The position numbers and the translations under genes are program-made. Shown here piece after piece: positions 1 through 64,000 of a DNA stretch of 64,000 nucleotides (position 1 is the first letter of the stretch; each line of letters begins with the position of its first letter). Under the pieces are notes generated by a model. That model was not told the DNA's origin. It did not search any database and saw only the letters and a list, made by a program, of their open reading frames with translations. The DNA is from Faecousia sp. (GTDB lineage Bacteria; Bacillota; Clostridia; Oscillospirales; Oscillospiraceae). Where the stretch lies: the NCBI GenBank assembly GCA_045612705.1, contig JAZKZN010000028.1, positions 1,287-65,286 of the forward strand. Direction: 5' to 3'.

Positions 1-1
1 T

Positions 2-883
2 ACCTACGAGGAGATCGTGGCGGCTATCCGCCCCAATACGAAACTGATTTTTGGCGAGACCATCGCAAATCCCGCGCTGAATGTGCTGGATATTGAGGTG
101 TTTGCCAAGGCGGCTCACGACAACGGTCTGCCCTTTATTATCGACAATACCTTTGCAACACCTGTTAACTGCCGACCCATCGAATGGGGCGCAGATATCG
201 TCACCCATTCCACCACCAAGTATATGGATGGCCACGGTGTGGCAGTTGGCGGCTGCATTGTTGACAGCGGCAAGTTTGACTGGACCAAGTATCCCGACAA
301 GTTCCCCGGCCTGTGCACTCCCGACGACAGCTATCACGGTGTCACCTACACCCAGCGCTTTGGTCTTGAAGGGGCGTTTATCACCAAGTGCACCGCACAA
401 CTGATGCGAGACCTGGGCTCTATCCAATCTCCCCAGAGCGCATTCTATCTGAATCTCGGTCTGGAGAGCCTGCCTTTCCGTATGAAGCAGCATTGCTCCA
501 ATGCGCAGGCTATCGCCCAGTTCCTCAGCGAGAATGAGAAGGTGGCGTGGGTGAAGTACGGCGGCCTAAAGGGTGATAAGTACTACGAGCGGACGCAGAA
601 GTATATGCCCAACGGCTCCTGCGGTGTTATTTCCTTTGGCCTCAAGGGCGGCAGAAAGGCTGCTGAGGTGTTTATGAAGCATCTGAAGCTGGGCTCCATC
701 GAGACCCACGTGGCCGACTCCCGCACCTGCTGTCTCCATCCCGCATCTGCCACTCACCGGCAGATGACCGATGAGCAGCTGGAAGCTGCCGGCGTGGGCG
801 CGGATCTGATCCGCCTCAGCTGCGGCCTTGAAAACAGCGAGGACCTGATTGCCGATCTGAAGCAGGCCATCGAAGCAGTATAA
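2..883 (+). CDS. metY: O-acetylhomoserine sulfhydrylase / Cys-Met metabolism PLP enzyme (5'-truncated by window edge)
   Basis: Open frame from position 2; motifs IDNTFATP, HSTTKY (PLP lysine), HPASATHRQ, IRLSCGLE. Confidence 0.9.
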   Translation, partial: TYEEIVAAIRPNTKLIFGETIANPALNVLDIEVFAKAAHDNGLPFIIDNTFATPVNCRPIEWGADIVTHSTTKYMDGHGVAVGGCIVDSGKFDWTKYPDKFPGLCTPDDSYHGVTYTQRFGLEGAFITKCTAQLMRDLGSIQSPQSAFYLNLGLESLPFRMKQHCSNAQAIAQFLSENEKVAWVKYGGLKGDKYYERTQKYMPNGSCGVISFGLKGGRKAAEVFMKHLKLGSIETHVADSRTCCLHPASATHRQMTDEQLEAAGVGADLIRLSCGLENSEDLIADLKQAIEAV

Positions 884-886
884 AAT

Positions 887-918
887 AAAAGGACGCGTCG
901 AAAAGACGCGTCCTTTTT
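887..918. terminator. Bidirectional intrinsic terminator
   Basis: aaaaggacgcgtc-gaaaa-gacgcgtcctttt hairpin between convergent genes. Confidence 0.85.
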
Positions 919-927
919 GCTTGGAGT

Positions 928-1848
928 TTAACTGTAGAGTACGCTCAGCATGGCAAACAGAACCATAGTCGCCAGTGTCAGAGCGGACAGGGCAGAGGAT
1001 ATCTGCACCCGCTCGCCCGGCTCATCTGCAAACACCGGAATAATGTAAGGGGGTGGCAGAATGAACAGAAGAACCAGCGCGCCCTCGAAGATGATGCCGC
1101 CCAGTAAGGTGCGATTCATGAGCGTCAGTATGAACAGCATCACGGCATTGATGCCAAAGCGCATAGCCATAAGACCGGCGGTCTTCCTCCAGGGGATCTC
1201 CCGGAGCACCAGGTCATAACCCACGCACAGCAAGATGATCATACCGGTGGGGGCGGAGATGAAGCTGGTGACAGAATCCAGAATGCCGCCTACGCCCCAA
1301 TCGTGGAGCTTGCCGTACAGACCGGTAGCGCCTACCACCAGACCCAGCAGAACTGCAATCAGGGTGGGGGAGGTGGTGAAGTCCTTCAAAATGGCCTTGA
1401 AATCGGTCTTGCCCACCAGCAGGGTCTTGTACAGGGTAAATACAAATAACTCCTGACCCAGCACCAGCATGGCGAACCGGGAGGCGCTTTGGTAGGGGAA
1501 TAGCAGGGCAAACAGAGAGAAACCCAGCATACCTGCTTCAAAACCAGAGGCGAGGAAGGGGGCAAGGCGGCTCTGCATATTGCTCAGGCGGATAATAAGG
1601 AAACCTATCAGGAGCATTACTGTACAGACCAGGAAAACAACGATAGGCAGAATGATGGAAGACAGGGAGTACTCCGCAGAGGCAAAAGCGTTAAACAGGA
1701 CAAAGGGCAGGGTCAGATTGATAATGACCTTTTTCAGTGTGTCCACGCCCTCCCGGGTGATGAACTTCCGGCTTCTGCACATCATGCCCATGATGAGCGC
1801 CAGAAACACCGGCAGGGCAGTTTCAATGACAGAGATCAGCTTGTTCAT
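928..1848 (-). CDS. AEC (auxin efflux carrier / malate permease) family transporter
   Basis: About 10 hydrophobic segments; N-terminal LPVFL and INLTLP signature; 2 nt downstream of the fucU stop. Confidence 0.75.
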   Translation of the reverse strand: MNKLISVIETALPVFLALIMGMMCRSRKFITREGVDTLKKVIINLTLPFVLFNAFASAEYSLSSIILPIVVFLVCTVMLLIGFLIIRLSNMQSRLAPFLASGFEAGMLGFSLFALLFPYQSASRFAMLVLGQELFVFTLYKTLLVGKTDFKAILKDFTTSPTLIAVLLGLVVGATGLYGKLHDWGVGGILDSVTSFISAPTGMIILLCVGYDLVLREIPWRKTAGLMAMRFGINAVMLFILTLMNRTLLGGIIFEGALVLLFILPPPYIIPVFADEPGERVQISSALSALTLATMVLFAMLSVLYS

Positions 1849-1850
1849 AC

Positions 1851-2297
1851 TTACTTAATGACACCCTTTTGCAGGATGATGTTGGCGTAAATAGCGGTTT
1901 CACCGGACTGGAGGATGCAGTAGCAGTCCTTTGCTTCATCGTAGAAGTCAAAGCGGTCGATGTTGCCCACAGCTTCGGCGCCTCTGGGATCGTGCTTGGC
2001 AATAATGGCCTTGTACTCATCCCATACGGGAATGACCAGATCCTTGTCACACTCCATTTTCTCCATGAGAATAGCGGGCTTTTCCACATAGGTATCCAGA
2101 GGGAACACCTGCAGGATAGCATCCAGCAGTTCGGGAACGCCGTGACCATCGGCGCGCAGGAAAATAGCGTTCTTTGCCTTTGCCATATTGGCGCCGGGGA
2201 AATTGCCGTCGCCGATGCAGATACGGTCGGAGTGGCCCATTTCAGCCAGCACCTTCAGCAATTCGGGGGAGAGAATGGCGGGGATATTTTTTAACAT
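1851..2297 (-). CDS. fucU: RbsD/FucU family mutarotase
   Basis: MLKNIPAILSPELLKVLAEMGHSD, DGNFP, RFDFY and GETAIYANIILQKGV are typical FucU motifs. Confidence 0.92.
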   Translation of the reverse strand: MLKNIPAILSPELLKVLAEMGHSDRICIGDGNFPGANMAKAKNAIFLRADGHGVPELLDAILQVFPLDTYVEKPAILMEKMECDKDLVIPVWDEYKAIIAKHDPRGAEAVGNIDRFDFYDEAKDCYCILQSGETAIYANIILQKGVIK

Positions 2298-2368
2298 AAC
2301 GAAATCCTCCTAAAGTTGATTTTTAAAAAAGAGATGATACAATAAAAGAAAACAACGGAGGTGCCACT

Positions 2369-2932
2369 ATGGATTTTGCGGCAGAACTGACGAAGTTTTC
2401 TCGATTGGCAGAAGAAAAAAGATTTGTAAACAGTCTGGAAGGGAATCTTTCGGTAATAGATCGGGCAACAGGCAATATTTACATCACCCCGTCCCATAAG
2501 GCTAAGTGCTTTTTGACCCCGGAGCAGATCTGTGTCATTGCTCCTAACGGGGAGCAGATCAGCGGTACGGAGAAGAAATCCTCGGAATTCTATCTCCATC
2601 AGGCGGCCTACCAGGCGCGCCCCGACATCACCGCTGTGATACATTGTCACACGCCTTATTTGACCGCATATGCCTTGGCATACCGGGATTTTGTCCCTCG
2701 CAAGGATTCCTTCTTATACCAGATCTTCGGCACGATCCAATGCCTGCCCTTCGGAGAGCATGGCACGCACGCCATTCATCAAGGCATCGAGGATGCGCTG
2801 CGGGGGCGTCCGGTGGCGCTTCTGGGCGGCCACGGCGTGGTGTGTGTCGGCGCGGATCTGGAGGATGCGATAGGGCTGATGGAAGCGGCGGAAAATTATG
2901 CCAAGTCCCTTTGGATCCAGAGCAGATTATAA
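2369..2932 (+). CDS. Class II aldolase/adducin family (fuculose-1-phosphate aldolase-like)
   Basis: EGNLS, YITPS, SSEFYLH, HCH and GGHG zinc ligands; GGAGG RBS. Confidence 0.85.
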   Translation: MDFAAELTKFSRLAEEKRFVNSLEGNLSVIDRATGNIYITPSHKAKCFLTPEQICVIAPNGEQISGTEKKSSEFYLHQAAYQARPDITAVIHCHTPYLTAYALAYRDFVPRKDSFLYQIFGTIQCLPFGEHGTHAIHQGIEDALRGRPVALLGGHGVVCVGADLEDAIGLMEAAENYAKSLWIQSRL

Positions 2933-2975
2933 ACTCACTTATCTGCGCTTAGGATGATAAAAGGTACGTAGTTTG

Positions 2976-3007
2976 AAAAGAGGCGGTCCGGGGACCGCCT
3001 CTTTTTT
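2976..3007. terminator. Bidirectional intrinsic terminator
   Basis: aaaagaggcggtc-cggg-gaccgcctctttt. Confidence 0.85.
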
Positions 3008-3017
3008 GTTTGGGAAA

Positions 3018-4826
3018 TTAGTATGCCTTGTACATAGGACCGTAGGCAGCGCAAGCACGGTAGTCTGCGCCTTCCTTGTCCATACCGAAGGCATTCCAGC
3101 AAGCAGGACGGAAGATGTCCTCCTCGGGAACGTTGTGCATGCATACAGGGATACGCAGCATAGAGCACAGGGTGATCAGGTCAGCGCCGATGTGACCATA
3201 GGAGATAGCGCCGTGGTTAGCACCCCAGTTGTTCATGACCTCGTAAGCGGTCTTGAAGGGGGAGCCATCCTTGCCGTCGCAGCGAGGAGCAAACCAAGTG
3301 CAGGGCCAGGTGGGGTCGGTACGCATCATCAGAGTCTTGGTGACATCGTCGGGCAGCTGCACAGTCCAGCCTTCTGCGATCTGCAGAACGGGGCCCAGAC
3401 CCTTAACCAGATTCAGACGGATCATGGTAGCGGGCATATCAGCACGGGTGGTGAAGGAGGAGGAGAATCCGCCGCCACGGAAGTAGCCGTTGTCGGCTGC
3501 GGGCCAGGTGGTAGCATCGCACATCTTCTTGATATCCTCGTCGGTGACTTCCCACCACTTCTTCATAATGCCGTTGCCGTTCTCATCCTTGCATTCGCCG
3601 CAAGCGTCCAGAGCAGTAGCGCCGGAGTTGATCAGGTGAATGAAGCCGCCATTTTCCTTAGCCTTGCCTTCGACCTTGTAGCCGGAAGCACGCTCACAAG
3701 CCTCGGGAGACCAGTAAGTACGCACGTCGGAGAACATTTGAGCGCGGTTGGTCAGAAGCTTCATGAACAGCATGCCCAGACCGTTCAGAACGTCGTTCTC
3801 GGTAGCCAGGATGTAGGGCTCGCGAGCACCGTTGTGGTCGAAGGTGGAGTTCAGCAGAGCTTCAGGGAAGTCGCAGTTGGGATAGAAGTCAGTCCACTGA
3901 CGCTGACCCTGGAAGCCGCCGGCGATAGCGTTGTGGCCAACCATCTCTTCCTCGCAACCTGCGGGCAGGTTGGGGTTGCCGTTGAACATATCCTTGATGA
4001 TGCAGTACATCTTAGCCAGGAAGTCCCACTGCTCAGCCTTCTTCTCGTCGGAGGTCTTAACGAAGTCGGGGTTCTTGTCCCAGCCCTCCTTGCAGTTTTC
4101 CTTGATCCAAGCCTTGGCACGAGCAACTTCTTCGTGATCGTAGATGCCTTCGGACATTCGACGGATGATTTCTACCTCGTCAACGGATTCAACACGCATG
4201 CCCAGGTAGGACTCGATGAATGCGGGGTCGATAATAGAACCGCCGATACCCATGCAGATGGAGCCGATCTGCAGGTAGGACTTGCCACGCATAGTTGCAA
4301 CAGCAACAGCGGCGCGGGCGAAGCGCAGCAGCTTCTCCTGTACGTCAGCGGGAATGTTGGTGACCTCGTCCAGATTCTGAACGTCGTGACCATAGATGCC
4401 GAAAGCGGGCAGACCCTTCTGTGCGTGGCTAGCCAGAACGGAAGCCAGGTACACAGCGCCGGGACGCTCAGTGCCGTTGAAGCCCCATACGCCCTTGATG
4501 GTCTGGGGATCCATATCCATAGTTTCGGAGCCGTAGCACCAGCAGGGAGTGACAGTCAGGGTGATGTCAACGCCATTCTTCTTGAACTTTTCAGCGCAGG
4601 CAGCAGCTTCTGCTACGCGGCCGATGGTGGTGTCAGCGATGATGACCTTAACGGGCTCGCCGTTGGAGTACTGCAGATTTTCTTCGAACAGCTTCTTAGC
4701 GGCCTGAGCCATTGCCATGGTCTGGTCTTCCAGGCTCTCACGAACCTTCAGAGGTCCGCGGCGGCCGTCGATGGTGGGGCGAATACCGATTACGGGGTAA
4801 TCACCGACGTATCTGTTTTTTGCCAT
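3018..4826 (-). CDS. fucI: L-fucose (D-arabinose) isomerase
   Basis: [47 protein letters not shown]; 602 aa. Confidence 0.96.
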
Positions 4827-4919
4827 TGTAATTTCCTCCTAATTTCTCGCCGCAAAACGCGGGCATAGTTTACAATATCATATAACGCGTGCGCGCTACA
4901 TACGAAAGCATAGTCTCTT

Positions 4920-5897
4920 TCACAGAGAGATGCGGCATTTTAGCCGGGTGACCCGGGGCTCGCCGTCGTAGCCGTCCAGCCGTTCCAGCAGGAACTTGGC
5001 TGCGGTGGCGCCGATCAGATGGTCCGGCTGCTGCACGACAGGCAGGGGAGGCTTCATCATAGAGCATGTCTCCACACTGTCAAAACCGAAGACGTCTACA
5101 TCCTCGGGAATCCGCAGACCCCGTTCACGGGCAGCGGTGATAAAACCAAGGGTAATGTCATAGTTGGTGGTAAACACCGCAGTGGGAGGGTTGTCCCGGA
5201 GCATCAGATGCTCGCAACCCCGATAGCCGGTGGCAAAGTCATTGCCGCCGCTGAATACCAGACCGTCATCGTAAAGAATACCGGCGTCAGACAGGGCGCG
5301 AAGATAGCCTACCATACGCTCTTTCGCTGTATACACGGACTTGGGACCGGTGATAATGGCGATCCGCTGGTGTCCGCTGCTGATCAAACGGTTGACAGCC
5401 TCATAAACAATTTCGGAATTATCTACCAGCACAGCATCAATGTTTGCGCCCGAGATATCCCGGTCAATCAGCACGATGGGAATGCCGCAGTTGGCAGTAA
5501 GCTCCTTAAACTCGTCGTGAGACAGATCTTCGGGGGCATACACCAGTCCGTCAACACCGCAGGTGAGAATAAACTTCAGATTATCCCGCTCCATACCGTG
5601 ATTTGCGCCATAGCTGGAGATCAGACAGTGGTAATCCCGTTCCCGCATAGTCCGGGCCATAGACATCACTACATTCCCGAAGAAAGGGGCGGTCATATCC
5701 GGCAGAAGAATGCCTACAGAACGATTGCGCTGGCTTTTCAGGCCTCGGGCAAAAGGGTCGGCGTGGTAATCCAAAGCCTCAATGGCTTTGCGAATGGCTT
5801 CCGCGTTTTCTTTCCGAACATTGCCACCGTTCATAAATTTCGATATTGTGGAGGGCGCAACACCGGCCATCAAGGCCACATCTTTAATTGTTGCCAT
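4920..5897 (-). CDS. LacI family transcriptional regulator
   Basis: N-terminal ATIKDVALMAGVAPSTIS HTH plus a periplasmic-binding-type domain; ATG chosen from the upstream GGGGGTG RBS. Confidence 0.92.
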   Translation of the reverse strand: MATIKDVALMAGVAPSTISKFMNGGNVRKENAEAIRKAIEALDYHADPFARGLKSQRNRSVGILLPDMTAPFFGNVVMSMARTMRERDYHCLISSYGANHGMERDNLKFILTCGVDGLVYAPEDLSHDEFKELTANCGIPIVLIDRDISGANIDAVLVDNSEIVYEAVNRLISSGHQRIAIITGPKSVYTAKERMVGYLRALSDAGILYDDGLVFSGGNDFATGYRGCEHLMLRDNPPTAVFTTNYDITLGFITAARERGLRIPEDVDVFGFDSVETCSMMKPPLPVVQQPDHLIGATAAKFLLERLDGYDGEPRVTRLKCRISL

Positions 5898-5921
5898 AGC
5901 CACACCCCCCTAAATCTTGCT

Positions 5922-5938
5922 AAAAACGAATCGTTTCG
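5922..5938. promoter_or_regulatory. Putative LacI operator O1
   Basis: aaaaacgaatcgtttcg, a pseudo-palindrome (AAACGA-A-TCGTTT); exact reverse-complement copy at 6102-6118. Confidence 0.7.
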
Positions 5939-6024
5939 CGATGTGTCGACCGTAGGACGACATTTGTTTTCTTTATAATATAAAAAGATTTTTGTACTGT
6001 CAATACAAAAGTTGAAAAAAACTA

Positions 6025-6053
6025 TTGATTTTTTTGGCAAAGTTTATTATAAT
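6025..6053 (+). promoter_or_regulatory. sigmaA promoter for the sugar ABC operon
   Basis: TTGATT-N17-TATAAT. Confidence 0.6.
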
Positions 6054-6101
6054 AACTCCGTAAGCGCGTTTGAAGCCGGTCTGCAGGTAATAGTAAATAA
6101 A

Positions 6102-6118
6102 CGAAACGATTCGTTTTT
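6102..6118. promoter_or_regulatory. Putative LacI operator O2
   Basis: cgaaacgattcgttttt, the reverse complement of O1. Confidence 0.7.
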
Positions 6119-6281
6119 GTGCAACTTGCAACAAAGCGGCACAAATTGGCAATTTTCCCCTCTTGCGCAGTCTCCGTACAATTTATATATATTGTACACA
6201 AAGGTGGGACATCGGCCGTTCCGAGGACGAAGTTTTGCGTCTGCGATCTACAATTAATGATTAAGAAAGGTGAAGTTTGGA

Positions 6282-7781
6282 ATGGGTGAAACGATTCTGA
6301 AAATGCAAGGCATTCAGAAGTATTTCTCCGGCGTTCACGCTCTTAAGGGCGTTGATTTCGAATTGAGAGCCGGCGAAGTTCATGCGCTGATGGGCGAAAA
6401 TGGTGCCGGCAAGTCCACGTTGATTAAAGTTCTCTGTGGCATACATAAGAAAGACGGCGGCTCAATTGAGTATTTCGGCGAGAATGTGGAGTTTGGCAAC
6501 ATCGCTGAATCTCAGGCAGCCGGCATTAGCGTCATTCACCAGGAGCTGAATATGATGAACCACCTGACGGTGGCTCAGAATATGTTCATTGGCCGTGAGT
6601 TTATGAACGCCGGTTTCATCAACGACAAGAAGATGGAAGAAGAGGCGCAGCAGCTGTTCGACAAGATGGGCGTAAAGATCAATCCCTCTGTGAAGCTGGG
6701 CGACCTGACTGTTGGTAAGCAGCAGATGGTTGAGATCGCAAAGGCCGTCTCCCGCGACTGCAAGCTGCTGGTTCTGGACGAGCCTACTGCGGCACTGACA
6801 CTGCCTGAAGTTGAGGAACTGTTCAACATCATGCGCGACCTTCAGAAGAAGGGCATCGGTATGATTTACATCTCCCACCGTATGGACGAGATCAACCGCA
6901 TTTCCGACCGCGTGACCGTTATGCGTGACGGCGAATATGTCGGCACGGTGAACACTGCGGAAGTGACCAAGGACGACATCGTGAAGATGATGGTCGGCCG
7001 TGTGATCATGGGTGAGCAGAAGGCCTGTAGCAATTGCCCCGCAGATGCCGATATCCTCCTGGAGGTTAAGAACCTGAACGCCGGCCGTGAAGTCAAGAAT
7101 GTGAGCTTCACCCTGCGCAGGGGCGAGATCCTGGGCTTTGCAGGTTTGATGGGCGCTGGTCGTACGGAAGTTGCCCGAGCTCTTTACGGCGCTGATCCTC
7201 GTCAGACCGGTGAGATCATCCTCAAAGGCAAGAAGGTGAAGATCAGAACCCCCGAGCAGGCTGTTAAGAATGGCATCTGCTACCTGTCCGAAGACCGTAA
7301 GCGCTACGGCCTGATGCTGGACAAGTCCGTTGCTGAAAACACTACCATCTCCTCTGTGGATTCCTTTATTACCGCAGGTCTTATCAGCGATACCAAGATG
7401 CGCAGGGCTTCTGCTGAGTTCAATGAAAAGCTGCGCACCAAAACTCCTTCTATGGAGCAGTTGCTGAAGAACCTGTCCGGCGGCAACCAGCAAAAGGTTA
7501 TCATCGCCCGTTGGCTGATGAAGAACGCTGACATCTTTATTTTTGACGAGCCTACCCGCGGCATTGACGTGGGCGCTAAGAGTGAGATCTACCGCCTGAT
7601 GGAAGAATTGGTAGAACAGGGTAAATCCATCATTATGATTTCTTCCGAATTGCCCGAAGTCCTGCGTATGAGTGACCGGATCCTGGTTATGTGCGAAGGC
7701 CGTAAGACCGGCGAACTGGACATCTCCGAGGCAACCCAGGAGAAAATTATGCAACTTGCTACAATGCGAGAGGAGAATTAA
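6282..7781 (+). CDS. Monosaccharide ABC transporter ATP-binding protein (RbsA/MglA type, two NBDs)
   Basis: GENGAGKST, LDEPT, LSGGNQQK, DEPTRGIDVGAK. Confidence 0.95.
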   Translation: MGETILKMQGIQKYFSGVHALKGVDFELRAGEVHALMGENGAGKSTLIKVLCGIHKKDGGSIEYFGENVEFGNIAESQAAGISVIHQELNMMNHLTVAQNMFIGREFMNAGFINDKKMEEEAQQLFDKMGVKINPSVKLGDLTVGKQQMVEIAKAVSRDCKLLVLDEPTAALTLPEVEELFNIMRDLQKKGIGMIYISHRMDEINRISDRVTVMRDGEYVGTVNTAEVTKDDIVKMMVGRVIMGEQKACSNCPADADILLEVKNLNAGREVKNVSFTLRRGEILGFAGLMGAGRTEVARALYGADPRQTGEIILKGKKVKIRTPEQAVKNGICYLSEDRKRYGLMLDKSVAENTTISSVDSFITAGLISDTKMRRASAEFNEKLRTKTPSMEQLLKNLSGGNQQKVIIARWLMKNADIFIFDEPTRGIDVGAKSEIYRLMEELVEQGKSIIMISSELPEVLRMSDRILVMCEGRKTGELDISEATQEKIMQLATMREEN

Positions 7782-7783
7782 TT

Positions 7784-8854
7784 ATGAGCAAAAATAAGAA
7801 CCTTGCCTCCAAGAATGTGATGGCAGGCGGCAAGCAGAGCATCGTGATCATCTTTGCTGCAATTATCCTGTTTGCAGTCTTCTACCTCATCAACCCCGGC
7901 TTCGCCAGCAGCGGCAACCTGCTGACCATGGCTAAGTCCTTCGTGCCCTACGCAATCCTGTCCCTGGGCGTCACTTTTGTTATCGCCACCGGCGGTATCG
8001 ACCTGTCCATTGGTACTGTATGTATCGGCTCCGCTGTTCTGGCAGGTGCTATTTGCAGAACCGGCGTTTCCCTGGAAGACGGTGTCCTGTGGGCAACCAT
8101 TCCCATCATCATTGTCACCGGCCTGTGCTTCGGCCTGATCAACGGCCTGCTGGTTGCTAAGTGCAAGATCGCACCCTTCATTGCAACCCTGGGTACGATG
8201 CTGGTATCCCGCGGTCTGACCGCAGTTATCTCTGAGGCGATTCGTAAGACCTCTTCCGCTGTTAAGTACCCCACTACTGGTTGGTTCCAGAAGCTGTTCA
8301 CCAACCTGAACGGTTTCCCCATCGGCATCCTGTGGGTGCTGGGCCTGACTGTGATCTGCATGATCGTGATGTACAAGACCAAGGTCGGCCGCTATATCCT
8401 GGCTATCGGCTCCAACGAAGAAGCTGCCCGCCTGTCCGGTATCAACACTGACAAGTATAAGATCATTGCTTACGCTATCTGCGGCGCTTTCGCAGGTATG
8501 GCTGCTCTGTTCTATGTGGCTTCCAACCCCTCTCTGACCATCGCAGCCGGCAACGGCATGGAACTGGACGCTGTCGCAGGCGTGTACATTGGCGGCACTT
8601 CCACCACTGGTGGTTCCGCTTCCGTCATCGGCTCCCTGCTGGGCTCCCTGATTCTGGTTGTTATTCGCCAGGGCCTGAACATCGCTCTGAGCAGCGGCAG
8701 CGTGGTTTCCGCAACCAACATCACCTACGCTGTCACCGGTGTGATTGTTGTTGGCGCTGTTATGCTGGACGTTCTGAAGAAGAAGTCCGCTGCTAAGGTT
8801 AAGATTCCTGTTGCTACCGAAAAGAAGCCCCAGGAAACCGAAACCAAGGCTTAA
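7784..8854 (+). CDS. Monosaccharide ABC transporter permease (RbsC type)
   Basis: GGIDLSIG, PFIATLG, GSNEEAARLSGI, ELDAVAG. Confidence 0.95.
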   Translation: MSKNKNLASKNVMAGGKQSIVIIFAAIILFAVFYLINPGFASSGNLLTMAKSFVPYAILSLGVTFVIATGGIDLSIGTVCIGSAVLAGAICRTGVSLEDGVLWATIPIIIVTGLCFGLINGLLVAKCKIAPFIATLGTMLVSRGLTAVISEAIRKTSSAVKYPTTGWFQKLFTNLNGFPIGILWVLGLTVICMIVMYKTKVGRYILAIGSNEEAARLSGINTDKYKIIAYAICGAFAGMAALFYVASNPSLTIAAGNGMELDAVAGVYIGGTSTTGGSASVIGSLLGSLILVVIRQGLNIALSSGSVVSATNITYAVTGVIVVGAVMLDVLKKKSAAKVKIPVATEKKPQETETKA

Positions 8855-8913
8855 AACCATTATTGTGTAATTAAAACCGCGAGGTTTTATATAAAAATTA
8901 GGAGGAAAACAAA

Positions 8914-9975
8914 ATGAAGAAAATCATCGCACTGCTTCTGGCTCTGGTCCTGGTTCTGGGCCTGGCTGCATGCAACAAGCCCGTTGAGACCCCCGACAAC
9001 ACCCAGGGTACTGAGGGCGAAAACGTAGAGACCAGCAAGGGCACCATCGCTGTCATCGCTAAGGGCGAGACTCACGCTTTCTGGCAGGCTGTTAAGGCTG
9101 GCGCTGTTGACGCTGGTAAGGCTGCTGGCTACGAGGTCACCTTCCGTGGCCCCACCGCTGAGAGCGAAGAGTACGTCAACGCTCAGCGTGAGATGGTTCA
9201 GGCTGCTCTGAACAACAAGGACACCAAGGCTCTGGTTCTGGCTACTATCGGCCTGGGCTTCGCTGATGAGCTGACCGCTGCTTTCGACAAGGGTCTGCCC
9301 GTTGTTGAGTTCGACTCCGGTCTGTACTCCGGCGGCGCTGACATCACCGAGGGCAAGGATCCCACCATCGGTGGCGTTGCAACCGACAACTATGCTGCTG
9401 CTGGCGTTGTTGCTGAGAACTTCTATGCTTACCTGAAGAACAACAACCTGGCTGTTGACGGCTACAAGGTTGGTATCATCCAGCACGACTCCACCTCCAC
9501 CGGTATCGACCGCGCTGCAGGTTTCAAGGAGAACATCGAGAAGCTGGCTCAGGCTGACAACATCACTCTGGACATCAACGTTCAGGTTAAGGCCAACAAC
9601 GCTGGCGAGTACAAGCTGGGCCTGGCTGCTCTGAAGGATTGGGGCGCACAGTCCATCTTCATGACCAACGAAGGTGTTGTTAACGAAGTCTTCCCCGAAG
9701 TCTCCGACAACGCTGCTGCTTACAAGGACATCCTGTTCGCAGGCTTCGACGCTGGCACCAACCAGTACAACTGGATGAAGGACAACGGCGCTAACTACGC
9801 ACTGCTGGTTGGCTCTGTTGCTCAGGACTCCTACTCCATCGGCTACAAGGCTGTCGAGATGGCTATCAACAAGCTGGCTGGCCAGGAAGTTTCCGATGTG
9901 GGTATCGCTGGTGTTTGGTACACTGCTGAGAACATCGACGAGCAGAGAGACAAGAACATCTTCTACATGGGCTAA
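8914..9975 (+). CDS. Sugar ABC transporter substrate-binding lipoprotein
   Basis: Lipobox LAAC; FWQAVKAGA, TDNYAAA, GFDA; strongly biased codon usage suggests high expression. Confidence 0.92.
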   Translation: MKKIIALLLALVLVLGLAACNKPVETPDNTQGTEGENVETSKGTIAVIAKGETHAFWQAVKAGAVDAGKAAGYEVTFRGPTAESEEYVNAQREMVQAALNNKDTKALVLATIGLGFADELTAAFDKGLPVVEFDSGLYSGGADITEGKDPTIGGVATDNYAAAGVVAENFYAYLKNNNLAVDGYKVGIIQHDSTSTGIDRAAGFKENIEKLAQADNITLDINVQVKANNAGEYKLGLAALKDWGAQSIFMTNEGVVNEVFPEVSDNAAAYKDILFAGFDAGTNQYNWMKDNGANYALLVGSVAQDSYSIGYKAVEMAINKLAGQEVSDVGIAGVWYTAENIDEQRDKNIFYMG

Positions 9976-10013
9976 TCCTTACTGTAGTTGAATAGTTTTT
10001 GCGGCTAAAACCG

Positions 10014-10044
10014 ACCGGCACCACTTCGGTGGTGCCGGTTTTTT
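10014..10044 (+). terminator. Intrinsic terminator after the ABC operon
   Basis: accggcaccac-ttcg-gtggtgccggt followed by a T-run. Confidence 0.85.
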
Positions 10045-10094
10045 AGAACGCCCATACACTTGAGTGCTGAAGGGCAGAAAATGTGCTTTCAGTA

Positions 10095-10123
10095 TTGAAT
10101 TGTGTGGTAAATCGTAGTATAAT
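10095..10123 (+). promoter_or_regulatory. sigmaA promoter for the kinase-SDR-PHP-reductase operon
   Basis: TTGAAT-N17-TATAAT. Confidence 0.6.
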
Positions 10124-10176
10124 AAATGGGATAAGGGGAAGATGCCTTATCTTATGCTAAAACGGGAGTGTGACGA

Positions 10177-11652
10177 ATGGAAATTGTAAGAAACTTAATC
10201 GCATTTGACCTGGGCGCCAGCAATGGACGAGCTATTTTGGGCCAGTTCGATGGCGAGAAGGTCACTATGAAGGAACTGCACCGGTTTGAGAATAATTACA
10301 TTGAGATGAACGGTGTGTTTTACTGGGACACTCCCTATCTTTACAACCAGCTGAAGCAGGGATTGCTGAAGTTTAAGCAGGGCGGCTACGGCAAGTTGGA
10401 CGCCTTCGGTATTGATACTTGGGGTGTGGATTACGGTCTGCTGGACAAGAATGGCCATCTGGCCGGCGTGCCCCGCTCCTATCGGCTGGGCGTGCAGGCG
10501 GACATTGACGCAGTGAAGGAGAAGATCCCCGCCCAGACTCTGTTCTCCCGCACAGGCATTGACACAAACCTGACCTTTAACACCATCTACCAGCTCTACC
10601 GCAGACTCCGGGAGGAGGATGCCGCGTTGGAGGTGGCAGACACCATGCTTTTGACCCCCGACCTGCTGGGCTATTTCCTTACCGGCAGCAAGGGTACGGA
10701 ATACACCATCGCAACCACAACCGGCCTTTACAATCCCACTACTAAGGATTGGGATTGGGAGACCATCCGAGAACTGGGCTTGCCGGAGAAGATCTTCACC
10801 AAGATCGATAAGACCGGCACTATCCGCGGCTACCTGAGAGAGGAACTGTGTGAAGAGATCGGCCTGAACGCCGCGCCCTTTGTGGCGGTGGGCAGTCACG
10901 ATACGGCTTCCGCAGTTGCCGCAATCCCCGGTAAGGGTAGCTTCGCGTTCTGCTCCTCCGGTACTTGGAGCCTGTTTGGTGTTGAGACGGATAAGCCTGA
11001 CCTGAGTCCCGCAGCAGCTGCGGCAGGATTCTCTAATGAGGGTACGATCCAGGGCGGTTTCCGCCCCCTGTATAACATCGTTGGCATGTGGATCGTGCAG
11101 GAATGCCGTCGAGATTGGATCAAGGCAGGGAAGAATCTCAGCTGGGACGATGTGGTGGTAGAAGCCCGGAAGGCGGAACCTCTGCGCTCCATTATTGATA
11201 CCGATGCTCCTGAGTTCTATGCAGGCGGCAATATGGAGCAGAAGATTCAGGAGTTCTGCCGCAAGACCGGTCAGCCGGTCCCCGAGACGGTGGGCGAGGT
11301 GGCCCGCTGCATCTACGAGTCCTTGGCGCTGAAGTATCGCTACGCACTGGAAGGTCTTGAAAAGATGAAGGGCGAGAAGATCCGGTCCCTGAACATTGTC
11401 GGCGGCGGCATTAACAACAAGTTCCTTGACCAGCTGGTAGCTGACGCCCTGGACCGTGAGGTTGTCACCGGCCCTGTGGAAGGCGCTGCCATCGGCAACC
11501 TTCTCACCCAGGCTATGGCCCTGGGCGATATCAAGGATTTGGATCACCTGCGTCAGGTTGTCCGCAACTCTGAAGCGGTGGAATATTGGCAGCCCAACCA
11601 CACCGAGGCTTGGGAAGCTGCTTATGAGAAATTACTTACATTTTTGAAATAA
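10177..11652 (+). CDS. rhaB: Rhamnulokinase/fuculokinase-like FGGY kinase
   Basis: AFDLGASNGR, GIDTWGVDY, GSHDTASA, SSGTWSL, IVGGG. Confidence 0.88.
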   Translation: MEIVRNLIAFDLGASNGRAILGQFDGEKVTMKELHRFENNYIEMNGVFYWDTPYLYNQLKQGLLKFKQGGYGKLDAFGIDTWGVDYGLLDKNGHLAGVPRSYRLGVQADIDAVKEKIPAQTLFSRTGIDTNLTFNTIYQLYRRLREEDAALEVADTMLLTPDLLGYFLTGSKGTEYTIATTTGLYNPTTKDWDWETIRELGLPEKIFTKIDKTGTIRGYLREELCEEIGLNAAPFVAVGSHDTASAVAAIPGKGSFAFCSSGTWSLFGVETDKPDLSPAAAAAGFSNEGTIQGGFRPLYNIVGMWIVQECRRDWIKAGKNLSWDDVVVEARKAEPLRSIIDTDAPEFYAGGNMEQKIQEFCRKTGQPVPETVGEVARCIYESLALKYRYALEGLEKMKGEKIRSLNIVGGGINNKFLDQLVADALDREVVTGPVEGAAIGNLLTQAMALGDIKDLDHLRQVVRNSEAVEYWQPNHTEAWEAAYEKLLTFLK

Positions 11653-11669
11653 TTGGAGGAGATGACATT

Positions 11670-12548
11670 ATGAGCGTAGATATGACCAAGTGGCAGGAAA
11701 TTGCCAAGGCAAACATTCATAACCGTCCCGCAGGTACTGGCCGCCTGGCCGGCAAGATCACCATCGTCACCGGCGCTGCACAAGGCTTCGGTAAGGGTAT
11801 TGCCGAGGAACTGTACGCAGAGGGCGCAACGATCATCATCGCCGATATGAACCTGCCCCTGGCAGAGTCTGTCGCTGCTGAGATGGGTGAGCGTGCCTGG
11901 GCCATCGCTGTGAACGTCTCCGACGAAGAGAGCTGCGCCAATATGGTGGCTCAGGTTGTCGAAAAGTTCGGCGGTCTGGACATCATGGTAGCTAACGCCG
12001 GCGTTGTCCGTTCCGGTCCGATTGCTGAGTTCGAGAAGAAGGACTTTGACTTTGTCACCGCCATTAACTACACAGGACTGTTCCTCACCTGCAAGTACGC
12101 AGCCATCATTATGCAGGCTCAGCACGAGGCTGACCCCGAGGCAATGTTTGACATCATCGCCATGTCCTCCAAGTCCGGTCTGGAAGGTTCTAACAAGAAC
12201 TTTGCCTATGCTGGCTCCAAGTTTGGCGCTATCGGCCTGGTTCAGTCCTTTGCTCTGGAACTGTGCGCCTACAAGATCAAGGTCAACGCAATCTGCCCCG
12301 GCAATTATCTGGACGGTCCTCTGTGGTCCGATCCCGAGCGAGGCCTGTTTGTGCAGTACCTGAATGCCGGCAAGGTGCCCGGCGCAAAGACTGTGGAAGA
12401 CGTCCGCCGTTTCTATGAGGCTAAGGCTCCCATGAATCGCGGCTGCCTGCCTATCGATGTTGCCCGCGCTGTTATGTACTGCGTGGAGCAGAAGTATGAG
12501 ACCGGCCAGGCGATCCCCGTCACCGGCGGTCAGGTTATGCTGAACTGA
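11670..12548 (+). CDS. SDR oxidoreductase, sorbitol-6-phosphate 2-dehydrogenase (SrlD)-like
   Basis: TGAAQGFG, ANAG, SSKSG...NFAYAGSKFG, CPGNYLDGPLW. Confidence 0.8.
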   Translation: MSVDMTKWQEIAKANIHNRPAGTGRLAGKITIVTGAAQGFGKGIAEELYAEGATIIIADMNLPLAESVAAEMGERAWAIAVNVSDEESCANMVAQVVEKFGGLDIMVANAGVVRSGPIAEFEKKDFDFVTAINYTGLFLTCKYAAIIMQAQHEADPEAMFDIIAMSSKSGLEGSNKNFAYAGSKFGAIGLVQSFALELCAYKIKVNAICPGNYLDGPLWSDPERGLFVQYLNAGKVPGAKTVEDVRRFYEAKAPMNRGCLPIDVARAVMYCVEQKYETGQAIPVTGGQVMLN

Positions 12549-12560
12549 TAGAGGAATACA

Positions 12561-13715
12561 ATGATCGACATTACGATTCTGAATAAACTGAATGTACCTT
12601 CCCGGCAGGAACGCCTGGAGAATCTGAAGGAAGTCCTGAAGACTGCCCAGTTCCCGCCTATGGTACCCCAGTACATCAACAACCATATCCATACTACTTA
12701 TTCTTTCTCTCCTTATTCTCCCACGGCTGCGGTTTATGCCGCCCGTATGGAGGGCCTTTGCACCGCCGGTATTATCGACCACGATTCTATCTCCGGCGCC
12801 AAGGAGTTCTTGGAGGCAGCTGCGCTGGTGGATATGCCTGTCACCATCGGCATGGAGGCCCGTATTTCCATGGATGGCACCCGTTTGGCGGGCCGTCGTA
12901 CCAACAATCCGGACCAGGTGGGCGTCAGCTATATGACCATCCAGTCTGTTCCCCACAACAAGATTGACCGGCTAACCGAGTTTTTTAAGCCTTATCAGCA
13001 GGCTCGGCACGCCCGAAATCGGAAGATGATCCAGCGCATCAACGCACTTGTGGGCGTGGAACTGGATTATGACCGGGATGTACTGCCCCTGTCTGAGGCT
13101 GCCGACAACGGCGGTGTCACCGAGCGACATCTGATGTACGCCCTGGCCATTGAGCTGGTGAAGCAGGTGGGCAAGGGTCAGAGTATGATCGATAAACTCA
13201 CGAGCCTGGGTATGGACCTGTCCGAAAAGCAGAAGACGATGCTTATGGATACCCAGTATCCTTTCTACGAGTATGATGTTCTGGGCATGCTGAAAGGCAC
13301 ATTTGTTCCCAAGATCTTCATCGATGCTACCGACGAATGCCCTAAGCTGTCCGAGGTTGTAAAGCTCTGTGAGGAAGTGGACGCCTATCTGTGCTACGCC
13401 TATCTTGGCGATGTGGGCGACTCCGTCACCGGCGACAAGAAGGCACAGAAGTTTGAAGATGAATATCTGGATGATGTGTTTGAGTGCCTGAAGGAAGAGG
13501 GCGTCAAAGCCGTCACCTATATGCCCACCCGGAATACACCCCAGCAGCTTGAGCGCCTGCGCGGCCTTTGCGAGGAATATGGTATGTTCCAGATCTCCGG
13601 CGAGGATATCAATTCTCCCCGGCAGAGCTTTGTGATCAAGGCAATGGAGAACCCCATATTCCAGAATCTGATCGATGCCACCTGGAAGCTCATTGAACAC
13701 GAGAAAAATACTTGA
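12561..13715 (+). CDS. PHP domain phosphoesterase-like protein
   Basis: NNHIHTTYS, IIDHD, IGME and SGEDINS metal-binding motifs. Confidence 0.8.
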   Translation: MIDITILNKLNVPSRQERLENLKEVLKTAQFPPMVPQYINNHIHTTYSFSPYSPTAAVYAARMEGLCTAGIIDHDSISGAKEFLEAAALVDMPVTIGMEARISMDGTRLAGRRTNNPDQVGVSYMTIQSVPHNKIDRLTEFFKPYQQARHARNRKMIQRINALVGVELDYDRDVLPLSEAADNGGVTERHLMYALAIELVKQVGKGQSMIDKLTSLGMDLSEKQKTMLMDTQYPFYEYDVLGMLKGTFVPKIFIDATDECPKLSEVVKLCEEVDAYLCYAYLGDVGDSVTGDKKAQKFEDEYLDDVFECLKEEGVKAVTYMPTRNTPQQLERLRGLCEEYGMFQISGEDINSPRQSFVIKAMENPIFQNLIDATWKLIEHEKNT

Positions 13716-13742
13716 TTTTACTATATTTAGGAGGAAACAATT

Positions 13743-14996
13743 ATGATTACCAAGGCGGTACGAATCCACGGCAAGAATGACCTGCGTCTGGAAGAGATCA
13801 ACCTTCCCGAGGTAGGCCCTGACGATGTGCAGATTGAAATCATCTGCGACTCCGTATGTATGTCCACCTATAAGGCAGCCCTGGAAGGCGAGGACCACAA
13901 GCGCGTTCCCGATGATGTGGCAGAGAATCCCACCATCGTGGGCCACGAGTTCTGCGGCAATATCGTTGCAGTCGGTGAGAACTGGCAGCACAAGTACAAG
14001 GTTGGCGACAAGTTCTCCATCCAGCCCGCCCACTTCTATAAGGGCTCTCAGCTGGCTCCCGGCTATTCTTACAAGTTCTGCGGCGGCTCCGCTCAGTACG
14101 GCAATGTGCCCATCGAGACTCTGCTGTCCGACTGCCTGCTGCCCTACAACTCCGATACCTACTTCTACGGCTCCGTTGCTGAGCCTATGAGCTGCATTAT
14201 CGGCACCTTCCACGCAATGTACCATACCAAGGCTGGCTCCTATGTCCACGATATGGGCATCAAGGAAGGCGGCAAGATGGCTCTGCTGGCATCCGTTGGT
14301 CCTATGGGCCTGGGCGCAATTGACTACGCTATCCACTGCGACCGTCGTCCCTCTCTGCTGGTTGTCACCGATATCGATGAGGCCCGTCTGGAGCGCGCCG
14401 CTTCCATCTACACCGTTGAGGAAGCCGCAAAGAACGGCGTGGAGCTGCACTATGTGAATACCCGTATGGAGAACGCCACTCAGTACCTGCGTGACCTGAC
14501 CGGCGGCACCGGCTATGACGATGTCATCTGCTTCGCCCCTGTCAAGCCCGTTGTGGAGCAGGCTGACGACATCCTGGGCTTCGACGGCTGCCTGAACTTC
14601 TTCGCAGGCCCCACCGACAGCCAGTTCAAGGCGAACTTCAACTGGTACAACGTCCACTATCTGTACACCCATGTGGTTGGCACCTCCGGCGGTAATACCG
14701 ACGATATGAGAGAGGCCATCCAGATGATGAACGCCGGCACTCTGAATCCTGCTTCCATGATCACCCACATCGGCGGCCTGAACGCCGTGGTGGACACCGT
14801 CATGAATCTGCCCAAGATTCCCGGCGGCAAGAAGCTGATCTACAACCACATCGAGCTGCCCCTGACTGCGATTGCTGACTTCGAAGAAGCCGGCAAGACC
14901 AATCCCATGTTCGCAGAACTGGACCGTATCTGCAAGGCTCACAACGGCCTGTGGAACGCAGAGGCAGAGGCTTACCTGCTGGCTAACGCAAAGTAA
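13743..14996 (+). CDS. Zinc-binding dehydrogenase, L-sorbose-1-phosphate reductase (SorE)-like
   Basis: CDSVCMSTYK, GHEF, EPMSC, GPMGLG, GTSGG, THIGGL, LPKIPGGKKLIY. Confidence 0.8.
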   Translation: MITKAVRIHGKNDLRLEEINLPEVGPDDVQIEIICDSVCMSTYKAALEGEDHKRVPDDVAENPTIVGHEFCGNIVAVGENWQHKYKVGDKFSIQPAHFYKGSQLAPGYSYKFCGGSAQYGNVPIETLLSDCLLPYNSDTYFYGSVAEPMSCIIGTFHAMYHTKAGSYVHDMGIKEGGKMALLASVGPMGLGAIDYAIHCDRRPSLLVVTDIDEARLERAASIYTVEEAAKNGVELHYVNTRMENATQYLRDLTGGTGYDDVICFAPVKPVVEQADDILGFDGCLNFFAGPTDSQFKANFNWYNVHYLYTHVVGTSGGNTDDMREAIQMMNAGTLNPASMITHIGGLNAVVDTVMNLPKIPGGKKLIYNHIELPLTAIADFEEAGKTNPMFAELDRICKAHNGLWNAEAEAYLLANAK

Positions 14997-15011
14997 GATT
15001 GCTTTTAAGAC

Positions 15012-15040
15012 CAAGCGCCCCGGTTTCCCCGGGGCGCTTG
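15012..15040 (+). terminator. GC-rich hairpin, probable terminator
   Basis: caagcgccccgg-tttcc-ccggggcgcttg. Confidence 0.65.
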
Positions 15041-15092
15041 CAGTAAAATGACAAAAATCCCTTTATAAAAGAGAAAGGTTGTGTTTTGGCAA

Positions 15093-17156
15093 ATGGATGC
15101 AAAGTATGAGGCTTTATTTACCCCCTGGAAAGTGGGCAATGTAGAGATCAAGAACAGAATTGTCCTGTGCCCTATGGGCGGTACTTCTCTGTTCGGCTGG
15201 TTCGAGCTGACGGGCTGTAAGTTTGACAAGGAGGCGGCAAAGTTCTTCCTGGAACGGGCGCAGAACAATGTGGGTCTGATTATTCCCGGCATTGCCCCTC
15301 TGCGGGATACCTTCTGGGGCAAGTGGCTGTGGCAGAATCCTAAGATGTTTGAGGATCTGAAGGAGTTTATGGAGGAGATCCATAAGACAGGCGCAAAGCT
15401 GTTTGTACAGCTTACTGCAGGTATGGGCCGCAGCTGGGCGATCACCGAGCTGGTAGCGCCTCTGCACAAGAATAAGTTCACCCGCGCCCTGATCAAGCCG
15501 ATTCTGGACACCAGCCACGAGCTGGCAAGTCCCTCTCCGCTGCCCTCCCGCTGGGATCCGGAGATCACCACTCCCGAAATGACTCTGGAGCAGATCCACG
15601 AGATTATTGAGGCCTTTGCCAAGACCGCAAAGCTCTGCAAGGATGCAGGCGTGGACGGCGTGGAGGTACACGCAGTACACGAAGGCTATCTGCTGGATCA
15701 GTTCACTATGGAGTGGACCAATAAGCGTACAGACCAGTACGGCGGCTCTTTCGAAAACCGTTATCGTTTCCCTGTGGAGATCGTACAGGCCATCAAGGCA
15801 GCCTGCGGCCAGGATTTCCCTGTTTCCCTGCGGTATTCCGTAGAGTCCAAGGTCAAGGGCTTCCGGGAAGGCGCTGTCCCTGGTGAAAAATATACCGAGG
15901 TCGGCCGTAATATGGCTGAGTCCGAGAAGGCTGCCAAGTACCTGCAGGATGCAGGCTATGATATGCTGAATGCGGACAACGGTACTTACGATTCCTGGTA
16001 CTGGGCACATCCGCCCATGTATATGCCCCAGAACTGCAACCTGGAAGATGTGGCGCATATTAAGAAGTTTGTGGACATCCCCGTGGTTTGCGCCGGTCGT
16101 ATGGAGCCGGAGGTGGGCGCCCAGGCAGTGGCAGAAGGTCGGATCGACGGCGTGGGTATCGCCCGTCAGTTCCTGGCTGATCCTCAGTGGATCACCAAGC
16201 TGCTGGAGGAGCGTCTGGAGGATATTCGCCCCTGCATTTGCTGCCATTCCGGCTGCTTCAACTTCTCATCCTCCAAGGGTCACGCCAACACCCAGGACTT
16301 GACCGATACCATGGGTCTGGCTCGCTGCGCTCTGAATCCTCAGACTATGCAGTCCAAGAAATATCATATTGAAAAGGCAAAGAAGCAGAAGAACATCGCT
16401 GTGATCGGCGGCGGTATCGGCGGTATGGAGACCGCTCTTGTCTGCGCAAAGCGCGGCCACAAGGTGACCCTCTACGAAAAGAGCGGCGAGCTGGGCGGCG
16501 TATTCATCGCTGCGGCAGCGCCCTCTTTCAAGGAAAAGGACAGAGATCTGATCACCTGGTATCGCCGTGAACTGACCAAGTATCCCGCCATCGAAGTGAA
16601 GCTGAACACAGAGGTCACCGACATCGCCGCTCTGGGCGCTGATGAGGTGGTTGTCGCCACCGGTTCCAAGGCAAACCGCATCCCCGTTCCCGGCGCGGAC
16701 AAGGCTATCCAGGCCGTGGACTTCCTGCTGGGCAAGGGTGAGGTTGGCCAGAATGTGGTGATCGTAGGCGGCGGTCTGACCGGCTGTGAGATTGCATACG
16801 AGCTGTACCTGCAGGGCAAGAATCCCACTATCGTGGAAATGATGGACGATCTGATCTGCACCCCCGGCATCTGCCTGGCAAATACCAGCTTCCTCCGGGA
16901 CTTCTTCAAGGCCAATAATGTGCCCGTTTATCTGGAGCATGGCGTGGCAGCCATCGAAGACGGCACTGTGCTGATCAAGGATAAGGTCGGCGCAAAGCAG
17001 CGCATTGCCGCTGATAGCGTGATCCTCTCTGTTGGCTATAAACCTCAGCCCGTTGCTCAGGCCGGCAAGCATGTCCACTTGGTGGGCGACTGCAGCAAGG
17101 TAGGCAATCTTCGTACTGTCATCTGGCAGGCGTGGGATGTGGCCATGAAACTGTAA
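15093..17156 (+). CDS. 2-enoate reductase-like NADH:flavin oxidoreductase (OYE barrel, 4Fe-4S, FAD domain)
   Basis: HAVHEGYLLDQF, NKRTDQYGGSFENR, CICCHSGC...C, two GGG dinucleotide-binding motifs. Confidence 0.88.
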   Translation: MDAKYEALFTPWKVGNVEIKNRIVLCPMGGTSLFGWFELTGCKFDKEAAKFFLERAQNNVGLIIPGIAPLRDTFWGKWLWQNPKMFEDLKEFMEEIHKTGAKLFVQLTAGMGRSWAITELVAPLHKNKFTRALIKPILDTSHELASPSPLPSRWDPEITTPEMTLEQIHEIIEAFAKTAKLCKDAGVDGVEVHAVHEGYLLDQFTMEWTNKRTDQYGGSFENRYRFPVEIVQAIKAACGQDFPVSLRYSVESKVKGFREGAVPGEKYTEVGRNMAESEKAAKYLQDAGYDMLNADNGTYDSWYWAHPPMYMPQNCNLEDVAHIKKFVDIPVVCAGRMEPEVGAQAVAEGRIDGVGIARQFLADPQWITKLLEERLEDIRPCICCHSGCFNFSSSKGHANTQDLTDTMGLARCALNPQTMQSKKYHIEKAKKQKNIAVIGGGIGGMETALVCAKRGHKVTLYEKSGELGGVFIAAAAPSFKEKDRDLITWYRRELTKYPAIEVKLNTEVTDIAALGADEVVVATGSKANRIPVPGADKAIQAVDFLLGKGEVGQNVVIVGGGLTGCEIAYELYLQGKNPTIVEMMDDLICTPGICLANTSFLRDFFKANNVPVYLEHGVAAIEDGTVLIKDKVGAKQRIAADSVILSVGYKPQPVAQAGKHVHLVGDCSKVGNLRTVIWQAWDVAMKL

Positions 17157-17174
17157 TGTAAAAGGAGAAAAGCC

Positions 17175-18455
17175 ATGATTTTAACACCTGAACAGCAAAG
17201 TATTCTGGACGGCGCCAAGGGTGAGATCCAGGCAAAGGTCATGAAGACTCTGGTGATGTACGGCGAGGCTTTCGGCGCTGATAAGATGGTCCCTGTCACA
17301 TCTGAATATAACCATTTGGTGACTTCTTTCGGTCTGAAGATGATGGGCCCCGTGTTTGACCTGATGCAGCAGCTGATTGACAGCGGCGCGATCTCTCAGC
17401 AGAAGTTCTCCGTTGACCCCCGTCCTTTGGATAAAAATGTCCCGGCCAACTTCCTGCAGAACTTCATTTTCAACAACTTTATGTACTCCAAGCAGGCTGA
17501 CTACGAAAAGCAGCTGCAGGCTCTGGGCCTTGTGAATGAGGATGCTTTTACCTGCGCTTGCTATTTCGACCAGGTAGGCAACACCCCCAAGAAGGGTGAT
17601 GTTCTCAGCTGGGCAGAGTCCTCTGCGGTGGTGTATGCCAACTCCGTGCTGGGCGCAAGATGCAACCGCAATTCCGGCATTATGGACATTATGGGCTCTA
17701 TCGCCGGTTTCGTTCCTTCCTTCGGCCTGCTGACCGACGAAGGCAGAAAGGCTACCTGGATCGTGAAGGTACAGACCACCAAGAAGCCGGAGGCGCAGCT
17801 GCTGGGCTCTGCTATCGGCATGAAGGTGATGGAGGATGTGCCTTACATCACCGGTCTCAGCAAGTGGATCGGCACAGAGCTGAATGAAACCGCCTGCGCT
17901 TATCTGAAGGACTTTGGCGCAGCCACCGCCTCCAATGGCGCTGTGGGTCTGTACCATGTGGAAAACCTGACTCCCGAAGCCGTGGAGCAGGGTGCAGCCT
18001 TGATCGCCGAGGGCGCAAAGGAATACATCATTGATGACGCTGAACTGGAGCGGGTGAAAAACGAGTACCCCGTGATCTGGAAGAACAAGGATGCCAAGCC
18101 CAAGCTGTGCTTTGTGGGTTGCCCCCATCTGTCTCTGCAGCAGCTGAAGGACTGGACCGATCGGGTAGAAGAGGGCCTGAAGGCTTCTGGCCTCAAGAAG
18201 GTGGCCATCCCCACTGTATTTACCACCGCTCCTGCAGTAAAGAAGGAGTTTGAAGCCACAGAATATGCCGCCCGCCTGGAAAAGATCGGTGTCATTCTCT
18301 CCTACATCTGTCCGCTGATGTATATGAATAACCCCCTGGCTGGCAAGATGCCCGTCATTACCTGTTCCAACAAGCTGCGGACCTACACCACCGCCCGTTA
18401 TTACACGGAGGACGAAATCCTTCAGCAAATCACCAAAGGAGGCGCTGTGAAATGA
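17175..18455 (+). CDS. Aconitase X catalytic (large) subunit, DUF521
   Basis: FTCACY, WAESSAVVYANSVLGARCNR, GLYHVENLTPEA, GCPHLS. Confidence 0.88.
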   Translation: MILTPEQQSILDGAKGEIQAKVMKTLVMYGEAFGADKMVPVTSEYNHLVTSFGLKMMGPVFDLMQQLIDSGAISQQKFSVDPRPLDKNVPANFLQNFIFNNFMYSKQADYEKQLQALGLVNEDAFTCACYFDQVGNTPKKGDVLSWAESSAVVYANSVLGARCNRNSGIMDIMGSIAGFVPSFGLLTDEGRKATWIVKVQTTKKPEAQLLGSAIGMKVMEDVPYITGLSKWIGTELNETACAYLKDFGAATASNGAVGLYHVENLTPEAVEQGAALIAEGAKEYIIDDAELERVKNEYPVIWKNKDAKPKLCFVGCPHLSLQQLKDWTDRVEEGLKASGLKKVAIPTVFTTAPAVKKEFEATEYAARLEKIGVILSYICPLMYMNNPLAGKMPVITCSNKLRTYTTARYYTEDEILQQITKGGAVK

Positions 18456-18895
18456 GAGAGTTCAAAGGCCGTATTGTCACTCCCGGCACTGTGACCGCAC
18501 CTGCCGTGGTCAGCCACGGAGGACTGAACACCCTGGCATCCTTCCAGAAGGCGCTGCAGTTCGGCGACAAGAAAGCCACCTGCGGTGACCAGAACAACCC
18601 CGATCTGTACGGCAAGGAGATGGCCGGCAAGGCTCTGTGCCTGCCTCAGACCATTGGCTCCACTACCGGCGGTATGGTGCTGTACTGCGCCTGCGCCATG
18701 GAGCGTCAGCCCGCTTGTATGCTCTTCAGTAATCCTATCGATTCCCTGGCCGCTGCCGGTTCGATCCTGGCCTCTGTGTGGCTGGAAGGCAGCAAAATGC
18801 CCGTTGTGGACTGCCTGGGCGAGGAGTTCCTGAACTATGTGCAGGACGGTATGATGATCACCATTCGGGAAGACGGCACTGTGTGCGTCGATTGA
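18452..18895 (+). CDS. Aconitase X swivel (small) subunit, DUF126
   Basis: LYGKEMAGKALCLP, GSTTG; directly follows the DUF521 gene. Confidence 0.85.
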   Translation: MREFKGRIVTPGTVTAPAVVSHGGLNTLASFQKALQFGDKKATCGDQNNPDLYGKEMAGKALCLPQTIGSTTGGMVLYCACAMERQPACMLFSNPIDSLAAAGSILASVWLEGSKMPVVDCLGEEFLNYVQDGMMITIREDGTVCVD

Positions 18896-18904
18896 TTCCA
18901 CAAC

Positions 18905-18938
18905 AAAAAACACCCTCAAGAGTTCTTGAGGGTGTTTT
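18905..18938. terminator. Bidirectional terminator
   Basis: aaaacaccctcaaga-gt-tcttgagggtgtttt. Confidence 0.8.
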
Positions 18939-18943
18939 GTTTT

Positions 18944-19951
18944 TTACAGAAGGGGGATTCCTGCGCAAGCGCATTTTTGAAGGGTTTCTTCATCCCAGAC
19001 GCTGGACTGCACCTCGCCGATGTGGGCGCAGCCCAGCATCAGCATGGCAAGACGGGATTGGCCAATACCGCCGCCGATGGTCAGGGGCAGTTCGTTTGCC
19101 AGAAGCATTTTGTGGAAGGGCAGTTCCCGGCGGCTATCGCAGCCGGAAAGGGTCAATTGCCGATCCATAGACTGGGCATCCACGCGGATGCCCATAGAGG
19201 AGATCTCCAAGGCGCGGTCCAAAGTTTCGTCCCAGAAGAAAATATCGCAGTTCAAGTTCCAATCGTCATAGTCCGGCGCGCGGCCGCCGTGAGGCTTGCC
19301 GGAGCGGAGCTTACCGCCGATCTGCATAATGCAGGCGGTGGGATGCTCCCGTACATAAGCGGTCTCTCGCTGGTTGCCGTCCAGCTCCGGATACAGATCC
19401 TCCAGCTCCTGGGTGGTGATAAAGCTGATCTCTCTGGAGAGCTTCGTTTGCAGCTGAGGGAAACGCACGTGCAGACGGTCACTGGTGTCGCAGATGGCCC
19501 GGACGATAGCGGTGACGATCAGCTTTAGATAGTCGAGATTTCGGTTCTGGGCGGTGATGATCTTCTCCCAGTCCCACTGGTCCACATAAATGGAGTGGAT
19601 GTTGTCCAGTTCCTCATCCCGGCGGATGGCGTTCATATCGGTGTACAGGCCTTGACCCACACTGAAACCGTAGCGCTTTAGGGCAAGACGCTTCCATTTT
19701 GCCAGGGAGTGGACTACTTCTGCGTCCATTCCCACAGCGGGGATATCAAAGTTTACCGGCCGTTCATAGCCGTTCAAGTTATCGTTCAAACCGGATGCGT
19801 CGGTGACGAACAGGGGAGCGGACACACGCTTTAAGTTCAGGGCGTGGGAAAACTCCTCCTGAAAGGCCTGTTTGATGTAGGCGATGGCCCGCTGGGTCTC
19901 ATAGGCATCCAGAGGGGGGCGATAGCCTTGGGGGATGTAGATCTGATTCAT
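18944..19951 (-). CDS. asnA: Aspartate--ammonia ligase (asparagine synthetase A)
   Basis: GLNDNLNG, VHSLAKWKR, YVDQWDWEK, RAPDYDDW, GGGIGQSR. Confidence 0.96.
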   Translation of the reverse strand: MNQIYIPQGYRPPLDAYETQRAIAYIKQAFQEEFSHALNLKRVSAPLFVTDASGLNDNLNGYERPVNFDIPAVGMDAEVVHSLAKWKRLALKRYGFSVGQGLYTDMNAIRRDEELDNIHSIYVDQWDWEKIITAQNRNLDYLKLIVTAIVRAICDTSDRLHVRFPQLQTKLSREISFITTQELEDLYPELDGNQRETAYVREHPTACIMQIGGKLRSGKPHGGRAPDYDDWNLNCDIFFWDETLDRALEISSMGIRVDAQSMDRQLTLSGCDSRRELPFHKMLLANELPLTIGGGIGQSRLAMLMLGCAHIGEVQSSVWDEETLQKCACAGIPLL

Positions 19952-20060
19952 AGGATACCATCCTTTCACCGGGATATATCCTCTATTCTATTCCATTTTT
20001 TGAGAAAATCAAGAAAAAATATCGCGGAGCGTATCTTTGATACGCCCCGCGGTCTGGTTT

Positions 20061-21248
20061 TTACGGAAGAGCATTCTGGCGCTGCTCTCCCACAGTGACG
20101 GAAAGTTCCAGCGTAGCGCCCTTGCGATAAACGGTAAGGCGGAGGATATCACCCGGAGCGGAGGCAATCACCGCGGCGGACAGGTCGTTGCTGCCGGTGA
20201 TGGGTTTGCCGTCAATGTGGGTGATGATGTCGCTGATCTGCAATCCCGCTGCTGCGGCAGGGGTGTTTTCGCCTACCGCCCGGACGGCTGCGCCCTTAGG
20301 CAGGCCGTAGCTTTGCGTTTCAGCGCTGACAGATACCACGCTGACGCCAATATAGGGCTTGGAAACATAGCCTCGCTCAATGATGCTCTCCGCAATGCTC
20401 CTGGCGCTGTTGATGGGAATGGCAAAGCCAATGTTGTCGATGGAGGCGCCGGAGCCGGAGTTGCCGGAATACTTGGCGTTGGTGATACCAATAACTTCTC
20501 CGTACAGATTAAACAGCGCCCCACCGGAGTTGCCGGAGTTGATAGCGCAGTCCGTCTGCAGCAGGCGCATGGTGGCGCCGTTGGACATAGTGACGGCTCT
20601 GTCCTTGGCGCTGATAGCACCGGAAGAGAGGGAGAAGGTCAGTTCTCCCAGGGGATTGCCGATGGCCACTACACTATCACCCACATTGAGATTATCGGAG
20701 TCACCCAAAATCACCGGCGCAAGACCCTCTGCCTCGACTTTCAGCACGGCCACATCGCTGGCTGCGTCATAACCGATGAGGGCGGCATCATAAGTTGCAC
20801 CGTCATACATGGATACCGTGATAGAGTCAGAGTCCTCTACCACGTGGAAGTTTGTGAGAATATAGCCGTCTTCGGTAAAGACAAAGCCGGAACCTGATGC
20901 GGCTGCGGTGGTCTGATATCCCCAGAAATTGGTGGTAATGGAGGTGGTGATGCCCACTGTGGAGCGGACATTGGAGGCGTAGACCTCAGCGGGGGTCATC
21001 AATTTGCCGGTGTCGATCTGGGTAATTTCCAAAACTGTGCTTTCCCGAATCCCTTCCAGCATGGTTGCGGTGTGGGATTGCCTTTGGATTGGTTGCAGAG
21101 CCAGACAGATGCCCGCCCCCAAAAGACCGCCCAGTATGCTGCAAATCAGGGCAACAGCGATGATGGCTCTGCCACGTTTGGGTTTCTTTTCGGGAAGATA
21201 CGGTTCGGTGAAATCTTCGGGGGATGTATTTTCGTAAGGATCGTTCAT
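20061..21248 (-). CDS. htrA: HtrA/DegP-like serine protease with TM anchor and one PDZ domain
   Basis: GSGF, LTNFHVV, DVAVLK, QTDCAINSGNSGG; C-terminal PDZ; start at MNDPY after AAGGAG. Confidence 0.9.
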   Translation of the reverse strand: MNDPYENTSPEDFTEPYLPEKKPKRGRAIIAVALICSILGGLLGAGICLALQPIQRQSHTATMLEGIRESTVLEITQIDTGKLMTPAEVYASNVRSTVGITTSITTNFWGYQTTAAASGSGFVFTEDGYILTNFHVVEDSDSITVSMYDGATYDAALIGYDAASDVAVLKVEAEGLAPVILGDSDNLNVGDSVVAIGNPLGELTFSLSSGAISAKDRAVTMSNGATMRLLQTDCAINSGNSGGALFNLYGEVIGITNAKYSGNSGSGASIDNIGFAIPINSARSIAESIIERGYVSKPYIGVSVVSVSAETQSYGLPKGAAVRAVGENTPAAAAGLQISDIITHIDGKPITGSNDLSAAVIASAPGDILRLTVYRKGATLELSVTVGEQRQNALP

Positions 21249-21441
21249 AGGGATACTCCTTTGCTCTTTTGTGCATATTTTACCGCAAATGGTAATTTCA
21301 ATGCGGAACAAAAGGGGAATAAACTGTAAATATTTTATTAATATTGCCCTCCAATGAAAAAAAGAATAGCGTTGCGACCACGGGAATGTTATAATGGAAA
21401 AAAAGAGGAGCTTCCTCTGTGAATTGAAAGGAGACATACAT

Positions 21442-22647
21442 ATGGGACTGATAAAAGCAGGTATTGGCGCTCTGGGTGGCACCCTTGCTGACCAGTGGAA
21501 GGAGTTTTTCTACTGCGATGCTATGGATAAGAACGTACTGGCCGTGAAGGGCGCAAAGCGGGTCTCCGGCCGTTCCTCCAACACAAAGGGACACGATAAT
21601 GTCATTTCGTCTGGCTCCGGTATCGCGGTGGCTGACGGCCAATGTATGATGATCGTGGAACAGGGCAAGGTGGTGGAAGTCTGCGCCGAACCCGGTGAGT
21701 ACACCTACGACGCCTCCACAGAACCCAGCATTTTCGCAGGCAATCTAGGCGAGAGCATTCTGGCAACCTTTAAGACTGTTGGCAAGCGCTTCACCTACGG
21801 CGGCGACACCGGCAAAGACCAGCGGGTGTACTACTTTAACACCAAAGAACTGCTGGATAACAAGTTTGGCACGCCAAATCCCGTACCCTTCCGGGTGGTG
21901 GATTCCAAGATTGGCCTGGATATTGATGTGTCCCTGCGCTGCAGCGGCGTGTATTCTTATAAATTGCAGAATCCTCTGCTGTTCTATACCAATGTTTGCG
22001 GCAATTTTGCAGATTGCTATACCCGCAGTGAGCTGGAAGGCCAGCTGAAGACCGAGTTTATCAGCGCTCTGCAGCCTGCCCTTGCCAAACTGTCTGCAAA
22101 AGAACTGCGGCCCAGCGAGATCATTGCCCACAATACCGATTTGGAACAGGCAATGAATGAAGCGCTGTCTGCGAAGTGGGCCGAACTGCGGGGCATTACC
22201 GTGGTCAGTGTAGCCATGGGTTCTGTGACTCTGCCCGACGAGGATGCAGAGATGATCAAGCAGGCTCAGCGCACGGCTATTATGCGGGATCCCACCATGG
22301 CGGCGGCTACTCTGGTGGGCGCGCAGGCAGACGCAATGAAGGCGGCGGCCTCCAACTCCGCCGGCGCTATGACCGGTTTTATGGGTATGGGTATGGCTAT
22401 GAATCAGGGTGGCGTCAATGCGCAGAATCTCTTCGCTATGGGCCAGCAGGCGCAGCCGGCAGCGCCCAGCGGCGGCTGGACTTGCAGCTGCGGCAGCGTG
22501 AATACCGGTAAGTTCTGCTCCGAATGTGGAAAAAAACGAGCTATTTACAAGTGTGACAAGTGCGGTTTCCAGCCCGCAGACCCCTTCAATCCTCCCAAGT
22601 TTTGTCCCGAGTGCGGCGATAAGTTCACGGAAGAGGACGCTCGATAA
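21442..22647 (+). CDS. SPFH/band-7 domain protein with C-terminal double zinc ribbon (YdjI-like)
   Basis: SPFH-like core, GMGM repeat, CSCG/FCSECG/CDKCG/FCPECG. Confidence 0.8.
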   Translation: MGLIKAGIGALGGTLADQWKEFFYCDAMDKNVLAVKGAKRVSGRSSNTKGHDNVISSGSGIAVADGQCMMIVEQGKVVEVCAEPGEYTYDASTEPSIFAGNLGESILATFKTVGKRFTYGGDTGKDQRVYYFNTKELLDNKFGTPNPVPFRVVDSKIGLDIDVSLRCSGVYSYKLQNPLLFYTNVCGNFADCYTRSELEGQLKTEFISALQPALAKLSAKELRPSEIIAHNTDLEQAMNEALSAKWAELRGITVVSVAMGSVTLPDEDAEMIKQAQRTAIMRDPTMAAATLVGAQADAMKAAASNSAGAMTGFMGMGMAMNQGGVNAQNLFAMGQQAQPAAPSGGWTCSCGSVNTGKFCSECGKKRAIYKCDKCGFQPADPFNPPKFCPECGDKFTEEDAR

Positions 22648-22665
22648 GCTATAAGGAGGTATCCT

Positions 22666-23751
22666 ATGGCCACATTATTGGAGTACAAATGCCCGAATTG
22701 CGGCGGCGCTCTGAGCTTTGACAGTGATACTCAGAAAATGAACTGCCCCTACTGCGACTCCGAATTGGAAGTGGCGGCCTTGCGGGAACTTGACGAGGCG
22801 CTGAATGAGCCCCAAGAGGATCGTATGGAATGGGACACCCAGCCGGAAAGCCAGTGGGATGAGGGGGAGCAGGAGCAATTTTGCAGCTATGTATGCCAAT
22901 CCTGCGGCGGTGAGCTGATCTGTGATGAGAATACCGCGGCAACGGCTTGCCCCTATTGCGACAATCCTGTGGTACTGTCAGGCCGCTTGTCCGGCAGTTT
23001 GCGGCCTGACCTGGTAATCCCATTTCAGCTGGACAAGAAAGCAGCCGAGCAGACGCTAATCAGGCATATGAGCAAAAAAGCGTTGCTGCCTAAGGCGTTC
23101 AAGGACGAAAACCATATCCAGGAGATCAAAGGCATCTATGTGCCTTTCTGGCTTTTTGATGGGGATGCCAAGGGCGATGTGCGCTACCGGGCTACACGGG
23201 TACGCACCTGGAGCGATGCCAATTATTACTATACAAGAACCAGCCACTACAGCGTCCGCCGGGCAGGGACCCTTGGTTTTTCTGGCGTACCTGTGGACGG
23301 CTCTACCAAAATGCCGGACGATCTGATGGAGTCCATCGAGCCCTTCGACCTTTCCAAAGGCGTGGATTTTCAGACGGCATACCTGGCCGGCTATCTGGCA
23401 GATAAATATGATATCTCTGCCGAGGACAGTAAACCCCGGGCCAATGACCGGATCAAAACCAGCACCTGTGACGCGCTGGCGAATACAGTGGTGGGCTATA
23501 CCAGTGTTGTTCCCGTCAGCAGCGCAGTGCAGCTGGAAAAGGGACGGGTGCGGTATGCCCTTTATCCGGTTTGGATTTTGCACACCCGCTATCGGGACCG
23601 GAATTACCGGTTCGCTATGAATGGACAGACCGGTAAGTTTGTGGGCAATCTTCCCATTGATTGGGGGAGGTTCTTCGCATACTTGGGCGCGATTACTGTC
23701 GGTGTCGGCCTGCTTGCCTGGGCGGCTGCCAAGCTTTTGGGGATCGTGTAG
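22666..23751 (+). CDS. Zinc-ribbon membrane protein (YdjG-like)
   Basis: Four CxxC pairs, YVPFWLF, PVW, MNGQTGK, C-terminal TM helix. Confidence 0.75.
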   Translation: MATLLEYKCPNCGGALSFDSDTQKMNCPYCDSELEVAALRELDEALNEPQEDRMEWDTQPESQWDEGEQEQFCSYVCQSCGGELICDENTAATACPYCDNPVVLSGRLSGSLRPDLVIPFQLDKKAAEQTLIRHMSKKALLPKAFKDENHIQEIKGIYVPFWLFDGDAKGDVRYRATRVRTWSDANYYYTRTSHYSVRRAGTLGFSGVPVDGSTKMPDDLMESIEPFDLSKGVDFQTAYLAGYLADKYDISAEDSKPRANDRIKTSTCDALANTVVGYTSVVPVSSAVQLEKGRVRYALYPVWILHTRYRDRNYRFAMNGQTGKFVGNLPIDWGRFFAYLGAITVGVGLLAWAAAKLLGIV

Positions 23752-23761
23752 GAGGTGCGGT

Positions 23762-24520
23762 ATGAAGAAATTACTGATGATTTTTCTTCTTGTCCTGTTG
23801 GTGCTTCCTGTCTGTGCGGAAACGCCTATGGTGGTGGATGAAGCGGATCTTCTGCTCCCTCAAGAGGAGCAGTATCTGACGGAGCAGTTGGAGTTGACCC
23901 GGGAGCAGTTGGGGATCGATGTGGCGGTCCTCACTGTAGAGACAATCAACGGTCAACCGGTCGGCACTTACGCTGATGACTACTATGACTACAACGGCTA
24001 CAATCCTGACGGCGTATTGCTATTGCTGGTAATGGAGAGCCGCCAGTGGTACATTTCCACAGCTGGCAGCTGTATGGCGCCCATTGATGCTGAAACCGTC
24101 GGCGATGTGATTGTGCCGTACCTTAGTCAGGGGAATTACTACGAGGCGTTCTCTTTGTTCGGCAAAATGGTGCACGAAACAATGCTCCAACCGGAAGCAG
24201 ATGGAGAATATGTGACAGATGAATACGGAAATGTTTCCCTTCGTCCTCATCAGCGCAACTGGTATGAGGGCTTGGGCATCTGCCTGCTGATCGGTCTTGG
24301 GGTGGGAGGCATTACCGTAGGCGTGATGGCATCCGGTATGAAGACCGTGCGTTCCAAGACCGGCGCGGCTGACTATGTGAAGCCAGGAAGTCTGGAGCTA
24401 TCCGTGACACAGGATATCTACCTGTACCAGACGGTCACCCGGCGGGCCAAACCGAAAAACACCGGTACTCACACCGGTTCCTCCGGACGCAGCCACGGCG
24501 GTGGAGGCGGCAGATTCTGA
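23762..24520 (+). CDS. TPM domain protein (YdjH-like)
   Basis: Signal peptide, VVDEADLL, YADDYYD, GVLLLL, TM helix, Gly-rich tail SGRSHGGGGGRF. Confidence 0.82.
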   Translation: MKKLLMIFLLVLLVLPVCAETPMVVDEADLLLPQEEQYLTEQLELTREQLGIDVAVLTVETINGQPVGTYADDYYDYNGYNPDGVLLLLVMESRQWYISTAGSCMAPIDAETVGDVIVPYLSQGNYYEAFSLFGKMVHETMLQPEADGEYVTDEYGNVSLRPHQRNWYEGLGICLLIGLGVGGITVGVMASGMKTVRSKTGAADYVKPGSLELSVTQDIYLYQTVTRRAKPKNTGTHTGSSGRSHGGGGGRF

Positions 24521-24524
24521 TACT

Positions 24525-24552
24525 ACACCCCGGATTTACCCGGGGTGTTTTT
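24525..24552 (+). terminator. Intrinsic terminator
   Basis: acaccccgg-atttac-ccggggtgt followed by a T-run. Confidence 0.8.
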
Positions 24553-24617
24553 CGGTGGGAGAAAAATGTGTGCCACCGCTTGACAAACTATGGCTTTCCG
24601 TGCTACAATACCCCAAA

Positions 24618-24880
24618 CCGATGAGGAAGAGTGAGTAGGCGTTGTACCCCTTTCTTTCAGAGAGCTGCGGATGGTGGAATCGCGGCAGAAAGCGCAGGGC
24701 CGAATGGACTTCCGAGGGCAATCAGAATGGGGTGACCTTAGTATGTGCGCCGGAGTGACCCTCCGTGATCAAAGGCCAGCATATTTTTGTATGCGTAAAA
24801 GTGGGCGCAAACGCGTCAAGCCGGGTGGCACCGCAGGATTATTGTCCTGTCCCAGCATAGAACTGGGGCAGGTTTTTTGT
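24618..24880 (+). promoter_or_regulatory. T-box riboswitch with Trp (UGG) specifier
   Basis: Stem I AGAGA and GGTGGAA motifs; specifier gaaTGGact at 24705-24707; T-box AAGCCGGGTGGCACCGC at 24818-24834; terminator cctgtcccag...ctggggcagg plus T-run; upstream promoter TTGACA(24580)...TGcTACAAT. Confidence 0.9.
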
Positions 24881-24915
24881 TTTTAGCCCCAATCTTTAGA
24901 AAAGGAGAAGGTATC

Positions 24916-26289
24916 ATGGAAAAGAAACAAATCCCCTACAAGATCTATCTGGAAGAAAGCGAGATGCCCAAATACTGGTACAATCTCCGGGCAGATATGG
25001 TGAATAAGCCTGCGCCGCTTCTTGATCCCAAGACCCGCAAGCCTATGACGGCAGAGGACTTGTCCAATGTGTTCTGCGACGCCTTAGTGCGGCAGGAACT
25101 GGACGACACCACGCCTTATTTTGAGATCCCCGAGGAGATTCTGAGCTTTTATAAGATGTACCGCCCGGCGCCTCTGGTGCGCGCTTATTGCCTGGAGGAA
25201 AAGCCCCAGACGCCGGCAAAGATCTACTATAAGTTTGAAGGCAATAATACCAGCGGCAGCCACAAGCTGAACTCCGCCATTGCCCAGGCCTACTATGCGA
25301 AAAAGCAGGGTCTGAAAGGCGTGACCACAGAGACCGGCGCCGGCCAGTGGGGCACCGCCCTTTCTATGGCCTGCGCATATCTGGGTCTTGACTGCAAGGT
25401 GTATATGGTGAAGGTGTCTTATGAGCAGAAGCCCTTCCGCCGGGAGGTTATGCGTACCTACGGCGCATCGGTCACTCCCAGCCCCTCCATGGAGACGGAG
25501 GTGGGCAAGAAGATCCTTGCCGAACACCCCGGCACCACCGGAAGTTTGGGCTGTGCCATCTCCGAGGCAGTGGAAAAAGCTACCAGCCTGCCCGGCTACC
25601 GCTATGTGCTTGGCAGTGTGCTGAATCAGGTGATGCTTCACCAGACGGTGATTGGCCTGGAGACAAAGACCGCTATGGATAAGTACGGCATTAAGCCGGA
25701 TATCATCATCGGCTGCGCCGGCGGCGGCTCCAACCTGGGCGGTCTGATCGCTCCCTTTATGGGTGAGAAGATCAAGGGAGAGGCTGATTACCGGATCATC
25801 GCCGTAGAGCCGGCTACCTGTCCCAGCTTCACCAGAGGCCAGTACGCCTATGACTACTGCGACACCGGTATGGTATGTCCTCTGTCTAAGATGTACACCC
25901 TGGGCAGCGGCTTTATTCCTGCCGGCACCCATTCCGGCGGCCTGCGGTATCACGGCATGAACTCCACACTCTCTCAGCTGTATGCTGATGGTCTGATGGA
26001 AGCCATCAGTGTTCCCCAGACAGAGGTGTTCGCAGCTGCAGAGGAGTTTGCCCGGGTGGAAGGCATTCTGCCTGCGCCTGAAAGCTCCCACGCCATTAAG
26101 GTGGCCATTGACGAGGCGCTGAAGTGCAAAGAAACCGGGGAAGAGAAAACGATTCTCTTTGGTCTGACCGGCACGGGCTACTTTGATATGATGGCCTATG
26201 AAAAGTTCCACGACGGCAAAATGGTGGACTATGTTCCTACCGATGAGGAACTGGCAAAAGGCTTCAGCTACCTGCCCAATATGGATTAA
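24916..26289 (+). CDS. trpB2: Stand-alone tryptophan synthase beta type 2 (TrpB2)
   Basis: GSHKLNSAIAQ, TTETGAGQWG, GGGSNLGG, GGLRYHG, PAPESSHA; Trp T-box upstream. Confidence 0.92.
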   Translation: MEKKQIPYKIYLEESEMPKYWYNLRADMVNKPAPLLDPKTRKPMTAEDLSNVFCDALVRQELDDTTPYFEIPEEILSFYKMYRPAPLVRAYCLEEKPQTPAKIYYKFEGNNTSGSHKLNSAIAQAYYAKKQGLKGVTTETGAGQWGTALSMACAYLGLDCKVYMVKVSYEQKPFRREVMRTYGASVTPSPSMETEVGKKILAEHPGTTGSLGCAISEAVEKATSLPGYRYVLGSVLNQVMLHQTVIGLETKTAMDKYGIKPDIIIGCAGGGSNLGGLIAPFMGEKIKGEADYRIIAVEPATCPSFTRGQYAYDYCDTGMVCPLSKMYTLGSGFIPAGTHSGGLRYHGMNSTLSQLYADGLMEAISVPQTEVFAAAEEFARVEGILPAPESSHAIKVAIDEALKCKETGEEKTILFGLTGTGYFDMMAYEKFHDGKMVDYVPTDEELAKGFSYLPNMD

Positions 26290-26292
26290 CAG

Positions 26293-26320
26293 AAGGCGTC
26301 CCGCAAGGGACGCCTTTATT
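26293..26320 (+). terminator. Intrinsic terminator
   Basis: aaggcgtccc-gcaa-gggacgcctt. Confidence 0.8.
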
Positions 26321-26326
26321 TTGTGC

Positions 26327-26381
26327 TTGACATAGGAGCCGTCGTTGTGTATACTAACTGTACTAGTACAGTTAGTACGGT
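26327..26381 (+). promoter_or_regulatory. sigmaA promoter with overlapping YtrA-type operator palindrome
   Basis: TTGACA-N17-TATACT; perfect 26-bp palindrome tactaactgtactagtacagttagta at 26352-26377. Confidence 0.8.
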
Positions 26382-26406
26382 TCATACAGATAAGGAGGAG
26401 ATGCGC

Positions 26407-26772
26407 TTGGTACAACTGGATTATCGGGACGCAAGGCCTATTTACACCCAGATTACCGACAACTTCCGCAGCCAGATCCGCACCGGTATTTTAAAGGAGG
26501 GGGATAAGCTTCCCAGCGTCCGGGAACTGGCCAGCCAGCTTGCCATCAATCCGAACACCATCCAGCGAGCCTATCGGGAGCTGGAGGCAGAGGGCTGGAT
26601 TGCTACAGTGTCCGGCAAGGGCTGCTTCGTCTGCGGAGCGCAGAAAGGCGATGCAGATATGGCGCCGTTGTGGCGGGAACTGGATGCTGCCGTGGCAGGC
26701 CTTACACAAGCCGGTGTCTCCCGGCAGGCACTGCTGCAATATTTAAAACAAGGAGGGGAAAACGATGCTTAA
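26407..26772 (+). CDS. GntR family regulator, YtrA subfamily
   Basis: PIYTQI, LPSVRELA, INPNTIQRAYRELE; short C-terminal domain. Confidence 0.9.
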   Translation: MVQLDYRDARPIYTQITDNFRSQIRTGILKEGDKLPSVRELASQLAINPNTIQRAYRELEAEGWIATVSGKGCFVCGAQKGDADMAPLWRELDAAVAGLTQAGVSRQALLQYLKQGGENDA

Positions 26773-27646
26773 GATGGAAAAGGTGACAAAGACCTTCGGA
26801 GAGTTCACCGCCCTGAAGGAATTGTCCATGAACGTACCTAAGGGCGCTGTGTATGGCCTTGTCGGCCCCAACGGCGCAGGTAAGTCTACGGCAATTCGCC
26901 TGCTCACGGGTGTGTATCGCCCCGATAGCGGCCATATCACTTTGGATGGGCAGAATGTGTACGAAAATCCCGCGGCCAAGGCGCGGATCTGCTACATCCC
27001 CGACGATATTTTCTATTTTCCCTCTGCCTCTTTGGAGGAGATGCGGAAATACTACAAGGGCTTCTACCCCGATTTCGACGATGTCCTGTTTGAACGGCTC
27101 AGCGATGTGTTTCAGTTGCCCAGGAAATCCCAAATCCGCCGGTTTTCCAAGGGCATGCAGAAGCAGGCGGCATTCCACCTGAGCATTTGCACCCGTCCGG
27201 ATGTGCTGATCCTGGATGAGCCGGTGGACGGCCTTGATCCGGTGATGCGTCGGCAGGTGTGGAGCTTGATTTTGTCCGATGTGGCCCAGCGGGAGACCAC
27301 CGTCCTCATCTCCTCCCACAACCTGCGGGAGCTGGAGGATATCTGCGACCATGTGGGCATTATGGATAAGGGTCAGATGCTGCTGGAGCGGAGTCTGGAG
27401 TCTATGCAGGGCAATACGGTGAAACTACAGATCGTGGGTGATGTGCCGCAGGATCTGGAAGTGCTCCATTCCTCAGAAACCGGCAGACTGAATACCCTGG
27501 TGATCCGGGGCACTCAGGAGGAGGTCAGGGCGAAGGCTGCTGCCACAAACCCTGTGTACTTTGATGTGCTGCCCCTGTCTCTGGAAGAGATCTTTATTTA
27601 CGAACTGGGAGGTGTGGACTATGAAGTCAAGAACATCCTTCTTTAA
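26765..27646 (+). CDS. ABC transporter ATP-binding protein (YtrB-like)
   Basis: GPNGAGKST, FSKGM, LDEPVDGLD, SSHNL, SLEEIF. Confidence 0.9.
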   Translation: MLKMEKVTKTFGEFTALKELSMNVPKGAVYGLVGPNGAGKSTAIRLLTGVYRPDSGHITLDGQNVYENPAAKARICYIPDDIFYFPSASLEEMRKYYKGFYPDFDDVLFERLSDVFQLPRKSQIRRFSKGMQKQAAFHLSICTRPDVLILDEPVDGLDPVMRRQVWSLILSDVAQRETTVLISSHNLRELEDICDHVGIMDKGQMLLERSLESMQGNTVKLQIVGDVPQDLEVLHSSETGRLNTLVIRGTQEEVRAKAAATNPVYFDVLPLSLEEIFIYELGGVDYEVKNILL

Positions 27647-29369
27647 CCCCACGGCCTTTAAAAAGACCATCACCCGGTTTGCGCCGGTGTGGGTGCTGTA
27701 TACGGTGTTCCTGCTGCTGGTGCTTTTCGGCATCCAGAGTCAAAAGTCGTACTATATGGCCAGAGATATCATCGAACTGATGAATGTAACCTGCTGGGGC
27801 AATCTGATTTATGCAGCTATCGTCGCGCTGTATCTGTTTGGCGATCTGTATAACGGACGGCTGTGCAACGCGCTGCACGCATTTCCTACCCGCCGGGAGG
27901 GCTGGCTGACGATCCAGATCGTTGCGGGCATTCTGTTCAGCCTTGTACCCAACTTGCTGCTGACGGTGATCACCGGTCTGCAGTTGGGAGAGTATAGCTA
28001 TATTGTGTGGATCTGGCTGGCAGTGGCAATGCTGCAGTATCTGTTCTTCTTTGGAACGGCGACCCTTAGCGCATTGTGCGCAGGAAACCGGCTGGGCATG
28101 GTGGCCAACTACGGCATTCTCCACTTCATTGTGGTGCTGCTGCTGGTTTTGGCAAAATTGCTCTACGAGCCTTTGCTGTATGGTGTGGAAATATCCGAGC
28201 AGGCTTTCTATCAGGCATTCCCTCTGTATCAGATGATGGAACTGGGATATGTAAACAAGGGATATGCCAGTGAAATGACGCAGATCATTTACATGGGTCT
28301 TAACGCGGACGGATGGAGACACCTGACTATCTGCGTGGCGGTGGGCATTGGATGTATGCTCCTTTCTGTGCTGGTGTATCGCCGCAGACATTTGGAGCGA
28401 GCCGGTGATTTCATCACCGTCAAACCCATTGAGCCGGTGTTCCTGGTGATCTACACGGTGGCTATGGGCGCGGTATTTTATGCATTCTCCGAAGTCATTG
28501 GAACGCCCAGCTATCTTCTGATGGCGCTGGGTCTTGCCGTTGGATTCTTTACCGGAAAAATGCTGTTGGGCCGTACGCTGCGGGTGTTTGGTAAAAAATC
28601 TGTTGCCGCCTTCGCCCTGCTGCTGGCGGTGATCGCGGGCAGCCTGGTACTGACTAAGCTGGACATCTTCGGCATCACCCGGTATGTACCGGAGGCAGAT
28701 CAGGTGGAGAGCGCTGCCATTTACGGCACGGACAGAATCAGTGTCTACAGGGATAATAACGGTTATGAGCGCTTTGAGATCACTGACCGGGAGGAGCTGC
28801 TGCAGCTGCAGGATCTCCACGGAGATTTGGTCAAGGCAGGACCTGTCCCGCAGAACGAGTATTCCTGTAAAGTGATGGTGCAGTATTGGCTGAAAGACGG
28901 TACATCTATTAAGCGCACCTACTGGGTGGATACCCGCAGTTCCGAGGGACAGGGCGTTAAGAGATGGCTCAGCGATGCCCGGTATATTTTCCAGCTGAAT
29001 GATCCTCAAATGTTGTACGATCTTTTTGAAAGATTCTATGTCAACTGGTCGGCAGACAAATACGGTGAGTATATGGACGGCACGACCGAAACGGATTCGT
29101 CGAATAAAGAGCAGCTGGATGGTCTGCTGGACGCCATCCTTGCCGACTGTGCCGCAGGCAATATGGCCCAGGAATGGGCATTCCATTTGAAGTCGGACTA
29201 CAATGAATATTCTGTCGAAACTTACCAGGTGGAACTGCTGGCTGATGAGGCCGCCTATGACAATCTCCTCTACGACACCTATCGATTCCGGTATGTGGCG
29301 ATTTGGCGTGACTCGGTCAATACCAATGCTTATCTTGACGGACTGTTTCAAGAATTGAACAACAAATAA
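27621..29369 (+). CDS. ABC transporter permease with C-terminal soluble domain
   Basis: About 10 TM segments, overlaps the ATPase stop, GGAGG RBS. Confidence 0.75.
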   Translation: MKSRTSFFNPTAFKKTITRFAPVWVLYTVFLLLVLFGIQSQKSYYMARDIIELMNVTCWGNLIYAAIVALYLFGDLYNGRLCNALHAFPTRREGWLTIQIVAGILFSLVPNLLLTVITGLQLGEYSYIVWIWLAVAMLQYLFFFGTATLSALCAGNRLGMVANYGILHFIVVLLLVLAKLLYEPLLYGVEISEQAFYQAFPLYQMMELGYVNKGYASEMTQIIYMGLNADGWRHLTICVAVGIGCMLLSVLVYRRRHLERAGDFITVKPIEPVFLVIYTVAMGAVFYAFSEVIGTPSYLLMALGLAVGFFTGKMLLGRTLRVFGKKSVAAFALLLAVIAGSLVLTKLDIFGITRYVPEADQVESAAIYGTDRISVYRDNNGYERFEITDREELLQLQDLHGDLVKAGPVPQNEYSCKVMVQYWLKDGTSIKRTYWVDTRSSEGQGVKRWLSDARYIFQLNDPQMLYDLFERFYVNWSADKYGEYMDGTTETDSSNKEQLDGLLDAILADCAAGNMAQEWAFHLKSDYNEYSVETYQVELLADEAAYDNLLYDTYRFRYVAIWRDSVNTNAYLDGLFQELNNK

Positions 29370-29373
29370 AAAG

Positions 29374-29397
29374 AACCCCCGGGTTTACCCGGGGGTT
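29374..29397. terminator. Bidirectional terminator
   Basis: aacccccggg-ttta-cccgggggtt. Confidence 0.8.
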
Positions 29398-29401
29398 TCC
29401 T

Positions 29402-29881
29402 TTATATCCGTTTGTACAGACACATTTCATACTTGATCCCATTTTCCTCTCCGGAGAGGAGGATCTCCTCCAGCTTCCACTGGGGATCTTGGTCGAGGTT
29501 GGGGAAAAAGGTGTCCGATGGAGGGCAGGCGTGAACTTTGGTCACATAGGCAGTGTCACAGTAGGGGAGCATTTGCCGGTAGATACTGCCGCCTCCGATG
29601 ACCATAGCCCGCTGGGAGGTTTCAGCAAGGGCAACTGCCTCCTCCGGACTGTGACACACCACCACGCCGTCAATGGAGGTATCCTGCCGGGTCAATACCA
29701 CATTCACCCGGTTGGGCAGGGGGCGGCCGCCGGGAAAGTCCGCGAGGGTCTTCCTGCCCACAATCACCATTGCCCCTTTGGTGGTCTCCCGGAAGAACTT
29801 CCGGTCGACGGACAAGGCTACCGGCTGAGTGCCGCAGCAGCCGATGCCCCAGTCGTCATATACAGCAACGATCAGCTCCAT
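29402..29881 (-). CDS. folA: Dihydrofolate reductase
   Basis: VIVGRKT, PLPNRVNVVLT, VIGGGSIY, DTFFP. Confidence 0.93.
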   Translation of the reverse strand: MELIVAVYDDWGIGCCGTQPVALSVDRKFFRETTKGAMVIVGRKTLADFPGGRPLPNRVNVVLTRQDTSIDGVVVCHSPEEAVALAETSQRAMVIGGGSIYRQMLPYCDTAYVTKVHACPPSDTFFPNLDQDPQWKLEEILLSGEENGIKYEMCLYKRI

Positions 29882-29889
29882 AGCGTACC

Positions 29890-30720
29890 TCAGATAGCCA
29901 TGGGGATCTCGAAATCAAAGGGATGGAACTGGTAGTTCTCCACAGTGAAGCTGTTCTTGGTGAAATCGTAGAAATCTGTGACGGAACTGTCCAGGGTCAC
30001 CTTGGGAGCGGGGAAACCTTCCTTTTCCAGCATCGCCTTTACCGCCGGGATGTGCCGGTCATAAATGTGGCAGTCGGCAATCACATGGACCAGCTCGCCG
30101 GCCCCCAGACCGGATACCTGCGCCACCATCATCAGCAGCATCGCATACTGGCAGACATTCCAGTTGTTGGCGGTGAGCATATCCTGGGAGCGCTGATTCA
30201 AAATGGCGTTGAGGGTATTGCCGGAGACATTGAAGGTCATGGAATAAGCGCAGGGATACAGATTCATCTCGTGGAGATCCTGGAAGGTGTAGATATTGGT
30301 GAGGATGCGGCGAGAAGCGGGGTTGTGCTTCAGATCATAGAGCATCCGGTCCACCTGGTCGAACATACCTTCCTTGTACTGGTGCTTTACGCCCAGCTGA
30401 TAGCCGTAGGCCTTACCGATGGTGCCGTCTTCGCCGGCCCACTCGTCCCACACATGGCTGCCCAGATCCTCAATCCGGTTGGATTTCTTCTGCCAGATCC
30501 ACAGCAGCTCGTCCAGCGCGGACTTCCAGTAGGTCCGGCGCAGAGTCATAATAGGGAACTCTTCTTTTAGGTTGTACCGGTTGACTACGCCAAACTTCTT
30601 CACAGTGTGAGCAGGTGTGCCGTCAGCCCAGCGGGGACGGACTTCCAGGTCGGTATCATAAAAACCGTTGTTCAGAATATCAAGGCAAGTTTGGCGATAC
30701 AATTCATCCGCTTTGCTCAT
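29890..30720 (-). CDS. thyA: Thymidylate synthase
   Basis: ELLWIW, AYGYQ, PASRR, LYPCAY, QRSQD, HIYDRH. Confidence 0.95.
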   Translation of the reverse strand: MSKADELYRQTCLDILNNGFYDTDLEVRPRWADGTPAHTVKKFGVVNRYNLKEEFPIMTLRRTYWKSALDELLWIWQKKSNRIEDLGSHVWDEWAGEDGTIGKAYGYQLGVKHQYKEGMFDQVDRMLYDLKHNPASRRILTNIYTFQDLHEMNLYPCAYSMTFNVSGNTLNAILNQRSQDMLTANNWNVCQYAMLLMMVAQVSGLGAGELVHVIADCHIYDRHIPAVKAMLEKEGFPAPKVTLDSSVTDFYDFTKNSFTVENYQFHPFDFEIPMAI

Positions 30721-30821
30721 AGTGATCCCCTCCATAAGTGGTCTTTTCCCCATTGTAGCATAAACAATTTTGGATTTCTATAAGAATAAAAAGAAAAACG
30801 GCGTTTTTCGCCGTTTTTCTC

Positions 30822-31697
30822 TCATTCGATATGGGTGTGATTGCTGATATGGTCTTCGCAGTAGCAGTGGTATCCCTTGCAGCGGGAGCAGTACCGGAAC
30901 TCCAGCTCCGGATTACTCACATCTGTCCGGCCGCAAACAGTACACTTGTGGGTGTAGGGTGCGGTGGGCTTTTGCACAGTAGCCTGGTAAGAGCCGGCTG
31001 CAGGGAAGGGAATAGTACCGGTCTTCTTAGCGGGCTTTTTCTGAAACAGCTTGCGTGTGTTGATCCGCCAGGAACGAGGGATCAGGTTCAGTACATCTTT
31101 TCCAAAGAAGAGGAAGTAGTTGGCGATGGCCACAAGGGAGTAAAGATTGAGAGGGAAAAATTGCATGAGCTGGAACACGGGCAGAAGGGTAAGGACAAGG
31201 TACACCAGCGCCAGCACCCAGGCCCGGATGGGAATGATAAAAAGCAACAGAAACCTGCTGTCCGGGTATAGTGTGGCATAAGCCAGCAGCAAGCTCAGGT
31301 TCAGATAGATAATATCGGCGGGCATACCTGTAGCCATAGCAAAAGCGTCCTGCAGGATCACGCCGGTGAAATAGAACAGGTTAAACCGCAGCGTGCCCCA
31401 GGCATTTTCCACGGCCCGTCCCAGGGAGAAATAGCAGAGCAGGCCGATGGCGGTGCGAAGAACATCTCCAGCGCTGTAGGTAAACATATAGGTGAACAGC
31501 CGCCATACCTGCCCCTGGAGGATCAATTCCCGGTCAAAGCACAGAGCATAGTACAATGTGTCGCTCTTGTCCATCATACTCAGCACATACACTACCGCGC
31601 TGCCCAGCACGATATACAGCATCAGATTGGGAATGCCCGCGTTCCGGTGCTGGAAACAGAAGCGGTTAAACCGCTGCCTGAGTTTTTTCAATTCCAT
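30822..31697 (-). CDS. Rhomboid/Derlin-like membrane protein with C-terminal Cys/His zinc finger
   Basis: GQVWRLFTY WR motif, about 6 TM helices, HKCTVCG...YCSRC...YCEDH...H. Confidence 0.65.
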   Translation of the reverse strand: MELKKLRQRFNRFCFQHRNAGIPNLMLYIVLGSAVVYVLSMMDKSDTLYYALCFDRELILQGQVWRLFTYMFTYSAGDVLRTAIGLLCYFSLGRAVENAWGTLRFNLFYFTGVILQDAFAMATGMPADIIYLNLSLLLAYATLYPDSRFLLLFIIPIRAWVLALVYLVLTLLPVFQLMQFFPLNLYSLVAIANYFLFFGKDVLNLIPRSWRINTRKLFQKKPAKKTGTIPFPAAGSYQATVQKPTAPYTHKCTVCGRTDVSNPELEFRYCSRCKGYHCYCEDHISNHTHIE

Positions 31698-31842
31698 CAA
31701 CTCCTTGTAAAGGTGCTAATATCATACCATTATTTCTCAAAAATGTCCATAAAGGAATTGTGAACATTTTTCCCGGAAAAACAAGAAAAAGACTTGACAT
31801 TCCTGCATTTTCGTGTAGAATAATGTAGCAACTGCATATAAG

Positions 31843-31932
31843 CCTTATCAAGAGTGGTGGAGGGAACGGCCCGATGAAACCCGGCAACCTGTTTAGTCAA
31901 GGTGCCAAATCCGGCGGCAACGAGAGATGAGG
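31843..31932 (+). promoter_or_regulatory. SAM-I (S-box) riboswitch
   Basis: CTTATCAAGAG, GAGGGA..GGCCC, GCAACC, GGTGCCAAATCC, GAGATGAG; terminator at 31944-31978; upstream of metK. Confidence 0.93.
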
Positions 31933-32010
31933 ATTCGATATAAGCGCACATCGGATCTTCGGTGTGTGCAGTTTTTTTGTGCTTATGACGTGTAATAGAA
32001 AGGAATTACT

Positions 32011-33150
32011 ATGGAAAAAAGATTGTTTACCTCTGAGTGTGTGACCTGCGGCCATCCCGACAAGGTGGCAGATGCCATCTCTGATGCGATTCTGGATGCC
32101 TGCCTGGCACAGGATGCCAATGCCCGTGTGGCCTGCGAGACCACGGTCACCACTAATTTCTGCCTGATCTGCGGCGAGATCACTACCACCGCCGTGGTGG
32201 ATTATGAGGCCGTGGCCCGGGAGGTCATTCGTTCCATTGGCTACACCAATCCTGAGGATGGTTTTGCCGCCGACACGGTGGAAATCCTCTGTAAGGTGCA
32301 TACTCAGTCTGCGGATATTGCGCTGGGCACCAACGATGAGGTGGGTGGCGCCGGTGACCAAGGTATGATGTTCGGCGGCGCCTGCACCCAGACTCCCGAA
32401 CTGATGCCTCTGCCTGCCGCCCTGGCAAGAGCATTGGCAAACCGCTTGACCCAGTGTGTGGAGAGCAACGACCTGCTGCGCCCCGATGGCAAGACCCAGG
32501 TTTCTGTGGAGTTTAACGAAGAAGGTAATGTAGTGGGCATCGATACCGTGGTGGTATCCATTATGCACAGCCCCGATTTTGAGATGGCCGAGCTGCGTCG
32601 CTACATCCGGGAGGGTGTGATCGCTCCCGTGCTGAAGCAGTATGGCTTTGATGTAGAGCAGGTTTCCAATATCCATATCAATCCCACCGGTAATTTCGTT
32701 ATCGGCGGTCCTAACGGCGATACCGGTCTCACCGGCCGCAAGATCATCGTGGACACCTACGGCGGCTACTTCTCCCACGGCGGCGGTGCTTTCTCCGGCA
32801 AGGATCCCACCAAGGTGGACAGAAGCGGCGCGTATATGGCACGGTATATGGCCAAGAATCTGGTGGCAGCAGGCCTGGCAGATAAAGTGGAAGTTCAGCT
32901 GGCTTACGCCATCGGCGTGGCGGAACCCGTGTCTGTTCGCGTCAATAGCTTTGGTACCGGCAAGATCGCTGACGAGGAGATGACTGCGCTGCTGCGGAAG
33001 TATTGCGACCTGACCCCCGGCGGCATTATCCGCAAGCTGCAGCTGCGCCGGCCTATCTACAGCCCCACCGCCCGCAACGGCCATTTCGGTGTGGAGAATC
33101 TCCCCTGGGAGCAGACCGATCTGGCAGATGCCCTGCGCAAGGCTATTTAA
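32011..33150 (+). CDS. metK: S-adenosylmethionine synthetase
   Basis: [47 protein letters not shown]. Confidence 0.97.
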
Positions 33151-33158
33151 CGAAATGA

Positions 33159-33192
33159 AAATGCCCCGGAATGAATCCATTCCGGGGCATTT
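33159..33192. terminator. Bidirectional terminator
   Basis: aaatgccccggaatg-aatc-cattccggggcattt. Confidence 0.85.
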
Positions 33193-33244
33193 GTTATTTA
33201 TTCAATGAAAAGCTGTGCACGCAGAGTCAGCGGCAACTTGCCGC

Positions 33245-34090
33245 TTAGACGCCGGAGTAGGCTGCAAAGCCGCAGTCTACGGGCAGAACCACGCCGGTGA
33301 TAGCGGAAGCGGATCGGTCGTCACACAGGAACAGAGTCGCGCCCAGCAGTTCCTCAGCATCCACAAAGCGGCCGGTAGGAGTGCCGTTCAGGATCTTGGC
33401 GGAACGGGCAGTGGGTGTGCCGTCCTCATTGAACAGCAGAGCCTTGTTCTGAGCAGATACCAGGAAACCGGGAGCAATAGCGTTGCAACGGATGCCGGTG
33501 CCTGCGAAGTGAGTGGCCAGCCACTGGGTAAAGTTGGAGATGCCTGCCTTGGCAGCAGAGTAGGCGGGGATCTTGGTCAGGGGAGTATAGGCGTTCATAG
33601 AAGAGATATTCAGAATCACGCCTGCTTTCTTGGCCACCATATCCTTGGCAAAAGCCTGGGTGGGCAGGAGAGTGCCCTGGAAGTTCAGCTTGAACACGAA
33701 GTCTACACCGCCGGCTTCCAGATCAAAGAAGGACTTGCCGCCTTCCTTGGCCTCATGCTGATACTCATTGTCGGTGGTAGCCCGGGGATTGTTGCCGCCG
33801 GCGCCGTTAACCAGAATATCGCAGGGGCCAAGATCGGCTAGCACTGCCTGATGGACGGCCTCCAAAGACTCCGGCTCCAGTACATTTGCCTTGTAGCCTT
33901 CGCAGATAAAGCCTTCTGCCTTCAGCTCGTCAGCCAGCTTCTTAACAGCATCCTCGTTCAAGTCCAGGGCAGCAACCTTGGCGCCGCTCTGGGCAAATGC
34001 GCGGGCCATAGCGCCGCAGATCAAACCGCCAGCGCCGGTGACAACGGCAACCTTGCCGGAGAAATCGATGTTCAGGGGAAGATTCAGCAT
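33245..34090 (-). CDS. uxuB: D-mannonate oxidoreductase (SDR-type UxuB)
   Basis: TGAGGLIC, NGAGGN, PLTKIPAYSAAK; adjacent to uxuA. Confidence 0.85.
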   Translation of the reverse strand: MLNLPLNIDFSGKVAVVTGAGGLICGAMARAFAQSGAKVAALDLNEDAVKKLADELKAEGFICEGYKANVLEPESLEAVHQAVLADLGPCDILVNGAGGNNPRATTDNEYQHEAKEGGKSFFDLEAGGVDFVFKLNFQGTLLPTQAFAKDMVAKKAGVILNISSMNAYTPLTKIPAYSAAKAGISNFTQWLATHFAGTGIRCNAIAPGFLVSAQNKALLFNEDGTPTARSAKILNGTPTGRFVDAEELLGATLFLCDDRSASAITGVVLPVDCGFAAYSGV

Positions 34091-34105
34091 ATCATTTACC
34101 TCCAA

Positions 34106-35194
34106 TTATTTATTGTCCAGTTTGTCCAGCATATCCCAGACGCCCAACATGTACATAATGCCCAAGGCCCGGTCATACAAGCCGTAGCCGGGACGGACCT
34201 TGCCGGGACCCTCGTCCCACAGATGACGGCCGTGGTCCGGACGGATGTAGCCTTCAAAGCCGCAGTCGTGGTAGGCCTTCAGGATCTCCAGAATACCGGT
34301 ATCGCCGTCGCAATCCCGGTGAGAGGCTTCGGAGAAGTCACCGTTCTCAAAGTGCTTCACATTGCGGATGTGGGCGAAGGCGATCCGGTCGCAGTGCTTA
34401 CGGACGATATCGGCCACATTGTTGTTGGGATCGGCGTTGAGAGAGCCGGAGCACAGAGTCAGGCAGTTGTAGGGATTGTCCACCATCTTCAGGAAACGGT
34501 CAATGTTCTCCTCGTTGATGAGCAGACGGGGCAGACCGAAGATATCCCAGGGGGGATCGTCCATATGAATGGCCATCTTCACATCGCACTCCTCGCAGGT
34601 GGGCATAATAGCCTCCAGGAAGTACTTCAGGTTGGCCCACAGCTTTTCGTGGTCCACATCCTTGTAGTCCTTAAACAACTGGTCCAGCTTTGCCATACGC
34701 TCAGGCTCCCAGCCGGGGAAGGACATATTGTACTTCTCTGTGAAATCCAGTATGTACTTAGCCATGGCATTGTAGTCATCCTGGATCATATTCTTTTCGT
34801 AGAATAGAGCGGTGGAACCGTCACCCACCGGGTGGAACAGATTGGAACGGGTCCAGTCAAAGATGGGCATAAAGTTGTAGCAAATCACCTTAACGCCGAA
34901 CTTTGCCAGATTGCGGATGCACTGCTTGTAGTTTTCGATGTACATGTCCCGGGTGGGCAGGCCGATCTTGATGTCATCGTGGACATTCACAGATTCTACC
35001 ACATCGATGGAGAAACCATACTCGTCCAGCTGACGTTTGACCTCGGCGATCTCTTCCTCTTCCCAGATTTCACCGGGCATTTTGTGGTGCAGCGCCCAGA
35101 CGATACTGGTGACACCGGGGATCTGCTTAATGTCGGACAGCTTGATGTTGTCGTTGCCCTCGCCGTACCAACGGAAACCCATTTGCATTGGCAT
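34106..35194 (-). CDS. uxuA: Mannonate dehydratase
   Basis: FRWYG, CYNFMPIFDWTR, HMDDPP, RPDHG, RPGYGLYDRALG. Confidence 0.95.
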   Translation of the reverse strand: MPMQMGFRWYGEGNDNIKLSDIKQIPGVTSIVWALHHKMPGEIWEEEEIAEVKRQLDEYGFSIDVVESVNVHDDIKIGLPTRDMYIENYKQCIRNLAKFGVKVICYNFMPIFDWTRSNLFHPVGDGSTALFYEKNMIQDDYNAMAKYILDFTEKYNMSFPGWEPERMAKLDQLFKDYKDVDHEKLWANLKYFLEAIMPTCEECDVKMAIHMDDPPWDIFGLPRLLINEENIDRFLKMVDNPYNCLTLCSGSLNADPNNNVADIVRKHCDRIAFAHIRNVKHFENGDFSEASHRDCDGDTGILEILKAYHDCGFEGYIRPDHGRHLWDEGPGKVRPGYGLYDRALGIMYMLGVWDMLDKLDNK

Positions 35195-35317
35195 AAGAAA
35201 CCCTCCATTTGTTATTTTTTTCTAAAACTAGTGTACCATTAAATAAATGCAATATAAATTGCACGAATTGCTTGAAACATTGTGAATATTGTTGTATACT
35301 TTTCGCGAGGTGATTTT

Positions 35318-36160
35318 ATGCGGGAGCGAGCGCAAAAGTTTGATCCCCGGCAGGAAATGCGGGCGGATACTTTTGAGGTGTTTCATTATAAAGAACCCCG
35401 TCCGGAGGGGGTGGAGGTGCACCACCACGACTTTTACGAGGTGTACTATCTGCTCTCCGGTCAGGTAGAATATTGGGTGGAGGGCCGCATTATCCAGATG
35501 CGACCGGGAGATCTGCTGCTGATTAACCCCATGGAGCTCCACCGGCCTATGATCGGACCTGCCCAGGCGGTGTATGAACGGATCGTGCTATGGATCAACA
35601 CGGGCTACCTGCAGAGTCTCGCCCCCAATGGTTCTTTAGCCCAGTGTTTTGATCCCAGCCTGCCAAACTTGATCTGCCCCACAGCGTCAGAACGGCCGGG
35701 GATCCATATGAAAATGAGCGACCTGGTACGGGAGTATTACAGCGGGGAATACGGCAGCGATACCTGCGCATTGGGACTGTTCTTACAGCTGATGGTGCAG
35801 CTGAACCGGATGGTACTCCATACGGGATCTCTCCGGCAGGAGCGGCAGCTGTCGCCCTTGGTGCAAAAGGCCCTCCAGCATATTGCTGGCCATATCGCTG
35901 AGGATCTGTCGCTGGACAGCATCGCCAGCGCCTGCTATATCAGCAAGTACCACCTGTCCCACGCTTTCAGCCGAGAGGTAGGCATCAGTGTTTATCGATA
36001 CATTATGCTCAAGCGTTTGCTGATGGCAAGGCAGCTTTTGGCTGCCGGTGAGCCTGCGGGTCAAGTCTGCACAATCTGCGGTTTTTCCGACTACACCAGT
36101 TTCTATCGGGCTTTTAAAGCTGAGTACGGCATCAGCCCGGGCGCTTTCGCAACGGAATAA
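35318..36160 (+). CDS. AraC family regulator with cupin sensor domain
   Basis: HHHDFYE cupin; C-terminal ISKYHLSHAF and CGFSDYTSFYRAFK HTH; divergent from uxuA. Confidence 0.9.
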   Translation: MRERAQKFDPRQEMRADTFEVFHYKEPRPEGVEVHHHDFYEVYYLLSGQVEYWVEGRIIQMRPGDLLLINPMELHRPMIGPAQAVYERIVLWINTGYLQSLAPNGSLAQCFDPSLPNLICPTASERPGIHMKMSDLVREYYSGEYGSDTCALGLFLQLMVQLNRMVLHTGSLRQERQLSPLVQKALQHIAGHIAEDLSLDSIASACYISKYHLSHAFSREVGISVYRYIMLKRLLMARQLLAAGEPAGQVCTICGFSDYTSFYRAFKAEYGISPGAFATE

Positions 36161-36163
36161 GAG

Positions 36164-36189
36164 AACTCCCGGGTAATCCCGGGAGTTTT
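36164..36189. terminator. Bidirectional terminator
   Basis: aactcccggg-taat-cccgggagtt. Confidence 0.75.
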
Positions 36190-36884
36190 TAGTGATACAG
36201 ACCGTATTTTTGAATGATCCGCTCCAGCTTGAAAAGGAGAGGCTTGCTCAACAGAAGCAGCGTCAGGAAGGTGCAGCTGGCTTGGATTACATTGACGAGA
36301 ATACCCCCGGTGAACACGGCGATGACGGATGCGGGGGTGAAAGTTGTCAGAGTGGTCAGCACAGTAGAGGTGTCTAGAAGAGGACACACCACAAACAGCA
36401 CCACCGCAAAGCCGAATAGGCCAAGACTTACAGGGTCTCTTTCGGTTTTTCCCTTGCGATAGTAGCACAGACCTGCGATCAGCCCACAGCTGCCGTAGGC
36501 CAGCATCTGCCAGGGCGTCCAGGGGCCTTGCCCAAAGAGAAAATTGCTGGTAAATGCACTGACTGCTCCTACCAGAAAACCTGCCTGGGAGCCGAAGGCG
36601 ATACCCGCGAGAATGATCACCGCATAAATGGGTTTAAAGTTGGGCAAGAAAGCAAATGCTGCCCGGGAGGCAACCGCCAGCGCGCACAACACCGCAATCA
36701 GTACCAGCTCCCGCGCCTGGGGTTTGCGTCCCTCAAAGGTCAGGAAGAAGGGGATGAGGATCCAAACAGTCACCAGTGTAGCGGTGAGATAATAGCCCCT
36801 GCCCGGAAGGTTCCTCCCCAACAGTAAGGTGGCGGGGATCAGCACCAGTACGGAGATAAGGGTGAGGAGGGTGGATTTTTTCAT
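36189..36884 (-). CDS. ECF transporter S component (CbrT-like, probably cobalamin)
   Basis: PNFKP, GQGPWTPWQM; operon lies under a cobalamin riboswitch. Confidence 0.8.
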   Translation of the reverse strand: MKKSTLLTLISVLVLIPATLLLGRNLPGRGYYLTATLVTVWILIPFFLTFEGRKPQARELVLIAVLCALAVASRAAFAFLPNFKPIYAVIILAGIAFGSQAGFLVGAVSAFTSNFLFGQGPWTPWQMLAYGSCGLIAGLCYYRKGKTERDPVSLGLFGFAVVLFVVCPLLDTSTVLTTLTTFTPASVIAVFTGGILVNVIQASCTFLTLLLLSKPLLFKLERIIQKYGLYH

Positions 36885-38536
36885 AAGTCCGCCTCCCTGT
36901 TTCGTTTACAAAGAGTCACCACATCGTCGGCGGTGACGGCATTTTGGAAGAAAGCCCGGCTCATACGGTTCGCGGCGGTGGTGTAGAAGCTATTGCCGCC
37001 GAAGAAGGTCTTGGGTGTGTGCGTGGTGAGCACTTGACCGTCGAAGAACATACTCACCCGGTCTGCGTACCGGGCGCAAAACTCCACATCGTGGGAGACC
37101 AGCAGGGTAGTGACACCCTGCTTTTTTAGTTTACATAATATTTCTGCGAGGGATTCCTTAAAGAAGCAGTCAATGCCCTTGGTGGGCTCGTCCAGCAGTA
37201 GCAGTTTTGGCTCTGTCAGAAGTACTTTGGCAAGGGCGGCGCGCTGCTGCTCACCTCCCGACAGGTCGTAGGGGTGGCGGCTGAGCAGATGGCTAATCTG
37301 ACACAGTTCGGCGGTTCCTCTAATTCGGTCTGCATCTGCGCAGACTTCCTGCAGATCCTCTTCCACCGTATCCTTAACAAACAGACACTTAGGATCCTGG
37401 GGCAGCATCGCAAGGCAATTATGGAACAAACGGCCGTTTTTGTAGGCAGCGGTATTTTTCCCGAGAACGGAGATTTTTCCGCGGTAAGGTTTACAGATGC
37501 CGCAGATGGCTTTCAGCATAGTGGACTTGCCTGCGCCGTTTCCACCCACAATGGCGTGGATGCACCCGGTGGGAACGGTGATATCCACACCCCGAAGCAC
37601 ATCCTGGGAATCCCGCTCATACCGGAACCAAACGTTCTTTAGTTCCAGGGCGGGGGAGTGGATTTCTTCATAAGTGGGGACAGGCAGATAAGTGTGTTTG
37701 GGCGCGGAGGGGAGGGTATTGCCTAGCCAGGTGCGGCCCTCTCTAACGGTGAGAGGACAGTCGCCTGTGCCGTCGGCCCGGTAAAACACCTGCATGGGGG
37801 TGGGCATAGCGGCAAACATGGGGTTTTCCTGCTGCCACAACTGTTTACCTACGGCTCGTGGCCCGTCGAGACAGACCATGCGCCCTTCGTCTACCACCGC
37901 CACAAGATCGGCGGCGGGGAGAATGTCCTCCAGGCGGTGTTCCGTGATGATCACTGTTGTGCCTAGCTCCAAATTAATCTTGCGCACGGTGTTCAGGAAG
38001 TCGGAAGCTGCCAGAGGATCCAGCTGGCTGGTGGGCTCGTCCAGGATCAGCACATCCGGCTGCATCGCCATGATGGAAGCTAGATTCAGAAGCTGTTGCT
38101 GACCGCCGGAGAGGGTGACCACATCCTTGTGAAACCAGTCTTGAATACCGAAATAGCAAGCCATTTCCGCTACCCGGGCGCGCATGGTTTGCCGGTCGCA
38201 GCCGATGCTCTCCAGGCCGAAGGCCAGTTCGTGCCACACCTTGTCAGTGACGATCTGCTCCTGGGGATTTTGCATCACATAGCCGATTTTGCTTGCCTGC
38301 TGAAGCTGAGGGATTTGTTCCAAAGGCGTACCACCAAAGAGGATGGAGCCGCTACGCTGACCGTGGGGGGTCAGTACGGATTTCAGATGCCGCAGCAGGG
38401 TGGTCTTGCCACTGCCGCTTTTACCGCAGACGGCGATATAAGCTCCCTGAGGGATATGCAGACAGATATCCTGCAGCGCAGGCGTGTCCGCGCCGGGATA
38501 GGAGAAGGTCAGATTCTTGATATGAATATGCGGCAT
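36881..38536 (-). CDS. ECF transporter fused double ATPase (A-A')
   Basis: Two Walker A motifs (GKSGSGKTT, GGNGAGKST), QNPQEQ, LSGGQQQ and LSGGEQQ. Confidence 0.9.
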   Translation of the reverse strand: MPHIHIKNLTFSYPGADTPALQDICLHIPQGAYIAVCGKSGSGKTTLLRHLKSVLTPHGQRSGSILFGGTPLEQIPQLQQASKIGYVMQNPQEQIVTDKVWHELAFGLESIGCDRQTMRARVAEMACYFGIQDWFHKDVVTLSGGQQQLLNLASIMAMQPDVLILDEPTSQLDPLAASDFLNTVRKINLELGTTVIITEHRLEDILPAADLVAVVDEGRMVCLDGPRAVGKQLWQQENPMFAAMPTPMQVFYRADGTGDCPLTVREGRTWLGNTLPSAPKHTYLPVPTYEEIHSPALELKNVWFRYERDSQDVLRGVDITVPTGCIHAIVGGNGAGKSTMLKAICGICKPYRGKISVLGKNTAAYKNGRLFHNCLAMLPQDPKCLFVKDTVEEDLQEVCADADRIRGTAELCQISHLLSRHPYDLSGGEQQRAALAKVLLTEPKLLLLDEPTKGIDCFFKESLAEILCKLKKQGVTTLLVSHDVEFCARYADRVSMFFDGQVLTTHTPKTFFGGNSFYTTAANRMSRAFFQNAVTADDVVTLCKRNREADL

Positions 38537-39384
38537 AGCAGCACCTCCTTTACGTGGATAAATGTGGGGATCAGAAGATAAAGGCAATAGATTGGCAGAA
38601 ACACCGATACCGGCGCGGCGGTGTACGCGGGAATAAACTCCGCGGCGGTAGCGCCGGAGACCGCCCCAGCAATGGTGATACCCGCGGCGATGACGGTGAC
38701 CGCCAGCAGACACCAGTCAGAGGCCTTCATTCGGTAGATATGGAAGCTGCTGCGACGGGCCGTGCCATACCCCCGGGAGCGCATAGAGTCAGCGGTGACG
38801 ATGCTACTTTCCAGCGCCCAGCCGGTGAGAGCCAGCAGGACGGTTGCGCCCTGGGAGAGTTTCTCTTTGCCGGACGCCTTTTCTCCGCCCTTTCCGATGG
38901 TCCGCCGTGCGCCCATAATTTGCTGCGCTTTGGACAGAAGATTAGGGATCAGCCGGAAGACCATCACCAGCAATAGCGACACAGAAGGCGCCAGGGAGCC
39001 GAACAGGGCGGTGAACTTATCCTCCGTCATTACACGGCTGTAGCAGCCGAACCACAAAAGAGTGATGACCAAAATAGAACCCACGGCAAAACCGTAAAGG
39101 AGAGCTTCCAAGGTATAGGGTCTGCCGAAGAGGAGAAACAGAATACGCTCTCCCCGGGTGTTAAAGAGAGGGTTGATGCAGGCAATCACCAGCAGCAGCG
39201 GTAGGAGCAGCAATATGTGACGGAGCGCCTTGCGCCCCTGTAAAAGCAGATAATAAGTGCCGGCGCACACCACCGCGCACAGCAAATACGCTGGGTGCTG
39301 AAACACAACACCAAAACAGATCGCCCCCAGGAAGAACACAAAGTTCGTCACTGGATGGCACTTGGAAAATCCGTCTTTTGCCAC
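38509..39384 (-). CDS. ECF transporter T component
   Basis: HPVTNF, NPLFN, ADSMRSRGY; GTG start after GGAGG. Confidence 0.88.
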   Translation of the reverse strand: MAKDGFSKCHPVTNFVFFLGAICFGVVFQHPAYLLCAVVCAGTYYLLLQGRKALRHILLLLPLLLVIACINPLFNTRGERILFLLFGRPYTLEALLYGFAVGSILVITLLWFGCYSRVMTEDKFTALFGSLAPSVSLLLVMVFRLIPNLLSKAQQIMGARRTIGKGGEKASGKEKLSQGATVLLALTGWALESSIVTADSMRSRGYGTARRSSFHIYRMKASDWCLLAVTVIAAGITIAGAVSGATAAEFIPAYTAAPVSVFLPIYCLYLLIPTFIHVKEVLLCRIFISRI

Positions 39385-39406
39385 AAAATCCCTCCTTTCA
39401 AAAAAG

Positions 39407-39432
39407 AAAAGTCCCCGAAAACGGGGACTTTT
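39407..39432 (-). terminator. Riboswitch expression-platform terminator
   Basis: aaaagtccccg-aaaa-cggggactttt; followed on the minus strand by a T-run. Confidence 0.75.
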
Positions 39433-39482
39433 GGCGCACGAAATACACACGAACAGACCACCCCAAGAGTCCTTCGTTTTGC

Positions 39483-39617
39483 TTCCAAGGCTGTATTCCG
39501 GCTCGTGACGCCCTGATGCAGATGCCTTCTCGAAATCATTCAATGGCAGCTGCGGCTTACTGTCACTCTACGGCGGCTTGGTACCGCTGGGATACACCCA
39601 TTCCAATTTCCTTGGAA
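39483..39617 (-). promoter_or_regulatory. Cobalamin riboswitch
   Basis: On the minus strand: P1 TTCCAAGG/CCTTGGAA, GCCGCCGTA, GCCATTG...GAGAAGGC, B12-box-like GAGCCGGAATACAGCC. Confidence 0.78.
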
Positions 39618-39748
39618 ACGCGCAATATGGATTTTGTAGTAGTGTACCACAGATTTTTCAATTATGCAATCGCTAAGACGAAAAAACCAAGTATTTACAA
39701 AAAATACCCTCTGTGGTAAAGTGGTAGAGAAGAAAGAAGGTGCAGCGT

Positions 39749-40165
39749 ATGAGCTTAATGGAGTTTTTTGCCATCAAAACGCCTCGTCAGAGGAGAGAAG
39801 AGGAGCGCATTTATGGCCTTTGGGCATTTCCCTACGGGGAAACCCAAAAGGAAAAAATGGGAGATCTGCTGAAAGCCTTGCTTCCCGGGGAAGACAAGGG
39901 CATGGCTTTGGCTATCTATCTGATGGGCAGGGAGGGGTATCGGAACGACAACCCTTTGAAAGAGCCGGCAGAGCCGGCAGGAGATCCCCTTGCCGCCGCC
40001 GCGGGAGCACTGCGGAGCGTGCTGCCCCGGAATCTGCGCAGTCAGATCCCTCTGTACCTGGCGTTGATCCAGGCAGATGCCAAAATAGACGAAAATCTCG
40101 GCTATCCTGCTGCCGAGACACTGCGGGAAACGGCCGCCACCCTGCAGCCATATATAAAGAAATGA
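39749..40165 (+). CDS. Hypothetical protein
   Basis: 138-aa ORF with upstream GAAGG and a downstream hairpin at 40166-40194; no recognised family. Confidence 0.6.
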   Translation: MSLMEFFAIKTPRQRREEERIYGLWAFPYGETQKEKMGDLLKALLPGEDKGMALAIYLMGREGYRNDNPLKEPAEPAGDPLAAAAGALRSVLPRNLRSQIPLYLALIQADAKIDENLGYPAAETLRETAATLQPYIKK

Positions 40166-40204
40166 AAAGAGGATGCAAATGCGTCCTCTTTTTTGCTTTT
40201 CCCG

Positions 40205-40242
40205 TTGACAAACAGGAGCGATTGTGTATAATTGTATACAAT
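40205..40242 (+). promoter_or_regulatory. sigmaA promoter with GntR/FadR-type operator
   Basis: TTGACA(40205)...TATAAT(40227), followed by the palindrome attgtatacaat. Confidence 0.65.
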
Positions 40243-40294
40243 GATACTGAAGCACTGAAAAACAAGATAAGATCAAGGAAGCGAGGAGATCGAA

Positions 40295-41668
40295 ATGTTA
40301 GAAATATCCAACAAGACCAACCTATTGGAGCAGAAGTCCTATAAGTACTCTCTGCAGGATATTGCCGAACCCAATCTGCAACGGGACATTTATACGGAGG
40401 GTATGGTACCCAAGGTGTCCTTTAACCACCGCCGCGTGCCTCTGAATATGCCGGAGGAGATCTGGATCACCGATACCTCTCTCCGTGATGGTCAGCAGTC
40501 TGTGGAGCCCTACAGTGTGGATCAGATTGTGAAGATCTATAAGCTGCTGAGCAAGCTGGGCGGTCCTTACGGCGTGATCCGTCAGACAGAGTTCTTTATC
40601 TACAGTCAGAAGGACCGTACTGCCATTGAAAAGTGTATGGAACTGGATCTGAAGTTCCCGGAGATCACTACCTGGATTCGGGCCAGCAAGGAAGACTTCA
40701 AGCTGGTGAAAGATATCGGCATCAAGGAGACCGGTATACTGGTCAGCTGCAGCGACTATCACATCTTCAAAAAGATGAAGATGACCCGAAAGCAGGCATT
40801 GGAGCATTATCTGGCTGCCGTATCCGATGCCTTTGAGGCCGGGATTATGCCCCGCTGCCATTTGGAAGACATCACCCGGGCAGATTTTTACGGCTTTGTC
40901 GTGCCGTTCGTCAACGAACTGCAGAAGCTCTCCCGGGATGCAGGTATTCCCGTGAAGATCCGCGCCTGTGATACCATGGGCTACGGCGTTCCCTATACGG
41001 AAGCGGCTCTGCCCCGAAGCGTTGCCGGTATTATCTATGGCTTGCAGCACTATGCCGATGTACCCAGCGATATGCTGGAGTGGCACGGACATAACGATTT
41101 CTACAAGGCTGTGGCTAACGCCTCCACCGCCTGGCTCTACGGCGCATCCGCCGTCAACTGCTCGCTGCTGGGTATCGGTGAGCGCACTGGCAATATCCCC
41201 CTGGAGGCAATGGTCTTTGAGTACGCATCTCTCCGTGGCTCTATGGATGGTATGGATCCCACAGTGATCACAGAGATTGCTGAGTTCTTCCAGAATGAGA
41301 TCAATTATCCTATCCCGGATATGACTCCTTTTGTGGGCCGCAATTTCAATGTCACCCGCGCCGGCATCCACGCCGACGGCCTGATGAAGGACCAGGAGAT
41401 CTACACCATCTTCGACACTGAGAAGCTCCTGAACCGGCCTGCCACCGTGCAGATCGGCAAGGCTTCCGGCTTGGCAGGTATTGCTTACTGGATCAATCAG
41501 AATTACCGCCTGCAGGATGACGAAAAGCTGGAAAAGCGGGATCCGCTGGTATTGGCGCTGAAGGAGTGGATCGACAAAGAATACGAGGACGGCCGGCAGA
41601 CCGTGCTGTCCAACAAAGAATTGGAAACTAAGATTGCCGAACTGGCACCCGGCAGATTTAAGGGGTAA
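40295..41668 (+). CDS. DRE-TIM metallolyase, probable Re-citrate synthase
   Basis: ITDTSLRDGQQ, HGHNDF, GIGERTGN, RAGIHADG; operon with aconitase and Idh. Confidence 0.8.
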   Translation: MLEISNKTNLLEQKSYKYSLQDIAEPNLQRDIYTEGMVPKVSFNHRRVPLNMPEEIWITDTSLRDGQQSVEPYSVDQIVKIYKLLSKLGGPYGVIRQTEFFIYSQKDRTAIEKCMELDLKFPEITTWIRASKEDFKLVKDIGIKETGILVSCSDYHIFKKMKMTRKQALEHYLAAVSDAFEAGIMPRCHLEDITRADFYGFVVPFVNELQKLSRDAGIPVKIRACDTMGYGVPYTEAALPRSVAGIIYGLQHYADVPSDMLEWHGHNDFYKAVANASTAWLYGASAVNCSLLGIGERTGNIPLEAMVFEYASLRGSMDGMDPTVITEIAEFFQNEINYPIPDMTPFVGRNFNVTRAGIHADGLMKDQEIYTIFDTEKLLNRPATVQIGKASGLAGIAYWINQNYRLQDDEKLEKRDPLVLALKEWIDKEYEDGRQTVLSNKELETKIAELAPGRFKG

Positions 41669-41682
41669 AGGGAGGAACAGAT

Positions 41683-42324
41683 ATGACTACATTTCACACC
41701 ACATCTCTGGCAGACCAGGTGTTTGAAAAGCTGGAAAATGACATTATTCACGGCGTCTATCCTCGGGGGGAAATCCTCACGGAGCTGAAGCTGGTGGAAC
41801 AACTGGGCGTGAGCCGCACCCCCATTCGGGAGGCGCTGCGCCGATTGGAGCAGGAACGGCTGATTACCGACACCGGTAAGGGCTCTATGGTTCTGGGCAT
41901 TACCGCCGACGACCTGCTGGATATTATGAACATTCGGGAAAAGATCGAGGGTTTGTCTGCCTACTATGCCTGCATCAATATGACCCCGGAGGGCCTGAAG
42001 GAATTGGAGCACATCATCGATCTGCAGGATTTCTACTACGCAAAGTGGGACACGGAGCACCTGCGCCAGGCGGACGATATGTTCCATGATGCCATCTGTG
42101 AGCTGAGTCAGCGCACAGTGATACGAGACACTCTGGTGCCCTTGCACCGCAAGACCAGACGCTACCGCAAGACCGCTATGGAAAATAAGGAGCGGGCATA
42201 TAACTCCCTGCAGGAGCACCACGCCATTCTGGCGGCAATGCAATCCAGTGATCCGGAGCAGGTGAAGAAGGCTATGGACAGGCACATTGAGAAAGTGAAA
42301 GAGAATATGCTGGAGGGTATGTAA
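41683..42324 (+). CDS. GntR family regulator (FCD domain)
   Basis: LGVSRTPIREAL; FCD motifs FH and EHHAI. Confidence 0.9.
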   Translation: MTTFHTTSLADQVFEKLENDIIHGVYPRGEILTELKLVEQLGVSRTPIREALRRLEQERLITDTGKGSMVLGITADDLLDIMNIREKIEGLSAYYACINMTPEGLKELEHIIDLQDFYYAKWDTEHLRQADDMFHDAICELSQRTVIRDTLVPLHRKTRRYRKTAMENKERAYNSLQEHHAILAAMQSSDPEQVKKAMDRHIEKVKENMLEGM

Positions 42325-42325
42325 T

Positions 42326-44254
42326 ATGGGAATGACAATCGCGCAAAAGATCATTGCCGCCCACAAGCTTGAAGGAGATATGACCCCGGGCAGCCAGGTG
42401 GCGCTGCGGATCGACCAGACGCTGACCCAGGACGCCACCGGCACGATGGCCTATCTGGAATTAGAGACGATGGGTATTGACCGGGTAAAGACAGAGCTGA
42501 GTGTGGCCTATGTAGATCACAACACCCTCCAGTCCGGCTTTGAAAATGCCGATGACCATCGGTATCTGCAGACCGTGGCGGCAAAGTATGGCGTGTATTT
42601 CTCCCGTCCCGGCAATGGCATCTGCCATCAGGTTCACCTGGAGCGGTTTGGCAAGCCCGGCAAGACCTTAATCGGTTCCGACAGCCACACCCCAACCGGT
42701 GGCGGCATCGGTATGCTAGCTTTCGGCGCAGGCGGTTTGGATGTGGCCGTTGCCATGGGCGGCGGTGCTTACTACATCAATATGCCCAAGATGTTCAAGG
42801 TGGAGCTGACAGGTAAGCTGAGACCCTATGTGACCGCCAAGGATGTGAGCCTGGAGTTGCTGCGAATCTTGTCCGTCAAGGGCGGCGTTGGCGCTATTAT
42901 TGAGTGGGGCGGCGAGGGTGTAAAAACACTGTCCGTTCCCGAGCGCGCTACTACCACCAATATGGGTACAGAGCTGGGCGCTACTACCTCTATCTTCCCC
43001 TCAGACGAGACCACTCGCGCCTTCCTGAAGGCCCAGGGCAGGGAAGAGGACTATATCCCCCTGTGCAGCGACGAGGATGCGATCTATGACCGGATTATCC
43101 CCATCGATCTGTCGGAACTGAAGCCTATGATTGCCTGCCCCCACAGTCCCGACAATGTGGTCAGCGTAGAATCTATTGCAGGCACCAAGGTAGACCAGGT
43201 GTGTATCGGCTCCTGCACCAATTCTTCCCTCTATGATATGCTGAAGGTGGCATCGATGCTGAAGGGCAAGACCATCCATCCCAGCGTGAGCCTTTCCATC
43301 TCTCCCGGCTCCAAGCAGGTTCTGCGGATGCTCTCCGATTGCGGCGCTCTGAGCTACATTCTGGCCAGCGGCGCCCGGGTGCTGGAGTGCGCCTGCGGCC
43401 CCTGCATCGGCATGGGCTTTTCTCCCAACTCCGGCGGCGTGAGCCTGCGTACCTTTAACCGGAACTTCCTTGGCCGCAGCGGTACCAAGGATGGTCAGGT
43501 GTATCTGGTATCTCCGGAAACTGCCGTGGCGGCAGCGCTCACCGGCGTGATCACCGACCCCACCACATTTGAGCCTATGGAGCCGGTGGTTATACCCACC
43601 AGCTTTACCGTGGACGATTCTGCAGTCCTGGCGCCCTTGTCCCCCGAGGAGGCAAAGGATGCTCAGGTACTGCGCGGCCCCAATATTAAAGAGTTCCCCA
43701 AGAGCAAACCATTTGAGGACACGCTGAACGCGGAACTGGTGCTGAAGGTGGGCGACAATATCACTACCGATCACATTATGCCCGCAGGCGCCAAAATCCT
43801 GCCCTACCGCTCCAACATTCCGTTTTTGTCCCAGTTCTGCTTCTCGGTCTGCGATCCGGACTTCCCGGAACGGGCCAAAGCAGCGGGCGACGGCGTGGTG
43901 ATCGGCGGCAGCAACTACGGCCAGGGCTCTTCCCGTGAGCACGCGGCTCTCGTGCCGATGTATTTGGGCATCCGGTGCGTGATCGCCAAGAGCTTTGCTC
44001 GTATCCACATTGCAAATCTGATTAACGCAGGTATTTTGCCTCTGACCTTTGCAGATCCTGCCGACTATGACACCCTGGACCAGGGCAGCAAGCTCACCTT
44101 CAAGGATTTGAAGACCGGCATTGCCACCGGCAACGTGGTGATGGTGGAAGAGTCTACCGGTCGGGAGATTGCCCTGAAGGGCGAGTTCACCCAGCGCCAG
44201 CAGCAGATCCTGCTCTGCGGTGGCTTACTGAATTACACAAAGGAGAATAGCTGA
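42326..44254 (+). CDS. Aconitate hydratase
   Basis: GICHQVH, GSDSHT, IGSCTN, CGPCIG, RTFNRNF, GQGSSREHAA. Confidence 0.93.
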   Translation: MGMTIAQKIIAAHKLEGDMTPGSQVALRIDQTLTQDATGTMAYLELETMGIDRVKTELSVAYVDHNTLQSGFENADDHRYLQTVAAKYGVYFSRPGNGICHQVHLERFGKPGKTLIGSDSHTPTGGGIGMLAFGAGGLDVAVAMGGGAYYINMPKMFKVELTGKLRPYVTAKDVSLELLRILSVKGGVGAIIEWGGEGVKTLSVPERATTTNMGTELGATTSIFPSDETTRAFLKAQGREEDYIPLCSDEDAIYDRIIPIDLSELKPMIACPHSPDNVVSVESIAGTKVDQVCIGSCTNSSLYDMLKVASMLKGKTIHPSVSLSISPGSKQVLRMLSDCGALSYILASGARVLECACGPCIGMGFSPNSGGVSLRTFNRNFLGRSGTKDGQVYLVSPETAVAAALTGVITDPTTFEPMEPVVIPTSFTVDDSAVLAPLSPEEAKDAQVLRGPNIKEFPKSKPFEDTLNAELVLKVGDNITTDHIMPAGAKILPYRSNIPFLSQFCFSVCDPDFPERAKAAGDGVVIGGSNYGQGSSREHAALVPMYLGIRCVIAKSFARIHIANLINAGILPLTFADPADYDTLDQGSKLTFKDLKTGIATGNVVMVEESTGREIALKGEFTQRQQQILLCGGLLNYTKENS

Positions 44255-44255
44255 T

Positions 44256-45368
44256 ATGGAACATATTGAAAGAGCAAAGGCCCATTTTCAGGCCCTGCTG
44301 GAAGCACAGTTCAAACGCCTGGAGACTATGGATAAGCCCCGCAAGGATTTTGCCAAGATGGATAAGATCACCATCGGCGTCTGTGGCGGCGACGGCATCG
44401 GTCCCATCATCACCCGGCAGGCTACCCGCCTTTTGGAACATCTGCTGAAGGATGACATCGCCTCCGGTAAAGTGGAGATCAAGGTGATCGACGGTCTGAC
44501 CATCGAAAACCGTCTGGCTGTGAATCAGGCTGTGCCTGCCGATGTGCTGGATGAGATCAAGACTTGCGATGTCCTGCTGAAGGGCCCCACCACCACCCCC
44601 AACGGCGGCACTATGGAAAGCGCCAATGTGACGCTGCGCCGGGAATTGGACCTGTACGCCAATGTCCGTCCTGTGAACATCCCGGAGCTGGGTATTGATT
44701 GGATGTTCTACCGTGAGAATACCGAGGGTGAGTATGTGCTTGGCAGCAAGGGCATTGACCTGCCCGGTATGGCCGTGGACTTCAAAGTGACTACTGATGC
44801 CGGCACCAAGCGGATTGCCCGGGCGGCCTTTGATTACGCCAAGCAGAACGGCAAGACCAAGGTGACGGTGGTCACCAAGGCCAATATTATGAAGAAGACC
44901 GACGGTAAGTTCTCTGACCTGTGCAAGGAGATTGCCGCGGAGTACCCCGGCATCGAGACCGACGAGTATTACATCGATATTATGACGGCAAAGCTGCTGG
45001 ATGAGCGAGTGCGCAACCAGTTCCAGGTCTTTGTGATGCCCAACCTGTACGGCGACATCATCACCGACGAGGCTGCCCAGATCCAGGGCGGTGTTGGTAC
45101 CGCCGGTAGCGCCAACATCGGTGATCAGTATGCTATGTTTGAAGCCATCCACGGCTCTGCGCCCAGAATGCTGGAGCGGGGTATGGGCGATTACGCCAAT
45201 CCCTCCAGCATCATCAAAGCCGGCGCTATGCTCCTGCGGCACATCGGTAAAACTGCAGAGGCGGGAAAGTTGGAGTACGCCCTGGAAAACTGCCCGGTGG
45301 TCATCACCGGCAAGACCGACGGCCCTAACGCAATCCAGTATACCGACGCGCTGCTGGCGATGCTATAA
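44256..45368 (+). CDS. Isocitrate/isopropylmalate dehydrogenase family (probable Idh)
   Basis: GDGIGP, RENTEGEY, NLYGDIITD, FEAIHGSAP. Confidence 0.88.
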   Translation: MEHIERAKAHFQALLEAQFKRLETMDKPRKDFAKMDKITIGVCGGDGIGPIITRQATRLLEHLLKDDIASGKVEIKVIDGLTIENRLAVNQAVPADVLDEIKTCDVLLKGPTTTPNGGTMESANVTLRRELDLYANVRPVNIPELGIDWMFYRENTEGEYVLGSKGIDLPGMAVDFKVTTDAGTKRIARAAFDYAKQNGKTKVTVVTKANIMKKTDGKFSDLCKEIAAEYPGIETDEYYIDIMTAKLLDERVRNQFQVFVMPNLYGDIITDEAAQIQGGVGTAGSANIGDQYAMFEAIHGSAPRMLERGMGDYANPSSIIKAGAMLLRHIGKTAEAGKLEYALENCPVVITGKTDGPNAIQYTDALLAML

Positions 45369-45372
45369 AACA

Positions 45373-45406
45373 AAAAGGTTTCCCCGGCTTCGGGGAAACC
45401 TTTTTG
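45373..45406 (+). terminator. Intrinsic terminator
   Basis: aaaaggtttcccc-ggcttc-ggggaaacctttt. Confidence 0.8.
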
Positions 45407-45510
45407 TCCCGGGTAAGGGGAAAGACGCGGCAGCGCAACTGTTTTTGATTGCATTTCTATCGCCTGTGTGCTATAATTTTATCACAGCTTAGGAAAGAGA
45501 GGTACATACT

Positions 45511-46248
45511 ATGCCGTTTATGGATCCTGATTCTTATGTGACAATTGGTACCGGCAACGCAGCCGGCGTGATTGGTCTTATCGTTGTTATTTATTTGATT
45601 GTGGTTCTGGCAATCGCTTTGTTTGGCATTGTTAGCTATGTGCTGCAAGCGCTGGGTATGTATACCATCGCTGAGCGCCGGGGCATTCGCAACGGTTGGT
45701 TGGCATTTATTCCCTTTGGCGCGGCCTGGATTCTGGGCAGCATTGCGGACCAGTACCAATATGTGGCAAAGGGCAAGGTCAAGAACCGTCGCAAGTGGCT
45801 TTTGGGCCTGAATATTGCCCTCGTTGTGGGATATTTTGCCTGGTTCATTGTCTTTATGGCAACAGGCATCTTTGCAGCCCCTGGTGCGGGAAGCGAAAAC
45901 ACCGCGATCGCAGTCGCCGTCATTGGCGCTTCGGTATTTTTTGCGCTGGCTATCGTGTTGTACGTGGTTTACTACATCAGCCTGTATAACTTGTTCGTCT
46001 CTTGTGAGCCGGACAATGCAACGCTCTATCTGGTGCTGGGCATTCTGTTCTCGGTAGCGCTGCCGTTCTTCATTTTTGCCGCCCGGAAGAAGGACAACGG
46101 TATGCCCCCCAGAAAGGTAGAATCTGTTGCCCAGATCGCCGAGCCGGTGGCAGAGGCTGCCGAGCCTGCAGAAGAAGCTCCTGCTGAGGAAGAATCCGCG
46201 CCTACGGAAGAAGGGTTTGCCAACCCCGAAGAGTTTGAAGAAGAATAA
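45511..46248 (+). CDS. Hypothetical membrane protein with acidic C-terminal tail
   Basis: About 5 TM segments, WLAFIP motif, Glu/Ala/Pro-rich tail. Confidence 0.7.
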   Translation: MPFMDPDSYVTIGTGNAAGVIGLIVVIYLIVVLAIALFGIVSYVLQALGMYTIAERRGIRNGWLAFIPFGAAWILGSIADQYQYVAKGKVKNRRKWLLGLNIALVVGYFAWFIVFMATGIFAAPGAGSENTAIAVAVIGASVFFALAIVLYVVYYISLYNLFVSCEPDNATLYLVLGILFSVALPFFIFAARKKDNGMPPRKVESVAQIAEPVAEAAEPAEEAPAEEESAPTEEGFANPEEFEEE

Positions 46249-46279
46249 AAGAAGAAGCACCGCATTGGCGGTGCTTCTT

Positions 46280-46993
46280 TCATTTGCCGAACAGAGGCCT
46301 TGCCACCCGCTTATACAGCAGCAAGGTCAGTACAGATACGCTCACGCCCTTGATCAGATTTAACGGGGCGACAGCCAGCAGCACAAAACTCTGCAGAGAG
46401 GAGATGTTGCCGTTGATCTTACCGCCCATAGCGATAATAGCGTCAAGGGGCAGGTTGTAAAGCTGAGAGAACTTGGGAAGCAAATATACGGCGTTGAACA
46501 GGCTGCCGAAGACGGTCAAAAAGACAGTTCCCGTCACCAGTCCCCAAAGGGCGCTGATCCTGGTCTTTTTGGTGTGGTATACAATGGCTGCCGGCAGCAC
46601 CAAACTGCAGCCAACGGCAAAGTTGGCAAAATCCCCTACAAAGGCGGTAGATGTGCCTTTCAGCAGCAGTTTCAGCAGAATCTTTACTCCTTCGCATGCC
46701 ACCGCAGCAGAAGGTCCCAGGTAAAAGCCGCAGAGCATCACCGGCAGCTCGGAAAAGTCCAGCTTGTAAAACTCCGGCGCAAGGAAAACGAGGGGGAAAT
46801 CCAGCATATGCAGCACCGCCGCGATGGCGGAGCAGATGGCGATTGTACATACTCGTCGTGCCTGGGAGGTGCGCCTGGTGGCAGGCAGAAACCGTTCTGC
46901 GATCCGGGCAAGAATGCCGAGAGCGGCCATAATTCCCACGCAACACAGAAAGAATACAAGATTTTCTTTTAGCTGATTCCAAAATATTGCCAT
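46280..46993 (-). CDS. ribU: ECF S component for riboflavin
   Basis: KLDFSELP, VGDFANF, PLNLIKG; FMN riboswitch upstream. Confidence 0.88.
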   Translation of the reverse strand: MAIFWNQLKENLVFFLCCVGIMAALGILARIAERFLPATRRTSQARRVCTIAICSAIAAVLHMLDFPLVFLAPEFYKLDFSELPVMLCGFYLGPSAAVACEGVKILLKLLLKGTSTAFVGDFANFAVGCSLVLPAAIVYHTKKTRISALWGLVTGTVFLTVFGSLFNAVYLLPKFSQLYNLPLDAIIAMGGKINGNISSLQSFVLLAVAPLNLIKGVSVSVLTLLLYKRVARPLFGK

Positions 46994-47063
46994 ACAATCA
47001 CCTCATCCATAAAAATGAGCCCCGGGCATACAGATACCCAGGGCGTAAAAATACAATACAAAC

Positions 47064-47173
47064 ATCTTCTTCCATCCTGACTGTACAGTCGGTATCGGAA
47101 TTGCACCGATTCAGCGCCGAAGCGCTCGCGGACTTTTACCGCCGGTCGGGGATTGCACCCTGCCCTGAAGATA
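47064..47173 (-). promoter_or_regulatory. FMN (RFN) riboswitch
   Basis: On the minus strand: TATCTTCAGGGCAGGGTGCAATCCCCGACCGGCGGTAAAAGTCCGCGA...ACAGTCAGGATGGAAGAAGAT. Confidence 0.95.
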
Positions 47174-47250
47174 CATTATGAACTTGTGGTCAGCATAGCA
47201 TATTCTGTGCGCCTTGTCAAGGTGGCGTTTGTGTGGTACAATGAGTACGG

Positions 47251-47742
47251 CTATTCCTGGGCAGGAGCCGGGGATGGTACTTGCCCTCGCCGGATCAGTG
47301 CCTGCATAGTGCCGTTTGCCGCGGTGTTTGTAATGTCACCGCCAACGACCTGATTTTTGTAGATCAGCAGCGTGGCGTATACCGGCTCCGTTGCATCGGG
47401 ATAGTTATTGACCTTGTATACATAGCGCATAACGGTTTTGCCGGCGTATTGACTTAAGTCAAAGCCAGCGCTCTTTTGCAGCTCGTTATACCGGGCGAAG
47501 ACCTGATTCTGCTCCTGCGGGATCCGCACCTGGGAGGACTCTGTGGGCGAAGCGCTGACCTCCCAGCCCAGATCTTTCAGAAACTGCACCCGTCCGTCAT
47601 TTCCGGCTAACGATGGAGAAGCCGTAGGCGCAGAGGAGTTTCCGCCACCCAGCAGCAGAATCAGCCCAATGACGACCCCCGCCACAGCGGCCAGTGCGAT
47701 CAGTATTTTCTTAATATCGACCTTAGCGGTCATTACCATCAT
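47251..47742 (-). CDS. DUF4830-like membrane-anchored protein
   Basis: N-terminal TM; FLKDLGW, YNELQK..GFDL..YAGK, YKVNNYP, VGGDI. Confidence 0.65.
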   Translation of the reverse strand: MMVMTAKVDIKKILIALAAVAGVVIGLILLLGGGNSSAPTASPSLAGNDGRVQFLKDLGWEVSASPTESSQVRIPQEQNQVFARYNELQKSAGFDLSQYAGKTVMRYVYKVNNYPDATEPVYATLLIYKNQVVGGDITNTAANGTMQALIRRGQVPSPAPAQE

Positions 47743-47810
47743 AATAAATCCCCCCGTTCAGATTCACACTACAATGTATTCGTAATTCGGGGGCGGTAGA
47801 ACGGAGAAGT

Positions 47811-48506
47811 ATGGAACGACTAGACAAATATCTGTGCGATTGCGGCGCGGGCACAAGAAGCCAGGTGAAAACAATGATCAAAGCGGGCAGGGTGACTGTG
47901 GACGGCAGACCCGAGCGGGATGGCGGCCGGAAGATCGATCCGGATATCCATACCGTTGCGCTGGACGGTGAAGTGCTGCGTCACCGGGGCGTGGTGGTTA
48001 TGATGCTCAATAAGCCGGCAGGTTTCGTCACAGCTACGGAGGACAAATCCGAGAAGACGGTGATGGAACTGCTCCCGGCAGAGTATAAACATCTGGACCT
48101 GAAGCCGGTGGGCCGTTTGGATAAAGCTACAGAGGGCTTGCTTCTCTTTACCAATGACGGCGATCTGCTTCACAGACTGATCTCCCCCAAAAAGGAAGTG
48201 CCAAAGCGATACTACGCCCGACACGAAGGGACGGCAAACGAGGAGGATGTGGCAGCGTTCGCTCAAGGACTTACATTGGGCGATGGAACGGTTTGCCTGC
48301 CGGCAGTACTGGAACCCATCGGCCCCGGAGAAAGTTTTGTGACTGTCTGTGAGGGGAAATATCATCAGGTGCGCCGGATGCTGGCCAGCCGAGGTATGTC
48401 GGTCACTTATCTGGAACGGCAGCAGGAGGGGGCGCTCTTTTTGGGTGAACTACCCCGGGGAAAGGCCCGTGAGCTGACGGAGGAGGAACGGAAAACCCTT
48501 ATCTGA
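47811..48506 (+). CDS. rsuA: 16S rRNA pseudouridine synthase (RsuA family)
   Basis: S4 domain RLDKYL, NKPAG, VGRLDKATEGLLL, EGKYHQVRRM. Confidence 0.88.
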   Translation: MERLDKYLCDCGAGTRSQVKTMIKAGRVTVDGRPERDGGRKIDPDIHTVALDGEVLRHRGVVVMMLNKPAGFVTATEDKSEKTVMELLPAEYKHLDLKPVGRLDKATEGLLLFTNDGDLLHRLISPKKEVPKRYYARHEGTANEEDVAAFAQGLTLGDGTVCLPAVLEPIGPGESFVTVCEGKYHQVRRMLASRGMSVTYLERQQEGALFLGELPRGKARELTEEERKTLI

Positions 48507-48723
48507 TTGGCAAAATGACGAAAAATACAAGGCAGAAACCGTTGGGGTTTCTGCCTTTTTTGCCGGCCGATGCCTGCGCTCATCGGTAAATTACATAAAA
48601 AAGATGATACTTTTTGCATTAAAATGTCAAAAAGTGCTTGCAAAATGTGCAAATTAGATATATAATGACAGGACAATTTTGTGTAATACGCATTTGTGCA
48701 ATTTACTAAGGAGGCTCGGGAAA

Positions 48724-49812
48724 ATGTCTAACAGTGTTTTTCAGAGTGTGATTCAGCAATTGAAAGATGTTTCCGACCGCGTGTTTGGCGTGGTGGACAA
48801 CGAGGGCTGCGTGATTTCCTGCACAGAGGTATCTTTGCTGGGTGAGCGCTGGACTGACGCCGTGCGGAAGGTCGCAGGTGTCGGTGAACAGACCGTGGTC
48901 TTCGGTCAGAAGACCTTTCGGGCAATTATGAACAATGCCAACCTGTTTGAGTATGCTGTGTTCTGCACCGGCGACGACGAGCAGGCAAAGGTGTTCTGCA
49001 ACATGGCGTACATAGCCCTAAATGATGCAAAGACCTATTACGAGGAAAAGCACGACCGGGGCACTTTTGTAAAGAACATCATTATGGACAATATCCTGCG
49101 GGGCGATATCTATATCCGCGCCAAGGAACTGCGTTTTGCCACCGATGCTCCCCGGGCCGTATTTTTGGTGCGGCAGGTGGGCCGCAGTGACGTAGCTGCA
49201 ATTGATGTGCTGTCCGGATTGTTCCCCGATAAGCTCCAGGACTTTGTGCTGAGCATTAATGAAACGGATATTGCCGTGGTCAAGCAGCTGAACAAAGCCG
49301 CTGAGGCGGAGGAGCTGGAGGCGATTGCCCGCAATGTGGAAGATGCCCTGAAGAACGAACTGTTCATCAAGGTCGTGATCGGTATCGGTACTGTGGCGGA
49401 GCATCTCCGGGATCTGGCAGATGCCTATAAGGAAGCCCAGACTGCCATTGAGGTGGGCAAGGTCTTCGACACCGAGAAGAGCATTATCAACTATGAAAAC
49501 TTGGGAATCGGCCGCTTGATCTACCAGCTTCCCAACACCCTGTGTGAGATATTCCTTTCGGAAGTGTTCAAGAAGAGCACCATCGATGCTTTGGATCAGG
49601 AGACCCTGTTTACTATCAACAAGTTCTTCGAGAATAACCTGAATGTGTCTGAAACCTCCCGGAAGCTTTTCGTGCACCGCAATACCCTGGTGTATCGCTT
49701 GGAGAAGATTAAAAAGCTCACCGGCCTGGATTTGCGGCAGTTTGATCATGCCATTGTTTTCAAGGTCGCGCTGATGGTTCGCAAGTACCTGTCCTCCCGG
49801 GAAACCAGATGA
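48724..49812 (+). CDS. CdaR/PucR family transcriptional regulator
   Basis: C-terminal NLNVSETSRKLFVHRNTLVYRLEKI; upstream promoter TTGCAA(48638)-N17-TATAAT. Confidence 0.88.
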   Translation: MSNSVFQSVIQQLKDVSDRVFGVVDNEGCVISCTEVSLLGERWTDAVRKVAGVGEQTVVFGQKTFRAIMNNANLFEYAVFCTGDDEQAKVFCNMAYIALNDAKTYYEEKHDRGTFVKNIIMDNILRGDIYIRAKELRFATDAPRAVFLVRQVGRSDVAAIDVLSGLFPDKLQDFVLSINETDIAVVKQLNKAAEAEELEAIARNVEDALKNELFIKVVIGIGTVAEHLRDLADAYKEAQTAIEVGKVFDTEKSIINYENLGIGRLIYQLPNTLCEIFLSEVFKKSTIDALDQETLFTINKFFENNLNVSETSRKLFVHRNTLVYRLEKIKKLTGLDLRQFDHAIVFKVALMVRKYLSSRETR

Positions 49813-49917
49813 TTATCCTTTGAGCCGCACAGAACAAGTGCGGCTCAAAGTTGCGTTTTGATCAAGAAAGTTTACGGTCTGTTCACACCCTTCCAGTATT
49901 TTTCAAAGGGGGTGTTG

Positions 49918-49955
49918 TTGACAAGACAATTACAATGTATTACAATATGGTTACA
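49918..49955 (+). promoter_or_regulatory. ftsE promoter with WalR-like direct repeat
   Basis: TTGACA-N17-TACAAT; minus-strand TGTAAC-N5-TGTAAT at 49939-49955. Confidence 0.55.
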
Positions 49956-49977
49956 TTATTTTGGTGGAGAAATTGCT

Positions 49978-50658
49978 ATGATTGAGTTTACCGATGTAGA
50001 AAAATCTTATTCAGTCGGCACCCACGCCCTGCGTGGCGTTTCCATGCAGATCGAAGATGGCGAGTTTGCCTTTTTGGTAGGCCCTTCCGGTTCCGGAAAG
50101 TCTACGATTATTAAGTTGATCACCGGCGAGCTGAAGCCCACCGGCGGTACGGTTCATGTAAACGGCTACTCTTTGGAGCGGATCCGCAAGCGGGAGATCC
50201 CTTACCTTCGCCGCACCATCGGCGTTGTTTTCCAGGATTTCCGGCTGATTGATACCAAGACGGTTTATGAAAATGTGGCCTTTGCTATGCGGGCCATCGG
50301 CGCACGGGAACGGGAGATCCGGGAGCGCGTGCCCTACATTTTGCAGCTGGTCGGCCTTGAAAACAAGAGCCGCCGTCACCCTACGGAGCTGTCCGGCGGC
50401 GAACAGCAGCGGCTGGCTATTGCCAGAGCGCTGGTAAACAATCCGTCTACGATTATTGCCGACGAGCCTACGGGCAACCTTGACCCTGCCAGGTCCCTGG
50501 AGATTATGAATCTGCTGCAGGAGATCAATAACCTTGGCACCACGATGCTGGTGGTCACCCACGAGCGGGATCTGGTGGAGCGTTTTGGCAAGCGAGTCAT
50601 CGCCATCGACGAAGGTTTGGTGGTCCATGACGGAATGGATGGGTATTACAAGCTATGA
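49978..50658 (+). CDS. ftsE: Cell division ATP-binding protein FtsE
   Basis: GPSGSGKST, IGVVFQDFRL, LSGGEQQR, ADEPTGNLDP. Confidence 0.95.
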   Translation: MIEFTDVEKSYSVGTHALRGVSMQIEDGEFAFLVGPSGSGKSTIIKLITGELKPTGGTVHVNGYSLERIRKREIPYLRRTIGVVFQDFRLIDTKTVYENVAFAMRAIGAREREIRERVPYILQLVGLENKSRRHPTELSGGEQQRLAIARALVNNPSTIIADEPTGNLDPARSLEIMNLLQEINNLGTTMLVVTHERDLVERFGKRVIAIDEGLVVHDGMDGYYKL

Positions 50659-51542
50659 AAATAACAAACCTGGGATATTTGATGAAAGAGGGCGTCCGCG
50701 GAATCTTCCTCCACGGCTTTATGTCCTTCGCCGCTGTGATCGTCACGGTGGCCTGCCTGCTGATGGTGGGCAGCTTCTCCAGCCTGGTGTACAATGTAAG
50801 CATTATGGTGGAGGATTTGAATAAGACCAATGAGGTGATGGCCTACGTGGATAGCAACCTGTCCGACGCGGAGGCTAGAAGTATCGGTACGAAGATCAAT
50901 CAAATTGAAAATGTGTACAAAGCCGAGTTTAAGTCCCGGGAGCAGGCACTTGAGGAGTTCGTGGCAGACCATGCTGACGACCCTGCGTTCAAAGGTCTGG
51001 TTCCTTCCGATCTCCGTCACCGCTATGTGGTGGTGCTGGAGGATAATGCCATGATGGCGGAAACCGTGGCGCAGCTGGAGACCATCCCCGGTGTGGTGAA
51101 GGTCAATGCTGCTTTTGAACTGGCAGAAGGCTTTGTCACCTTGCAGAGCATTTTGCGCATTGCCTCCATCGCCGTGATCGGCGTGCTGCTGATCGTGAGC
51201 CTTTTGATCATTTCCAATACGGTCAAACTGGCAATGTACGATCGCAAGGATGAGATTGCCATTATGAAAATGGTGGGTGCAACCAACGGCTTTATCCGCC
51301 TGCCCTTTGTGGTGGAAGGCTTTCTGCTGGGTATGTTGGGCGCAACGGCTGCATTCTTCCTGGAATGGGGTATGTACAACGGGCTGGTGAACCGCCTTGC
51401 AGCGGTAGACACGCTGAAGCTGTTCAGCTTTGTGCCTTTTACAGAGCTGCTGGTGCCTATGGTGGTCACCTTTGCTGCCGCAGGCTTGTTCGTGGGTATT
51501 GTTGGCAGCTGGACTTCTATCCGGAAGTTTATGAACGTATAA
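50655..51542 (+). CDS. ftsX: Cell division permease FtsX
   Basis: ISNTVKL, EIAIMKMVGAT, PFVVEG. Confidence 0.95.
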   Translation: MKITNLGYLMKEGVRGIFLHGFMSFAAVIVTVACLLMVGSFSSLVYNVSIMVEDLNKTNEVMAYVDSNLSDAEARSIGTKINQIENVYKAEFKSREQALEEFVADHADDPAFKGLVPSDLRHRYVVVLEDNAMMAETVAQLETIPGVVKVNAAFELAEGFVTLQSILRIASIAVIGVLLIVSLLIISNTVKLAMYDRKDEIAIMKMVGATNGFIRLPFVVEGFLLGMLGATAAFFLEWGMYNGLVNRLAAVDTLKLFSFVPFTELLVPMVVTFAAAGLFVGIVGSWTSIRKFMNV

Positions 51543-51605
51543 TTTTATCAGGCAAGATTCCGGGGCCGCTTGGGTGTTTCGGTTTTGAGCGGCATAGGAG
51601 GATAT

Positions 51606-52865
51606 ATGAAACAGAGAAAATTATGGGCCAGCATTATCGCCGGTTTGCTGGCGGCATTGATGATCCTGGGCATCATCGCCAGCGTGATCCCTGTCAACGC
51701 CAGCGATGACAGATCATCTGAAGAGATTAAACAGGAGATCGACAAGCTGAAAGAAGAGCAAGAGAAAAACCAGGCGGAGATCGAAAAACTGGAAGGCCAG
51801 CTCTCTGACAATATGGACGAGATGGAGAAGATCGTGGCCCAAAAGAATGTGATCGACCAGCAGGTTTTTCTGCTGCATCAGCAGATTCAGAATATCAACG
51901 ATCAGATCACTGCTTACAGTAATCTGATTGCGGACAAGCAGGCTGAACTGGACGAAGCGGTTGCCCACTGGCAGGAGCTGAGTGATAAATATAAAGAGCG
52001 AATTCGGGCTATGGAGGAGGACGGCAAGCTGTCCTACTGGTCGGTGCTCTTTAAGGCTAACAGCTTCTCTGACCTGTTGGATCGGCTGAATATGATCGAG
52101 GAGATCGCGGCTTCCGACCAGCGTCGTCTGGCGGAGCTGAATGAAGCCGCCGCTGTGGTGGAGGAGGCCAAAGGCGCTCTGGAGACAGAGAAGGCCCAGT
52201 TAGAGCTGAGCAAAAAAGATCTGGAGGAGGCTTCCGCGGAGTTAGCAGTCGCCAGCGCTGAGGCAGATGCCCTGTTGAAAGAACTCATTGCCATCGGCGC
52301 TGAGTTCCAGGCGCTGATTGATGAGGCGGAGCTGAAAGAGAGCGAGACGGCTGGCAAACTGGATGACCTGGAGGCCGAGTTTGACGAGGCCAAGGAGAGA
52401 GAGTATCAGGAGTGGCTGGATTCCCAGCGTCCTACATACAACACCGGCTACAGCAAGATCGTTAACGGTGTGGAATGGCTTCTGCCTATGGCATATACCC
52501 ATTTTTCCAGCCCCTTTGGTTATCGCTGGCATCCCATTCACGGTGATTGGCGATTCCACTACGGCGTAGACTTGTCCGCCCCCCAGGGTACGCCTATTGT
52601 CGCCGCCCGTAGCGGCGTTGTCACCGCGGCGACCTATGAAGCAGGCGGCGCAGGCTGGTATGTGAACATCGACCATCGGGACGGCTATGCTACCCGTTAT
52701 ATGCACATGACCCACTTTATTGTCTCCTACGGTCAGTATGTGCAGGCCGGTGAAGTGATTGGCTATTGCGGCTCTACCGGCGCATCCACCGGCCCGCACC
52801 TTCACTATGGTGTGTATTTGAACGGTGTGGCGGTGAATCCTGCTGACTATATCATCGTATACTAA
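51606..52865 (+). CDS. Coiled-coil M23 peptidase (EnvC-like FtsEX partner)
   Basis: Signal/TM segment, long coiled coil, HYGVD and HLH zinc motifs. Confidence 0.9.
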   Translation: MKQRKLWASIIAGLLAALMILGIIASVIPVNASDDRSSEEIKQEIDKLKEEQEKNQAEIEKLEGQLSDNMDEMEKIVAQKNVIDQQVFLLHQQIQNINDQITAYSNLIADKQAELDEAVAHWQELSDKYKERIRAMEEDGKLSYWSVLFKANSFSDLLDRLNMIEEIAASDQRRLAELNEAAAVVEEAKGALETEKAQLELSKKDLEEASAELAVASAEADALLKELIAIGAEFQALIDEAELKESETAGKLDDLEAEFDEAKEREYQEWLDSQRPTYNTGYSKIVNGVEWLLPMAYTHFSSPFGYRWHPIHGDWRFHYGVDLSAPQGTPIVAARSGVVTAATYEAGGAGWYVNIDHRDGYATRYMHMTHFIVSYGQYVQAGEVIGYCGSTGASTGPHLHYGVYLNGVAVNPADYIIVY

Positions 52866-52912
52866 ACGGGCAGGGGAACGCGTTGCATAAAATCTTTAAG
52901 GTGAGTGAAACT

Positions 52913-53650
52913 ATGAACCAAGTCAATAAGTGGCAGCGGGTCTCCCGGATTTTGAAGACCGGTGCCACTTACCTGCTGGTGGCATTGCTGGCATCTTCTG
53001 TGACACTGGCTGTGTTGCTTCAGGCGCAAAACCAAAAGCAAAAGCAACTGATGGAACTTGTAGACCGGCAGCTGGAAAACCATGCTAACGTGGAGCAGGT
53101 CCAGGATGAAACAGCCAGGATGATGGCGGAGCTGATGGCCAGCAACAGTGATCTGCAGGAACTTTTGAGCGAAGCGGAATCCAGAGAAGTTATGTTAACT
53201 GAAAAGATCAATGAGCTGAATGCCGCCTACAATGAGGTTCGGGCAAAGGAGACCCAGAGATGGGTGCTGCCCATACAGTACATTGTGTGCACCAGCTTCT
53301 ATGGCAGTCGGGAGAACCCTACCGTCGGCGCAACCAGCTTCCACTATGGCGTGGACCTGGCAGCGGATGAGGGAACGCCCGTTGTGGCCAGCCGCAGCGG
53401 AACAATCAAAGCTACGGAATATGAAGCCGACGGTGCAGGCTACTATGTGGTCATTGACCATCTGGACGGCTACACTTCCCGATACTTGCACTTAAGCGGA
53501 GATATTGTTGAACCCGGCCAGTTTGTATTTGCCGGCCAGATCATCGGTTATTGCGGCTCCACCGGCGTGTCTACCGGCGCGCATCTGCATTTTTGCATCT
53601 ACAAAGACGGCGAACCCCAAGACCCTGCCGATTATATCGATTTGTATTAA
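52913..53650 (+). CDS. Membrane-anchored M23 peptidase, apparent CtpA(N)-EnvC(C) chimera
   Basis: Intact HYGVD and HLH; N-terminus resembles downstream CtpA, remainder resembles the upstream M23 protein. Confidence 0.85.
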   Translation: MNQVNKWQRVSRILKTGATYLLVALLASSVTLAVLLQAQNQKQKQLMELVDRQLENHANVEQVQDETARMMAELMASNSDLQELLSEAESREVMLTEKINELNAAYNEVRAKETQRWVLPIQYIVCTSFYGSRENPTVGATSFHYGVDLAADEGTPVVASRSGTIKATEYEADGAGYYVVIDHLDGYTSRYLHLSGDIVEPGQFVFAGQIIGYCGSTGVSTGAHLHFCIYKDGEPQDPADYIDLY

Positions 53651-53712
53651 CATTGTCCCACAGTCCGATCTCGGGCTGTGGGAACTTTCCATATCATAGA
53701 GGTGAAGGATTT

Positions 53713-54885
53713 ATGAGGATATTTCCCAAATGGCTACGATTTTTAGGAAAAAGTCTTTCTTATCTGCTGGTGGCCGCGCTGGCATCCGCCCTCACCCTGG
53801 CGATGCTGCCTGACACGGACTACAAACTCCGGGAACTGGAAGAAGTGATTGCAGAGAAGTTCATCGGCCAGGAAAATGTGGAGCAGATACGCGACGCGGC
53901 GGCGAGCGCTATGGTGGACGCCCTGGGAGACCAATGGAGCTATTATGTTTCCGCTGAGGAATATGCTGCCTACACGGAAAATAAGAACAATAGCTATGTA
54001 GGCATCGGCGTCACAGTGGCGCAGTTGCCGGACGGCTCCGGCTTTGACATTCAGCAGGTGGACCCCGGCGGATCCGCCAAGGAAGCCGGCATCCTGCCCG
54101 GGGATATCATCATTGCGGTGGAAGATACACCGGCATCGGAACTGGATTTGAACGGAATCAGCAATATGATCCGGGGCGAGGTGAATACCCGGGTGACCAT
54201 TACGGTGCTCCGGGACGGAGAGAAGATACCCTTCATTTTGCAGCGCCGCACCATCAAAGTAGTGGTGGCCTCCGGCCAGATGCTGCCCGGTGACATCGGC
54301 CTGGTGCAGATCACAAACTTCCACAGCGGCTGCGCAAAAGAGGCGATTGCACTGATCGACCAGCTGCAAGAGGCGGGTGCAAAGGCGCTGATCCTGGATG
54401 TGCGAAACAATCCCGGCGGTTATGTCCATGAAATGGTGGGACTGCTGGATTATCTGTTGCCGGAAGGCGTTTTGTTTCGGGAAATGAACTATGAGGGCAA
54501 GGAGGGGAAGCGGGTCTCTGATGCCGATTGCCTGAAATTGCCGATGGCCGTGCTGGTCAATGGCAACAGCTACTCCGCCGCGGAGTTCTTTGCCGCCTGC
54601 CTGCGGGAATACGATTGGGCAACGGTGGCTGGTGAGCAGACCACAGGTAAGGGCTATTATCAGGAGGCTGTGCGCCTGTCAGACGGTTCGGCAGTCAATT
54701 TGTCCACCGGCAAATACTTTACCCCCAATGGCGTCAGCCTGACAGAGGCGGGTGGCATCACGCCGGATGTGGTGATCCCTGTGGATGAGGATACTGCGGC
54801 GATGATCTATGGAAAGCTTCTGCCGGCTGAGGAAGACCCCCAAATCCGGGCAGCGATGGAGATTCTTGCGGAAAAGCTGGGTTAA
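53713..54885 (+). CDS. ctpA: S41 family C-terminal processing protease with PDZ domain
   Basis: GIGV PDZ loop, LDVRNNPGG, SYSAAE, TTGKG, GITPDV. Confidence 0.9.
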   Translation: MRIFPKWLRFLGKSLSYLLVAALASALTLAMLPDTDYKLRELEEVIAEKFIGQENVEQIRDAAASAMVDALGDQWSYYVSAEEYAAYTENKNNSYVGIGVTVAQLPDGSGFDIQQVDPGGSAKEAGILPGDIIIAVEDTPASELDLNGISNMIRGEVNTRVTITVLRDGEKIPFILQRRTIKVVVASGQMLPGDIGLVQITNFHSGCAKEAIALIDQLQEAGAKALILDVRNNPGGYVHEMVGLLDYLLPEGVLFREMNYEGKEGKRVSDADCLKLPMAVLVNGNSYSAAEFFAACLREYDWATVAGEQTTGKGYYQEAVRLSDGSAVNLSTGKYFTPNGVSLTEAGGITPDVVIPVDEDTAAMIYGKLLPAEEDPQIRAAMEILAEKLG

Positions 54886-54910
54886 AATCCCGGAAAAGGT
54901 GGAAAAAATC

Positions 54911-54939
54911 TTGACTTGAGGTCATTTTTTCTCTATAAT
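54911..54939 (+). promoter_or_regulatory. sigmaA promoter of greA-lysS
   Basis: TTGACT-N17-TATAAT. Confidence 0.7.
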
Positions 54940-54981
54940 GTTTGAAGCTATGGAATGTTTTAAGTAAGGAAGGGTTTATTT

Positions 54982-55458
54982 ATGGCTAAGGAATTTAAGA
55001 TTACCAGTTTGCGTCTCGCTGACCTGGAAAAGGAACTGAATTATTTGAAGACCACCCGTGAGCGCGAGGTCGCTGCGATGATCGCAGAGGCCCGTTCCTA
55101 CGGCGACTTGTCCGAAAACTCCGAGTACGATGAGGCAAAAAACGAGCAGGCTCGTCTTTACGGCCGTATTGCCGAGATCGAGGAGATTCTGTCCCATGCT
55201 GTGATTATCGAGGACGAGAACGAGGCCTCCGGCCGCGTGGGCCTGGGCTGCACCGTGGTGGTGGAGAACGAGCAGGGCAAGCAGACTACCTACAAGATCA
55301 CCGGCTCTCAGGAAGCAAATCCCATGGAGTTCAAGCTGTCTGACGACTCTCCCTTCGGCCGCGCCGTTGTGGGTAAGTCCATCGGCGACACATTCACCGT
55401 CAATGCCCCCTCCGGCTCTTACAGCATGAAGGTGGTCGACATTGTTCGCGAGGGCTAA
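54982..55458 (+). CDS. greA: Transcription elongation factor GreA
   Basis: ARSYGDLSENSEYDEAK, SDDSPFG. Confidence 0.96.
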   Translation: MAKEFKITSLRLADLEKELNYLKTTREREVAAMIAEARSYGDLSENSEYDEAKNEQARLYGRIAEIEEILSHAVIIEDENEASGRVGLGCTVVVENEQGKQTTYKITGSQEANPMEFKLSDDSPFGRAVVGKSIGDTFTVNAPSGSYSMKVVDIVREG

Positions 55459-55461
55459 ACT

Positions 55462-56955
55462 ATGGCTAACTTTGTACCGCAGGCAGAGCTGCCTGTATCA
55501 GAGCAGGCTCAGATCCGCCGGGACAAGCTGGCGGCACTGCAGGCCGAAGGCCGCGACCCTTTTGTGCAGACTAAGTTTGATTTCAATGCAGACTCTGCCG
55601 GAATTAAGGCTGATTACGAAGGCTATGAGGGCAAGACCGTCCGCGTGGCCGGCCGCTTGATGAGCAAGCGCGGACAGGGCAAGGTTATGTTCTGCGATCT
55701 GCAGGACAGCACCGGCCGCATCCAGTTGTTTGTGAAGATCGACGAGCTTGGAGAAGAGGAGTACAATCGCTTCAAGAAGAACGATATTGGTGACATTTTG
55801 GGCGTGGAAGGTGAGGTCTTCAAGACTAAGACCGAGGAGATCTCCGTCCGGGCAAAGTCTGTCACACTGCTGTCCAAGTCCCTGCTGCCTCTGCCGGAAA
55901 AGTACCACGGTCTGACCGATAAGGAAATGCGTTTTCGTCAGAGATATGTGGATTTGATGGTGAATCCCGAAGTGAAGCAGAACTTCGTGATCCGCTCCAA
56001 GTTCATCAAGTTCATGCGCAACTATCTGGACAATATGAATTACATCGAGGTAGAGACCCCGGTGCTGAATACCATCGCCGGCGGCGCATCTGCCCGTCCT
56101 TTTATCACGCACCACAACACCCTGGACATTGATATGTATATGCGAATCGCCACCGAACTGCCTCTGAAGCGGCTGATCATCGGTGGTATGGACAGAGTGT
56201 ATGAGATCGGCCGTATCTTCCGTAATGAGGGTATGGATCCCAAGCATAACCCTGAGTTCACCTCTGTGGAGCTGTACCAGGCTTATGCGGATTTCCACGA
56301 TATGATGGATATTGCCGAGGGCATCATCTCCGGCGCTGCCAAGGAGATCCTGGGTACCTACGAAGTGGAGTGGATGGGCGAAAAGATCAATCTGGCTCCC
56401 GGCTGGCGCCGTATGACTATGGTGGAAGCTGTTAAGGAGTATGTGGGCATTGATTTCGGTGCAATTACCGATGATGCAGAGGCTGTTGCCGCTGCCAATG
56501 CCAAGGGTGTGGAACTGGCCGATGCCGCAGAAAAGACCTGGGGCAACGCTCTGTACGCCTGCTTCGATCAGCGGGTGGAGGAGCATCTGATCCAGCCTAC
56601 CTTCATCACAATGTACCCTGTTGAGGTCAGTCCTCTGACCAAGCGCAGCCCCTTGGACAGCCGCCTTACCGAGCGCTTCGAGCTGTTTATCTGCCACAGT
56701 GAGTTGGCCAACGCCTACTCCGAGCTGAACGACCCCATTGATCAGAGAGGCCGTTTCATGAAGCAGGTGGAGCAGCGTGAGCGCGGTGATGACGAGACCG
56801 AGATGCTGGACGAGGATTTCCTCACTGCTATGGAATACGGTATGCCTCCTACGGGTGGTATGGGCATTGGCATTGACCGCTGCGTTATGCTCCTGACTGG
56901 CAATGACACCATCCGCGAAGTCATCCTGTTCCCCACGATGAAGCCGTTGGACTAA
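55462..56955 (+). CDS. lysS: Lysine--tRNA ligase (class II)
   Basis: RQRYVDL, GGASARPF, FRNEGMD, YGMPPTGGMGIGIDR, VILFPTMKPLD. Confidence 0.97.
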   Translation: MANFVPQAELPVSEQAQIRRDKLAALQAEGRDPFVQTKFDFNADSAGIKADYEGYEGKTVRVAGRLMSKRGQGKVMFCDLQDSTGRIQLFVKIDELGEEEYNRFKKNDIGDILGVEGEVFKTKTEEISVRAKSVTLLSKSLLPLPEKYHGLTDKEMRFRQRYVDLMVNPEVKQNFVIRSKFIKFMRNYLDNMNYIEVETPVLNTIAGGASARPFITHHNTLDIDMYMRIATELPLKRLIIGGMDRVYEIGRIFRNEGMDPKHNPEFTSVELYQAYADFHDMMDIAEGIISGAAKEILGTYEVEWMGEKINLAPGWRRMTMVEAVKEYVGIDFGAITDDAEAVAAANAKGVELADAAEKTWGNALYACFDQRVEEHLIQPTFITMYPVEVSPLTKRSPLDSRLTERFELFICHSELANAYSELNDPIDQRGRFMKQVEQRERGDDETEMLDEDFLTAMEYGMPPTGGMGIGIDRCVMLLTGNDTIREVILFPTMKPLD

Positions 56956-56962
56956 AAATTTT

Positions 56963-56990
56963 AACACCCTATGGCAAATGCCATAGGGTG
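56963..56990. terminator. Terminator after the current lysS end
   Basis: acaccctatggc-aaat-gccatagggtgt. Confidence 0.85.
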
Positions 56991-57031
56991 TGTTTTATGT
57001 TATTAAACTGACCGACAAATTGGAATTTATT

Positions 57032-57349
57032 TCACTCGGAGAGGTCTTTGGCCATGACATGTTCAACGATTCCGTTGTCGTCGTAATAGACTATAACGTG
57101 TTTGTTTTTTTCGCTTACTAATTGCCAAATTTCACCCCAGAAGCCAGAAAGCTGACCGTCGGGTTCTCCCCAAGCATCCAATATGTCTTCTCGTGAAATA
57201 CCAATGAGTTTTTCGCCCAATTCCTCTTGGCTGCATTCGTTGACTTTTTCTAATGGTAAAATTTGTTTATTTGCATCTTCCTTTGTGTTACATGCACATA
57301 GACCAAGTACACAGACCAACGCTAAAACTAATGCTATCAACTTTTTCAT
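57032..57349 (-). CDS. Small lipoprotein (cassette 1 cargo)
   Basis: Lipoprotein signal MKKLIALVLALVCVLGLCAC; AAAGGAG RBS; AT-rich. Confidence 0.75.
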   Translation of the reverse strand: MKKLIALVLALVCVLGLCACNTKEDANKQILPLEKVNECSQEELGEKLIGISREDILDAWGEPDGQLSGFWGEIWQLVSEKNKHVIVYYDDNGIVEHVMAKDLSE

Positions 57350-57407
57350 ACAATCCCGCTCCTTTCTCAAATTCTTATTTATCGACCTAACTGCATTATA
57401 CCATTGC

Positions 57408-57436
57408 ATTATACCATATATCTTTCAAAACCGCAA
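57408..57436 (-). promoter_or_regulatory. sigmaA promoter for cassette 1 gene
   Basis: Minus strand TTGCGG-N17-TATAAT with extended TG. Confidence 0.65.
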
Positions 57437-57451
57437 TGTTTTGTAAAAATA

Positions 57452-57640
57452 TGAGTTTTGGGCCATTTTTAGACCATTTCAGAGGTATGATATATCCCGA
57501 AAAAGCAAGTTGAGGTAAGATAATTTTTGGGGTAAAAACGGTGTGCTTTTAGTGGGTAAGAAAAAGCACAAAAAAGCAAGATTAGGTAAGATATTTGCCG
57601 AGGCGATTTTAAGCCCTTTCATACTCCCCACGATGAAGCC
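57452..57640 (+). repeat. 189-bp direct repeat, copy 1 (att arm plus lysS-end core)
   Basis: Matches 58359-58547 with 7 mismatches by my count; internal AAAAAGCAAG-N3-AGGTAAGATA pair. Confidence 0.95.
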
Positions 57641-57654
57641 GTTAGATTAAAATG

Positions 57655-57688
57655 AAAGGACTATGACCGAAAAGTCATAGTCCTTTTT
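57655..57688. terminator. Terminator after lysS-end copy 1
   Basis: aaaggactatgac-cgaaaa-gtcatagtccttt. Confidence 0.85.
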
Positions 57689-57700
57689 GTTTGTAAAAAA

Positions 57701-58291
57701 TTAGATGGCACCCATTTCTTTCATTGCATTGATATATGTATCTGCTTCTCCGTTGGGGTTGGCTTGTTGGGTTGCCTCGATATCATACCAAGCACACTCA
57801 AGACCGTGAATGATGATAGGGAGTGGCTTTTTGAATTGGTTTTTAATAAAGCCTTCTTCTTGCAGTTTCTTGGCAACATTGGCGGCAACTCCAAGCAATT
57901 CATAATGACCGACAGGTCCCTTGCCGATGTAGTTGTAATCTTCATCATACATATTATCCATATCTTCAAAGCCTATGTTTTCAATGCCTTGCTCTGCATA
58001 CCATTTATACAAGGTTTCGGTGCATTCGTTAGGCTCGTCAATGTCAATTATGCTTGTTTCGTCCTGTCTCCAAAAAGCATAGTTCCATCTTTCTTCATCA
58101 AGTGGGCCTGCTCCCTCACAATCTGCCTCAGTGTTGTAACTTATTGCCCAAGTTGATACATTAGTGAAGTTTTTAAACTCGTATGCCTCGTTGGAATATA
58201 TAAAAAACGAAATGGCATAAATGCCATCCTCATTCCATTGGGATATTTCATATTTGACTTTTTCATACAAAATATGTTCAATATCAATCAT
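57701..58291 (-). CDS. Acidic hypothetical protein, possibly DUF4303/immunity-like (cassette 2 cargo)
   Basis: 196 aa, GGAGG RBS, YAISF...YNTE...ERWNYAFW; the family assignment is tentative. Confidence 0.65.
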   Translation of the reverse strand: MIDIEHILYEKVKYEISQWNEDGIYAISFFIYSNEAYEFKNFTNVSTWAISYNTEADCEGAGPLDEERWNYAFWRQDETSIIDIDEPNECTETLYKWYAEQGIENIGFEDMDNMYDEDYNYIGKGPVGHYELLGVAANVAKKLQEEGFIKNQFKKPLPIIIHGLECAWYDIEATQQANPNGEADTYINAMKEMGAI

Positions 58292-58321
58292 ATTATAACC
58301 TCCGTAATACTTGGCAACTTT

Positions 58322-58350
58322 ATTATATCACAAACCACTCAAAACAGCAA
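58322..58350 (-). promoter_or_regulatory. sigmaA promoter for cassette 2 gene
   Basis: Minus strand TTGCTG-N17-TATAAT. Confidence 0.65.
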
Positions 58351-58358
58351 CATTATAT

Positions 58359-58547
58359 TGAGTTTTGGGCCATTTTTAGACCATTTCAGACGTATGATAT
58401 ATCCCGAAAAAGTAAGTTGAGGTAAGATAATTTTTAGGGTAAAAACGGTGTGCTTTTAGTGGGTAAGAACAATCACAAAAAAGCAAGATTAGGCAAGATA
58501 TTTGCCGAGGCGATTTTAAGCCCTTTCATACTCCCCACAATGAAGCC
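58359..58547 (+). repeat. 189-bp direct repeat, copy 2
   Basis: 907 bp downstream of copy 1. Confidence 0.95.
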
Positions 58548-58565
58548 CCTTGCAGAGTAATATTA

Positions 58566-58603
58566 AGCCGAAAACGCCTATTTCAATGCGTTTTCGGCTT
58601 TTT
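58566..58603 (+). terminator. Terminator after lysS-end copy 2
   Basis: aagccgaaaacgc...gcgttttcggctt followed by a T-run. Confidence 0.8.
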
Positions 58604-58633
58604 GTTTATCCAAATTATTGCTTAAAAATGTGG

Positions 58634-58703
58634 TTTGCGACAGATTTACGACGAATGAGCAGGTCAACAGTCCTTGGAAATTACGACAATAAGGTGTCGC
58701 AAA
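58634..58703. repeat. Cluster of TT(A/G)CGAC(A/G) arm-type repeats, left end of cassette 3
   Basis: tttgcgaca 58634, tttacgacg 58645, ttacgaca 58681, inverted tgtcgcaaa 58695. Confidence 0.7.
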
Positions 58704-58833
58704 CGTAGCCTTAACAATGTACCAACAGAATTGCCGCTTACATATGAAATAGAACCGAATAGATGAAAAATAAGATTTTTCATAATTGAAATGCTATAAT
58801 TCAGTAAACACATTTACTGAAAGGACAGATTGT

Positions 58834-59562
58834 ATGTATGCCATAAGGACTGCTAATCTAACTAAAAAATATAAGGATACAGTTGCGGTAGACCAATTAA
58901 ATTTGCAGGTTAAAAAAGGCGAATTGTTTTCTCTGCTCGGTGTAAATGGTGCCGGTAAAACGACAACAATTAAAATGCTGTCCTGTCTTGCACAACCTAC
59001 AGGCGGAGATGCCTTTCTTAACGGAAAAAGCATTTGCAAAGATACAGCCGCTGTAAAATCGCTAATTGCCGTTTCTCCGCAGGAAACTGCGGTCGCATCC
59101 GGACTTTCGGTTCGGGAGAATCTTGAGCTGATGTGCGGGGTTCACGGCTTTACAAAAGACAAGCAAAATATGAAAATTGCAGAACTGACCGAACGACTCG
59201 GACTTAAATCTGTTATGAAGAAAAAGGCAGGTAAACTGTCGGGTGGTTGGCAACGCAGACTGAGTATTGCCATGGCACTGATCAGCGAACCGGAGATATT
59301 GTTTCTTGACGAGCCAACGCTTGGTCTTGATGTACTTGCCCGAAGCGACTTGTGGGATTTGATACGTTCTCTTAAAGGGAAGGTTACCATTATTCTGACT
59401 ACGCACTATATGGAAGAAGCGGAAGCGCTCTCTGATCGTATCGCGATTATGAAAGAGGGAAAACTACTGATTTGTGATACTGCTGATAAGATAAAAGAAG
59501 CGGCAGGTACGGACAGTTTTGAGCAAGCCTTTGTGCGTATTGTTAAGGGGGTGGCAGAATGA
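58834..59562 (+). CDS. ABC-2 type exporter ATP-binding protein (cassette 3 cargo)
   Basis: GVNGAGKTT, LSGGWQRR, LDEPTLGLD, TTHYMEEAE. Confidence 0.92.
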   Translation: MYAIRTANLTKKYKDTVAVDQLNLQVKKGELFSLLGVNGAGKTTTIKMLSCLAQPTGGDAFLNGKSICKDTAAVKSLIAVSPQETAVASGLSVRENLELMCGVHGFTKDKQNMKIAELTERLGLKSVMKKKAGKLSGGWQRRLSIAMALISEPEILFLDEPTLGLDVLARSDLWDLIRSLKGKVTIILTTHYMEEAEALSDRIAIMKEGKLLICDTADKIKEAAGTDSFEQAFVRIVKGVAE

Positions 59563-60287
59563 GAATGCTGATATTTGCAAATAGAAACACAAAAGAAATA
59601 TTACGGGATCCGTTGAATTTGTTCTTTGGGCTCGGTTTTCCACTCGTTCTGATGCTATTGCTCAGTGCTATACAAGCAAATATCCCAGTAGAGCTGTTTG
59701 AAATACAACACCTGACTCCGGGTATAACCGTTTTCGGTTTGGCATTTGTGACATTGTTTTCTGCAACCATTATCGCAAAAGACAGAGGTAGTTCATTGCT
59801 TCAGCGTTTATATACCACGCCACTTACTCCAATGGATTTCATTCTCGGTTATACGCTGCCTATTATTCCAGTTTCTGTCGCTCAATGCGCTATCTGCTAT
59901 ATTGCGGCAATCTTTCTTGGCCTAAATATTAAGGTAAATATTTTATATGCTGTCGTATTCATTATACCTGTATCCATTCTCTACATTGCGTTAGGACTCC
60001 TTTGCGGAAGTGTATTGAATGATAAGCAGGTAGGCGGGATTTGTGGTGCTTTGCTTACCAACCTTTCAGCATGGTTGTCTGGCATTTGGTTTGATCTTGA
60101 CCTTGTAGGAGGTGCTTTCAAGAAGATAGCATACACACTTCCGTTTGTTCACGCAGTAGAGATGGAACGTGCGGTGCTCGCAGGAGATTATTCAGCAGTT
60201 TTCCCTCATCTTTGGTGGGTGCTTGGATATGCCGCTATTCTGCTCGTGTTAGCGGTGCTGCTATTCTTGCGACAAATGAAGAAATAG
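59559..60287 (+). CDS. ABC-2 type exporter permease (cassette 3 cargo)
   Basis: LRDP, six TM segments, LSGIWF; ATGA overlap with the ATPase. Confidence 0.88.
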   Translation: MRMLIFANRNTKEILRDPLNLFFGLGFPLVLMLLLSAIQANIPVELFEIQHLTPGITVFGLAFVTLFSATIIAKDRGSSLLQRLYTTPLTPMDFILGYTLPIIPVSVAQCAICYIAAIFLGLNIKVNILYAVVFIIPVSILYIALGLLCGSVLNDKQVGGICGALLTNLSAWLSGIWFDLDLVGGAFKKIAYTLPFVHAVEMERAVLAGDYSAVFPHLWWVLGYAAILLVLAVLLFLRQMKK

Positions 60288-60346
60288 TATTTATATAGTT
60301 TAGGGGATATGTATTTCTTTGTTGGACAATGAAAACGCCCTCGTTT

Positions 60347-60387
60347 TTTACGACAATTCTTACGACAAACCCAATAAAGTTATGACA
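60347..60387. repeat. Cluster of TTA(C/T)GACA arm-type repeats, right end of cassette 3
   Basis: tttacgaca 60347, cttacgaca 60359, gttatgaca 60379. Confidence 0.7.
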
Positions 60388-60485
60388 TTCTATGTGAGGT
60401 TATGTACTTTAATGAAAACGGGTTGGATTAACGAAGTCAGGAAATGAGAGGTTAAATCAATGTATAAGACATACTCAGTGGAAAT

Positions 60486-60510
60486 CCCCAGGATGAAGCC
60501 GTTGGATTGA
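60486..60510 (+). repeat. Fourth lysS-end copy (probable displaced original 3' end, attR)
   Basis: ccccaggatgaagccgttggattga reads P-R-M-K-P-L-D-stop; hairpin gcccctg...caggggc follows. Confidence 0.8.
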
Positions 60511-60655
60511 TGTGAATTACGCCCCTGCGTATCATGAATACACAGGGGCATTTTCGTATAAGTATGCAAAAAGAAAGACGTAGTTTCTGGTCCGTCAAGA
60601 CCCTTGCGAAAAGTAAAGTGTTGTGGTAAACTGAAAGAAAAAGGAGGTGGCTTTG

Positions 60656-61513
60656 GTGACAAGGAAAGCGAAAAAGGGGTTGGCTTTATCTGCGGCAGGC
60701 ATCTTGCTGCTGGCCAGCATACAGGTAATTTGGGGCAATACTGCGCTGGAAGTCACCACGCAGAGGATTGTCAGCGACCGCCTTCCGGAAACCTTTGACG
60801 GCTATCAAATCGCCCACATTTCCGATCTCCACAACGCCACCTTTGGCAAGGACAATAGTCAGCTTTTGGCGCTGCTTCGGGAAGCAAAGCCGGATATGAT
60901 CGCCATCACAGGGGATTTAATCGACTCCAGAAACACTGATATAGCAATAGCTTTGGCCTTTGCGGAGCAGGCAGTAGAGATCGCTCCCTGCTACTATGTG
61001 CCCGGCAACCACGAATCCCGGATAGGGGAGTATGAACAATTAAAAGAGGGACTGATTCGCTTGGGTGTCACTGTTTTAGAGGATACAAAGATTCGCCTTG
61101 ACCGCGGAGAGGAGAGCGTCTCTCTTGCGGGCGTCAGCGATCCCAGCTTTCAGACAGGGTATCCCGACGGGGAAGATGAAGCCGTGATGGAAGTTAAACT
61201 ACAGCAGCTGGGCGACAATGCCTCCTTCACGATCTTGTTGTCCCACCGCCCGGAGCTTATGAATGTTTATGCGAAATACGGTGTTGATCTTGTCCTCTCC
61301 GGACACGCCCACGGAGGTCAATTCCGCCTGCCTTTTATAGGAGGATTGGTCGCCCCAAACCAGGGATTTTTCCCGGCATATGACGCAGGCGTCTACCGAG
61401 AAAACGGTACGCAAATGGTAGTGAGCCGGGGAATCGGAAAGAGCATAATCCCGCTACGCTTTAATAACCGTCCGGAGATTGTGCTGATCCAGCTGAAATA
61501 CAAGGACGCATAA
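60656..61513 (+). CDS. Metallophosphoesterase (YkuE-like)
   Basis: ISDLH, TGDLID, GNHE, LSHRP, SGHAHGGQ, VSRGIG. Confidence 0.9.
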   Translation: MTRKAKKGLALSAAGILLLASIQVIWGNTALEVTTQRIVSDRLPETFDGYQIAHISDLHNATFGKDNSQLLALLREAKPDMIAITGDLIDSRNTDIAIALAFAEQAVEIAPCYYVPGNHESRIGEYEQLKEGLIRLGVTVLEDTKIRLDRGEESVSLAGVSDPSFQTGYPDGEDEAVMEVKLQQLGDNASFTILLSHRPELMNVYAKYGVDLVLSGHAHGGQFRLPFIGGLVAPNQGFFPAYDAGVYRENGTQMVVSRGIGKSIIPLRFNNRPEIVLIQLKYKDA

Positions 61514-61516
61514 AGT

Positions 61517-61546
61517 ACCCCCGGCACAGTTTTGTGCCGGGGGTAA
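61517..61546. terminator. Bidirectional terminator
   Basis: tacccccggcaca-gttt-tgtgccgggggta. Confidence 0.8.
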
Positions 61547-61551
61547 ACTAT

Positions 61552-62853
61552 TTAGTCGATAGCTGCCTTTGCGATCTTTGCGGCACCTACTGCGCCTGCA
61601 AAGCCCTGGTGTTTGGTGGTCACTGAAATGTTGCAGGCTTGTCCAATCAGATGCGCCCAGTAGGGATCCTCCGACGGTCCACCCACCATCACTGCTTCGG
61701 TGGCGGAAATGCCAACTGCTGCCAGCTTATCCAGACGGATTTTTAGCAGAGAAACCGCACTTTCCATAATGGCCCGCGCAATTTCTGCTTTGCCAAAGCC
61801 TGACATAGCAGCATCGTTCGGCTCGTCCAGCAGGTCAATCTGCAACCCGCCGGCGCCGGGGGTGCTTTGCTGCGCCAGGGAGGACATGACTTGGAAAGCT
61901 TCCTGAGAATCGTCAACATAGCGCCAAACATACAGCTTGAGACGGTCCGATAACGAAGCCACAGAGGTCATTGCGCCCCAACAACCTTCGGGAGAGAGAA
62001 AAGGATCCACAAGAAGCCGGGCATCCACCGCTTTTTGGCGATCCCGGACAGGGAAGAAGGCCACCCAGGATGTGCCGCAGGACAAAAGCATTTGCCCTTC
62101 TTGGGTCACATCAACACCTCGCGCAGCGGAGGGGTGATCAAAGCTGCCCAATATGACCGGCGTGTTTTCCGGCAGACCGCATTGCGCTGCTCCGCTTTCG
62201 GTCACATATCCCACAATGGACCCGCAGGCCATAACCGGCGGGAGTTTTGCTTCCGGCAGCTCCAAAGCCGCTAAAACTTCCGGGATATATGCGCCCTGCA
62301 CCTGGTCCAGCAGGTAAGAGGGCGTTGCCGCAGATGCGCTGATGCCCCATTTTCCGGTCAGTGTGTAGAAAAGATATTCTGTGGACATGCATACCATGGC
62401 GCAATTGACGAGCTGCTCCGGCGTATGCTTTTTAATATAGCAAAGCTGGGCCAGAGGGAAACTGCGTCCACCGAAAGGCCAGCCTGCCTTGCGGTAAAGG
62501 CATTCAGTGTCCACACAGGCCAAAACCTCCGCAGATTCCGTAGTGCCGCGACTATCCTGCCAGCCGATGATGTTGCACATTGGCCGGTCATTCTGATCCA
62601 GAAGCAAAAGGTTTCCGCTGGCAGAGGAGGCGCAAATGCCTGCGACTGCACCATCGCAGGCGTGGGAGGCCAGCTCCCGGATGGTATCAAAGCATACCTG
62701 CAGATATGCCTCGGGAGACAGCTCTACGATGCCACCTTTTTTGCGAATGTAAGAAAATATGCCTTTGGCAGTGTGCACTACTTCACCGTCGCCCCGGGTC
62801 AATACGCCCTTGACGGAGGAGGTGCCGATGTCCAATCCAATTATGTACTGCAT
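61552..62853 (-). CDS. FGGY family carbohydrate kinase (xylulokinase-like)
   Basis: GLDIGTSSVKG, WQDSR, FDHPSAA, SCGTS, VGG. Confidence 0.85.
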   Translation of the reverse strand: MQYIIGLDIGTSSVKGVLTRGDGEVVHTAKGIFSYIRKKGGIVELSPEAYLQVCFDTIRELASHACDGAVAGICASSASGNLLLLDQNDRPMCNIIGWQDSRGTTESAEVLACVDTECLYRKAGWPFGGRSFPLAQLCYIKKHTPEQLVNCAMVCMSTEYLFYTLTGKWGISASAATPSYLLDQVQGAYIPEVLAALELPEAKLPPVMACGSIVGYVTESGAAQCGLPENTPVILGSFDHPSAARGVDVTQEGQMLLSCGTSWVAFFPVRDRQKAVDARLLVDPFLSPEGCWGAMTSVASLSDRLKLYVWRYVDDSQEAFQVMSSLAQQSTPGAGGLQIDLLDEPNDAAMSGFGKAEIARAIMESAVSLLKIRLDKLAAVGISATEAVMVGGPSEDPYWAHLIGQACNISVTTKHQGFAGAVGAAKIAKAAID

Positions 62854-62862
62854 ACAAACTCC

Positions 62863-64000
62863 TTACTCCAGGACAACGACATCCATACCCAGGATCCGAC
62901 CTGTGAAAGCCAGTTCCTCGGGGGTCGCACCGTAGACAAAAATGCCATGGTGGGTCGCGCCGTGTATGCTGTGCGCCTCCAAAAACTCTGCGGTAGTCAT
63001 GTTGTCCGGTTTCATCCAGCCGCGGATGCACTTTGGGAAATTGTCGGTAGGGTAGTCCACAATCTGGCCGGAGGCCAGGAACATCTGATAGTTGTCCTTG
63101 CCGCGGCTGATATTTACATACACGCCTCGGCCGCCCATCATAGGCGCATAGGCTGCAAATGTATCTACGTGACCGCCCTTTTTACATAACAGAGGATGCC
63201 CCTTGGTGATGCTGTAGTTAACCTCGCCCATATGGCTCAGGAAGACCATGTCATTCTTCCAGTCGGGACAGAAGATCTCGACGAAGGAGGTGTTGGGGTA
63301 GGCAGACATGATCGCGCCCACAAAGGGGGAGGTGAGACCGTCGCCTTCGCCGGCATACCCGATGCCCCGGGACATAGCCTTGCAGCACTCAATAAAGGGC
63401 ATAAAGGGAACGGTGCGGAAATTAACGGAGAATGCAGTGCAGGCATGATCTTCTAAATAGCGACGCAGGGCAAGGCAGTTTTTGACTGCCGCTTCGTATT
63501 CCACATAGTCGATACCTTCGTCAAATTGGAAAAAGCGCTGATTTTCAGCAAGTTCAGCCTGCAGATCCGCCTGGCTGACCTGTTGAGCATAGGCGGTCAA
63601 AACCTCCGGAGCGACATAATCTGTGGTGATGCCAAAGCGTGTCTTCAGTTCCTGTGGATCGACGATAAAATCGCCCATTCCGTCAAAAGAACCGCCAAAT
63701 AGCGCTACCTTTGCGCCGTGAAGGGCCTTTGCCACAGATGCAGCTTTTATGTAGTCGCAGGCTTTTTCAATATAGCCGGGTTCTTCATAATGGCCGGCCA
63801 AAATCTTGTAGGGTTTTCCCCGGCGCTTCAGCATGCTGCACATATCCATAACGCCGTGGATGCCGTGATTATAGGAGATCTCCCTGCTGTCCTGCTCGTT
63901 GGTAAACTCCAGTGTTTCGGTGGTATCCAGCACGATGATGGGCAGCTGGGTTTTGCACAGAACATCAATAGACTCAAGAGAAGGGGAGTAGGCCATATGA
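62863..64000 (-). CDS. L-arabinose/L-fucose isomerase family protein (5'-truncated by window edge)
   Basis: NHGIHG, GYAGEGD, SHMGE, GATHH. Confidence 0.75.
   Translation of the reverse strand, partial: HMAYSPSLESIDVLCKTQLPIIVLDTTETLEFTNEQDSREISYNHGIHGVMDMCSMLKRRGKPYKILAGHYEEPGYIEKACDYIKAASVAKALHGAKVALFGGSFDGMGDFIVDPQELKTRFGITTDYVAPEVLTAYAQQVSQADLQAELAENQRFFQFDEGIDYVEYEAAVKNCLALRRYLEDHACTAFSVNFRTVPFMPFIECCKAMSRGIGYAGEGDGLTSPFVGAIMSAYPNTSFVEIFCPDWKNDMVFLSHMGEVNYSITKGHPLLCKKGGHVDTFAAYAPMMGGRGVYVNISRGKDNYQMFLASGQIVDYPTDNFPKCIRGWMKPDNMTTAEFLEAHSIHGATHHGIFVYGATPEELAFTGRILGMDVVVLE

Follow-up and report, generated by a model that had tools for sequence, protein, structure and literature searches.

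A conserved 173-bp arm accompanies unrelated single genes between copies of the lysS 3' end in gut and rumen Clostridia and probably belongs to non-autonomous att cassettes

The window, a 64,000-nucleotide stretch of a contig from Faecousia sp., contains an array of short units immediately behind lysS, in a neighbourhood that also includes a greA-like gene, a metallophosphoesterase gene and a gene for an FGGY kinase (Table 1). The lysS-end core, TCCCCACRATGAAGCC, occurs four times in the window (at 56930, 57625, 58532 and 60485), compared with 0 expected occurrences, and no further copies are present in the rest of the same genome. The first two units are small cassettes, whose cargo genes are oriented opposite to lysS; GC content is 0.34-0.44 across cassette 1 and 0.50-0.58 across lysS. 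The third unit carries TTACGAC(A/G)A repeats close to both ends and terminates in the original lysS end, displaced to 60485-60510, where ACG has become AGG and the stop codon is TGA. The variant end of core copy 3 also precedes cas3-like left ends at three other loci (L112, L132, G412). The units hold one to three small ORFs each, among which no recombinase or relaxase domains were found.

Table 1. Features of the lysS array, in window coordinates.
Feature	Position	Strand	Basis or remark
lysS, class II lysyl-tRNA synthetase	55462..56955	+	Pfam tRNA-synt_2 E=3.6e-91 and OB fold
Core copy 1, last 26 nt of lysS	56930-56955	+	core match; present attL-type junction
Cassette 1, 695 bp: terminator, ORF, promoter, arm, core copy	56956..57650	.	
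Two-way terminator hairpin, class a (ACACCCTATGGC...GCCATAGGGTGT)	56964..56991	.	predicted end of both lysS and cargo 1
Cargo 1, 105-aa lipoprotein (MKKLIALVLALVCVLGLCAC...)	57032..57349	-	no Pfam family
Cargo-1 promoter: TTGCGG (57436-57431), 17 nt, TATAAT (57413-57408), TGGTATAAT	57408..57436	-	direct reading and family conservation
Arm copy 1	57452..57624	+	173 bp
Core copy 2, lysS-end copy with TAA at end	57625..57650	+	
Cassette 2, 910 bp	57651..58560	.	core-to-core homology, 82%, to the L108 cassette (Acutalibacteraceae MAG)
Two-way terminator hairpin, class b (AAAGGACTATGACCGAAAAGTCATAGTCCTTT)	57654..57687	.	
Cargo 2, 196-aa protein (P0002)	57701..58291	-	no Pfam family; DUF4303-like by language-model features
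Cargo-2 promoter: TTGCTG (58350-58345), 17 nt, TATAAT (58327-58322), TGATATAAT	58322..58350	-	direct reading and family conservation
Arm copy 2	58359..58531	+	96.5% identical to arm copy 1
Core copy 3; right part variant (…KPLAE*) supplied by next unit	58532..58560	+	
Unit 3, 1950 bp: ABC ATPase and ABC-2 permease, plus strand	58561..60510	.	

As the original prediction had stated, the sequences 57452-57640 and 58359-58547 form a nearly perfect 189-nt direct repeat (7 mismatches, 96% identity), while the cargo genes of the two cassettes are mutually unrelated. The first 173 bp of the repeat, the arm, are rich in short internal repeats. Arm copy 1 contains the direct repeats TGGGCCATTT/TAGACCATTT (57458-57479), AGGTATGATA (57483-57492), and GGGTAAAAA and GGGTAAGAA in addition. 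The paired motif AAAAAGCAAG-N3-AGGTAAGATA is present at 57500-57522 and 57571-57593, as predicted, with AGGTAAGATA itself at 57513-57522 and 57584-57593, and TTCAT (57618-57622) and ATGAA (57633-57637) are indeed inverted about ACTCCCCACG. The 64-kb window contains AGGYAAGATA 4 times, versus 0.09 expected occurrences, and every one of these falls within the two arms. In an alignment of 31 copies, conservation reaches at least 90% in 120 of 199 arm columns, and conserved blocks lie between free-running spacers. This pattern suggests that the arm repeats, consisting of two or three GRCCATTT sequences 11-12 bp apart and four GGTAA motifs (TTACC on the opposite strand), are protein-binding sites. 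Between the second AGGTAAGATA site and the core, all copies align without a gap. Arm-type sites and their spacing to the core are conserved in 31 copies, and the repeated sites stand at a distance from the core, as they do in attP arms. The prediction that the other end of the units lacks such repeats held for the AGGTAAGATA motif, but a conserved palindrome, CTATGAC-N-GTCATAG, is located there, and TTTACGACA repeats are found at this end in about seven relatives. Likewise, all arm sites lie on one side in the two window units, but not in the family as a whole.

Both cargo genes are preceded by a minus-strand promoter adjacent to the arm, and the predicted similarity of the two, including the 17-bp spacing, could be read directly from the DNA. 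Both carry TGn ahead of TATAAT and are thus of the extended -10 type, and a 12-bp tandem duplication provides the cargo-1 promoter with a second -10 box at 57395-57400. A consensus promoter scanner missed both promoters, whose -35 hexamer matches at only 3 of 6 positions. Judged from sequence alone, the arrangement TTGCNG-17-TGnTATAAT is kept in about 21 of about 30 cassettes. The class a terminator hairpin also occurs at the left end of L119, L142, L110 and L125, and the class b hairpin is 92-97% identical in L118, L128, L131, L132, L108 and L165. Promoter, leader, terminator and arm are conserved around differing ORFs.

The location of the arm directly upstream of the -35 hexamer of the cargo promoter, and its direct repeats phased at 11-12 bp like response-regulator sites, could point to a mainly regulatory region, containing the operator or upstream activating sites of the divergent cargo promoter, or to a small RNA gene, with no recombination site involved. 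This explanation is quite improbable, since cassettes that have no minus-strand promoter or that carry plus-strand cargo (L146, G412/L122, L117/L127, L138) retain the complete arm at an unchanged position, and the gapless stretch between arm and core in all copies also speaks against it. A small RNA or riboswitch was rejected, as the arm has no Rfam match, its folding energy is no better than that of shuffled sequences (z +0.5 and -1.0), and the consensus structure reaches -2.1 kcal/mol with 0 compensatory pairs and thus no covariation. A small protein was rejected as well: a 47-50 codon minus-strand frame is broken by 1-2 nt indels among the copies, which exclude a reading frame.

Across the family, about 16-17 unrelated cargo families occupy one standard frame, which consists of a lysS-end copy, a two-way terminator, one ORF (rarely 2-3), an RBS, the TGnTATAAT promoter, the arm and a second lysS-end copy. 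Within one frame, the non-homologous part corresponds to the ORF to about 10 nt. The standardised chassis proposed originally, in which promoter, terminator and arm surround one swappable gene, is supported by this conservation, and the diversity of single cargo genes recovered with the arm from other genomes favours a cassette system. Cargo 2 has more than 1000 homologues outside cassettes, some of them within RHS toxin-immunity arrays, and homologues of three cargo families are found side by side in one RHS/Tox-REase-9 array, adjoining Imm-NTF2-2 and DUF5071 genes. The window's own cargo genes give no direct match to a Pfam immunity family. The possibility that cargo 2 travels together with the arm was rejected, because in 80 metagenome loci with cargo-2 homologues the similarity ends at the ORF ends; arm, core and hairpin are absent from these loci. 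Membership of cargo 1 in a cluster of NTF2-like lipoproteins was also rejected, as the match is confined to the signal peptide.

A pattern scan of 185,579 species genomes combined with BLAST identified 29 loci with a full-length arm, and a family search added two more genomes. The arm is present in 31 other species-level genomes at 76-91% identity, and thus in at least 32 genomes of gut and rumen Clostridia in total. The carriers belong to at least two families and include Acutalibacteraceae, Faecousia, Fimenecus and other Oscillospirales MAGs from animal guts. The arm is neither unique to the window nor unlinked to lysS ends: wherever the flanks are visible, the arm is enclosed by two lysS-end copies, 0.45-2.2 kb behind one of them and abutting the other, in a single orientation. 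Among the loci examined, none shows an arm demonstrably away from lysS. One arm per genome is found in 25 of 27 genomes, while the window's own genome and another Faecousia genome each have two arms in tandem. Among 400 genomes sampled from the window's family, 0 further carriers were detected; in the family sampled around the genome of L132, 4 of 401 genomes are carriers, including that of L132 and one other already known (in both samples, two first-look candidates were scored per genome). Four genomes of the same genus have a single lysS end and no cassette; an exact empty site is not demonstrable in them, because the genes downstream differ.

An AT-rich non-coding sequence of about 190 bp that is repeated in many genomes might also represent one terminus of an IS or MITE favouring this locus by chance. 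This is barely plausible. The arm is present in one copy per genome or two in tandem, whereas a transposable element would be expected to scatter, and its orientation and neighbour are constant at every copy with visible flanks. Terminal inverted repeats are lacking, there is no target-site duplication except the lysS-end copy, and no transposase is encoded nearby. An origin from phages or plasmids was rejected: searches of 50,697 phage records and 72,556 plasmids gave no match to the arm, and three probes against IMG/VR returned only chance matches inside coding DNA.

Homology between cassettes from different genomes and surroundings stops exactly at the two lysS-end cores. The L117 and L127 cassettes share 91.6% over 876 bp, and window cassette 2 shares 82.4% over 949 bp with L108. 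Cassettes are more alike than the adjoining essential lysS genes (82% versus 70% and 88% versus 80%; in one comparison, 89% for the arm versus 64% for lysS). Since the similarity of the cassettes exceeds that of neighbouring lysS, the cassettes move between hosts. The history of a cassette is not always uniform, as cassette 2 and L108 are 86% alike in their cargo and 74% in their arms, while the two window arms are 96.5% alike; these differences require homologous exchange or conversion.

Differing histories of arm and cargo would also be expected if the cassettes were dead, CIME-type remnants of larger lysS-integrating elements that are no longer moved by site-specific recombination. Their arms would then be alike by common descent and would have spread with flanking DNA via homologous recombination, with the cargo replaced later. 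That most carrier genomes lack an integrase and most contain one cassette agrees with such remnants, as does the occurrence of deletion hybrids; in L167, an integrative mobilizable element (IME) is clearly joined by its left end to a truncated arm. Random decay, however, looks unlike the standard cassettes, as L167 illustrates, and more than 30 examples of the same tight architecture with about 16-17 different ORFs are unexpected from random deletion. Homology that stops exactly at the cores in different surroundings also argues against remnants, as does the failure to find a parent with the arm beside an integrase. Furthermore, the window's arm cassettes are nearer to lysS than the ABC unit, which indicates that they arrived later than this unit and without an integrase of their own, whereas the most-decayed streptococcal elements stand farthest from their target gene (PMC7563491). 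The remnant explanation is therefore considered rather unlikely.

None of about 34 arm copies adjoins an integrase gene, and an ICE or IME parent is not found among them; one clear deletion hybrid, L167, is present. Streptococcal ICE integrases target the lysS 3' end (PMC4701971), and accretion of IMEs at this site is visible in L110, L127, L142 and G412, where IMEs with Tn916-type integrases (PF02920 and PF00589) lie between lysS and the arm cassette. The integrase-bearing elements at lysS carry their own short repeats between stop codon and core (TTTACCA four times, TACGCCA three times, TTTACCCC twice), and the TTACC-type motifs of the cassette arms are oriented opposite to those in the P-arms of these elements. 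A single integrase common to the carrier genomes was rejected, as only 4 of the 29 arm-bearing genomes contain PF02920. This scarcity is weak evidence against mobility, because MAGs often lose mobile elements. A cognate integrase within the window's own genome (87% complete) was rejected too: it contains seven tyrosine recombinase genes, none at lysS or on the array's part of the contig, it lacks the Tn916-type N-domain (PF02920), and no cluster of arm motifs is found near any of the seven genes or elsewhere in the genome.

The arm is probably the P-arm of non-autonomous att cassettes that are moved in trans by a recombinase, a reading to which a rough probability of 0.6 is assigned. It is favoured by the constant orientation of the arm and its linkage to lysS-end copies across 32 genomes, by the block-wise conservation of the arm, the unit boundaries at the cores, the horizontal spread of the cassettes, and the use of the same site by Tn916-type integrases. 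Counting against it are the lack of an integrase gene beside any arm, the lack of an arm-motif cluster near the tyrosine recombinase genes of the window's genome, the opposite orientation of the TTACC-type motifs, and the single cassette in most genomes, active accumulation not being evident. Each window cassette would represent a miniature non-autonomous integrative element that entered the lysS 3' end by site-specific recombination of the tyrosine-integrase type. The circular form of such a cassette would contain about 300 bp of conserved DNA and one ORF. The extended -10 promoter and its short leader would belong to this conserved part, together with the arm (173 bp), the core (16 nt), a substitute lysS end that includes a stop codon, and the two-way terminator. 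The 189-bp repeat would then combine the arm with the left half of the core and so represent the P-arm side of attP, now part of an attR-type junction, and the direct-repeat blocks would be the most likely sites for the arm-binding domain of the integrase and for accessory proteins. The recombinase, which is not encoded by the cassettes, would act in trans, or in cis once an integrase-bearing element lands next door. Because integration would place the newest unit next to lysS, unit 3 would have arrived first, followed by cassette 2 and then cassette 1.

The cassettes resemble CIMEs as well as integron or rAID arrays, but match none of them. CIMEs and microCIMEs are cis-mobilizable elements accreted in tandem at the 3' ends of housekeeping genes in streptococci, in the ICESt1/ICESt3 family (PMC7563491, PMC5704250; Pavlovic et al. 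2004 as cited there). Like CIMEs, the cassettes are devoid of integrase, relaxase and coupling-protein genes, and direct repeats of a conserved gene's 3' end delimit them, core copies being present on both sides of every window unit and of all relatives with visible flanks. Occurrence in tandem with IMEs at the same site, adaptive cargo, and evolution by accretion and deletion (L167, G412) are further common traits. Published accounts of CIMEs, however, describe mixed products of deletion, 1.2-13 kb in size, or fragments of 130-220 bp without genes, located farthest from the target gene (PMC7563491, PMC5704250). The cassettes, in contrast, adjoin the target gene, have no known parent element with the same arm, and share one conserved arm-promoter-terminator frame that recurs in 32 genomes of at least two families, with about 16-17 ORFs cut to ORF precision. 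This uniform architecture argues against an origin by random deletion.

Mobile and chromosomal integrons consist of IntI, attI and attC cassettes, and their cassettes are usually promoterless. The lysS cassettes resemble them as small, mostly single-ORF units with almost no spare DNA, arranged in tandem at one site and carrying very diverse cargo, mostly of unknown function; both systems raise the question of how ORFs come to be packaged so precisely. Unlike integrons, the lysS arrays are short (1-3 units) and lack an adjacent integrase, attI or a common Pc promoter, each cassette having its own predicted promoter and terminator, and the repeat is a 173-bp direct-repeat arm with a gene-end core instead of a folded attC hairpin. 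The rAID-1 (recombinase-associated acquired interbacterial defence) arrays of Bacteroidales have an XerD-like recombinase gene at the head, followed by co-directional genes (bioRxiv 10.1101/471110). Low GC content, gut bacterial hosts and a repeated intergenic sequence are shared with the lysS arrays, and so may be genes resembling orphan immunity genes, in view of the homologues of three cargo families in the RHS/Tox-REase-9 array. Yet rAID-1 belongs to another phylum, and the lysS array has neither a head recombinase nor co-directionality, its cargo running opposite to lysS.

In comparison with attP arms of the lambda/Tn916 type, the targeting of the lysS 3' end with replacement of the gene end is equivalent to that by the lysS-specific streptococcal ICE integrases (PMC4701971). 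Clusters of short repeats 40-170 bp from the core and the presence of Tn916-type integrase elements at the same site in four carrier genomes are additional similarities. However, no integrase gene is linked to the cassette arm, and its repeats differ in sequence and orientation from those of the neighbouring integrase-bearing elements. The pdif modules of Acinetobacter plasmids and IMEX elements use 28-bp Xer/dif-like sites. They are likewise small gene modules between recombination sites with the recombinase encoded elsewhere, but for the lysS cassettes the site is the end of a gene, adjoined by an arm that is long and complex.

It is already known that islands without an integrase accrete in tandem at the ends of genes, and integron-like immunity arrays are known as well. 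As far as searches of the full-text literature reached, a single conserved frame of about 300 bp that carries many unrelated single ORFs with their own promoters at one chromosomal site in many species has no earlier description. A wider, doubtful but conceivable possibility is that the lysS end serves as a gene-capture platform and Gram-positive counterpart of the integron. Single ORFs would be fitted, with a precision of a few bases at the start and stop codons, into a standard promoter-RBS-terminator-att frame and exchanged among distant gut Clostridia by a recombinase located elsewhere, and much of the cargo would be orphan immunity genes against contact-dependent toxins. Such ORF-precise packaging would imply a dedicated cassette-making mechanism, which is the same question as that of the origin of integron cassettes. 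Mobile cassettes of this kind, if mobility is confirmed, would give the gut and rumen Clostridia, which are poorly studied, a simple, sequence-defined vehicle for gene flow. In that case they would also provide a natural design of expression cassettes for use in these bacteria and a second system for asking how ORF-sized cassettes arise. The arm is also a practical probe, as one 23-nt pattern retrieved the family from 185,579 genomes, which makes a catalogue of the cargo possible at scale.

Downstream of lysS lie 3.55 kb of AT-rich DNA (GC content 0.31-0.46, against 0.50-0.58 across lysS), in which copies of the final 16-26 nt of the gene, here termed the core, delimit three units. The core sequence TCCCCACRATGAAGCC is found at four positions in the window where none is expected, and nowhere else in the 1.69-Mb genome to which the window belongs. 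Units 1 and 2 each end in an arm, a 173-bp stretch of direct repeats, which together with the left half of the adjoining core forms the 189-bp repeat that had been noticed in the original prediction. This repeat is confirmed, with 7 mismatches between its two copies. The paired motif AAAAAGCAAG-N3-AGGTAAGATA described within it is likewise present (57500-57522 and 57571-57593), and the motif AGGYAAGATA occurs four times in the window, always inside the arms, against 0.09 expected occurrences.

Features of the lysS locus and its downstream units
Feature	Coordinates	Strand	Content
lysS	55462-56955	+	Pfam tRNA-synt_2
Core copies	56930, 57625, 58532, 60485		TCCCCACRATGAAGCC
Unit 1 (cassette 1)	56956-57650		one minus-strand gene
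Inverted repeat, left half	57005-57028		AAACTGACCGACAAATTGGAATTT
Cargo 1	57032-57349	-	105-aa lipoprotein
Inverted repeat, right half	57369-57394		AAATTCTTATTTATCGACCTAACTGC
Tandem duplication	57392-57416		tgcattatacca twice (12 bp)
Unit 2 (cassette 2)	57651-58560		one minus-strand gene
Cargo 2	57701-58291	-	196-aa protein
Unit 3	58561-60510		ABC ATPase and ABC-2 permease
Unit 3 repeats	58646, 58681, 60348, 60360		TTACGAC(A/G)A
Displaced original lysS end	60485-60510		CCC AGG ATG; stop TGA
GC-rich hairpin	60524-60548		follows the displaced lysS end

Judged from its sequence, the locus has the anatomy of attL/attR junctions, as they remain when a tyrosine integrase inserts DNA into the end of a gene. 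Such insertion at the end of lysS is already known (PMC4701971). If each core's right part is assigned, along with the DNA behind it, to the unit on the right, the position of the displaced original lysS end gives the order of arrival as unit 3, cassette 2 and cassette 1; both arm cassettes were thus the latest arrivals and brought no integrase with them. The displaced end carries a Thr to Arg change, and the hairpin that follows it is probably the native lysS terminator. Further downstream, unit 3 is followed by genes for a metallophosphoesterase, an FGGY kinase and an arabinose-isomerase-like protein, and a domain search of the window detected no recombinase gene among them.

In a BLAST search against 400 genomes of the window's family, the arm retrieved nothing except lysS ends. 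A scan with a 23-nt site pattern, run over 185,579 species at one genome per species, returned 49 loci. Full-length arms are present in 29 of them (76-91% identity), next to lysS-end copies wherever the flank sufficed, which agrees with the proposed linkage of arm and lysS end. Two additional carriers, G575 and G716, came from a further search. The window aside, the carriers rest on one exact-match scan, so diverged arms, including a possible integrase-linked parent, may have been missed. The carriers belong to Acutalibacteraceae, Faecousia, Candidatus Fimenecus, Fumia, Oscillospiraceae and other Clostridia metagenome-assembled genomes (MAGs), many from the guts of goat, sheep, cattle and buffalo; the LysS of the window is 90-92% identical to that in three Faecousia records. 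Wherever the flank is long enough, 0.45-1.2 kb separate the arm from the lysS end or core copy that precedes it (2.2 kb in the genome G412), and the arm directly abuts a further core copy. No arm copy demonstrably away from lysS was found among the carriers. A single arm per genome is the rule (25 of 27 carriers), while two arms in tandem occur in the window's own genome and in G424, another Faecousia genome; G428 carries an additional partial copy, located at the end of a contig. The tandem cassettes of G424 (locus L171, 949-3466, reverse strand) both have a TTTACGACA-type left end, and the second holds two genes (165 and 164 aa).

Alignment of 31 arm copies shows 64 invariant columns and 56 further columns with at least 90% conservation. 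The conserved blocks comprise direct repeats of (T)GGGCCATTT and TAGACCATTT, 11-12 bp apart and present in three copies in L127, as well as CAGAGGTATGATATGT, AAAGGTAAnTTGAGGTAAGATAATTTTT, GGGTAAAAA, GGGYARGAAAAA and AAAAAGCAAGATKAGGTAAGATATTT. After about 20 free positions the last block, TTTCATACTCCCCACRATGAAGCC, follows. Between the last site and the core, the alignment is free of gaps in all 31 copies. This is the pattern expected for protein-binding sites positioned relative to a crossover site, and binding is predicted on this basis. As an RNA, the arm matches no known family, its folding energy is no better than that of shuffled sequences, and its consensus fold reaches -2.1 kcal/mol with 0 compensatory pairs; a coding function is excluded by 1- and 2-base indels among the copies.

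No integrase gene was found beside an arm across all arm copies examined. In four carrier genomes, an element with a Tn916-type integrase (PF02920 and PF00589) is inserted between lysS and the arm cassette. In G412 it is a complete 13.3-kb integrative mobilizable element (IME) with a MobV relaxase and TTTACCCC repeats in both of its arms, while other integrase elements show TTTACCA four times or TACGCCA three times after the integrase stop codon; unit 3 of the window has TTACGACAA. The four GGTAA motifs of the cassette arm read TTACC(T/C) on the other strand and are sites of the same flavour in opposite orientation. The window's own genome contains seven tyrosine recombinase genes, none of which has a Tn916 N-domain or lies at lysS or near a cluster of arm motifs; this absence is weak evidence, since MAG binning often drops mobile elements. 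A full array is seen in G412 (L163 and L170, contig C25, reverse strand), in the order lysS, 13.3-kb IME encoding the Tn916-type integrase, 2.4-kb cassette ending in the 189-bp arm, 2.1-kb unit and displaced lysS end. L167 (1090-1666) is a deletion hybrid, in which the left arm of a G412-like IME, together with the first small gene of that element, is fused to an arm without its first 26 nt. This is what random decay at the lysS site looks like.

The cassettes are modular at two levels. At the first, the whole cassette is the unit: L117 and L127 are 91.6% identical over 876 bp, a match that covers exactly the stretch from the left core to the right core, both included, and their surroundings are unlike at either end (to the left, one borders lysS, the other the P-arm of an integrase element). 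Cassette 2 and L108 likewise match from core to core (82.4% over 949 bp). At the second level, the ORF alone is exchanged within one frame. In L118, L131, L132 and cassette 2, a left homology of 92-94% spans the core and hairpin b, entering the stop end of the ORF by a few bases where the ORF abuts the hairpin. A right homology of about 80% begins at a point that ranges from a few bases within the start codon to some 30 nt upstream of it, and the stretch in between is unrelated. Cassette 1 and L119 similarly have lysS, hairpin a, a 24-nt trailer, promoter and arm in common and differ in their ORFs. Arm and cargo also reassort, as cassette 2 and L108 are 86% identical in the ORF and 74% in the arm. 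Cassettes move between hosts, and their identity exceeds that of lysS in the same genome pairs (82% versus 70%, 88% versus 80%); between L118 and the window, the arm is 89% identical, lysS DNA 64% and LysS protein 58%. Identity between the two window arms is 96.5%, and the arm nearest to them is that of L146 (94%), whose host is closely related to that of the window. The identity of about 96% would be accounted for by local homogenisation or by a recent source in common.

With lysS-end copies on both sides and neither integrase nor relaxase genes, the arm cassettes match cis-mobilizable elements (CIMEs) in structure (PMC7563491, PMC5704250). Unlike described CIMEs, they constitute a conserved family built on a standard frame, carry ORF-sized cargo, adjoin the target gene and are without a known parent element. 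Integron cassettes and the recombinase-associated acquired interbacterial defence (rAID-1) arrays of Bacteroidales (10.1101/471110) are similar in logic, but the defining features of either system are absent here.

The standard frame consists of a predicted promoter, a short leader with a Shine-Dalgarno sequence, the cargo gene and a hairpin directly behind the previous lysS-end copy, 0-16 nt from the cargo stop codon. A TTGCAG-like box, 17 nt and TGnTATAAT lie left of the arm at a fixed distance in about 21 of about 30 cassettes. The predicted minus-strand promoters and terminators were recovered in the window: both promoters have the extended -10 box TGnTATAAT and a 17-nt spacer, and the hairpins immediately behind the lysS-end copies are two-way. 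A consensus scanner missed both promoters because their -35 boxes match at only 3 of 6 positions; the putative promoter and terminator roles derive from sequence and conservation. Cassette left ends were sorted into four classes: a (ACACCCTATGRC...), b (AAAGGACTATGACCGAAAAGTCATAGTCC), c, a third hairpin type (L117, L127), and d, a longer type with two TTTACGACA repeats (L100, L126, L130, L143 and both G424 cassettes; diverged in G412). Classes a and b have the inner palindrome CTATGAC-N-GTCATAG in common. In cassette 1, the tandem duplication doubles the -10 box of the cargo-1 promoter, so that TATAAT is present twice, 13 nt apart. In one class of frame, to which cassette 1 belongs, an imperfect inverted repeat of about 24 nt encloses the cargo ORF; it also surrounds unrelated ORFs in L100, L143 and L119, and its left half recurs in L125, L138 and L146. 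This repeat could pair the 5' leader of the mRNA with its 3' trailer or mark the site of ORF exchange.

The ORFs in front of the arms cluster into 16 groups; the cargo-1 lipoprotein joins its group only via its signal peptide and is therefore counted as a separate family. Pfam recognises few cargos (a TPR protein, a hexapeptide acyltransferase and Zn-ribbon proteins), the remainder, to which Pfam assigns no family, being lipoproteins and small membrane or cytoplasmic proteins. The larger G412 cassette encodes a NadR-like regulator and an ECF S-component. Cargo-2 homologues occur in 80 metagenome loci, including human-gut contigs, and its closest non-cassette homologues (85% nucleotide identity) have the ORF alone in common. 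In L047 and L048, from human gut metagenomes (about 2534-8600), an RHS protein with a Tox-REase-9 domain precedes small ORFs for an Imm-NTF2-2 lipoprotein homologous to the L098 cargo, a Zn-ribbon protein homologous to the L123 and L130 cargos, a DUF5071 protein and a cargo-2 homologue. Three cassette cargo families thus have relatives in one toxin-immunity array. By language-model features, cargo 2 is near DUF4303. A role of the cargos as orphan immunity genes fits these data and is offered as a lead only.

The gene pair of unit 3 lies behind an arm cassette in seven loci (the window, L099, L108, L110, L112, L130 and L132). In the window, TTACGAC(A/G)A repeats are located near both ends of unit 3, and L112 matches this unit at its left end with 93.6% identity over 235 nt.
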